Source: Dimorphilus gyrociliatus (lineage: Eukaryota > Animalia > Annelida). Taken from it: 64,000 nucleotides of DNA. The stretch lies in the NCBI GenBank assembly GCA_904063045.1, contig CAJFCJ010000003.1:1798001-1862000 (forward strand), written 5' to 3'. The position numbers were made by a program, and so were the translations under genes. Of the stretch, positions 1 to 64,000 are shown piece after piece. Every line of letters begins with the position of its first letter. The stretch's first letter is position 1. A model generated the notes under the pieces. It was not told the DNA's origin. It saw only the letters and a program-made list of their open reading frames with translations, and made no database searches.

Positions 1-1317
1 GGATCAGCGTACAAAAAACCAGAAAAATGAAGTCTGGGCCAACCAAGATAATTGGTACCGGAATATTTCGTAGCTGTACTTTCAAACATCTAAACTTTTA
101 CAACAGTAATTAGGAATAAATACCTTTACGACAAAAAAGAGCAAATTCATCTTCACCGCCTCTACAATTTGGTTTCTCATCGCATACTTCACTCCATTCA
201 ATACAATTTCCATCATAGCATTCAAATTCACAAGCTTTGTAAAATCTTATAAGAGATAATTATGCATAATCTTTGAGCTTACTTTTATTAAGGAACAAGT
301 TTGTTGATTTTCTTAGGAAACCTTCTTGTAAAAACTTTTGTTGGACTTTCAATTGAACGAAAATCCCTACCAGTATTGTGATGATAAAAAATAGAATTAC
401 ATAACTGTCAAAATTCAAAAAAGATAAAATCACTATATTAAAACGTTTCAGGTACCAACGTTAAGCGTGTTACAGATATAACCCTTTTTTTCTCCTCAGT
501 AGCGCTTTTCTGCATTTTCTATATCATAAACGAAATAAACTCTCTTGTAAGTTATTGTCTGTTGTACTATGTTATCACCAACATCAAACAAGACATCTTT
601 AGAAAATAATTTTTAGGTACGATAGAGTTAAAAAAACAGGACAATGGCATTGTTAATTCCACAACGTCTTATCAATTAGATAAGAAGTATGAGCCAAAAT
701 TTTGACATTACGCATTTTTAAGACAAACAATTAGTCGTAAAATTCATGATCAAATGTTGAAAAAATTACGGGCTTCTGACGACGTAAACATTCCTCAGCA
801 GTATTAATAGCTTAAATAGTAATGAGAAATAACCTAAAAGCTTTTAAAAATTAGTTCAGAAAGCAATATATGAACAAAAAAGTTATCAACAAATATGACC
901 CAAAGGTAAAAAATTTCTATTAGTTGTTCGGTTAATTCTCTTATATTTAGCTTTTATAGAAATTGCTTCAGGCAAATCGTAAACGAAAAGATTCAGATTG
1001 ACGTTTTATCTTGATAAACTTTGTCCTAATTTGTGACCAATCAATATTTTATTGTATGCGCTTTTATACTCGCTTATCGAATTGATATATATATATATAC
1101 CAACAGCAGGGATTTTCATCTAACAACTATTGTGAAAAATTATTAATTTGCCTTTCAAACTTATGTTTTTATCTTCTATTTAATAAAACGCGTCATGACT
1201 GTTATCTTGATTTAAAATACTATGATTTATTCTTCTTTTTGGCTCTTCAAATTTCGAAAGGTTCATTTTTATACTTCAATATATGTAACATTGTAAAAAC
1301 TCAGCAAAAGCAATATG

Positions 1318-1333
1318 AAGGCGCCATCTAATG
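1318..1333 (-). promoter_or_regulatory. CTCF-like motif
   Basis: Reverse complement reads TAGATGGCGCC, the CTCF core. Confidence 0.45.
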
Positions 1334-3146
1334 TTTTACGGCTGAGCGCTGAAACTTTGGTTTTCAGTTTAATATTAAGGTATTAGTAAAACGTTTTTGA
1401 TTATATTAAAAATATAAAGCATTTGAAATATTAACAAATCCCAAAGGGGTTTTTCATATAATCTTGGAAAATAAAACTTCTTATTTAAGAATATATAAAT
1501 ATGATTAGCTGGATATACTTTTATCCAAATCTTGCCGTAATTCTTATGAAAGTTATTTTTCCATAAAAAAAGATGTTGTGAACAAAAAGGAACAACGAAA
1601 AAGCCTTCTCTTTTTAGTTGTTATTAAGTTATACTTCCAGCCGAATATTTTTTTCCTGACTTCGTGTTTTTCATGAGCATATGTTTTCCATATAAATAAT
1701 ATACTATGTACTAAAAATAATACAAAAAATAGGAAGACGTTCAATTAAATAAAGATAACGCATTTGCAGCTCAATCAAAACAGTATTTCTTTTAAAACCA
1801 CCCAAACGATATACTTATTTTCAAATTTGAATACCTATTTGTCATCATTTCGAAAAAGCACATAATTTATTATAACCAAGTGATAAATAGATTATGATAT
1901 TATTGTTTTCTTTATACTTTCAATAAAAAATATTTGTAGTGGTTGGTTTAGCGTTGAGTGTTTTGTTTTGTTGACAAATTTACCAAGCCAAGACAATTTA
2001 TCCTGTGAAAGAGAGTTTCAGTAGAGTGTAATTATTATGCGATACAAAGGTTGTTGATGGATCATCTAAGACGTCACTGGACGTAATTTTTATTTATTCT
2101 TTTTGCAATTAAATTAATAAATGAAGATTGATTATTCAAATAACTTTTTAGTTATTCGTCTTCAAGTAAGAGTAGCAGTTGAAATGACCAAAAACACCTC
2201 ATAATACTTTCTGACAATTGCATCATACGGATTGCTCCAGATAAGGAACAGCTAAAACGTTTTTTAAAGCCTTAAGCGTTATTCCAAAGAGACTTTATTT
2301 CATCAGGAATGTTCGATTTTCTAAAATTCAATAACCCACTTTTTGGGTATTATGTAATTCCACGTTCTATATTTCGTGACAGAAGTGGTTTTACATTTCA
2401 CTATGATTTGTCTGAGGAAACCCTTTTTATTATAAAATAAATAGTTTAAGGCAATAGCTATGTTCCAGTCTCACCTTTTCTACAAATCTTTTGCTTGGAA
2501 AAATCTGTTTCTACAACTCATATTTATTAACGCGCTGATTACACTACTTAAACAAAAATGCACAATTCACAATAGAAGAGTATAAAATTAATAGTTTTCT
2601 GTGATAGTTGTCGTGGTCGACCAATCCTAATGTGCTCCTTTGTGTATAAGCAGCTGCAGGCTTTCGAAAATTTATTAGCGAATGAAGAAGCACTAATGGT
2701 TGAAACTGATGTAAGTATATATCAATATATACTCCGCAACAGACAGATAAAGAAAAAGCTATTGCTAAAGAGGTAGCTATTTTTACTTCATATTACGCTT
2801 GACGTTTAAATGAAGCTAATTCTAACTGCAAACAGTCGACCTCTTTTTCGAGCAACGAATAAAATAAAAAGAACAGGAAACAATTAGTTTCGTGGCTACT
2901 CGAATGGAAATTAAATTAACAAGGATTTGAGGATGAATTTTTAAACTTTTCTTCTTGGATATTAAAGGATCGCCGATAAATTTTGTCACTAGAGTGAACA
3001 GAGATTTCAGTCTAGTGATTTACAATTTTTTACCTCAATACGTCTTGATATTGCGACGGTCATTTTTAAAGGTCATATAAATGTCGCAGCAACGCCTTTC
3101 CATGTTGAGCAGCGGCACCTAAATCTAGCTGTCAAGGCATATAGCC

Positions 3147-3160
3147 GTCGCCACCTACTG
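3147..3160 (-). promoter_or_regulatory. CTCF-like motif upstream of the tyramine receptor
   Basis: Reverse complement CAGTAGGTGGCGAC. A second weaker site, TAGGTGCCGCT, is at 3111-3123. Confidence 0.45.
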
Positions 3161-4274
3161 ATCTAATAAATTATCGGTTAATAGTATCACGTGATTTCAT
3201 GGTTTAGTAAAGGTTGGGTGGTGTGAACGAATGGTAGATAACGAGCGCCTCAGATATTGCAAAGAGATGCGCAACAAAAGAGACCCAGCATGACGATGCA
3301 TTGCTCAAAATGGTTCTATTGACAAGCTCGTCAAGTCATTTTCACCAAGCGACGCTCGACGCTGGTTTCATTATCAGCCCGCTTTCCTCTTTCTTCTTTC
3401 ACCAGTCATTCAATAAAACAGTGTTGTCGGACATAATCCTTAGCGAAATGAAAGTATGCATAATGCACAGCCTGCTGTCAGTATAGCATATATTGTCAAC
3501 TTCCTCTTAATGTTTTTCTTCTCTTTTCTTCTATTCCATGTAGGCATTTCCTTTGCCACAGGATTTCCCTCACAATTTCAAATGTACAATTTCAGTAAAG
3601 AAGCCTACTCATTACGCCATCGAGCTGCATTGCTGTTATTTTCTGCTCCAACGTCCTACCAGCTGAAAAAAAGAAGCAAATTTACCAGATCGATAGCATC
3701 CTATCATTAGGCGCCTTTCCCGATTCCAGCTGAAAGTTTAATTACTCGCATGTTCGCAAAATGATTGCGTTCCGGTGAGAAGAAGCTTAAGGAAGGAAAT
3801 AGTGATTCCTACATCTGTTATGGAATACGGCCCTCATATCAAAACAAATTAGCAATCTTGCGAGAAACATCGCGTGCTTTCCGAATTTACGCTGCAACAA
3901 ATGTATATCGCGTAAATGCAATTTGATAGACGCGAGCGTGCAATTGATTTCCTTTCCAAAACTTTTAGAATCTTTCACAAAATTTATGGAATGTATTTAT
4001 GAATGCATAAATTATTACGTCTATATAGTCTTTTATTAAATGATGCATCTATTTGTTAATAAATTTATTCTTTTTGTGTTGATCAAAAGCAAATAGCACT
4101 GTTATTAAATAGAGAAACCAATAGTTATTCGTAATATATTCTATCAAAACTAAATACCCTCAGCGACACCTTTTGGACGACAAACTCTAATGGTTTGCAG
4201 ATGCGGTTTGATTACTGGTTTGTAGCCTGCTATAAATGACGGATTCCTAATCACCTGCAACCGTCTAAGCGGAA

Positions 4275-5581
4275 ATGAACTCGACAATATTTCCGTCTTC
4301 GGATTACGACTCGACAACATGGACCAACTTTCCTTTTTATAACTGCTCTGACTGCTTCGGTCCGACTGTTGTGGAAACAGAAGATGAAGTTTTGAGTATG
4401 AGCTTGGCTGAGGCCATTACTTTTGCAATCCTCATGTCGGCCTGCATCTGTGCGACTGTTATTGGTAACATTCTCGTTGTCCTCTCTGTCTTCACCTATA
4501 GGCCTTTAAGAGGTGTACAAAACTTTTTTATTGTCTCTCTAGCTGTTGCTGATCTTGCGGTTGCTGGTCTCGTTATGCCTTTTAATGTAGCAAACTTTAT
4601 CTTAGGTTATTGGGTTTTCGGTAGCGTTTTCTGTGATATGTGGCTAACTTTTGACATTTTAACCTGCACTGCCAGTATCTTAAATTTATGTGCAATTGCT
4701 CTAGATCGCTATTATGCTATTCATGACCCTATCAATTACGCACAAAAGAGGACACTGAAACGAGTCCTGATTACAATATCAATAGTTTGGGTGGCTTCAT
4801 CGATCATCAGTGTTCCTCCTATTCTTGGCTGGAACAACAAATCAGGGAGTTTACTTGATGAAAAAACCGGTGTTTGTCAACTAACCGACGAGAAAGGATT
4901 TGTTATTTATTCTGCTTCTGGTTCATTCTTTATACCATTGCTGATAATGACATTTGTGTATTGCAAAATTTTCATTGCGACTCGCCGACGCCTTCGAGAA
5001 AGAGCGAAGGCCGCATCAGCAGCTAAATTTGCAGCAGCTACAGGTAAAAGTCTTCCCAGTAGTAAAACTACAGCTCAAGAAGCGAGTTCTACCGAATCAC
5101 CTGAAGATACGCAAGAAACGCTCAATTCTACTCCTCAGCCACATCGTTCGAGAACAAAGTTACTCCCAAGCTCTGATCAAAACAACACTGAACCTACTAC
5201 AAATACGTCTGCTGTTCAAGTTCACCAATTCTTGGAAGAAAAGCAAAAGATCTCATTGTCAAGAGAGCGACGAGCAGCAAGAACATTGGGTATTATTATG
5301 GGTGTGTTTGTTCTTTGCTGGTTACCATTTTTTCTCATGTACGTATGGTTTTCTTTTACAATTTAATGTAACAAGAAAATTAAAGATTTACTTTCATTAG
5401 GTATGTTATCTTTCCTTTCTGTAAATCCTGTGCTGAAACGGATTCGAGGGCTGTCAACTTCATAGTATGGCTAGGATATATTAATTCAGCTCTAAATCCT
5501 GTAATCTACACAGTTTTCAACATAGACTTTAGAAGAGCCTTCCAGAAATTGTTGTTTGGTAAGTGTAATAGTCGATTATGA
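4275..5581 (+). CDS. Tyramine type-1 (Oct/TyrR-like) biogenic amine GPCR, 2 coding exons (4275-5338, 5401-5581)
   Basis: 7TM class A motifs: TM3 Asp ([22 protein letters not shown]), TM5 [12 protein letters not shown]6 [10 protein letters not shown] 62-nt GTACGT..ATTAG intron joins to [31 protein letters not shown], stop at 5579-5581. Subtype assigned from recalled similarity to invertebrate tyramine-1 receptors. Confidence 0.85.
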
Positions 5582-8500
5582 ACGCTTAAAAACTAAAGGA
5601 TGCTGAATGCTCATTAACGTTGAATTTTTCTTGTGGATAATTTTTTAAAGCCTATCTTGAAAACTTGATTAATTATATAAAAGTAACAGCAGTTGCTACT
5701 GATCATTATATTCAAGCGTGTACAGTACTGGAGCAGATGATGTGCAAATTTGTGTGTCGTGCAAAATCATAAATGATTACACTATTATTAATTGACTCCA
5801 ATCACATTTAGTACATTAGCTATAATATGATTCTTCTGTATTTATGACAATTAGAATCAATTCACAACCAACAGAAGCTAAATTGAAGTTCGTAAGCTGA
5901 TATTTTTGATCTTCTTAAAACACATTGAGCGATTTATATTGAGTTTTCAGCGGGTAATGTTCGGCCATTTAATCTTGATGAGAGCGGTGAAGTATTCTAT
6001 ATATATGATGACAGTTTTTTTATCAAGTGCAATAAGAAAATGATGAATTCAGGTTGGAATTTTAAATGTAAAAGCATATAAATGCTGAAGGCTTTAAATT
6101 TATGGTTTCTATGCTGTAAAATATGTTCTGATATAATTATTCAAGCATTTAGTTTTATTGTAAACTACATTCACTCCTACCCACTTCTAAGAGTCATTCC
6201 TGATAGTTGGAAACGACTTTTTATCACTTTCTTCTTGAATTGCTTTACTCAAGATGATAAGAATAGTAACTGAAGCCTTCATTCTTTATCTCATATTCTA
6301 AAACTTATCGGAAGCTTTTTAAAGTAGAAAAGGTTATCGGGTTATATTCTTGGGAAAACTGCAATTTCAATATCTGTCCTTGTAAATGTCGAAAACTCAA
6401 CTCTACGATATTTGAAAAGATCGAAGAATCAGAAACTTAGACTACATCGTAGAAAATCTGAATTATATTGATGCCACCTCAAGCGTCACCTGCAGCGGTT
6501 TTAGGCATGCATGAAGCGTCACTGAGTTCCACTATAGGCCTATAACTTGTCCGGTTTAATCGTAAATTCTTCGAACATTGCATTCTAAAAAATCAGTAGT
6601 ATAATTCTCGTACATTATGTAATGCTGGTTTTCTAGCTATAATCTTAAATCAGCTTAAATTTGTATAAAAGTACAAATTTAATAGTATTAAAAAGAAACA
6701 CTAATAGTGTATGTTTGCTATAGTATCCTACAATGTAGAGTATAATAGTATAGTTTTTTCTTTATTAATTGAATGGCTCTATACAAGATATTAAGTAGAA
6801 ACTAATTGTTGGTATATTTTCAGTAAATGAAATGTGGTTTCAAAGATGAATAAGTTCAATTAGAAATTCTAACGATTAATCGATCAATAGTGAAAAGAAT
6901 TTATTCTTTTACAGCTTTACTAAGAATATTAGAATATCGATGTTTTCCCACAACAGCTTTTTTTTGTTTAAAACACCCATTTATTAATTAAAGATGGCAT
7001 GGTTTATAATATGTTATGTATATGATTCTGTTCAATAGCTCCTATAAAGCCAATTAGAATTTAGCTCTACATTATACCTGACGTGCCTAATTGGCCTCAG
7101 ATATACAGGCGGCTGTTTATCACATCCCATAAACTCCAGTAACTGACAAACTTCACAATGCTTGAAAATATAAACTCGGCATAAATAATAGTGACAACTA
7201 AAAAGTAGGCTAGAACTGGCTAACTCACTCTTATCCTAAATTATAGACTTAAGAGAAATACATTTGTTGATAAGAGAAAACTCAATTTTTAGACCTTATA
7301 TAGTAGCATCCCCGATGTTTTTATAAGTGACTTCCAAAGTATTTTCCGCTGACTTTTAGTGGTCTACTAATTCGGATGATTATCACAGCAGCTGAAAAAG
7401 ATCATATCTAAAGTTTCAGTAAATAAAAAGTCAAATCTACAAAAACCGATTAAGTCAAATTGACCTAATTTTTTCTTAAACGCGTGAAATCATCGAAGAA
7501 AAGGTTTGGAGCATTGAGAACAAAAAGAATGTATAAAGCTTGGTCTAATGAAAGCTTCACGAAATCATTCTTTGTCGAAAGTTAGCTTTGAAGACGGGAA
7601 CGCAAAGTAATTCGATATAGAATGAACCATGCCCGCCAACTGCAATGGCGTTTCTAAATCGATGCAGTATACCTTGAAGTTCATTGGAAGAAAGATTGTT
7701 CGGCTTCTGTATAAAATGAGAAGGCAATTTCATGCCATTGCCTCAAGTTTGTTGATTCGTACAACATACAGATAGGCATGGGAGTCAAAGTTCTCTTGAT
7801 TGAAGTTGAAACTTTCCCAAATTGACTTAAAGCAAACTTTTAGAAATTATCTACGCAATAAACTAATACAATTAAACAAAACTAAAACATGGTTCCACAT
7901 AACTTAATTAATAATAACATCTATATATAAACCAATGGATGACTTAGATGGTCGTTTGACATTTCTTTGCAAGGTGAGAAATTCTAAAGCAGTTTCAAGA
8001 AAAAACAAATCTATGCAATTGAGAGTGGTTTCAACTTAACAAAATTTCTATTCCCTATTTAATCATATTGTCTGTACACAAAAGGCTTTATGCTCTTTGG
8101 CCGAAAAACTTTTTCAGTCAGCAATCAAGAGTCAATCAAAAGAGAGTATAGAATATGAAATGCCAACGCGTCTGTAAACACCAGGACTATTTCCCAAACG
8201 GCAACGCTTCCAGCCTTATATTATTGGATAATTTAGAGAATCGTATACGCCAATAGCAACAAACCTAACCCCATACGTTCACACGCTAATTTACGTTCTT
8301 CAATAGAGTGAATCATACCATTAAGTAAATTTTTTTCAGAAAAGCGAAAAAAAACTAAAATTTTCTCTTTCTTTTCAGGTAATCGATATATCTTTGGCTA
8401 TTGGTCATTGAACGGTTGGCGCACTAAAGCAGCTATCAATGAGAAATGGTGCCATTGGCAGAATCTTATCCTAAATGCAGTTTTTTTTCCGAACAAATGT

Positions 8501-11500
8501 CGGCTTGATAATAATATTGTTTTAGAAGTATTTATAAAGAAAGTATTTGGTGGAATTACACTATAATGATTTTTGTTTTCTAACTCTTTTTACAGACTAC
8601 ACTTCTTCTCTTTCGGGATTTATGGAAAAAAAGATCTAGATTAAAAACATTTAAGCACTTGTGATTATTAATTTTTGTTTATTATGAACCTTTCAAAGTT
8701 CATGTGAACCTAAATGGTATGTAATTGCCGGAAATTACACGAAAAAGGAAAAGAAAAATTGATTTCACCTCTAAGAGATAATAAAAAGAAAATGTTTCTT
8801 AAAATACATGCACAGCTGAGGAACATTTTGGTTTGACATAAAATTAATCTTATAAACATTATCGATTTCAGAAATTTTGGGAAAAACACAACACTTAAAT
8901 ATATACTACGATCTGTTCTGTTTTTGACATAACAATAATACTATGATAGAGTTTATTACCTCATATCTGACAAACTAATCCGAATCGCAATCCTCATTAA
9001 TTTTGTCTTATTATTTTAGCAAAAATAGTTAGAGAATTATGTATAATTGTTTTCTTGTTTTCTATACATAGCATTTGTAAAAAAAATACGTAAAAAATTT
9101 CTTTTCCCTAATATGGAAGAAAATGAGTAAAATGAAACGAAAAAAATATAATGTTATGATGTAATTTTTTTGTCATAACGTTTTTGAAAAAGCCAAAGAT
9201 TTAGATACTAGGTGTCGAATAACGCCATCTGGAGCATTTATTAGACCTTCCTGTATAATATATATTTAAAATGAAAGCTTCCGTGTATGGTGTTTTCGTA
9301 GATGTCACCATTAATCATTTGAAAAAGCGAATATATTTTTTTGTTGGAAATCCTTGGGTCAAATAGTTCATTTAATTAAAGAACACAACAGATCGTCGAA
9401 TTTTTTAAGGCAAAGGTCATTTTCCACCCCAATGATAAATTTCCCTTTTTCGATGCATGTTTTCACGCCATTACATCATTTCAAGCTTTAAAATTTCGAA
9501 GTCATTCTTTTTTCTTTTCTTTAGGATTAACACCTCTCTTACAATTGCAAAGAAGAGTAATTTCGTCTACCGAAATGAATAGCAACGATAATAATACAGT
9601 CGCTGACAATTCATGCTGATTAGTCAAACGAAATAAGGAAGGCGTTAAAAAATTGTCACTATGTCTCATGGGTCTGTGTAAAGAAAATCTTGTTACATCT
9701 CTTCATTTTCCATCAACTTAGATGTCAAATTGTATAGGCCCAAGTTTGCTTAGAACGACGGACTGAATTATCTGAAAGTATATCGAGCTCTTGAAAAACT
9801 TGATATAAATAAATCTCTTCTGAAGACAAACTGTTTGTACAGCAAGTATTGCTCGTGTAAACATGCCCAGCGTGCGTCAGCCTACGGATATAGAAAATTT
9901 TACTCGTTTGCCTAACTCTTTTTGGCGGACTGTTTTTTAATCATTATCAGACTTCTCAATCAGCACCAAACCGCCTTGCAGACGTCGATAACGCAAAAAA
10001 TTACGAGCGTGGAATACGAAATACCGTTGACAAACATGTTGAGAATCAAAAAAATATCGAGTATTCTATCTTTTTTCTTATCTCCAAGTTGTGATTAAGA
10101 TAGTAGTATATATTTTGTTGCTAAGTGCAAAGCTGCTTTTAATTTTGGTCAAGATTTGCAATCTTTTTTCGTCCAGAAGAAAGTTTAATTAAACCGCGAT
10201 GCGAATGTAAATTTACTACACGAATAGACATTAAATAAGATCTGATTGTAAAATTTAATGTCCATCATTCTCTCAATGGTTAGTCAAAATTAATACGTTT
10301 ATAATAATAGTTTTATAAGAAGATAACTAAATTTTTAAAGATAAATATTTTTTCTTACAATTAATTACAAGTCTTTCATTAATACCCAACCACTATGAGA
10401 TCGACCATGAAAAAGAAGACTGAAGTATGGGTCTATTAACATCACCTTCATCAGTATCCATCTACATCACAAATTAAAATAATAGCGACAAGGTCCCTTG
10501 ATGGCAATAAATTATATATACTCATGCACGCGTCAACGCGTTTCAACCTTTCGGTACAAAATATTCCTGATTTTTCTTCGTGGCTACGAAACGAGCTAGC
10601 CGGCGCCTTGGGCCCAGGTAATAGATGGAGAAGGTTAAAGGCTGCTTGAAGATGTACTTCATAGAAACTCTTATTTTAACCGAGCTTAATTTATTATTTT
10701 GAAGGCTATTACCAATCTATTTGGGATGAATGTATAATTCCTAGTTTTAATTTGATATTATCTGTATTCGTTATTTCTTATCTATTTTTAAGAAAAAAAT
10801 GTCTGTTTTTTTATTTGTTTGTAGTCAATTTGTATAATGTGTGTTTATATTGTTAAATGGGCTTTCAGAAAAAATTCATATGAATAATGACGTCTATATA
10901 TTAATTATCTTATTTCATTAATTATGTTTAGAGTTTCATTAGCAGTAGTCACTGAATTCCCTAAAAGATACTTAAATTTTCGTTTTTCGCTTTTCCAAAA
11001 ACAGATTTTTTAACAGGTATCCTTCACATCTATCTTTCAATCCTTCGAAAGAGAGAGTTCGAAAGAGATATTTGAAGGCAAGAGTGAAAGATGAAGACGA
11101 ATGTTTTACATGCAAAAGGCACTATATCGATAGTCATGGAACTCTTCTAAAGCCAACTTGAAATCATAAGGGGCTACTTTGAAAAAGAAATAGAGCTGAC
11201 TTATGCTTCAGTGCTTTAATTTTTAAAATTTTTTTTTAATTTTACCTAATACAGAGAACGAGAATTTTCTTTTTCACTTGTTGAGAAGGATTAGTTTTGT
11301 TTAACCAAAAGAGTGAGTATATTATACAATATATGTAATTCTATATTGTAACTCTTGTGGGATAGAAAAAATTCCTTAAATATTTTTTTACTACTTAGAA
11401 TAACAGTTTTTTAATTTCTTTTTCCTCTCAACTATAAAATATTTTCCCCAGATTTACCGTTAAACTTAAATAAATTCTTAAGATAATCTGAATAGCAGTA

Positions 11501-14500
11501 TGTTTGTTGATTAGTAAATATTCGATTAAAAAAATACGCAGTTTTTTTTTAATTAAACCTTTAAGTCGGCTTTCAAAATTTTGTTCTTTCACATCTTTTC
11601 AAATATTCAATTTGTTCAAATACGTATAAAACTTAACGAACACTTTTTTTTATAGCTGAATGAGGCTGCTTCTAGAAAAAAATATAGCATAATGATACAA
11701 TTAATCTCTTTCCTTAAACCTAATTTTCTCATTGGTAAGCAAAGGCTACAGAAAATACATAGGCCTATTAATGATTCTTTTATTTAAAGTGACTTTGGTA
11801 ATTTACCAGAGCCTATTTCTTGGTATTTTTCGTTGCTGAACTTTTTGTATCGACAGATATTCTCTATCACTTTATAATTCTTTGCTCTATTTCTTCAAAT
11901 GTAAACCATGATAGATAATTTGAGATTTCAACTTTTTATCATTTTCTCTGTCTTCAATAAACATAATTAATATAATATAGCCAACAACTTGAAAAACAAA
12001 CCTTTAGTACAGAGTTTTCGTTTGGAATTTTCTTTGAAGTATTCCATTGTAAATTGAATTTGACACCCAATGAAATATCACCATAATTAACTCATTGACG
12101 ACTGATAAGTTTAATCTATCAGGAAAAATATAGTCTCTCAATAGTATTAAATCATAGATTTTAAATTATTTCATTGTCCTTAATAAGGACTACATTAGAT
12201 GTTTTTACTATTTTTTTAATTCACATTATACACAATCTCTTTAAATATTTTTACATCTATTCTCATTACGATATGTAGGTAAGAATGTATCTTATAAGAA
12301 TTTTTTTTTATAGAGTGTAAATGTATACAGATATAAATTGAGTGAAAGCTGATTGGCTCATCGCGCCGTCTCTAACTAAAACCGACGTCATAAGGACTCG
12401 AGTATTTAGTTCAACGCCACAAAAATGCTGCTGCGACCGAATTTATTTGCTAAGTGTAAATATGAAAAATATTAGCGGATTATGAGAAGTGAAGAAGAAA
12501 AAAGGTATGGTTTTCAGTTATTTATCATGAATTTATTTTGCTTTTTAGTGCTTTGAGGGTGAAATATGCAGATGATAGAAATGCTTCAATATTTATCTGC
12601 AATTTCCTTATCTGTCAATCCATTAGCACTGATTCTTTAGAGATATTCCGAAAAGTGTATCTTTTCTACAGTCTGGACAACTTCATCCGCTCAATAGATC
12701 TCGGAAGTCGGGCAATCGAAGGGCTTGCCGAGAATCAATTCGTCAATTTTCTAAGACTTTTTTAACGCAAATATTGCATAATCTTACCCAAATGATAAAG
12801 TTTTTAATAATTTGGTCAAACAAGTTGTTTTTCTATTTGTAAGTTGATAAAATTTGAGTTTTTTCGAAAATTCATGACATATGCTCACATAATCATGTTC
12901 CCGAGGCCATGTAAGCAAGCACATAATGATACGATGCTTTTTATTTGAAGAATGTGCCAATATATAAAAGCTTCATCGGCAGAATTATATTCGGACGTAT
13001 GCATCTTCTTGCATCGATTGACATTTAAGCGGTTTCCCACACTCACATCTTTCAAGCAGAGTCGAGCGTTCTTCTGAGGCTATCGCCCGACGTTTATCGC
13101 ACCTGCCGATGCCAATTTTTTCGTGAACTATACGCTGATTTTATCTCTTCTAGATAAGAGTTGAAAAAGAAACTCTGTTAGTTGAAGAATGTATGTTTAG
13201 ATCTACCATGCACACTGTTGTACCTACATGGATCCGTGATCCGATTAGAAAGTGGAAAAGTATACCGTAAAACTAATTATACTATCGCGCGAGTATATAC
13301 GGATAGTTTGTCCTTGTAATTATGCAGTAAGTGCGACTCGGTGTATCCTGATTTAGTTAAATTAGCCTTTCGAATCTAGATTCAACTTGGCACGAATGTT
13401 AATCAAGGAAAGTAGCATTCGATTGCTGTGTGAATTACGCTAACAGACGTTTTCTCTTTGTAAGTTCTTTTCATTTAAAAAAAGGTCAATTATAGAAAAT
13501 GTTTCCTTGAGATACATATAACAGAAGGAAATTAGGAATGTTATATTTTTTCAGTTTATGTACATATCACATATTCTAAAGCAGCTCACGTATGCAGTAA
13601 ATGAATGATATAACTATTGGTCTTTTTTTCCCATAAAACTTATTCCTATGTTTTAGCTTCGTAAAAAATATTTATATTATTACACTCACTTTTAAATTTT
13701 AGGAACTCGTTCACTTATTTCCAATGATTAATCAATGAATGTTTTCAATGTTTCTCAGCACGATTTCTAAAAGCTCGACGTTTTTCAATCTAACATTGTT
13801 CAATAACATTATAGAAAATTTCAACACCATTTGTTTCTACCGAAAAGCTAGCTGCACGTAATGGTATTCAGCAGAAGAACGCCCAAAAAAATGATATTTC
13901 CTTTTATTAATATTTTATATTACCCTATATTGCAGGAAACATCTGGTAAAAAATGGAAAAAATTTATGATTTTATAGAATGTTTTTTTATATTAGTATAA
14001 ACCTATTAAAATATGTATATTAACATGTTGTTGTCTCTTTATTAAGTTGTAATTTCTACAGATTTTTTGAAAATTGTGATATCGAAATGTTATACATATA
14101 AAATTGAGCAAAAGTTTAATTTATAGCTTCATCTCTAATCTAAAAATAGTTTGATGATTTTGTAAGTGAAGTATATAAAGTACGTTTACTGACAACGTCA
14201 TACATATATCTTGAACAAACAAATCGTGAGAATGCCGCAGGCACCTTTTAATTCTATGTATTTATTTTGTTATATATACCAGTTAACATATTGAGTGCTT
14301 AAGTATAAGTATCAGACGATAAAAATCAATAACTGCTTTCCAAATTTGATTTTCGTCAACAAAAATATCGTATTAAGAACATACATAATATCAAGCTTGA
14401 TTTATGTTCTTGGATTTTCATGAGTCAATAATCTATTTAAAAATTTTATAGAATTTTCAATTTAAAAAAAGGTATATAATTTGCTTTCGTCTTGAGTAAG

Positions 14501-15020
14501 TAGACTGTTTCATTATATATAGATATCAATACGTTTCATTCCAATCATCGTACTTCGCCACACACATCCATCACAGCACGTAAATTACTTGATAGTTTTT
14601 TCGCTGATGTAGTCAAAAGGAAAATTGACTTAATATAACTTTTAACACTAAAATTCTTAATCTGATTTCGTTCTTCTCGTTTTTTTCACAACCTCCACAC
14701 GACAGACTTTTAAGAAAAGACTGATATGAAAATCATCAGTTTTTAAAGAAGTTTAAATAGGTATTTGCAATTGACCAAAAGGCAAAACGCATAATCATTT
14801 ATGTACATTGTTTATTACTTTGTGACAATATCTGTAAACGCAATTGACAATAATTGACGACTAAGGTAAATAATTCGGAATATCAGAATTCTTAGGGGAA
14901 GGTGATAAATTTTACATTGTTGAATAAAAAATATATAAGCTTTCCTTAAGATTTAGATCTTTCAATTTTACAGGTAAAGGTTTTTAAAGAGATGGCAATG
15001 TTTGTGTCCTGAAACACAAT

Positions 15021-16475
15021 ATGGTGAATTTTACAACTTCAAATTATTCTAATTATAGTGATGAACTAACAACAAAACTTTTTCTTAATAAAACCGAACT
15101 GTCATTAAATCTTCAGCATATTATCCTTTCTTCAATTGCCTGTACATTTTTGATCGCATTAATAATATTTGGAAATGCTTTAGTGATAGTTGCTATTGGA
15201 AAAGATAAAAACTTAAAGAGTTTTCAGAATTGGTTTATCGCCAGTTTGGCTGTAAGTGACATGCTCGTTGGATTTTTAGTTATGCCGCTCTCATTGGTTA
15301 ATCAACTTCTTGGTTATTGGCCTTTTGGCACCGTTATGTGCGATCTATGGTTGGCCACGGATGTTCTTTTTAGCACTGCATCCATCCTCAATCTTGTTTT
15401 GATATCTCTTGACAGATATTGGTCAATAACCAAACCAATGACTTACGTGAGACAGCGAACGAAAAAGCGAGTGTTGGTAATGATAACAGCTGTGTGGGCT
15501 TCATCAATGGTAATTTGTTTTCCACCACTAGCCGGATGGAAAAGGCCACAACGAGTGACAAAATATGGACAAGAATGTTCTTTAACACAAGATATTGGAT
15601 ATATCCTTTATTCAACATTAGGATCATTCTACATACCATTAATTGTAATGATTATTGTATATTTTAAAATATACCTTGCTGCCCGTGCTAGAGCAAGGCG
15701 AGCACTGAAAAAAAAGAAACAACAGCAGCGACAGTCTACACAAATTACAAAAATTGAATTAAAACTAAAAAATGACGAAATGAGACTTCAGGTGCCTCCA
15801 GTTTCAACAGATTTGTCGTCACCTTCGGCCAATGATAGTGAGGCGCGAGAAGTAATAAAAATGGTTTCAAGTAATTATTCTCATGAAAGTAGTAAATTAT
15901 TAGTTTCGGATTCAGATAGTGCTTGTGATTCACCAGGAATAAATAAAATTGTTTCGATAAATCCAAGTCAACATCCTATTTCAGAAGAGAGTGACTTACC
16001 CGTTAAACAAAATTCTAAAACGCTTTTGGAAAAAAACTCTATATGTGTTGATTTAGACGAATTATCAACTGAATCCATTACTAAAAAGAATGAAAAAAAT
16101 GAATCTTCATTGAACAAAATTAAAACTGTATTTAGGAAAAAGAAAGAAAAGAAAAAAATAAATGATGATGAAGTCGTAAGAAATTTTATTGATGATCCTG
16201 AAAAAGCCAAAAAAAAACTAGCCAGAGCAAGAGAGCGCAGAGCCATTGTTGTTTTAGGAATAGTAATGTTCACATTTATTTTTTGCTGGCTTCCTTTTTT
16301 TCTTACTTATCTGATCTCGTCTATTTTTAAGTTAGATGTTCCCAAGCTTCTTTTTGATATTTTTTTTTGGGCCGGTTATACTAACTCTGCTTTGAATCCT
16401 ATTATTTACACAATTTTTAACAAAGACTTTCGAAACGCGTTTAAAAGACTTTTATCTTCACGTAAATATCATTAA
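15021..16475 (+). CDS. Alpha2-adrenergic-like (Oct-alpha2R type) amine GPCR, intronless CDS
   Basis: 484-aa ORF with TM3 Asp (ATDVLFSTASILNL..SLDRY), PPLAGW, YSTLGSFYIP, a long ICL3 ending ARARERRA, CWLPFF and NPIIY. This pattern is typical of protostome alpha2-type receptors. Confidence 0.85.
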   Translation: MVNFTTSNYSNYSDELTTKLFLNKTELSLNLQHIILSSIACTFLIALIIFGNALVIVAIGKDKNLKSFQNWFIASLAVSDMLVGFLVMPLSLVNQLLGYWPFGTVMCDLWLATDVLFSTASILNLVLISLDRYWSITKPMTYVRQRTKKRVLVMITAVWASSMVICFPPLAGWKRPQRVTKYGQECSLTQDIGYILYSTLGSFYIPLIVMIIVYFKIYLAARARARRALKKKKQQQRQSTQITKIELKLKNDEMRLQVPPVSTDLSSPSANDSEAREVIKMVSSNYSHESSKLLVSDSDSACDSPGINKIVSINPSQHPISEESDLPVKQNSKTLLEKNSICVDLDELSTESITKKNEKNESSLNKIKTVFRKKKEKKKINDDEVVRNFIDDPEKAKKKLARARERRAIVVLGIVMFTFIFCWLPFFLTYLISSIFKLDVPKLLFDIFFWAGYTNSALNPIIYTIFNKDFRNAFKRLLSSRKYH

Positions 16476-17542
16476 CTCACTGTCTAGTTACTACTATTGA
16501 AAGCTCCCAACAAAAAAGTGGATATTTAGATGCGAACAAGAACGAAGAAAGACTAAATCAAAGATCGAAAGATAAATGAGAATCCAATAAATTGGCTCGC
16601 TCACTCAGCAATCTATAAAAGTTGCAAGGATTTATGAGCAGTCTAATAGGAACAATCTATACAGCAAATATTTGCAATTATAGAAGCGGCCTGTACTAAA
16701 ATACGCTACTCTATCAGTGGTTAACTTTATCATGTTAAACATTTCTTGAAAACAATAACTGAATGTTTAACTATATTTTCAATATTACTCTTTTTCTTTG
16801 TAAATATAATTTTATTCATTATTTTTCTTTGAACAAAAATTTTTTAATGAAAAAATGTACTGAATCATTTAAACGATGTACTATATTTACGACATTAAAT
16901 ATCAATTGCGAAATATAAGTTGTTTCGAATTATACCAAAGAAATGATCGAAAAATTCTTGATGGTCATCGATTTCTGGGAACGTGTTGTACATATTAATG
17001 AACTATGTTTTTTTCTCCTTTACCTACTCAAACCTTATATAAAAATAAACATCAAAACAGATTTATGTAAAATCATATGAATTCGTTTTTTTTGAAAAAA
17101 TAAGTTTTTTCCTTCCCGAAAGTGTTTATTCTTAGGGGCTTATGATAATGTCAGGTAACATCATATAAGTTGCATTATTGTTTTAAAAATACAACATACC
17201 AAGTTTTGTAACACAAAATGTCCTTCGATTCTTAGAGATTTTATTTTTTTGGAGCAGGTGTTCTGAAACACCCTAGTGTATATTTTGAATGCCAGTAAGA
17301 GAAATAATTTCCGATTGTCAGTGATACAACAATTGAAGAAACCCTTTGAGAACATTTAACAAAAATTTTTAAATTTTGTTTTTTTGCAGGAAGCACTATG
17401 TATATAATAAATAGTATTTAAAAAAACTGGTTCACAATATAAGCGATTTGTTAAAATACTATTGTAATATTGATAGTTAAAATACTTTGACAAAAGTATG
17501 TTTTTAAACATTATATATTTAAATTATAGCTGATAAATCGAC

Positions 17543-17556
17543 TAGCGCCACCTCAC
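17543..17556 (-). promoter_or_regulatory. CTCF-like motif upstream of NLF-1
   Basis: Reverse complement GTGAGGTGGCGCTA, adjacent to an ETS-like ACTTCCG. Confidence 0.45.
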
Positions 17557-18132
17557 TTCCGTTTTGATTAGTTCTGTAGTGTATGAGCACGTTTTACAAA
17601 TTTTTACACTCCAGAAAAGATAGGCTTTAATGCTAATCGATCTTTTCTATCAAATCGACAAAAACTGTTAGCATTATATTTTTTTTTCATTTTACAATCG
17701 ATTTTTCAATGTATTATTTTATTTTTAACAGTTACCCAAAAAATTACTTTTAAGCACTTTACTATAGGTTTTTTTAAATTTTCAAAATGTCTTTGCACTT
17801 TTTTATATACTCCATAAGATTCATTTTCCGAACAGCAATTTTTTATGGATTGAAAAATTTAAGTAATAACACATTTTAATTTTAATGTGAAATATATCAT
17901 TGAAATTTCCAAATTATATTTGTAAAATTTTTTTCCAATTGTCTTCACTACAACGTTTATCTGCGCACCATACCAGAGTACAGCGAGCGTGAAATAAGCA
18001 TAGTCGGAGCGGAAGGGGAAAAGTGGACGACAGGTGTCGCCCTGAGCCTAATTATGGCTGGCGCATGTGTGGAAAATACGTTTAGTAAGGAACGGAAAGC
18101 TTGGAGGGAATGTTCAGGAGGATTACCTTAAA

Positions 18133-20837
18133 ATGCCAGTCGGTCATACCGACATTCTCCTCCTCTTCCTCGTCTTCTTTCACAAACGACGGCGGACTAA
18201 GTTCAACCATAAGACGGTGATCAGTCTTCAGAAATGCAGTAGACAGTCGTCGGCGACTGTAAATTTTGTGCGCAATCTAATCTACACTGCAGCAAGCGTG
18301 TTAGCGTTTTTTTCTTGCTTTGCGCTTACTCACGCTCATTGGATCTATTCCTCTACAAGCAAGATAGAAGATTATCATTGTTCTTCACAAACCCTTCATT
18401 CTGTTTCGGAATTGGAAGTAGCCGATAGGATATGTAGACTATCGACTTCTAGGAGAACAGCGGAATTACGGAATTCTTCTCTTCAATTCTGCGATTATTT
18501 TCCTCTTCAGCAAGTTGTTCAATCTAAATCTTGTAGTAGTCTGGAAGATGTTAGTGAAGAAACTTGCAAAAAATGCGTTAAACATGCAATTAAAGCAGAT
18601 TCAGAATCCCGCTGCTACTTTTCACACTTTCGGCGCGTTTTGGACAGTTTTGATTGTAATGATTCGTTTTCATTATACTGGAATTGTACAGTCTGTCGGG
18701 TAAGGAAGCACTTTTTTTCGCAATTTGTCAAATTTCAGCTTTTCTAATTCAAGATTAAAGTTTATAATTATTACGAACGAATTTTAAATTTATTGCTCTC
18801 ACATTTATTTTGTCAATGTATATTCTATTTAAATTTGGTTTTTTTACATTGATATCGACAAAAGGTTTTTTTTAACAAAAACAAACAATCTGTAGCTTAT
18901 TCCTATGGGATAATATCAATCTGATATTTATGTAGACTTTAGATCCAATTTAAATTCTTTTTCTCGCTTTTCTGTAAACCAACACCTTTTTAATTTATGT
19001 TGTATAGGCGTACTCTGAGCACCTGTTGCTCCGTATTATATTTAGTTCACAAAATGGCCATTAAGATTAAAAATTTTAAGCTTTGGTTGAGACGCTGAAA
19101 TTTCAACCAGCTTATCTCACTTGTCATATTTTTTACTGCCATAACTAGGTCAACGCTTTCGGGTTTTCGGGGCCACAAAGTATTGAATTTGTTTGACAAG
19201 CTAGTCTAATAGTTTATGTACACAAATCACCTTGTGGTGCATGATTTACCCCAAATCTTAGAACGAGCAAGAGAGCAAGATAAATATGAACCTCACGTTC
19301 ACATAGCAGACAGTAGACGGCGCCTTAGTGGCTTTTATTAAGCAAAATAAGTTGTCTCTCAGTTTCCAAGGTAACGGGCTCACAAGAATAATGGTAGGCC
19401 TGTAATTCTCTGTATAAATCGATTTCTCTCCAGTATCCTTTCTCCTTTTTAGAATTTCAACTTCCTTTTTTTTGCGTTACCGTTACTAACAATAATACGT
19501 TTTACTGATAAGAGAAAGTCATGAATCACGCTGACACTTTTGAACGCTACTTGGTTTAGACATCAGCTTCACACATGACAAGCTGATGAGGTCAATTCCC
19601 TATGGGATTCGTCTAACGCCTGTCAATATCATTTAGATCACGCGGCAGTATTTAATTATTAAACAGAGGACCGTATATGCACTTGTTAAGGAAATAATAC
19701 ATCTTTACTCATAAGATTTCTTTACATTCTTTTTACATAAAAAGGTTCAATAATTTTATCATGACTACAAACATTGATTTATTTTACTAGGACGATTTAT
19801 ATCATGACTAAAATCGTGCGCATGTCTGCAACATACAATCCTAGTAAAATAAAAGCATCTTTTTATAATGTTATAATATTTTTAAAGCAAAACTCTTTTT
19901 GCGAGTTCAAATACATATGCCACACAAACACAAAACAAGTGTTTAAAGCGTCTCCTCCTCTTTAGACGAAACACGAAACGACCTTGACAAAAAAATTGAT
20001 TTTGTGAGCAAATTTTATACTGCTGTAGACTTTTGCTAGTTTTTTTCCCGAGGATATTGAGAAATTTTTGACTTTTATAACAAAAATAATGTTAATTAAT
20101 TAATATTAATAAAAACAAAAATCTTAAAAAACAATATATATTGAAAAATCTTTTTTTTTTAAGTCACTTTGCTAAACCGAGTTACATGAATAATCTGTAG
20201 ATTTTGCACAAAGAAAGCAGAATTTCATCGATTAACAGTAAAACATGGAATGATTTTATTTGCCTATAAAAATAGGGTAAATGTTAATATCTATTTTTTC
20301 AAAAATAGCCCTCCAGCTAAGAGCTCTTAGCCACCAGGCTAACCATTAATTGTTCATCCGTTTCATTTGTAATATTTAGTCTTTTTCTTAACCCTAACAG
20401 GAAGCCTACAAGCAATGGCTGTGTGCTCAATCATTTACCATCTACGAGAAAGAGAAAAAACTTCCACCTTGCAAGGATTATTGCAGAAATGTCGAAAATA
20501 AATGTCCCTATTTACTGCCTCAAATGGATTCACAATATGCAGGGGAGCCGACTTTCTTATGCACAGGTATGAAACAGCAGACTACGAATTAGAAATTTAT
20601 AAAGATTTTGACTTTTTTTGAGTAGATACTAGAACAAGCGCGTTGCGTGACAAGCTAAAAGACAAAGAGGCATGCCACTTTCTCAATCACTCAGTTTACC
20701 GAATCAGACGTATAAAGATTGGATCTGTTAATTCATCGTCGCCTTCAGTAAACCTGCAAATACCCTTGTGCTTGCTTCTCTTCAACTTCTTTATATCTGC
20801 TGATGGTGCGTGGCGGTTGATTATAGGGTTAACTTAG
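18133..20837 (+). CDS. NALF: NALCN auxiliary factor NLF-1/FAM155 (NALF) homolog, 3 exons (18133-18699, 20401-20566, 20626-20837)
   Basis: Cys-rich domain spliced across exons: ..FDC..FSLYWNCTVCR|EAYKQWLC..PPCKDYCRNVENKCPYLLP..QYAGEPTFLCT|D, followed by a hydrophobic C-terminal segment. GT-AG sites are phase-compatible. The N-terminus has a basic KRRR patch. Confidence 0.88.
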
Positions 20838-22452
20838 TGCCTTCGCCCTAGCAGAGAGCTGCATTGCGCGTTATCCTATCTACAACAGTGTCAGCCTAAA
20901 AGTATCTATTTATATGAATCAATTTCGGTTAGATTAAAGGGTGTATGTCTGCCTCTCGTCTTGTGCAAGTACTGTGTTTCAGGGAATATAGACGCACGTA
21001 GATTTTCGTCAAACAAAATACGTCTTTCGGTGAGAATATTTCGCTGAGCTTCTTTCGCCTCATTTTACATTGACATAAAACGACATCTAGCGATTAGATC
21101 CGGTTTCCAAGGCAACAACAGACTGACGTCGAAAGTTGTGATTGCCAGACAAATTATCTGTCTCGTGTAGCTGAATCCAGATAATGGTGCTGAATATAAG
21201 GCGGTTGGAAAGCAAAATTTTTACTTTTACCTCTGCCGAAGGGAATTCGGAATAATGAACGAATATCTAAAATCTGTTCACTCTTTATCTTAGTTTCTAC
21301 TTGATTTTATTCTCTTATATCCCCCTTCCCCTTTCGCCACCACTTTGCCGTCCTATTACAGGTTTCTCTAGCATATGCGTGCTGAATTATTTATTCTCTT
21401 TCTGCATTATTTTCGCCTGTAAGTTATTAATATTCCTTGCGCACATATACCATATATATATTCTTAAGAATATTTAAAGATCTGTGTATTTATTTGCATT
21501 TATATATACTATAGACTTGTGCCATGTTTTCTTTCAATTCCTTCTTCAATTCATTCATATTTCTTAATGTAAATTCCTTTGTAGCCATTGGGCAGTGGAC
21601 AAAATGCTGAAAGATGCTTACTCATACATAATACATGCATGTGTACCAAAAACTTACTACATAAAACCTATGGACTATTCTTTAAAAAATATATTTCGAA
21701 TTTAATGAATTATAGGTCTGGTTTTTATAAGATAGAAGTGTTTTTTCTGGCGTGATATAAATCTGAGTTTTGCACCCAAAGAGTCTATGTATATTGATTT
21801 ATGCATAAAATAATTGTATATAGATTTCTTAAATATATGAAAAATCTGTGTGGTTCCTACGTTGGTTTTTGTTGAGAGAAAATATTAATGATTCGCAGAA
21901 TTTTCAGCGCTGAAAGATGGAACTATCTTTTTTATCAATAACTTTTAAAATTTCTCCCTTTTGCCCACTGTCCAAGTTTTTCACCTCGGGAATAGTTATG
22001 AAATATGTTTAGAAGGTAATTACAGTTCTGTTATTATGTCATCTAAATTTATTTATTATCGAGACGTCATCGATTGTAATATTTTATTTATTGCCGGAAA
22101 TCTATTTCACATTTTCTGCTGTTTTCTGTTTATGTTCCCATATTATGTAGTCTTTGAGGGTCATATCCCTTATTACAGATAAATAGCATGATATCTCATC
22201 TGTATGTTAGCAGTTTAATATTTAAGTGTCATTTGTAAATTTAATGCTTTGTATTTTTGAACAAAATGAGTAAATAAATGCCTGATTCATGACTAAAATT
22301 TAACCGAAAGTAATTGTTAGTATAATTTTGTTAAACATCAAATACTAACAAAAGCATATGGAATTTTACAATAAATAAATTATTTCTCAAACAGTTTCAA
22401 CTATACAATAGACTAGACTGATATTTTATAACTTTTCGGAACAGGCAACAAA

Positions 22453-24788
22453 TTAAGTATTTAAATTTCGATCTAAAGCAACATAACGCCATCGTTTTTC
22501 AATATTTGCTCCTATTCCATGCATTTGCGAATTAAATATATTAGGGAAACGTTCCAATAGTTTTTCGAGTTCACTTGTTCTAAACGCTAAATCAAATTTC
22601 TGTTAAACAAGAAAAATAAAATTCAGTTTTAATTTTACATTATCAGCAACCTGCAAGTACGACCAAATATAGTCTAAACTGGCTCCGAAAGGGTGAACAT
22701 GCAGAAAGGTTGAAATATAACCTGGAATATAATAAATATAGCTAGGGAACAAATAAATGGATAAAACTACAAAGTAATTTTGCTTCCGTTTCATTCAAGC
22801 CAATTTCATTTTGGGAAGATGAAACGACATTCTTCTCGTCAAGATAACACTTCCTTCCATCGTCTTTGGCATCAAGAAATTCCTAAATAATAAAAACAAT
22901 AATAAGTGAATAGTTAACTCATCCAAATATACTTTTTGCATTCCCTGAAGAGGGTGCTCCAGTTGCTCGATCTTTTTCCCTGAATTTTGCTTCTTAGCTT
23001 CTTGTCTGAGCAAATAGACTTCATTCTTGCAAGCCTCAACTCGACACTTAAGACAGTTATTCTCCTCTTTTAAATTTCTTATTTCAGATTCTAATTCTTG
23101 TTTGCAGTCTAAGGCTTGAGTTTCATCTGTTTTCTTCTTTTTTATACAAGGTTCGTCTTCACTATCAGACATTTCCATTTCTAATTCTTCTCGGTTACTT
23201 AAGAATTCTTTTTCTTGTTGCTCTTTGGTATCCTACAAATTAGTTTATATTTTTCATTGATGGACAAAAATAAGCGGATCTTAGTGTTGAAAACTAATAC
23301 ATTAGATTCTAAATTATCTACTAAATAACATACTTGTGCTTGTTTTCGCCAAACATCAATATTTTTTCTTTGAGCTTTGGAGAAATGGTCCCAGGCTTTT
23401 TGTTGAGTGGCAGCCATAAATACACGATCAATTTGTTCAACTGAATGTATGAAGATAAGTTAAGGCATTACTTAGTTTTTGTCAAATAACAATTTTTTTA
23501 TGTTTTAAGAAACATTTCAGATTTTTTAAAAGAAGAGAGCTTACACTGTTTTAAAATGTTTTCTAAACGTTGACGAAATCTAAATTTCACATTCTCTAAT
23601 TCTTCATCATAAGTAGTTTTCTCATTTATTAGCCTTCGCACATGTGCGTGTATAGTTTGAACAAAGCCGTAAAATTGGTTTGCAGTTTTACGAGTACATT
23701 CACTTCTCTCTAACCAAGCGACGACTACTTGAACACCTTCCATAAAAGTTTCATCACCTGTTGCAGTAAGCTATAATTAATTAAATTAGATTGAAATGTA
23801 TCTCAGACTAGCATTTCAATTTTTCTAATAGTAGTACGGCTTCATGGTCAGAATATCTATTTATGGGAGGTGGAGAGGATCCTCGCAGCTTCTCTTCTTC
23901 AAGTCTATAAAAATGAGAAGCATTAGAGAAATATAAAAATGTATATAAATAATATATAATGTATATAAATATGTATATAAACTTGTTTCGATGACGCTGT
24001 TCTCTTGCCATTGCTCGTTGCTTACATTCCCATTCGTACATGTCATCTTTTGCTTGAGCATAATCTATGTGCAATCGTCCAGTATATTCTTTATCATCTT
24101 TATTATCTAATTTGATTCTATAGCCTGTTATACACATGGCATGGTCAACACTTTCTTCAGAGAAAAATCTAACGTGGCAGAAATGCTTCTTTCCCATTCG
24201 AATATTTAATATATCGCCAAATCGTTCAAACACCTCTCGTAAGTGGGTCTCTGTTGTGTTTTCTGGTAAGCCTCCAACATAAATGGTTTTGCATCCCGGT
24301 GGCCTAGCTCTCAAAACTTGAGGAAATGTGTCTACAGATGTAATTACATACTTTTAGGAGGGAAAAAGATAAAGTAAGACAAACATTTATTTGGATATAA
24401 CACACAGGTTGAAAGTGTTATGATGCCTTTTTTGTAATTTTCCGAGTTGAAATGGGTCATGACTGTTTGGTTGTTGACGGGAACATTGCTAAACTTTAAA
24501 AAAATATTTCTTTCAATTATTTGAGAATTTTTTATTATACTTGTGGATAGCTCATAAGCAGCAAAGGGTCATTTACTGTTGATCCTAGTATAGGTCTATA
24601 GCCCATTTGAAGATTTGGAGACACTGTCACATTATAGGTAGGCATAGACACTGTATTTGCATCTGCTAAAATAATATTTAGTAAATATATTGTAAAAGAT
24701 TCCATAAATTTAAACCTGCAGAATCAGTTGGTAGCGATGTAACAGAAGTTTGTCTTGTATGTGCATAATTAGAATTAAAACTTGCCAT
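22453..24788 (-). CDS. ENOX: Ecto-NOX disulfide-thiol exchanger (ENOX1/2 homolog, RRM plus coiled coil), multi-exon
   Basis: RARPPGCKTIYVGGLPEN RRM, KAWDHFSKAQRKNI, ISTFLHVHPFGASLDYIWSYL and GIGANIEKRW are all ENOX signatures. Exons join in frame from the ATG at 24788; one intron needs a GC donor. Confidence 0.92.
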
Positions 24789-25370
24789 ACGACAGGTCTA
24801 TTCTGATCAATTCTATCATTGGTTATTATAAAATGCAAAAGTAGTTTTTATCACACCAGGCTTGTTCAGTTTATTATATTCGAACAGTTCGAAAAAACTT
24901 GCTTTCCCCACAGAAGATTTTCTCGCATCAGATAAAATTGTTTAACAGGAAACGGAAATGAAGAAATTTTCCTGTTACTGAAAAAATGAAAATTTTGAAT
25001 ATAAAGCATAGCAGGATTGAAATATGTACATATGCTTTAAGTCTAATTTTATGATTTAACAACTTTTTAAATTGCTCGATGTATGCTAATATGCATAAAA
25101 TTCTATTTACGAATATTTATATCGTCTAATCAGATATTGGAATTTGCAGCCAGCCTTATAATACTAAAAGCAAATTTTATACTTGTTTTCTTGTTCACAA
25201 CAAATAAGGAAATTTACTTTAAAAAGTGATAAATCACATTAAATGAATAAAGCATTAATACTTTTAAATATTGTCAAATCCATATTTTAATAATTTTACC
25301 ATTGAGCATCAACTCCATAGAACTTATTTTCTTTCTCCTATTAGTACATATTTTAGTAACACCTGAACAT

Positions 25371-25387
25371 TGCGCATGCGCCATTTT
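25371..25387. promoter_or_regulatory. NRF1/Ewg-type palindrome overlapping a YY1-type motif in the ENOX/TPP2 divergent promoter
   Basis: TGCGCATGCGCCATTTT contains TGCGCATGCGC (NRF1 consensus) and CGCCATTTT (YY1-like), about 120 nt upstream of the TPP2 ATG in otherwise very AT-rich DNA. Confidence 0.55.
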
Positions 25388-25502
25388 GACAGAAAATATA
25401 ACATAATAGAATTAAGACGGTTCTAGTCTGAGCTTGCCTTTTCTGTTAAATCAAAATAAAATTTCATTTTATGCAATTATTGCAGGCTGTTACTACAGAG
25501 TA

Positions 25503-28500
25503 ATGTCAGATACAAGTACACATAAAAGTTTCGATAGTGACTTTCCTATACTGGGACTTCTGCCGAAGAAAGAAACGGGGGCTTGGCAATTTTTAAACAA
25601 ATATCCCGAATACGATGGAAAAAATGTCACCATAGGTATTTTAGATTCTGGAGTTGATCCAGGGGCGGCTGGATTACAAAAAACGCCTGATGGTCGTCCT
25701 AAGATAATTGATATAGTAGATGCTACTGGCTCTGGTGACGTTGATGTTTCCACTACAGTTGAGGCTGTTGATGGAACAATCACTGGTTTAAGTGGCAGAA
25801 AGTTGAAAATTCCAACATTTTGGACTAATCCTTCGAATGTTTATCATATTGGAATAAAATCGTCTCTTGATCTCTACCCTAAATTACTTAGAGAGCGACT
25901 GTCGACAGAATATAAGAAGAAGATTTGGGATCCTCAGCATAGGGAGAAGTTAGCTGAAGCTGTCAAAAAATTGGAAGACTTTGATCGTGAACCCTCCGTG
26001 GAACTCTCGCAGGAAGAAAGAGAAATTAGAGAAGATTTACAGCATCAGATAGATGTTTTGAATTCTACTGAAAAAAAATATAACTTTCCTCCAAAAATAT
26101 TTGACTGTGTTGTCTTTAACGATGGAAAAGTTTGGCGGTAATTAACCTTTATTGACTATACATAAATTCCACATGTATACATATGTATGTAATATAACTT
26201 TTTAGGGCTTGTATGGATACCAGCTGCATAGGGAAGTTGGAAGATTGCTCACTAATGGCATCATATTATGAGGAAAACCAGTATGCAACAATAAGTGCTT
26301 TAGGTACCTAAAATATCAAAAATAGGAAGTATGCTAAATATATTCTCTCTCAGATCAAATGAATTATAGTTTCAACATTTGGAATGATGGTAATGTGCTG
26401 GAAGTGGTCACAAATGCGGGATCCCATGGGACTCACGTAGCTTGTATTGCAGCCGGATATTTTGAACATGAACCAGAAAAAAATGGTATTGCTCCAGGAG
26501 CTCAAATTGTTGCAATAAAAATAGGAGACTCTAGATTAGGATCTATGGAAACTGGTACAGCCCTAATTCGAGCGATAATTCATTTGTCAAGAAAAGGTGT
26601 AAAATTGGCAAATTACAGTTATGGAGAGGGGTATTTGTGGCCCAATGCTGGTAGAATCAACGAGGTGATTGAAGAATCAGTTAGAGAGAATGGACTAGTC
26701 TTTGTATCATCTGCAGGGAATGATGGTCCTGCTTTAGGGACAGTTGGATCGCCAGGTGGGACATGTAGTTCAATTGTAAGTGTCGGTGCTTACGTTACTC
26801 CTGAAATGATGAAAGCTGAATACTCACTTCGAGAGTATCTTCCTCTAATGCATTATACATGGAGTTCTAGAGGTCCTGCTGCTGATGGTGCTCTAGGCAT
26901 TAGTATCTCTGCACCTGGAGGAGCAATAACTAGTGTCGCCAACTGGACACTAAAAGGTATTTCTAATATTTTAGTGACGTTAATTTGTCAATATTTTTAT
27001 TGAAGGCTCTGAACTAATGAATGGAACATCTATGTCGTCGCCGAATGCTTGTGGGTGTATTGCATTGATTATGAGCGCTTTAGCAGCCAAAGGGCGCCAT
27101 TGCAGTCCATATGAACTACGACGCGCTCTAGAATATTGCGCTATTAACGAGTCAAGTCAGAATTTCGACAAATTTGCAGCTGGTTTCGGAGTTGTTAAGG
27201 TGGAAAAAACATTTGACTATTTACATAACGTTTTGAGTCATAGAGATATTTTGATGGATATTAACTGGCATGTTTCGGTAACAATGCCAAAATCTGGTTC
27301 AAACTCACCAGGAAGAGGTATATTTATCCACGAGCCAAATCAGGCTTTTAAGCGCACTGAACACTTTGTTTACGTAAAACCTGAACTTCACGGCGAAGGC
27401 TTAGAAAAGGAAAAAATAAATTTGTCAGTCCATGCTCGATTGGTTTGTGAAGAATCTTATGTGAAATCGCCTTCCCATATTGAATTAATGAACACTGGTC
27501 GTGGATTTTATATTCAAGTAGATCCAACAGGACTAGAGACTGGATGCTACTTGACCGAGCTCAAAGCTTTTGATTGTGATAATGTAGAAAGGGGGCCATT
27601 ATGGCGTTTACCTATAACTGTCATAGTTCCTCGTAAAGTACCAAGCTGGAACTACAGTCAAGAAAACATTTCTTTCCAACCAGGAGAAATCCGTCGTCAC
27701 TTTTTCGTTGTTCCCATTGGCGCAAGCTACGTTGGTTAGTATATAAATTTTTTTCTAAAAGCCCGCCACACAATTTCTAAACTTTATCAAACAGAAGTCC
27801 AATTGACAAACACTTACGTGAACTTAAAAGAAAATCCTCACCAGCGTCATTTTGGGGTAGTAGCTATAAAAGAATTGGCTGATGGAGGAAGAAAGCGTAA
27901 AGCAAGACGATTTACAATAGCGGCAGGTGAAACTATAAAGCTACCTAATATTTTACGTCGAGTAGGTGTAAGGTTTAAGTGTGGCGGGCTAAAGCTTCGA
28001 TACCAAATTTGAATATTGTCAGTCAAGTTACTTGCAAACAGAGGTGAAAATTTCGTCAAACCACAAAGAAAATTCACTAAAAATGCTCCTTCATGCTGTA
28101 CAATTTCATAGTTTTTCAACAAAAAGATTATCACATTTTCTATCACTGAATCCGTTAGCAACGGCTGATGATAATTTTATTTTGATTAATGTAAGTTATA
28201 GCTCGCCACTCATCGACAAGGCTATGAATTTCAATAATGTTTTCATATACTTTAGGATAATTCAACAATTGAAATAACCATTGCTAGATGGTGGGCATCT
28301 TTGGGGAATGCTACTCTATCCTACTCCGTTCAATTTAGAGGAGTGATGCTGTCATCTAAATCATTTACTCTTCATGCTGGTGCGCCAGCCCTACCAATAG
28401 ATATTAAGTCATACTGTCCAAGAGCTGAAGAGATTTCACCTAACGTTACCCTGCGTTTTTGGGAGCAATCTCTCAAACCAAGCTCGTTTAAGATTAGAAC

Positions 28501-29824
28501 ATTGGATTCAATACGCGATTGTGTAGTCCCATACAAACGCCAAATTTATGGTTTGGAATTGATATATAAACTAAATATTGATCGCACGACCGACGTTGTC
28601 ATAAATTTTGCCCCACTTTCTTCTTTATTGTACGAAAGTGATTTGGAAAGTCAGTTGTGGATGCTTCATGACGCGGCCACAAAGGTGCATATTACGTCGG
28701 GTGATGCATTTCCCTCAGGTTATTCGAAAAAGTTAGACAAGGGTGACTATTTATTGCGTCTCCAAATTCGACATGAGAAGCAGGATATTCTCGAAAAGCT
28801 TAAAGATTTGACAGCAACAATACAGTTAAAACTTCATTCTAACATAACGTTAGATTTGTACTCAGATACGTCAGGCGCCTTGGTTAATTCTAGGAAATTT
28901 CCATCTTCAATTATTTTACCAGAAGGTGAAAGCTCAACTTTCTTTGCTGCTCCTCCTAATGATGAGAAAATATCAAAGAACAGTGGTCGTCTACTCGGAA
29001 GCCTTACCTTGTCACGAGATGAATCAATAAAAAAAGCTGTAAACTATCCCTTTTATTATGTAATCCCAAATGGTAAAAAAAATAACAAGAGCACACCTGA
29101 AAAAAGACTGTCGAATGAAGAGGCAAGTAAAATCTTGATGGAAGCTGAACGAGACTGTCGAATAGCTCACCTGCGAAAGCTTGAGGACCCATTACTTTAT
29201 TACAACGAATTATGCATAAAATATAATGACTATGTTCCTTTACATTTAAGTTACTTGCAAGGAGTAGAGGCTAATCCAAATGTTTCATCGGGACACATTA
29301 CAGATGTTTGTACGAAGGCTTTAGATTTGATAGACAAGAATGAGGTATTAATAAATATTGGTCTTAAAAATGATCAACGACCTGATGCTGCCCGAATAAA
29401 AGCTGACACTGAAACGAAAAAGCTGTGGTTGATTGAGCTTTATATAAAATTTTCAAGCAGTCTTTTGGATTCACTCGAGAAAGTAGATAACGATATACTA
29501 CGAATTGAAAATCAGAATTCTATTGAACTTATGAAGAGTCAGTTGCATCAAAGTATTCTAAATTTAATGTCTTTAAGCGATTCTTCACAGGACCAACAAA
29601 CAGGTCAAGTTATTGCTCGCTATGCTTCTTATAAAAGGCTTTATGGAAAGTCACTCAAAATTTTATTGAAGATATTTGAAGAAAGATGTGCTGGTCAAGA
29701 CTCAAATGATCTTGAAGTGAAAATCATTAGTCTTTGCAAAAAATGTGACTGGAATCATTTAGCAAATTATTATGAAGATTGGAGAGTCTATAAGCATCCT
29801 AAGGGGCCGTATAGACCTTTTTAA
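25503..29824 (+). CDS. TPP2: Tripeptidyl-peptidase II (subtilisin S8 family), multi-exon
   Basis: Catalytic triad motifs [17 protein letters not shown] and [11 protein letters not shown], plus IARWWASL and the C-terminal TPPII domain. Short GT-AG introns, e.g. 26957-27005 (49 nt). Confidence 0.96.
27795..27967 (+). CDS. TPP2: Candidate mutually exclusive alternative exon A of TPP2 (paralog of exon B, 28042-28190)
   Basis: A 60-nt intron (27735-27794) precedes it. It starts phase 1 with E-V like exon B and ends phase 0 at donor GTAGGT (27962) or GTAAGG (27968). It is open in frame and flanked by a perfect 12-bp inverted repeat. Confidence 0.7.
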
Positions 29825-30041
29825 ACGTGCAATCATGTATTTGACAGCTTTGTAATTTTCTGAGAATACATTTCTTGAATCAATACAGCTAAATCGTTAA
29901 AAAATGTATTTAAAAATTAAATGAATAGCGATAAATACTAACACGCATGAATTTTTTAATCGGAAACTTTGGTGTTGTGGTTATTATTTTGGGATCGAGA
30001 ATATAGTTATTGTTCCATTGAGAATGAATATCTTAAAGACT

Positions 30042-31598
30042 TCACATGAACGGGTTAGTCGAATTAGTTGGTCTAGGATTTGAAGAGTTGTTAAAATTTT
30101 GCTGAAAGAATCATTTGGATAAAGTAGAGAAATTGATAAGGTATTTCAATTACCATAAACGGATTGGCTGAATTGCCGAATTGTTGAGGCTGTTGGGCCT
30201 GGTATGGCGTATTCCACTGAAAGTTGACATTGAAGTTTTGCTGCGACTGGATATTTGACATAAATGGGTTTGCACTTGGGATAGATGGGACTGACGGAAT
30301 TTGACTTGAGTTAAAAGGGTTAGCTGAAAATAAAACAAATGTTTTCCAATCTTACAATATGAAAAAAATTATAATGTAAAACTCACTAGCGTTTGTTGTA
30401 TTAAATGTTGATACAGTCTGATTATTAGTTTGAGGAGGAAAAGTACTACCATTATTAGCTCCAAATCCTCCAGGAGCAGAGTTAGAAACAGGAAAGGGAC
30501 CTGAATTTTGTGATGGAATGGTTGAAAAGTTGCCGAAAGTCGATGAATTTGTCCCACTAAAATTTGTTCCTCCGTTTCCATCCCAAGTAACGGATGATGT
30601 CGAACTGAATTCACTGTCTAAGGCTGCAAGTGCAGCGTATTTGTCGCTGGAAGTCATGTTCGGTTTAGTCAGATTTAGTACGTTATGAATATTTTTAGAT
30701 TCCGAAAAGGGTTGGATATTCGCAAGATTGGAAGTTTGCGTAGTGCTTTTGTCGTTAAAAGCGTCAAAATTAGCAAAATTGGCTTCAAACAAGGAGGATC
30801 CATTTGAAGCTAGTAAAAGTAAAAGTAGTGTAAGTTATTGTTCAACAATTGGTTATTTCAATTGAAGTGAACTAACGTGTAACAGATTCCTGCTCCTGCT
30901 GCATGACGGGCTTTGACGATGAGGTCTCCAATTGTGATTCCTGAAAGGGATCTTGCAGATCTGTGATTAAATTTGATGGCTTCTTAATATGATGAGAATT
31001 TATAGAGATGGAAGCTGGTGGAGGAGCTGAAATAGAAGGAAGGACTCTGCTTTGAGATATGGAGCTCTGAATTCCCCCTAACACATTTCTAGGTTTAAGT
31101 TCTCCTGATTTTTCAATAGAATTCATTCTTCGGGCCTCCTCATGAAAAGCTTCAGTTGGAGCTACATACCATCGTTTTTTTTCATATTTGTGAGTCATAA
31201 AATCTCTTAGTTTTTGTTCATCTTTGGTATTAGGCTCCATTGACTTATGAGCATCATACAAACCCAAATAAACTTTTCTGCAGAAATCGTTTCCTCTAGA
31301 CTTCAAAAATTCCATCTCTTCAGTTGTAAATGATGCCATTGAAATGGATTTTACACGATGAGGGGGGTTTAAGCCTCGCCTGTAACAAATTTAACATTCT
31401 ATATACAAGTTAGTTGGCATAAAAATTTTCTACATACACAGTTCCACTACATGCTGTACAAATAAAAGCCCCAATTGTCATATTGACGTAGGTTGGACCT
31501 CGTTGATTACAATCAAAACAATGCTTATTATGAGATAGAGCTGCCATTTCCCGCAACATTTTCAGGTGCTTTTCATCCTGTTTTCTCTTATTCGCCAT
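30042..31598 (-). CDS. AGFG1: ArfGAP domain and FG-repeat protein (AGFG1/HRB/drongo homolog), 5 exons
   Basis: KQDEKHLKMLREM..NKHCFDCNQRGPTYVNMTIGAFICTACSG..RGLNPPHRVKSISMASFT, several NPF motifs, and a C-terminal STNPFM followed by the stop. Confidence 0.93.
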
Positions 31599-31901
31599 CG
31601 TTAAAATATTACTAATTTGTATTTATGTTACTAAAAGAATAAATTTAGATAATTAGAGTGAATATAACAACTAGAATATATTCAGAGGAAATCTTCAAAA
31701 ATCACAGATACCATTTTGGATATGTCGCTTATGGGTTCTATGCAAATCTTTTTCTTGACTTTAAAAAAAATACAAGTTACAGGTGACACCACTGATGTTG
31801 GCGCCAAAAATGTGAAAGAACTTTTTGAGAACAACATCATATATTTTTTATTTTTTTACAGGTTAATAATGTCAATTGAGCAACAGCAGCTGTTAGCAGC
31901 G

Positions 31902-38806
<6,905 letters not shown>

Positions 38807-39182
38807 GTAATCACAGCAGGTGCTTTATTAAATACTCTGGGAAGGGATAAATCCCACTTTGAAAACCCTGGAATTCCGTACAAAAGCTTCTAGCGACATG
38901 TTGTATTCTTACGCGCCGCTTCGATGGTTTGCCATATGAAAAAAATAGTTCCCATGAAAATTCTTTTGTATCGCACTTAAATAATAATTAATTAAATAAA
39001 TTCATAGAATACTTCTTTAATTTTATTAAATTTCTTTTATTTATTTAAACCAATACTAATTATTATCATCAAGGATTTTAGGCAAAAAGACATTTTCCCC
39101 AGTCCTCAAAAATTTACGCGCTTTAATTTTTACCTAAACTACTAGACGTTCTGATAAGCTCAAATAGCCTTACATCAGTCAA

Positions 39183-39204
39183 ATATATATATATATATAT
39201 ATAT
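39183..39204. repeat. (AT)11 microsatellite
   Basis: Direct read of ATATATATATATATATATATAT. Confidence 0.9.
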
Positions 39205-39810
39205 GTATTAGGTAAGCTTTCTTTTCTTACTTCAAACCATTGGTTACATAGAATTATAAATGAGTCCTTTCAGTACATTATTTTTTACGAAAGATTAATC
39301 TAAGCATCTTACGAGCGTTCTTAAAACCGAGCTTATAATATATTTTGTTCTAATTATAATAGTAATGAGGACAGAATTTCATTCCAATTATAATTCTCTT
39401 TACACAAGACTTGTGATTCTTTGACTGCGAGTATATAATGAATCTCTATTAGGACGGGTTATTTCTTTCCTTAATTTACTTATCACTTAAATTACCCCAA
39501 GGTAAATAGACCTAAACCAAATTTTTTTAACTGTTTAACTTTTCGATGATCATTTTCTTGGAGATGTACTTATTTTTATTGAGTATATGTTAATGCTGCA
39601 ACCAATAGCTGCCCCTTGATACAAATGGTCTGAGTCTATGCATAGTACCTCATTAGTGTTTGTCAGTGAGTAGTGGAGGTTTCAACTTCCGTTGGTCGTG
39701 TTCTAATATCTAAGCAGGTAAACTATAAATTTATTTCTTTTTGCAATGAATAAATAAATATACGAACTAACAGTTTATAGGAACATACAAGCTTTAAACA
39801 CAGAAGAATT

Positions 39811-40062
39811 ATGTCTTCCATCACCTTATGGAGTTTGGTTTTTTTCTTATCTTTTATGATCTGTAGATCAGATGAAATCGATCAACGATTAATTAATTTA
39901 TCTAAATCTGATCATCTTAACAAGCGTCTTTGGATTGGAAGCTTACATGGCGGGCCATTGCCTGTGGCTTCTCGCTTATCCAGTATTCTATCTCAATTCC
40001 CAGAGTCATCAGAAAGTCTACCAAAGCCAGCACGATATTGGAAAATACGATATGGTCGTTAA
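39811..40062 (+). CDS. Neuropeptide precursor, NKY (neuropeptide KY) family; predicted 42-mer ending RYamide
   Basis: Hydrophobic signal peptide, KR site, then LWIGSLHGGPLPVASRLSS..YWKIRY-G-R-stop (amidation signal). GGPLPV.xRL and the terminal K-x-R-Y-amide resemble recalled Platynereis NKY-1. A likely 63-nt 5'UTR intron lies at 39718-39780. Confidence 0.85.
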   Translation: MSSITLWSLVFFLSFMICRSDEIDQRLINLSKSDHLNKRLWIGSLHGGPLPVASRLSSILSQFPESSESLPKPARYWKIRYGR

Positions 40063-41306
40063 GTCGTGTTTGCTTAATTAACGCTATATACATGTTGTGA
40101 ATTAAATTAGCAAAATATACTTTTATGAGTTCAAAGTCAAAGAAATTTGAAAGACTTAATTTGGAAAGATTAGGATGTAAAGCTTACATATATCGTATAT
40201 ATTAATTTGTGTGATTGACAGTTATTTTTAAGATCCATATCCCTTCTACGTAAAGTTAACAGATCTTTTATCTTTTGATAATAAATGCTAATAGATAAAT
40301 CTTTAGGATAGTATTAAATGCAATAAGCTGTTAACAAATTAGGGAAGAAAGAGACGAAGATGACAGTGACTTTTATGAACTCAAGCTCATTAATGACTCT
40401 CACGTTGTTAAAATAAACAGTATCTTCAAGTAAAAACGTGATACAAATTCTGAAGTAAATCACAAAAAAATTGTTGAATTGAACATTTTAAGAATGAAAA
40501 TGTAGGCGATTTCTGTTTGAAATATCTACTTTTATGTCTTCATCTGCAAATTTGAGATTCGCATTTTACAGCTTTTTAGATTTCATTTATGATATATTTA
40601 TTTGTAATTTTCGATACCCTATTCTTGATATTTGTTGTAAATTCATACCTAAAGCAGGTTTTGTTTTAATATAACGTAGTTACCGTGAGATGATAGGAGC
40701 CTAGCAATCAGTCAGTTATTATAGCAATCTAAAAAATCCTTATGGATTTATATATTCACACTAAATAGATAATTAGAGCACGAAAACTCAGAAAGTGTTT
40801 CATTCTACTCTAATAAGATATTATTTAGAGGTAGAATAAGTACAAAGTAGATATCTTCAAAATAAGTATTTAGAATTGATCTAATTATCTTTATTGAAAG
40901 TTGTTTCTTTTAATATCGTAGATCTTTTAAACTGATTTATTGCTTCTTTCAAACATTTTCATTTGAGAAAGTTTGTTGATAGAGATAATATTCCAGAAAA
41001 CTGTGACAAATTTAATTCCGATAAACCTAGAATTACTGACTAGCAATAACTATACAATATACTAATTGTCATATTAAATAAAGTTGCTAATTATTCTTAT
41101 TCTCATAGGTTAATTAAAGTAGTACAACATGTGCAACTATCTACATATTATAGGAGTCATCAGTTTTCAATTCATTTCAATAGCAAAAATACTGTTTTTC
41201 CTAGTTAGGTACCAGGTAGGAACTTCTTTTGGGAATTTAGTATGGTGGCTACCACGGAATAGACTACTCTGCAAATGATATAGCGACATCTCATCGGGCC
41301 ACATTA

Positions 41307-42305
41307 ATGAGATTTTTTGGAATCGGGTATATTATGGATGTTGTATTTAACATTAATACTCCGCGATATCCTGACGACTCAATTGTCAAAGAATTGTTTA
41401 CTTTTGTTTATAATAATGATGAATCAAAAGTGAAAGAAAATATAATAGGGAATAATTCATCAAATTTCTATTTAAATAAATCCAAAAGAACGCTTCTACA
41501 TTTGGCCGCCAGTTCAGATACAAGAGTAAATGTATTATCAATTCTCCTCGATGCTGGAGCAGATGTCACGATGCGTGATGTATGGGGAAGTACTCCCTTG
41601 ATCGTTGCTATTATTCACAACGCAAAACAGTGTGTTACAGTTTTATTATCTTATGAGCAAACATTAAAATGCCTTTTGATTGGTGATAAAAACGGAAGGC
41701 TTCCCTTGCACTTTGCAGTTACGAACTCAGACGACATGTTGTTGAGAGTTTTGGGTAGAATGAACCCACAGGCACTTACAATAGAGGATAAAAGAAAACG
41801 AACGGTACTTGATTTAGCTGTTCTTTGTAAACAGAAAAAGATTGTTGAAACCTGTTTCAAACTTGCCAAGAAATATAAAATTAGCTTGAAAACATGGAAT
41901 GCAACCATTCAGGCTTGTAGGCAATCATCAGTTGAAATAATTAAAATTTTGCTTGAAGAAGGAAAAGTTGATTTTCATGAGTTGTACCTGGAAGTCTCTT
42001 CCTGCCCGATTTCATCTGAAGTAAGTAAATTACTAATGGTGGCTGATGGAACTGGCTTAGTTGCAAAATCCGTTCTAAGAGAGTCAAAGTATATGGCTAA
42101 ATTTGAAAATGAAGATTCACTTTATTTCGGATTATTATCAGGTCATATTTCACAAAAACACGTTCCATCTTTAAAGAACATTGTTATTTGGAAAATTCGG
42201 CAGTACTTAATGCCACTTCATGGAAATGTACTGAGAGCATGTTCTAGAATTGATAAAAATATTCTGCCATATCGTCTTATAAATATGTTATTATTACAAG
42301 AATAA
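41307..42305 (+). CDS. Ankyrin repeat and SOCS box protein (ASB-like), intronless
   Basis: Ankyrin repeats (TLLHLAA, TPLIVAI, LPLHFAV, TVLDLAV) and a C-terminal VPSLKNIVIWKIRQYL SOCS-box-like motif. Confidence 0.8.
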   Translation: MRFFGIGYIMDVVFNINTPRYPDDSIVKELFTFVYNNDESKVKENIIGNNSSNFYLNKSKRTLLHLAASSDTRVNVLSILLDAGADVTMRDVWGSTPLIVAIIHNAKQCVTVLLSYEQTLKCLLIGDKNGRLPLHFAVTNSDDMLLRVLGRMNPQALTIEDKRKRTVLDLAVLCKQKKIVETCFKLAKKYKISLKTWNATIQACRQSSVEIIKILLEEGKVDFHELYLEVSSCPISSEVSKLLMVADGTGLVAKSVLRESKYMAKFENEDSLYFGLLSGHISQKHVPSLKNIVIWKIRQYLMPLHGNVLRACSRIDKNILPYRLINMLLLQE

Positions 42306-42331
42306 ATTGTTTGTTTTATGACATTTAAAAA

Positions 42332-45217
42332 TTAATTTACACTATAAGCTCTATTCACTTTACTCTCCGACAATGCTGTAGACTTAAAAGTTTCCATATC
42401 ATTATCCACCCCCTTGTCCAATTTAAACATCACACTGAACATTTCACCGCCCAACTTTCTAGCCAACCACTTATTTTTTATTACTGCTACCTAGATTGAG
42501 AAAAAAGAATTAATTAGTTGGTACTATTTTAAATTTCAATTTCACCTTTAAGCAATCACATCGTAATTTCACGTTTAAATTAGTGTGTATTGCTCGACCC
42601 ATACCTTCCAAAATTACAAGGTCTATTTGTTTTGTATTCATAATGTCCGCTAAAGCAGAGTCAATATATCTCAAATCAAGACAGGGAGATTGGTGACCTG
42701 ATTCCATGGCTGTAATTTGACCCTTTCTTATGGCATTTTTTATAACTTCATCAATAGCTGACGCTTCTCTTAAAAGCTCTTTTAATTCTTGAATAGTTAC
42801 GTCATTTAAAGCTGGCCCAGAATTGGACACTAATATAATTCTTTTTGAACCCAATCTAATCAGTTCCCTCACAAGGGGGAATATTCCTAATATTATATCT
42901 GCTCCTGAATTATCCACAAATATCACAATATTGTTATAAATGTTTGTTTTTAGACGATTAAGCCAGTCATCATAACTGTCAAATAGCCAGGGTCTAGATT
43001 GAAGGCAGTTTAAGGCATTAGAAAAATTAAAATGCTCTTTGCTCTCCAGAAGTTTTCTAACTTCTTCAGCACCCCAATCAAATACGTTTCCAGCTAGAAC
43101 ACCCTATTAATATAAATGTTAAAATGAAAATTTTCTGTGCGTATATTTTTGGGGAAAATATTACCTTGGCAATAGAAAGTTGCCTATCTATAAAGCTAAG
43201 GTCATCCAGATAATTTAATCTCTCTTTGAAATACTTTAACGCAGTTGCATTTTCTCTTGTTTTCTCCTAGCGTGAAGTAAAATATTAATTGTATAAAATA
43301 TAGAGAAAAAATATACTTCTTCATAAGGGTCAGAGAATTGATGCTCTTGTAGTACACACTCACGAAGATCTAATAAACTGCGAACAGTTAATGACCCAAA
43401 AGCTCTGGAATAAATTTATGAATATAACTTTCTCTTTAAAAAGTAAAACTTACATGGGATTTTTATGAATCTTGTCGAGTCTCTCTAAATACTCAATTTT
43501 AAAGCAATTACTTCTTTTTTCAGAATCTAAACAAGAAGGTTGACTTTCTTTTGCTTTCTCAGCGTACTATTGTGAAAAAGCAAACTTAGGTGTTATTTAT
43601 ATTGTAAAATTATTTGTGTTACTTTATCGGTGGCTTCTTTAAAGCATCGAAGCCAATATTCTCTAGCGTCATCATCTTTTGTTAGATCAACAACATCAGG
43701 ATGATAGGAGCTAAAATCAAGTAACAAGGGGCATGGCTTAAGATGGCAACATCTTCTTGTGAACTCCAGCTGGTCACACTAGATAATTGAAAAGACTGGT
43801 AATAGTCAAACTTTCAAAGACAATACCTACAGTGAAAGCAGTATCAACTTCTTCGGAAATTGATAAATGACGAGTTTTGAGTGTTCCAGAACCATTACTA
43901 CTGCCTTTTGTCTTAAGAAAATATGTTGGACTTAAACCAGAACTTCCAGCATAATTTTCCATCCATGAGCTTTCATTTTCAGCTTCTGCTCCCTTCAAAA
44001 AGGCTCCAATTGCACCAAGGTATCCTTCATGGCGTAAAAACAAGGCTTGAATTTCTCCTGCACTCCAAAAATTAATTGCGTATGTTATAGTGTGCATAGT
44101 TGCATGATATCCCCTTATAAAATATCCTCCGAAATATATTTTCTTTAGATTATGTAAACGAGCATGAAGATATGCAATTTGACATATGTTATTACTTATC
44201 ATTATAAGTAGACTTCGCAAACGGTCCGATTCTTCAAATTTTGCAGAATTGTCATTTTTTTCTTTCAGAGTCTTTGCAGCCTTACCGAAACTACTAGCTA
44301 TTAAATCGGCTGGCAAATTAAATCCAGGACATACACCACCATATATATCACCCACCAACATATCAATATGTTTATGATCTCCCTTAGCGGCGATGTCTAA
44401 CATTTCGTCGAAGCCTTGAGCCTTCGTAAGCTGTGATCCTAGGCCCCAGAAAGTACCACCACCAATACTGGATCCGCCGATACGAACAAATTTGTTAGGG
44501 CCGTCAACCTTGATAACACTAACTCCGGATCCACATTGGACCAATAGATAGGGAAACATTGTGTTATGATCTGGAGTTTGGAAAATGTAAGGAGGTCTTT
44601 CGTTTTTTTGATACAAAAACACCTCATCTTCAATGTTCCTCAATAGAAAATTACAGCCCTTAATAAGACACTCCATTTCATCTTCTTTTTCGATTCTGTA
44701 TAATAATAATTGCTAGAGATTCAGAGATTCAAATAGCACTAAAATAACAATATTTTCATCTTACTTGACTCTCAATTTCTCTGAAACCATTGCTGAAAAT
44801 TTGAAGGCACCTCCACCAGTTACTTTAACAACATTGTTATCTTGGAGAGGGGCTTTCAGTAGATTTTTATTTATAAAATCTAGACAGGCTTCTATGTACT
44901 TAGTTTCAAATTTGATAAAATGCAACCTTTCACCCAAGCACCTGCTGGAGTTGTCAAATGATGATTTTTGCGAAACGGAAACAGTGTGATCGTTTTTATC
45001 ATGGGATAGATGATCCGATTGGCTCTTGGAGGGTATTTTAGCACAATAGGCTAGTTTCGTCAGAGAACCTCCTGAAATAGATTGGGAAATTTTATTATTT
45101 TATAAGAAAATCTAAGTTTTTACCGATATCAAGTGCGAAGCTTTTTGCATACTGGATATTTTTAAAAATAACTTCCGGAGGGAGCTCAATACTTTTGGCA
45201 TATTCGGTTTCAGCCAT
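42332..45217 (-). CDS. PANK4: Pantothenate kinase 4 (type II PanK domain plus DUF89/ARMT1-like phosphatase), multi-exon
   Basis: [15 protein letters not shown]|[61 protein letters not shown] and [11 protein letters not shown]. Spliced stop at 42332-42334. Confidence 0.95.
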
Positions 45218-45657
45218 AAGAGCTTGAAATTCAGGGGATACGATTTGTTTAACGTAAATAAAATACAATCGTCCTTGACTGTTTCTGATAGTGCCATCTA
45301 GTGCAGAAGTTAATGCATTATTAGATTCAATATACAATACAATAATTTAAAATTGACTTTCCATGAACAATAGTATATTTGGTAAACCGTTAATTTATTA
45401 ATTTAACAGAATTTGGTTTAAATATTAAAATTACGAAGTTTCACTTGCATAACGTTGAACAAAGTGTTTTACTTCCTCAGGGAGTTATAGTTATTATGTA
45501 TTGACGGTAGAAAATAGTATTATACGAAGCGGATAACAATGTCATTCGATGATGGAACAAACTTAAGGATTCAAACGTAGTAACTGCAGATAAAATGCAA
45601 ATATAGAAGGCATACAATTCAGTAAAATTTTTTAAACTAGAATTCATATTCATTATT

Positions 45658-46197
45658 CTACAATAAAATGCAGCATGATCTCTGATTTCGTTTTGGGTGA
45701 TAATTCATTTCACGAACTATCTCAATAAATACATTATTAACATTGTGCGAATTTTTCGCTGAAGCCTCTAGGAAAGGGCAAGACCAATCATGAGCTAGAC
45801 ATTTACCTTCCTCTGTGCTTACTTCGCGTTGAGGTTCTAAATCCACTTTATTTCCCACTAATAATATGGGCGCTCTGTCCGTTCCCTTAACTCTCGAAAT
45901 CTGGTCCTTCATGGTCCGAATATCGTGAAAAGTCTGCGAACCCGTTATTGAATACACCACGATGAAGCCTTGTCCATTTTTAATATACAAATCTCTCATG
46001 GAAGCAAATTGTTCAGTTCCAGCAGTATCCAAAATTTCCAACACAGAAGGTGCATCGTCAACAGCTATTTCCTTGCGGTAAAAATCTTCAATTGTTGGGT
46101 CATATTTTTCAACAAAAGTTCCTGATACAAATTTTAAGGCCAGAGCTGATTTTCCAACTCCCCCACTACCCAATACCACCACTTTGTATTCTTTCAT
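45658..46197 (-). CDS. RAP2: Ras-related small GTPase Rap2, intronless
   Basis: [48 protein letters not shown]-terminal CCILL CaaX. Confidence 0.92.
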
Positions 46198-47228
46198 TAT
46201 TCACCCTAGATAATAATTCCGACATTAAGAAAACGTCTACGAAACGTATATGACACACAAATTACTATTTAACACAATTTACAAACTTACAAATTATTCG
46301 TTATATATGTTCTAAGTCTTTACTCAGAGATACCTTGCTCTTATCACTTAAAATCAGTTAATCGGTAAGGCTTTTTGAAAATTGCTATAATAAATCTGAA
46401 AAAGTAACAATTGTTAGCTAATAACTAGTAAAAACGTTTAGTTTTAATTTTTTACTCTTTTTTAAGCATAATCTACTCTAGTTGTCGACTTTTCCCAGTG
46501 AGCATGATTTTTCGTCTACATGGTTAACAACAGGGTGCGGCGTTAATATTACTTGCTTTTAAGCAGCTGCGAAGTTGTCACAGGTTAATCACGTATTATG
46601 AAAATATCGTTTGATAATCATAAAACACCATCATTTAAAACTCACAATTTTATAAATACAATGTTGAATGCACTAAATATGATAGTTAGATGATATTTGT
46701 TTTATATTCCGTACATTTTACAGATAGTTTTTAGACAGCCAACAACAGCGACCTCTATAGTTTGTTTCCTGTACATCCTGTGTATAAATGTTTTACTGTT
46801 TGAAAAGTAGTCACTGCTCATCGAAAATATTTTATTCAAATAATTAATTCGTTTTATTTTAGATTGAAATTGAAAAATTTAATTACGTTTCGATATTCTT
46901 GAAACTTGATTTAATAAATTTTCTATTTAGCAGTTTGAAATTTATTGAAATATTCTCATAAATGATACAACTGAAATAGAACGTCAAAAACTTTTTCAAA
47001 GGAAAGAATAAAGCTACACGGATCATTTGCAAACAAATTTTCAAAGATTTAAGATCGGTACTGGTACTAAGAAATATATATTTCATTCGTTTCCCTTTAG
47101 ATTATAAACCCCATATAGCACATCACGGCACTGACGCATCCTTCACTGAAAACGCATACTTGTCTAAGAATCTAAATCTCACTCAAAGTCATATTTTACT
47201 GCAAAACATAAGATTTTAATCGTGTAAA

Positions 47229-48723
47229 TCATAATTCTACATCCTGACAAACAATAATAGGTGAATTTGGCTTGGACTGCAGCCGAATTAGTTGAAGTCT
47301 CGAATAGTTTTCCAAACTTTTCTCTGGAACTGTGACTTGATGAAGCGGCTTAGAATTTGCTGCTTGTCTAACCACATTCTCTTTGTAACTGTTAGAAGGC
47401 TTTGAAAAAGTATACATTTTTCGGTACTGCTTACTTATTCGACAATGTAGAGCTCGACGAAATGACAATCGAAATTTGCTTGACATCATGTTATACACAA
47501 TAGGATTGACAGTTGAATTTAAATATAACATAATTCGTATAAAATTAAGCAAATTCTGCAATCTTTCTCTGCCAAACTTTTTCAAAGTGTCTTGTTTAGT
47601 GAAAATAATCCAGAGTCTAAAAAATACGTGAGGTGCTAGACAAACGAAGAATAAGACGACTACTGCTAGTAACATAATCACAACTTGACGGCGAGTTTTT
47701 ATTTGAGTGCAACTTCTTTCATTTGCTTTTTGAGAAATATATTTATCTGTTATTAATTGCTTGGAAATGAACGCATACAAGGCTACCAGAAAAACGAAGG
47801 GAAGGAAAAAATACACTGTGGAGAAACCAACAAGATAAGCTTTTTCGCTGATTTTTGTCATATAAGTTCGACAGGTCTGAATATGTTGTCCATTTAACCA
47901 TATAACGTCTTTCAGTTTGGCCATCGCAAATAATGGGCAACAAGTTACAAAAGCAAGAATCCATATAAAAATACAAATTTTTACCGTTCGTTTTATGGTG
48001 CATGAAGAACTTGCATGCAGAGGGCGGCAGATGGCACAATATCTTTCAAAACTAATAGCCAAGATTGTGAGAACGGATGCAGCATTCACACAACTTTCCA
48101 AAACGGGCAAGAATTTACCTGCACAACCATAAAAAAGTACTCGTTAAAGAAATTTTTTCAAATTTAATACGTCCCTCATAGAAATTAATTAAATTTTCTT
48201 TTTCACTCTGAATCATTTTAGATGATAAAAGGGCTCTATTTTTTTTTACAAAATACAATGATTAAATTTCTTGAAGGTGACGTTTCATGCTAAATGTGTC
48301 AAAAAGTACATATTAAACTTCTTTTAAAAAAAATTAAATTAGGTTGGGTAATTTTAAAGGAAAATTGCTAAAGATTTATCTTTATTACATAAATAATTTA
48401 ATGAAAAGAAATTTTAAAAGTTGCATGTAGAAGATGAGAAACTTACACATGAAACTACCAAAAAACCACTGATCTCTCGCATATAAGTCCACAATAGCAG
48501 ATGGCATACAAATAATCAAAGCAAGACAGTCGGCGATGCTGAGATTGACAAGAAAATAATTTGTGGAATTTCTTAAGTCTTTATTCCATTTAACAACCAT
48601 AACAACCAATACATTTCCAATTACACCAGACGTGAAAATGATGATATAAGAAGTTGTTACTAAAAGTAGCATATATATTGGGTGCTCAGGCAAATTTCTT
48701 GTAGTATTTAATGATACATTCAT
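47229..48723 (-). CDS. Peptide GPCR of the ETH-receptor/TRHR/GHSR-like group, 2 exons (48447-48723, 47229-48118)
   Basis: NSTNYFLVNLSIAD, ASVLTILAISFERY, RRQVVIMLL, RIMLYLNSTVNPIVYNMMSSKFR, closest by recall to ecdysis-triggering hormone receptors. A 328-nt GT-AG intron splits the TM3 Cys codon. Confidence 0.75.
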
Positions 48724-49745
48724 ATTTTTCTTAGAAGGAAGTATCCCGTTCTAAAAATAATAGATCCTTTCCGATATGTTGCTGCAGCTATTCTGCAACT
48801 CCGTTATTATTTGACATCGCGTGACGTCGGAAAATCTGTACGTATAGAACCTCTGTTAATAAATAATGTTTAACAAGGTAGGCTCAACGAAGGGCGTCAA
48901 AGTATGTAGTATTACAAAAATTTTTAAATACCAAACATCCTAAAAAAATCTATCAACCACCTTCCACTCACGGTTATTTGTAATTTTCTTTTAAGATCAC
49001 GTTTTCCATCACAGTATATAACGTTTCTAATTTTTATATGATCAACATGAAATTTTTAAATCTTTTTTATAGCATTTCGAAACTTTCATAACTGAAGAAT
49101 ATATGCTTCGACTATACAAAACTACCTATCAATTTTAGAATTGGAAATGCCAACTAAAAAGGAACCAAGCCTTAAAATAATTGGGGGATTACTGTTAATT
49201 AATTAAATTATTTTGATTGAAATATTCAGATATAAACGTTCAAATTTAAGAACTTGTAATTTTCAAACACTATTCTGTCAAATTCTGATCCCTTTAATTT
49301 GTAATTTTTTTCAAGCATTTTCTATCGACACTGTAATTTTAGAAAACTAAATATAAAGGATATCAAATTAGGATAATTTGAACTAAAGATAACCGCCATT
49401 TTCATGCTTCGAGGTCTTTAAAATTAATGTGAACCTTAATTATTATTGTTGCAATAAAAAGCTATAAAGATTTCAGTATTTGGAAGAATCGATTTTTTTT
49501 GAAAAACACTGGAGACATCTGTTGGATAAATATCAAAGAAATTAAAGATGAATATGGAAGTTTACAGAAAGAGTATAGAAAATTATCTTTTGATATTTAG
49601 TGCGAACGGTACGAAAATATCACTAACACAAGTGGTATGTATTTAGTTTTGTTGTACAGATAATTTACTCTTAGTGTTGCTGAGTCCTTTGACCGATTCC
49701 ATACTTAGACACGAATGTTTAAGAAGCGTTAAAAAACCAGCACGG

Positions 49746-50777
49746 TCAAAAAGTTGTTTGAGCGATTAAGGAGTATGTGGTTTGTGAAGTGCTCACATTT
49801 TTCTGTAAATCTATTCTTCTTGTTCTCTCACACGCAATGAAATTCTCGTTGACCACAGACCTACGAAATGATACGAAACACAGAATTTTGTAAAAAGCCC
49901 GACGAAATTCTGTGTTAAAGATGGAATACAAAATTGGATTTAAAGTGCTGTTTACGTAACCCATCCAAGTTGTGACAATGAATAAGATTTGCGGAATGCA
50001 ATTTTCACACAAAGCCGATACTGAGTTAATGGTAAAAAACGGAGCCCAGCAAAGAAGAAATATTCCCATAATCACCCCTAAAGTTTTAGCTGCTTTTGCA
50101 TTCGAATATTTATGCAAGGAATGTGGTAGGAACTGACGTGTCGTTCGTTGGATTATCTCCGCGTGCTTTCTAGCTGACTTGTATAATCGGCTATATAAAA
50201 TTATCATGACTATACACGGAAGGAAAAAACTGATTGTAGATGATGCAATGGCGTAAACTGGATGAAGATTCATCACACAGGTATCGTTGAAAGGTTTTTT
50301 TGCCTGTCCGTGTAAATCCAGCTGAATTGGTAAAAAAGATATAAGAACTGAGCATATCCAAATGGCTCCTATTATTATCATTACTTTCTTTCGATTCACT
50401 TTATCGTGATATCTCAATGGCTCTCTGACATACAGATATCTGTCGAGACTAACGGCGCACAAATTAAAAATTGATGCTGTTGAACACATGATGTCCATTG
50501 ATATCCAAATCTTACAGAACTTTTCACCAAAGATCCAGCTCTCAAAAATTTCATTTATTCCAGCAAAAGGCATTACCATTCCGAGAACTAAAAGGTCAGC
50601 CATAGCAAGAGAAATGAGGAAAAAATTCCCAGCTTTCCGCAAATGTCGCTCCGTCGATATAGCAAGGCAAACAAGGATATTTCCAAGCAAACCTATTATT
50701 ATTGTAAGTGCCAAAAGTGTTAATTTAATACCGTCAAACAACTCTTTGTCACCATTGATCGACGAATTTCGAACCAT
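49746..50777 (-). CDS. D1-like dopamine receptor (Dop1R1 type), intronless CDS
   Basis: SMDIMCSTASIFNLCAVSLDRY, TM5 YAIASSTISFFLP, short ICL3, KAAKTLGVIMGIFLLCWAPFF, NPILYSIFNTEFRRAF. Confidence 0.85.
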   Translation of the reverse strand: MVRNSSINGDKELFDGIKLTLLALTIIIGLLGNILVCLAISTERHLRKAGNFFLISLAMADLLVLGMVMPFAGINEIFESWIFGEKFCKIWISMDIMCSTASIFNLCAVSLDRYLYVREPLRYHDKVNRKKVMIIIGAIWICSVLISFLPIQLDLHGQAKKPFNDTCVMNLHPVYAIASSTISFFLPCIVMIILYSRLYKSARKHAEIIQRTTRQFLPHSLHKYSNAKAAKTLGVIMGIFLLCWAPFFTINSVSALCENCIPQILFIVTTWMGYVNSTLNPILYSIFNTEFRRAFYKILCFVSFRRSVVNENFIACERTRRIDLQKNVSTSQTTYSLIAQTTF

Positions 50778-51068
50778 TCTTTTCTTTTCGCTGCTAAAGC
50801 TCGAGTGGCGCTTTATACTACAACGTTTCCAATTTTATGCTAATTCAAATTTCGGAAAAATTTTTTCAGTTTTGAACGATAGGCTAGATGATGAAAGTAA
50901 ATATCGTCATGTTGATAACGAAGTTTATTCGTTAAATTGTATATTAGACAACAATGGCTAATTATCATGTTCTATCATTTACATACATGCATATCTATCA
51001 ATAAGACTAAAACTATTGAATATTTTCAATATCCAAAATGATTTCAATATTTGCTCAAAATGTTTAGT

Positions 51069-53012
<1,944 letters not shown>

Positions 53013-53024
53013 AATGAATTACGA

Positions 53025-53049
53025 TCATGTGATTCTCAGGCACATGACT
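53025..53049. promoter_or_regulatory. Two M-box/CLEAR-like E-boxes immediately upstream of V-ATPase B
   Basis: TCATGTGA at 53025-53032 and GCACATGACT (reverse complement AGTCATGTGC) at 53040-53049, 13-37 nt upstream of the ATG. Confidence 0.6.
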
Positions 53050-53335
53050 TCTGTTAAACGTGCTCTTATTCCGGAGCATGTAGAATTATTCAAAATAGTA
53101 TGGCAGTCTGAACCACTCTAGTAACCAACAACCAATCGTTAAGACATTTCAGTGTCAGGGACGAAAAGATTATTGATAATGATAAGCTCTGAGAAAAAAA
53201 CGTAATTTCATTTGTTTTAATCGCTTATCAAATACCATCCTTATCAGAAACAGATATAGTTGATTACGATTAAAATTTGTCAAGTTGACTGCTTTGAGAA
53301 GTCGTTTTCTGCTTAAACTGGTCTATGTACCTAGC

Positions 53336-56300
53336 ATGGCGAAGTATGAAGCTTGGAAGGGGAAGTTTAACATCTTACTAGTTTTTTTTGGTTTAGCTTT
53401 TTCAAATGGAGAGTCTAAAATAAAAATTTTTGGAATGATGCCTGTAGATTCCAAAATTAATGACGAAGGACATCAAACTATTTTTACCAAGAAATATTTT
53501 TCTATGATGGAAAATATTGACAATCAACTGAGGTTATTTGGAGCTGGTATCACAAATAAAACAGTAGTTAGCTTTGCTAAGAAAAATACGGATTTTACTG
53601 CAAGGTTTTCTGATCCATGTCAAGATGATCGTGTTACAAAAGCTTTCCGTGTTGAACCTGATTCCATCAGCAATTATTCTGCAATAGTAACTTTGAACTT
53701 GCCTTTTATTAATAATGATGAGAACTATCTTATTTGCACTCGGGATGATAATAAGAGTATGATGTGGATTTATCAAGATTCTTATGAGTGGATGAAGTTC
53801 AAAATGCATAAGAAACCCACGACTATCTTACCAACTTGGCTTCAAATTCTTTTTATAATGTGTTTGCTTACTATGTCTGGCTTGTTCTCTGGTTTAAATT
53901 TGGGCCTCATGTCATTAGATATGACAGAATTAGATATTATAGCTAGATGTGGTGATGAGAAAGAGAAAAAATATGCAAAGCGTATCCATCCAGTTCGAAA
54001 GAGAGGAAACTATTTGCTTTGTACTATTCTATTAGGCAATGTTCTAGTGAATAATACTCTGACCATTCTTTTAAGTGATTTAACAGGCTCAGGAGTTGTG
54101 GCAGTTTTATCATCGACAGCAGGTATTGTTGTATTTGGTGAAATCGTTCCTCAAGCTATTTGTTCAAGACACGGTTTGGCTATTGGAGCGCATACAATAT
54201 GGTTTACTTATTTTTTCATGGGTGTAACAGCAATAGCTTCCTATCCAATTTCGAAAATTTTGGATGCTGTATTAGGAGAAGAGATTGGTAATTTTTATTC
54301 AAGGGATAGGTTAAAAGAGCTATTGAATGTCACACAAAAACAAATTGGCATGCAATACGACGAAATGAAGATAATCGAAGGAGCTTTGGCTTTAACTCAA
54401 ATCACAATTCGAGATGTAATGACTCCTCTAGATGATGTATACATGATTGACATAAATCGAAAGCTAGATTTTGAAACACTTTCAGAGATTAACCAAAGCG
54501 GATATTCTAGAATACCAGTGTATGAAGGAGACAGGACTAATATATCATATTTTCTATATTACAAAGATTTAACAATGTTAGACACGGAGAAGAATTTAAC
54601 TATAAGACAAGTGTGCGAATTTTATAATAGGAAAGCTGTTTACGATTTCGATGATACAAAACTTGATCACATTCTGAATAGATTTAAGTCGGGTAAGTTT
54701 CTTGACACTACCCTGCTTCATACTGTTAGATGCCTTTAGCAAGGTCAAACTGATCAAATCTTCATTTTAAAGACTGTTTATTTAAAAATCAATATTCCAG
54801 GTGAGACCCACATGGTCGTAGTTCAATCTGCTATTAACTACGCGGATAAAGATCCAGATTATGTTCCTATCGGTATAGTCACATTGGAGGATGTTATTGA
54901 GGAAATATTACAGACTGAAATTGTTGACGAAACAGATAGATATAGTAGGGCATTCATTTCAATGAATTTAATAAATTATTTTTTTTTAATCAGCTGATAA
55001 TCGAGAGAAAAAACCGCGAAAGAGGCATTTGAAAGATTTATCTTACTTTAGGCAAAAGCCTTCCGCAAACTCTCTTACAATTTCGCCTCAGTTGGCAGTT
55101 GCCGTTTATCAATATCTATCCACAGGTATACTTCTAGTTTATCTTTCTAATATCTTGAACAATAATCTTCATTGTCCCATAGCTGTGGAATCTTTTAAGT
55201 CGGAGTACATTTCTGAAGGAGTCTTGAAGCAATTAATTCAAAAACCCTCAAATTGTTGCAGATTTAAATTAGGAGTAAGTAAAATTTTATTTAGTTTTGA
55301 GAATTGTTCTAAAGCGAATTGCTGGAATTTCCTGATAACAGTCAGAAACCAAATATGACGCACCATCGGACAATGAGGTTAATTTGTAAAGTACCATTTA
55401 TCCCTGATAACAGCTAGCTCGCACTTGCATAACAGTCATAATTTTGCAGCTTGTCCAATTCGTGATTAGCTACTCAAATTTATCAACATTGATTTACTTT
55501 GATTCGATGCTCTTACTTTGTATTTTTAATGAAAATTTTATGTACAGGCTGCCGGGACAGAAGCAAAAAATCTTCTCTATCAACGTGGTAAGCCTGGAGA
55601 TTTCTTTATTCTTATACTTCAGGGCAAAGTGGAAATCGTTATTGGAAAGGAAGAAATGGTATTTCAAGGTGGCAGTTTTCATTGCTTTGGTTTACCAGCT
55701 TTAACAGGTCATTATAGTTTAATAACGGATCGTTTCAGATAGTGAACAGAATGCTTAAAGTGTAACATGATAAATATAATATTTTTTTTGTTACAGTTTC
55801 GCATGAGTTACTATATAAAGTGAAAAGTATGCTATCGTTAAAACCTATATATTGCTTCATTTCTTTGCTGTTACTCACTCGTTATAGCGTGTCTTCTAAC
55901 TGAGTTATTTTTACTCCAAAAATCATTAATAGCTACATATACTAGATCTTCAGCGAATTAGTTTTGTTCGCATACATCTTATTCTATTATTTTAAATTTC
56001 TTCTCTTAAAACTGCTGCTGTGTCAGTGCAAACATTTCGTTTTTAAACACTAATGTACATTTTTAGTATTAACTGTATGACATTCCTATGTCTTATCATA
56101 TTATAATCACTAATTGAAGTTATCTTCATTAAGATTAAGAAATTTATTGTTGCGTTTTTTTCAGATGAAGTTACCGATCAATCGGTTTCAGGAAAACCTA
56201 ATGACTCCGCTGCTGTTGGGAGAGCAACTATGCAGCGTCTCTCTCAGAAGGAAGCTCATTACAAGCCTGACTATACAGTAAGGGCTGTTACAGACTTAGA

Positions 56301-56595
56301 ATATTTAAGAATTGATAGAGAAATGTACAAAAATGCTTTACAATCAACTATTCTCGAGAGACAAGTGTCGAAAAAATCTGTGTCAAAAGATTGTGGATTA
56401 AACGAAACAGTACCTGAAGATAAGCAGAGTCCTGGTATCACAAGTAGTCTTATAGAGTTAAATAAGGAAAATAAGGAAAATAGCACTTTGATAAGTAAAA
56501 CTGGGTCTTTGAACGATATTCGAGTCGAAATGTCTCCTCTTCTCAAAGGAGAAGCTGAGGAATTGAATACAACTAAAACTAGTTCAAATATATAA
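53336..56595 (+). CDS. CNNM: CNNM (cyclin M/ACDP) metal transporter: DUF21, CBS pair, CNBH; multi-exon
   Basis: [91 protein letters not shown] and YKPDYTVRA. Confidence 0.95.
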
Positions 56596-56825
56596 ATTAA
56601 TATTCCCTTTAGTAAATTTGGATTGTCTCATGCTACAAAATAACTTTTGCTTCACTTTGTTTTTTGTCTAGGCGCATAATTGTTTTCGAAATTGGCTTGT
56701 TACTGTTCTAGTGATTTATGTTGACTACAAAGTTATTTATTTTTAACGGAGTTCTATTCTCAGAAATAATTGTTATAAAATATTACTGTAGTTATGTAAA
56801 AAATATTTGATAAAAATTTCGTTAA

Positions 56826-58272
56826 TTAAATTGAACATATATCTGATAAAAGAATTATGGAGTAGTCACCATCTTCGAGATTTACTGCCGACTCCTCACC
56901 CGATGCAATCACACACTGAGGGCACTGCCTTAATGTTTTAAGACATTCGATATGATAATAATGGCCACAGCCTTCAATCAATCCCAACAAAACTTCTTCA
57001 ATTTCCCTATCAAATTCTTTGTTACAAACAGAGCAGGCTGACAGTACAGTTCTTTGTCTCTCTTCCAAAATATCGGCAAGAATAGCAGTTAAGATTTCAT
57101 AATCTTGAAAACCAGGTACATTTTCATCTCCATCAAAGTCAACACATCTAGGGCACTTTCCATTCTTCTCGTTTAGAATACAATCATAGTGATAAAAATG
57201 GCCACACTCTATAATATATCCGACAATAACATTAGAAGGATCTCCAGAGAAGTTACGCTTGCAGATATGACAAGTTTTTTCTGAGCAAATCTTACTTGCT
57301 GTAGTGTTCACTGAATTTTGATAATCTTTGACCCATTCTATATCTCTCGCATCTCTCTTCAATCGCTGAGGGGTAATGGAAGAACTATCTGTACAACCTG
57401 GTCCGGTTAGAGTGCGGTTTTTCTCTTCTGTTTCTGCTTCAAATGCATAATTAGCTTTTCCACTAGCTTGTCTACTTCTTTTAATAGATGAATATTTGCC
57501 TTTACATTCATCTCGTGACCTTATAACATCCTCCAGTTTGAAAACTCTTAGTCCTACTTTCTTATCTGCCACATTAAATTCAACGTTTGTTCTGCAGAGT
57601 GGGCAAGAACATTCTCCAGAACCAATAGATCTTTCAACTAGCCATGACCAAATACAATCAAAATGATAAAAATGACCGCAAGATGACAGCAAAGCAATTA
57701 GGATTTCAAGATTGCCATCTTTATAATCCTCACAGCAAATAGGGCATGTCGCAACCTCTAACGGCACTCGGATTTGCTTCTCTTGTTTCTTCTTGCCATC
57801 ACCTGTAAAGTTTTTTAAGAATCCATCAATTATTTTTCTCTTCAAGGAATTTTGACTTTGAATAATAGCCACTTGGCCAGTATTGAGAGAATTTTGCATT
57901 GTAACAGTAAAGACATTAGGATTTCCGTTATTCCTTCGTGTTCTGCACCGTTTCCTGTCGTTACAAACTGATAGTTGGAATGATAATAAGGAAATTAACT
58001 TACCATGAGTTGAATGCACAGCAGCAAAAGCAAAGACAATACATCAATGATGCACAAACAAATCCTGAAAAAAAATATTCTTGAATAATGATTTTCACAA
58101 TGAAATTGTGAAATGTAGTTAAAGTTCTATGTAATTATAATATTTCTAGACATTAGCTTTACGATATAAACAAAATTTTCTTATTATTTTCGAACAGGAG
58201 GAACAAACCAGCAACAACTACACCATATGGAAGTTCACTGGAATGAGGGTTTGGGGTTTTTTCTCCGGCCAT
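56826..58272 (-). CDS. Single-pass membrane protein with three RING-H2 fingers (putative E3 ligase), 3 exons (58209-58272, 58004-58064, 56826-57954)
   Basis: Spliced N-terminus MAGEKTPNPHSSELPYGVVVAG|FVCASLMYCLCFCCCAFNSW|KRCRTRR gives a TM helix, a Cys cluster and a basic stop-transfer. Three C-x2-C..CGH-x2-H-x2-C..C-x2-C motifs follow. The 5' exon structure is inferred from splice phase. Confidence 0.75.
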
Positions 58273-58908
58273 TAAAAATGTTTAGCTAGAAAATATTGTG
58301 TATTCACTCAAAACATAAATCGGAATTTGATTCAAAAGAGTTCGTATTTGAGCTTAAAATAATATCAAATAATAAGACTTGTTTCTTGTTGTAGCTATTG
58401 ATAGAAGATATAATAAAAAACGCAAACAAGTTAGTTCGTCTAAATAATAATAAAGCTAATGAGCTTATTAGTATTGAGAGCGCCTTCAAGGTTAGTCTGG
58501 TTCACACGTCTATTCTGTTGTGAAATAGACTAAACTATAGTTGGATTAGAAACCTAGTTACAAAAAATAGCTGGTTGATACGTAATTTTTTGCGCTTTTG
58601 TTATTGTTATGAAATTTTGTTTTTCTGGAATGCAATTACTGAAAACTTTAGATTATTTGATATTTATTTAAAAACAAAATTTCTGTGAGAGTATTCCTTA
58701 TAGGATAACAATAATCAAAAGTGTAGTAGTAGTAATTATCGTCAACATGAGGGCTGAATATTTATGGTGATAATTCATAAACACGATTCTTTGAATTTAT
58801 TTGAATAGCTACACATATGAAAACATATTGAACACTCAGTTTTAAATTCCGAATCATAATTTCGAAAAAACTTGCGAAAAGAAGGATAAAGCTATATAAG
58901 CGTTAAGT

Positions 58909-58923
58909 ATGCCAGATGGCACT
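58909..58923 (+). promoter_or_regulatory. CTCF-like motif
   Basis: GCCAGATGGCACT in AT-rich intergenic DNA. Confidence 0.4.
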
Positions 58924-60532
58924 AATCTTAAATTCTTCAAATTGTTTTTTTTCAGTTATCATGGCTTGGAGAATTGTATTTTTTTTAAATCATAGATAAA
59001 AACTATTTATAGTTTACGACCACCAACTTTTCTTATCACTCTTTTTTGAATTATCAAATATATCAAATACATTGAACAGTCTTTTTGTCGTCCAATGAAG
59101 TTTATCAAAGAAATATCATAACACACTATTATTTTCCAAACTGTTGAAAAAGTAGTAATGTCACTTTTTGAGAGCCGCTTAACCAAATTGTTGAAGTCGA
59201 TTAGTTTTTTTCAATAGAATATTTACATGGGATTATTCAATAATAAGTTCTAAAAAGGCCAAAAAAATTTCTTGGGAAGCTATTGTTATGAATAATTATG
59301 TCTTTATTCATCGAAATTTAACATCCATAATCTTTAACAAGATATTACAGCGGTTTATTATAGCTAAAAAATCCATATTTTTTTAAACTAGTAATTCATA
59401 AAGTTTACACATTTTTAAAACAAAAATGAGAAACAAGATGATAAAATTTACTAGTTTCTTTTTAAAAGAAATGTATTGATCCTATTATAATGAAGATTCG
59501 ATTTTTCTGACTAATTCATACTTTTAATACACAATCAAGTGTATTTACTCTTGAAACTTTTCCTGTCAATTGGTTTGATTGATCTTAACCTTGAATGAAC
59601 GATCCTAGCAGTGACTTTTCCTAACAAAGTTTGATTGCAAAAATTATGTTAAATAGGAAATATTTGCTACTATAAACTGTTTTACGTCTTCAAGTAAAGA
59701 TTTTTTACACCACAAATTGTATAGTTCTACTTTAAGAGTTAAAATGATAAAGAAGAGCAATTTCTTCGCTGTTGTAATTTAAAACCCAAACTTTGTGGTG
59801 CTTATTTTGGTAGCGTTCTGTATTATTAAAACCTTCATTTGAAAAATGCAAAGATAGAAACGACTTAATTAAAAGTCATTATTCAGATCCTTTATAATCG
59901 GTATTTAGGCGCAAGCACCTAAACAAACTGCAGGCTTTTGTTCGCTTGTGTACAAGCTCTCAAAAGACGATTTATACTATTCAAATGCATTCGGCCAACG
60001 TTCAGTTGCGATTACGACGTAAATCCAAAGCTGTCACTGTTGCTTTGACGATGGAAATTGATTAGGCTTGGATTTTATCGCTCTCTCATTTCTCTTTCTT
60101 CTGATACTCTACAGGATTCAAAATTTCACTATTAATAGAAATTGGCGTCCTCACTAGTTTAGTAATAGGTAAATATCTTCTCTCCTTACTTCCTCTTAAC
60201 TAAAACCTTACTAGGTTTGAGTTATTTAAAAAAATGCCAATTTTTAGGCAAAGTTTTTCAAAGAAGTTTTGCTATTCTAATAATTTTACTTTTCAAATAA
60301 AAACCTAATAATAATACTTTGCAACTGTAAAGTTTCTAAATACATATTGCTTTGAAATTGATACTGCAAGCTGAATTATAATTGTCAAAATTTTCAGACC
60401 TAAAAAACAACTTGTCGATATCAATTATAAACGGAACGTAAACCTTTTGTCTGTGTTTGATTAAATGTTTTCAGACGTTTAATCTGATTAAAGATTTACA
60501 ACATTGGTTGGAAATGACACTTTGACGACGCT

Positions 60533-63500
60533 ATGGGAGATGGTCAAGACAAAGTTAAAACGGATAACTCAAGGAAACAATGGACTAAGTTACCTAGTGT
60601 CAATAAAGTGAGCTTCTTGATAAACCCTAGCTTTGACTCAGCAAAGCTTAAGAGGTAAAATTATTTATTTTAGTTTATCATTCTATCAGTAGATGGCGTT
60701 CATATAACAAATTTCAAGTCGGTATATTGTTTATAGATCTTTTAGTTAGATAATTAAAATTTCATATAATTTGGATAGTTTATTTCTGGGAAAATTGTAG
60801 CACTATACCTAAGTCTGAAAGTATTTTAAAAAAAATTGTCTTTTCAGTTATGTTAATCTCATAGTTCAACAACATGTATTTACTTATCGAATAAAACGCA
60901 AAAAAAATATGGCATTTAGTGAATTTATGCTATTATTTTTGCTACTTAAAAATTGTAATAAATTTAACTATTCATGTCATTTTGCGATGAAATCTGATAG
61001 TAAAAGCACTGATGAAAAAGAATTTGAGGTAGGTTAGGCTAGGTTTTAACCAGCTTATAGAATCAGTGCACAAAACCCATAAAATTAATTGCCTAAGCAC
61101 AAATCTAATATGAGTAGACTTTTATTGCTTCAATATCGCACCCTTGTTGAAGTGAATGGATTAATTTTGGTGACTCGTGAGTTGCTTATTCTGAAAAAAG
61201 AACACTCGTAGTTATGTGTTGAATATGAAACGAGTTCCTTCTCGACAAAAAACTGTCTCTTTTTCGGAAGACGACTTTTCCTCAAGACCAACCACAGAAT
61301 GGAGTAATGGAACCAATTCATCAAGAGCTCAAAGTTCCAAGTCCGAATGTCGTCTTCCACGTTTTGATAACCATGGGCAACAGAGATTAAGTATTCGAAG
61401 TAATCAACAAAGAATTTGTAGTGCATTTCCAAGACTAATAACGAATGAGAAAGTTTTACAAAATGATACGGCTCCCTTCCATGTTGTTTTTCAGCCACAA
61501 GCTCCCCCAAACACAACTAGATTCGAAAAAAGTTTTTCGAATGTTAACTCTTTATTAGATTCAATAATTTTCCAAAAATTAGATGGGTTGGCAATAGCTT
61601 TTATTTCTTCAACTAATAGTAATCAAATTGATATTGTTGTATGGAATTAGCTTTTTTTCAGATTGCAAAGAAATAGCTATGACCAGAGAACTTTTAAAGG
61701 TGGACTACCTGATCCAAAAAAGAAATCACAAGTGTCTGTTATTAGTGCTGGCCAAACAGCAAAGAACACTGCTGGACACAAATACACAGCATATGATATT
61801 GATACAAGTGACAGGGAGCAGTTATCTCAATCTCTTCCTGACAATAATACTCAAGAACGTACGTTTTCAGTTCTCATAAAATTTATTTAATTTCATTTTT
61901 ATTATAGCTGTTGATGCACCAAGACTAGCAATATCGGCTCCAAAAGAAAGACTGTCGAAAAAGACAAAAGTTTTCGTTAATGTTAAGCCTCGAATTAACA
62001 ATCTAGTCAGTGGTCAATATAATCCAGAAGAAAAAACTAAAGGAAGAAGTATTACAAAAAATGGAATTGAAGACAAACAAAGAAAATTTACTGAAACAGT
62101 TGCTCCGGAAATGAGATATGAAACTCCTAAACCCCCTTTGTCCCAGTCAAAGTAAGTAAAAGTTATGCTAAAATATATTTTATGACCTTTTTATTATATA
62201 GGGACAGTAAAATGAAACCAGAAAAAGGATTTGTTTTTCATGCTAAAACTTCGCATTCAACGGCTCCTACTGTCCCAGAAAAAGAAAAACCAAAAGTCGT
62301 TGTGAAGTTACCAAAGCCTATGTCCAGGGATGCTTCAATTGTTAAGGAAGAAGAGTTTTCGCAAAAAGATGCAATTGAAAGATCACAGACTATGGTGTAT
62401 GAGCACAAAAAACGTATTCCAACAGCGAGGTTGAAAACGGCTATTAAGCGATCAAAAACGCTGCTAAATTTCAGAGAGTTTTGGAAACAAGTCGCTATGA
62501 AAACCAAGAAAGAAAATAAAATTCTGCCATACACAGCAACTGATGCAGCTGACATATACTTGGCAGCATTAGAAGCGGCTACGACTAAACTTATGAGAGA
62601 AGATGAATCTAATAAACAAGATATACTTCCTTATGAAGACCCTTTGAGGACTGTCCCACCCTGGCACAGGAAGGAATATGTATTAAATGAGAGAGAGATT
62701 GATATGTATAATCACCTAAAGGTAATATATGGTGACAAGACAACGATGTTGAAAAGATGTCGTCAACAAGAGTTTTATGAGAAGTTAGAAAAATTACAAC
62801 AGGAAGAGACTAAAAAATATAATTCATTACTTAAGGACAAGAAGAAACAAAGAGAGAAATCAAAATTAAAGCAGCAGCAACAATTAAAATTTGTTCGCAA
62901 TAAATTTGAGGAAGAGCAAGTTAATCGTTTTCGAAATCAGTATGTAACAACAAGAATTTTACAGCATGAATGGACTACTAGACATATATACGGTCTTCCT
63001 GAGGATCTGGGAGATGATACTGCTACATCTAGAGTTAAAAGAAAAGTGGAAAGAGCTAAGGAGATACCAGATGATCTTAGGGAGCAAAATATTCGAAGAT
63101 TTAGAGGACTATTCGATGTTCATTGTGGTTTGGCACTAGCAAATATGAAGCCACCAAAATTTGGTAGGTTGTTTTAGAGCTTGTCAGAGCACTAACGAAA
63201 AAAACGATCTATACTCTATCGTCATTCATTCGATATTTACATAAACTCTTTGCAAGAAACTGAACAATCCTCTTAAATTGAACTATTTGCTAGGCAACAA
63301 GTAGGCCTATTCGATATAGTCGCTTTTATAATAACTTAGTCAATTATATTTTTTATCAAAATGTTCTTTACTAAATACAGGTAAAAAATCAAAGAAGCTA
63401 CCAACAGATGATGTTGTGAGAGACGCTAGGAAAATGTTAGATGAAACAAGCGAAGACGAGGATTCAACAGACAATGAGGACGAATCATATTCTAACGGGG

Positions 63501-64000
63501 CTGATAACAAACTTACAGCAAATCGATCATACTCCAATAAAAAATATAGTAAAAACCCTAGTCGTCAAACATATCTTTCTCCCTATTATTCTACTTTAAG
63601 AAAACCTCAATCAAGGAGAATGACTGAATCTCTTGATAAAGAAAACAAAAAACCTAAAAAAACTATAGAAACCAAACCAAAGTTTAAACTTGACATGAAA
63701 TCGAATGCTAATAACTATAAAAAGTCGTTTAAACCAATAAATGATTTGACCAAGATTGAGGTTTCAAATTCATCTAACAAAGCACCGGATAAGAAAAAGA
63801 ATGTAAAATTCGTTAAACCAAATACTCACTCCAATCAAAGAATAAATAACAGAGGAAAAATTTCAGAACGATCAAAAATGAAAGATCAAAATAATTCACC
63901 AAGCGATGAAGATAGTAAAGTTGAAGAAAACAACGAGAGCACTGAAAATACGAAAACAGCTGATTCTAGACAATTAACCCCTGAGCTGAAACAGGATATA
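60533..64000 (+). CDS. Unrecognised Lys/Glu-rich coiled-coil protein, multi-exon, 3' end beyond the window
   Basis: In-frame exon chain 61212/61226-61586, 61662-61858, about 61909-62151, 62202-63166 and 63381 onwards via phase-compatible GT-AG introns. The first exon is uncertain: ATG 60533 exon ending 60654, or a start at 61226. Confidence 0.7.
60687..60700 (+). promoter_or_regulatory. CTCF-like motif
   Basis: CAGTAGATGGCGTT. Confidence 0.4.

Follow-up and report, generated by a model that had tools for sequence, protein, structure and literature searches.

So far, tests of splicing control by competing RNA pairings come from insects and a handful of mammalian genes. In ATE1, a human and mammalian gene with the alternative exons 7a and 7b, the elements R1 and R4 compete for R3, as tested by compensatory mutation (Kalinina et al. 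2021, PMC7797038). In insects, docking/selector control applies to Dscam1 exon 6, 14-3-3zeta, Mhc and MRP1, along with srp, for which a bidirectional model has been proposed (PMC6071210). The locus analyzed here, in the gene for tripeptidyl-peptidase II (TPPII, gene TPP2) of Dimorphilus gyrociliatus, would extend this known type of switch to a further gene and a further animal group: we assign a probability of about 0.62 to the reading that the gene contains two mutually exclusive exons, the choice between which is governed by competing RNA pairings. A literature search yielded no paper on mutually exclusive exons in TPP2, in agreement with the original prediction, made from the sequence of the same stretch of DNA, which knew of no such report.

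Both exons that flank the switch region match Drosophila TPPII (PDB 3lxu), which bears out the predicted identity of the host gene. The constitutive upstream exon (27003..27734; all features lie on the + strand, and positions are those of the window, the entire 64-kb stretch of DNA that was analyzed) encodes the end of the subtilase domain and the first Ig-like domain, aligns with residues 547-695 of 3lxu, and ends in phase 1 at a donor that reads G followed by GTTAGT (27734/27735); a contig of the sequencing run X3 (see below) spans 27003-27733. The constitutive downstream exon (28256..29824), where another X3 contig begins, aligns with residues 756-964 and extends to the stop codon, the open reading frame ending at 29824. 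The domain order is that of TPPII, namely subtilase followed by the TPPII Ig-like, GBD-like, central and C-terminal domains, and a slot of about 58 residues is left between the two matching exons.

Two adjacent exons of the same phase are available for this single slot. Exon A (27795..27961; 167 nt, 56 codons including the split first one) starts with EVQLTNTY, and exon B (28042..28190; 149 nt, 50 codons including the split first one) starts with EVKISSNH. Exon A is preceded by a 60-nt intron (27735..27794), exon B is followed by a 65-nt intron (28191..28255), and an 80-nt spacer (27962..28041) separates the two. Reading and translating the sequence reproduced the exon boundaries and phases originally claimed: both exons run from phase 1 to phase 0, and because both lengths are 2 modulo 3, either exon alone is in frame, and both together shift the frame. 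Three mutually related elements are embedded in the non-coding segments, the entire switch spanning about 520 nt: the selector S1 (AGCCCGCCACAC, 27760..27771) in the intron upstream of exon A, the central docking element D (GTGTGGCGGGCT, 27979..27990) in the spacer, and the selector S2 (TAGCTCGCCAC, 28199..28209) in the intron downstream of exon B, with D complementary to S1 as well as to S2. The spacer additionally holds a conserved box, ATTTGAATATTGTCA (28007..28021), possibly the region of the exon B branch site or a site bound by protein. The third element, S2, was missed in the original prediction; its presence turns a single stem into a two-state switch.

Two relatives of this gene were found in public assemblies through the large downstream exon, over which the protein identity is 62-64%; Pfam TPPII families are annotated on their genes, and their contigs share the gene order TPP2, ArfGAP, BRWD. 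The three-species comparison consists of the window, L001 and L005, and thus of two independent contrasts (L006 matches L005 over the overlap that was read, and L002-L004 have no differences from L001 where compared). In both relatives, exon A is exactly 167 nt and exon B exactly 149 nt long, without gaps and with the same splice sites and phases; the exon B acceptor is conserved, too, as is its phase with respect to the upstream exon. The coding frames of the two exons contain no stops, compared with 4-8 in the other frames. The dN/dS values are about 0.09-0.21 for exon A and 0.13-0.34 for exon B, and dS across the two exons is 0.9-2.3, that is, synonymous sites are saturated. To judge from these substitution patterns, exons A and B are both under purifying selection at the protein level, which in the case of exon B implies that it is sometimes read in frame, that is, without exon A. 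In the exon A frame, both relatives contain a stop just past D. Searching with the upstream exon for transcript fragments across the junction brought up nothing but genomic open frames from these two relatives, and scanning metagenome contigs with a protein pattern yielded no relative. A DNA pattern combining D and the spacer box matched 11 metagenome contigs, all by chance; nine of these share one sequence, presumably (by eye) a bacterial LysR-type regulator gene, and the other two are high-GC.

The two exons differ sharply in their relationship to other TPPIIs. The upstream exon, used as a library query, retrieved 154 TPPII relatives, and the slot between the anchor exons could be extracted from 108 of these, the commonest length being 52 residues. 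In full-length TPPIIs (P0006), this slot is the core of Pfam PF21316 (TPPII_GBD), which has a galactose-binding-domain-like fold. A hidden Markov model of the slot, built from full-length TPPIIs, recognizes exon B in each of the three species (E 4e-9 to 3e-5), and hhalign aligns exon B with the slot profile at E 2.5e-6, so exon B, as originally predicted, is by sequence comparison the canonical TPPII segment. Exon A is significantly similar neither to the canonical slot nor to exon B (hhalign E 0.3-0.44, with 0.44 for A against B); its alignment scores lie within those of shuffles (z -0.9 to 1.9), and none of the 108 extracted slot sequences resembles it. What the two exons have in common comes down to the first residues (E-V in the window), similar size and a CAAACAG acceptor. 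The original description of the pair as duplicated is thus unproven: homology of A and B was not detected, but the two may yet stem from a tandem duplication followed by deep divergence. Exon A carries a conserved basic cluster; in the protein atlas, it gave weak leads only, to beta-sandwich families with scores below 0.9, and exon B gave nothing. Searches of solved structures with exon A or exon B singly produced no match, the slot profile being needed, and a search of the protein database with an alignment of the exon B open frames produced none either.

The RNA data are assembled contigs, from which rare variants get dropped, and come from two different studies: X1 is a coral metatranscriptome that contains a close variant of the locus, and X3 is a run labelled as of unknown kind, which behaves as RNA inasmuch as its contigs are spliced at five GT..AG introns with zero depth inside. 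In both runs, an in-frame message joins the upstream exon, exon A and the downstream exon (27733>27794 and 27961>28256). Exon B is found in a 288-nt X3 contig (record 11) that continues unbroken from 27933, within exon A, across the spacer and exon B to 28190, and then passes to 28256 (28190>28256). The depth of this form is 165, compared with 277 for the joint between exon A and the downstream exon, so that in X3 it makes up 37% of the depth that continues from the exon A donor. Translation and the list of open reading frames show that the exon A frame hits a stop within the retained spacer, at 28010-28012, making this message unproductive. The retention is specific to the spacer because the coverage of the introns 27735-27794 and 28191-28255 in X3 is zero. 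A share of 37% is high for a pure by-product.

The junction of the upstream exon with exon B (27734>28042) was not found in the contigs of any run, the A-to-B junction (27961>28042) is absent from the contigs of the runs, and no backward (back-splice) joint is listed among the contig joints. The junctions proposed for counting in the original prediction were accordingly recovered in part: 27733>27794, 27961>28256 and 28190>28256 were seen, and 27734>28042 was not. The suggestion that exon A is looped out by default is contradicted, given the upstream-A-downstream message in both spliced runs and the lack of an upstream-to-B joint, and the alternative exon A donor at 27967 was not supported either: the contigs use 27961, and 27967 falls within a 7-nt stretch that is missing from both relatives. 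As regards mutual exclusivity, two same-phase exons do share one slot; A and B nevertheless occur together in one RNA, out of frame and with the spacer retained, and strict exclusivity holds solely for productive messages. The exon A form is clearly the major message in the available RNA; single-exon forms with A alone are seen in two runs and those with B alone in none, in contigs that cannot show rare forms. Given that contig assembly loses rare variants, a B-only message, which the conservation of exon B suggests, may exist as a minority form.

The same contigs could be read differently, with exon A constitutive and exon B confined to a stop-containing extended exon (donor 28190), a "poison" form that tunes TPPII levels, the helices doing no more than setting the ratio between the donors. 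The sole B-containing RNA is, indeed, the one with the stop at 28010-28012, present at a substantial level, no upstream-to-B joint appears in the contigs, and in the relatives, too, the exon A frame reaches a stop shortly past D. Nevertheless, we consider this explanation unlikely: it is at odds with an exon B that is open for exactly 149 nt at a dN/dS of 0.13-0.34, with the conserved acceptor and phase of B relative to the upstream exon, and with the canonical TPPII motif that B keeps (slot HMM E 4e-9), as untranslated sequence would not.

The proposed switch would act through pairing of the intron elements. A repeat search located the perfect inverted repeat formed by S1 and D (12 nt, 100% complementary, 207 nt apart) exactly where the original prediction had placed it. 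Among about nine distinct perfect inverted repeats of at least 12 nt within 300 nt in the 64-kb window, the S1/D repeat is the only GC-rich one, with 9 of 12 bases G or C, compared with at most 3 in all others. The core GTGGCGGGC, with at most one mismatch allowed, occurs five times in the 64-kb window, against an expectation of 1.13, and three of the five occurrences are within one 450-nt stretch here, at 27761 (-), 27981 (+) and 28201 (-). Chance origin of the repeat is unlikely in view of its being the sole GC-rich one, of the excess of GTGGCGGGC, and of the retention of the arms in two saturated relatives. Across the three species, 12 of the 12 columns of D are invariant, as are 9/12 in S1, 8/11 in S2 and 14/15 in the spacer box, compared with 20/82 in the rest of the intron sequence.

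S2 resembles S1, and D is predicted to pair with either but with only one of them at a time. The predicted duplex energies are -29 to -33 kcal/mol for the S1-D region (0-1 of 500 shuffles as good) and -25 to -28 kcal/mol for D-S2 in the three species (0 of 500 shuffles as good); the control duplex of the S1 intron with the S2 intron reaches -6 to -13 kcal/mol. The S1-D helix is present in the single-sequence MFE structure, the centroid and the RNAalifold consensus, and the TAAACT/GGTTTA extension suggested originally is part of the duplex predicted for the window. Partition-function calculations on the full segment assign D to S1 at P 1.00 in the window and in L005, and to S2 at P 0.97 in L001; when the upstream intron is removed, D-S2 has P of at least 0.98 in all three species. 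The predicted intron duplex is conserved in both relatives and recovered by MFE, consensus, duplex energies and partition function alike. The D-S2 helix extends across the exon B donor GTAAGTT (28191-28197) in all three species, and the S1-D helix begins 10-17 nt past the exon A donor, covering this donor in L001. The 521-nt segment as a whole folds no better than shuffles (z -0.57), which indicates that the signal sits in specific helices, not in overall stability.

Conservation of these elements well above the intron background is accompanied, in the three species, by changes that preserve pairing. Every substitution within the helices does so: one is compensatory, three are wobble-compatible and none is disruptive. 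The S1 change in L001 (A to G) leaves a G-U pair, and two transitions in S2 yield G-U or G-C pairs. The single compensatory pair is in D-S2, where A-U in the window is replaced by G-C in both relatives; one of the two positions directly follows D (A in the window against G in the relatives), and the other directly precedes the S2 core (T and C, respectively). The compensatory covariation that the original prediction called for is thus limited to this one A-U to G-C pair, the other changes being wobble-compatible, and most helix positions are invariant among three species.

This invariance makes sequence conservation and pairing conservation inseparable at most positions, and the GC-rich elements might accordingly be kept for a reason other than the proposed pairing switch, as sites for splicing regulators or DNA-binding proteins, or else as stems promoting the circularization of exon A by back-splicing, given that exon-flanking inverted repeats promote circular RNAs (review PMC11802352). 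We regard this as quite unlikely because all changes inside the helices keep the pairing, one of them by compensation, and S2 of the relatives contains one bulged extra base, which a fixed protein motif would not tolerate; moreover, the complementarity of one element to two others occurs precisely at the sites that enclose the alternative exons, and the contig joints listed include no backward one. The weakest explanation, and a highly improbable one, is that AT-rich introns happened to produce the inverted repeat and the second open frame: the window does contain about nine perfect inverted repeats of 12 nt within 300 nt, but the S1/D repeat alone is GC-rich, arms and exons are conserved over saturated divergence, exon A is spliced into messages, and the contig joints, the three-species alignment and dN/dS together refute this reading.

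Under the competing-pairing model, D would serve as a shared docking site that pairs with S1 or with S2, forming a two-state RNA switch, and the helices would determine the choice between exons A and B. The D-S1 helix would enclose exon A, adjoining or covering the A donor, and bring the upstream donor near the acceptor of exon B, thereby favoring B. Conversely, the D-S2 helix would enclose exon B, mask its GTAAGTT donor and bring the A donor near the downstream acceptor, favoring A. By our own count, the unpaired nucleotides left between donor and acceptor number 59-76 in either state in all three species. Looping out would thus reduce an intron of 294-307 nt to an effective 59-76 nt, the size best spliced in the host genome: in D. 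gyrociliatus, the median intron is 66 bp, and short introns are spliced best (PMC7854359).

The kinetic order of splicing and pairing would then determine the outcome. The 60-nt upstream intron would usually be removed fast, S1 would be lost with it, D would pair with S2, and the A form would result. If the 65-nt intron after exon B were removed first, both short flanking introns would be gone before any long-range helix could act, both selectors would be lost, and the spacer would be retained in the dead-end message that contains A, spacer and B. The B form would arise only when pairing of S1 with D precedes removal of the first intron. In the window, S1-D is both more stable and transcribed first, so simple thermodynamics predicts that B dominates, yet A does. 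Because A dominates against the thermodynamic expectation, the model calls for either kinetics, in which the 60-nt intron is rapidly removed, or protein factors.

According to the model, there should be two TPPII enzymes, distinguished by the core of a single beta-sandwich domain, with the non-canonical one predominating. It also suggests that a genome with short introns could skip an exon by folding a long intron to the preferred length. The switch is compact, at about 520 nt, conserved in three species and small enough for a minigene. A broader interpretation, which we offer tentatively and would not yet favor, is that spiralian worms independently evolved structure-driven either/or splicing in a minimal version, with one central docking site and two outer, donor-masking selectors, tuned to a spliceosome that prefers introns of about 60 nt, and that, in addition, the main TPPII of the worm studied here swapped the GBD-like core for an unrelated basic, possibly nuclear-targeting segment, the canonical one being kept for special conditions.

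With exon B, the worm protein is similar to canonical TPPII (3lxu, PF21316), having the usual order of domains and the usual sequence in the 52-residue slot; the major message of the worm differs in that the slot is replaced with exon A. A pair of mutually exclusive exons driven by RNA structure has reportedly been proposed outside arthropods before, in mammalian dynamin 1 (Suyama 2013, cited in PMC11802352), on the basis of conserved complementary intron sequences; the worm pair is likewise outside arthropods, in a different gene and a different lineage. The TPP2 locus also resembles ATE1, where there are two mutually exclusive exons and a conserved inter-exon element complementary to two similar, competing elements. 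The differences are that R4 of ATE1 is located immediately upstream of exon 7b, in the middle intron, whereas S2 of TPP2 is downstream of exon B and overlaps its donor, and that ATE1 additionally has the 30-kb R2-R5 helix, with none known at the TPP2 locus. With the insect systems, TPP2 shares the principle of one docking sequence that pairs with one selector at a time, such that unused exons are looped out and the chosen exon is placed beside a constitutive splice site. In those arthropods, the docking site is upstream or downstream of the whole exon cluster, or else two sets of pairings are involved, as in srp; in this annelid-like worm, by contrast, a single docking site lies between the exons, with one selector in each outer intron, and D would "select" exon B toward the upstream intron and exon A toward the downstream intron.

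The spacer between exons A and B of the TPPII gene (TPP2) contains a 15-nt box, ATTTGAATATTGTCA (28007-28021), in which 14 of the 15 columns are invariant across the three species compared (Dimorphilus gyrociliatus and two relatives), a level of conservation on par with that of the pairing elements themselves. A search for a clear pairing partner of this box found none; it may serve as a regulator's binding site or hold the branch site used by exon B. Exon B itself (28042-28190) retains invariant third codon positions in 24 of 49 codons, compared with 12 of 55 in exon A, which suggests additional constraint on exon B at the RNA level. A local hairpin is predicted within this exon (28121-28133 pairing with 28169-28181).

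The cores of the three elements, located upstream of exon A (27761), in the spacer (27981), and downstream of exon B (28201), are separated by exactly 220 nt each in the window. Given that the corresponding spacings, as read from the sequences of the relatives, are roughly 205-220 nt, this exact equality is probably coincidental. The alternative exon A donor at 27967 that was put forward in the original prediction is not used in the assembled spliced contigs; it falls in a segment (27968-27978) in which the window is 7 nt longer than either relative.

The gene neighborhood is conserved as well: the order TPP2, a convergent gene encoding an ArfGAP-domain protein, and a BRWD/PHIP-like gene (25400-36000 in the window) is preserved in both relatives (L001, 3295-13581, and L005) at only ~63% protein identity. 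One contig of 7427 nt from the X3 run extends from the downstream exon of TPP2 to beyond position 30000, and probably reaches into the convergent neighbor.

At the protein level, exon A (27795-27961) encompasses a conserved basic cluster (27886-27912), GGRKRKARR in the window and GGKKCKPKR and GGRKCKPKR in the relatives, which, speculatively, resembles a nuclear-targeting or polyanion-binding patch.
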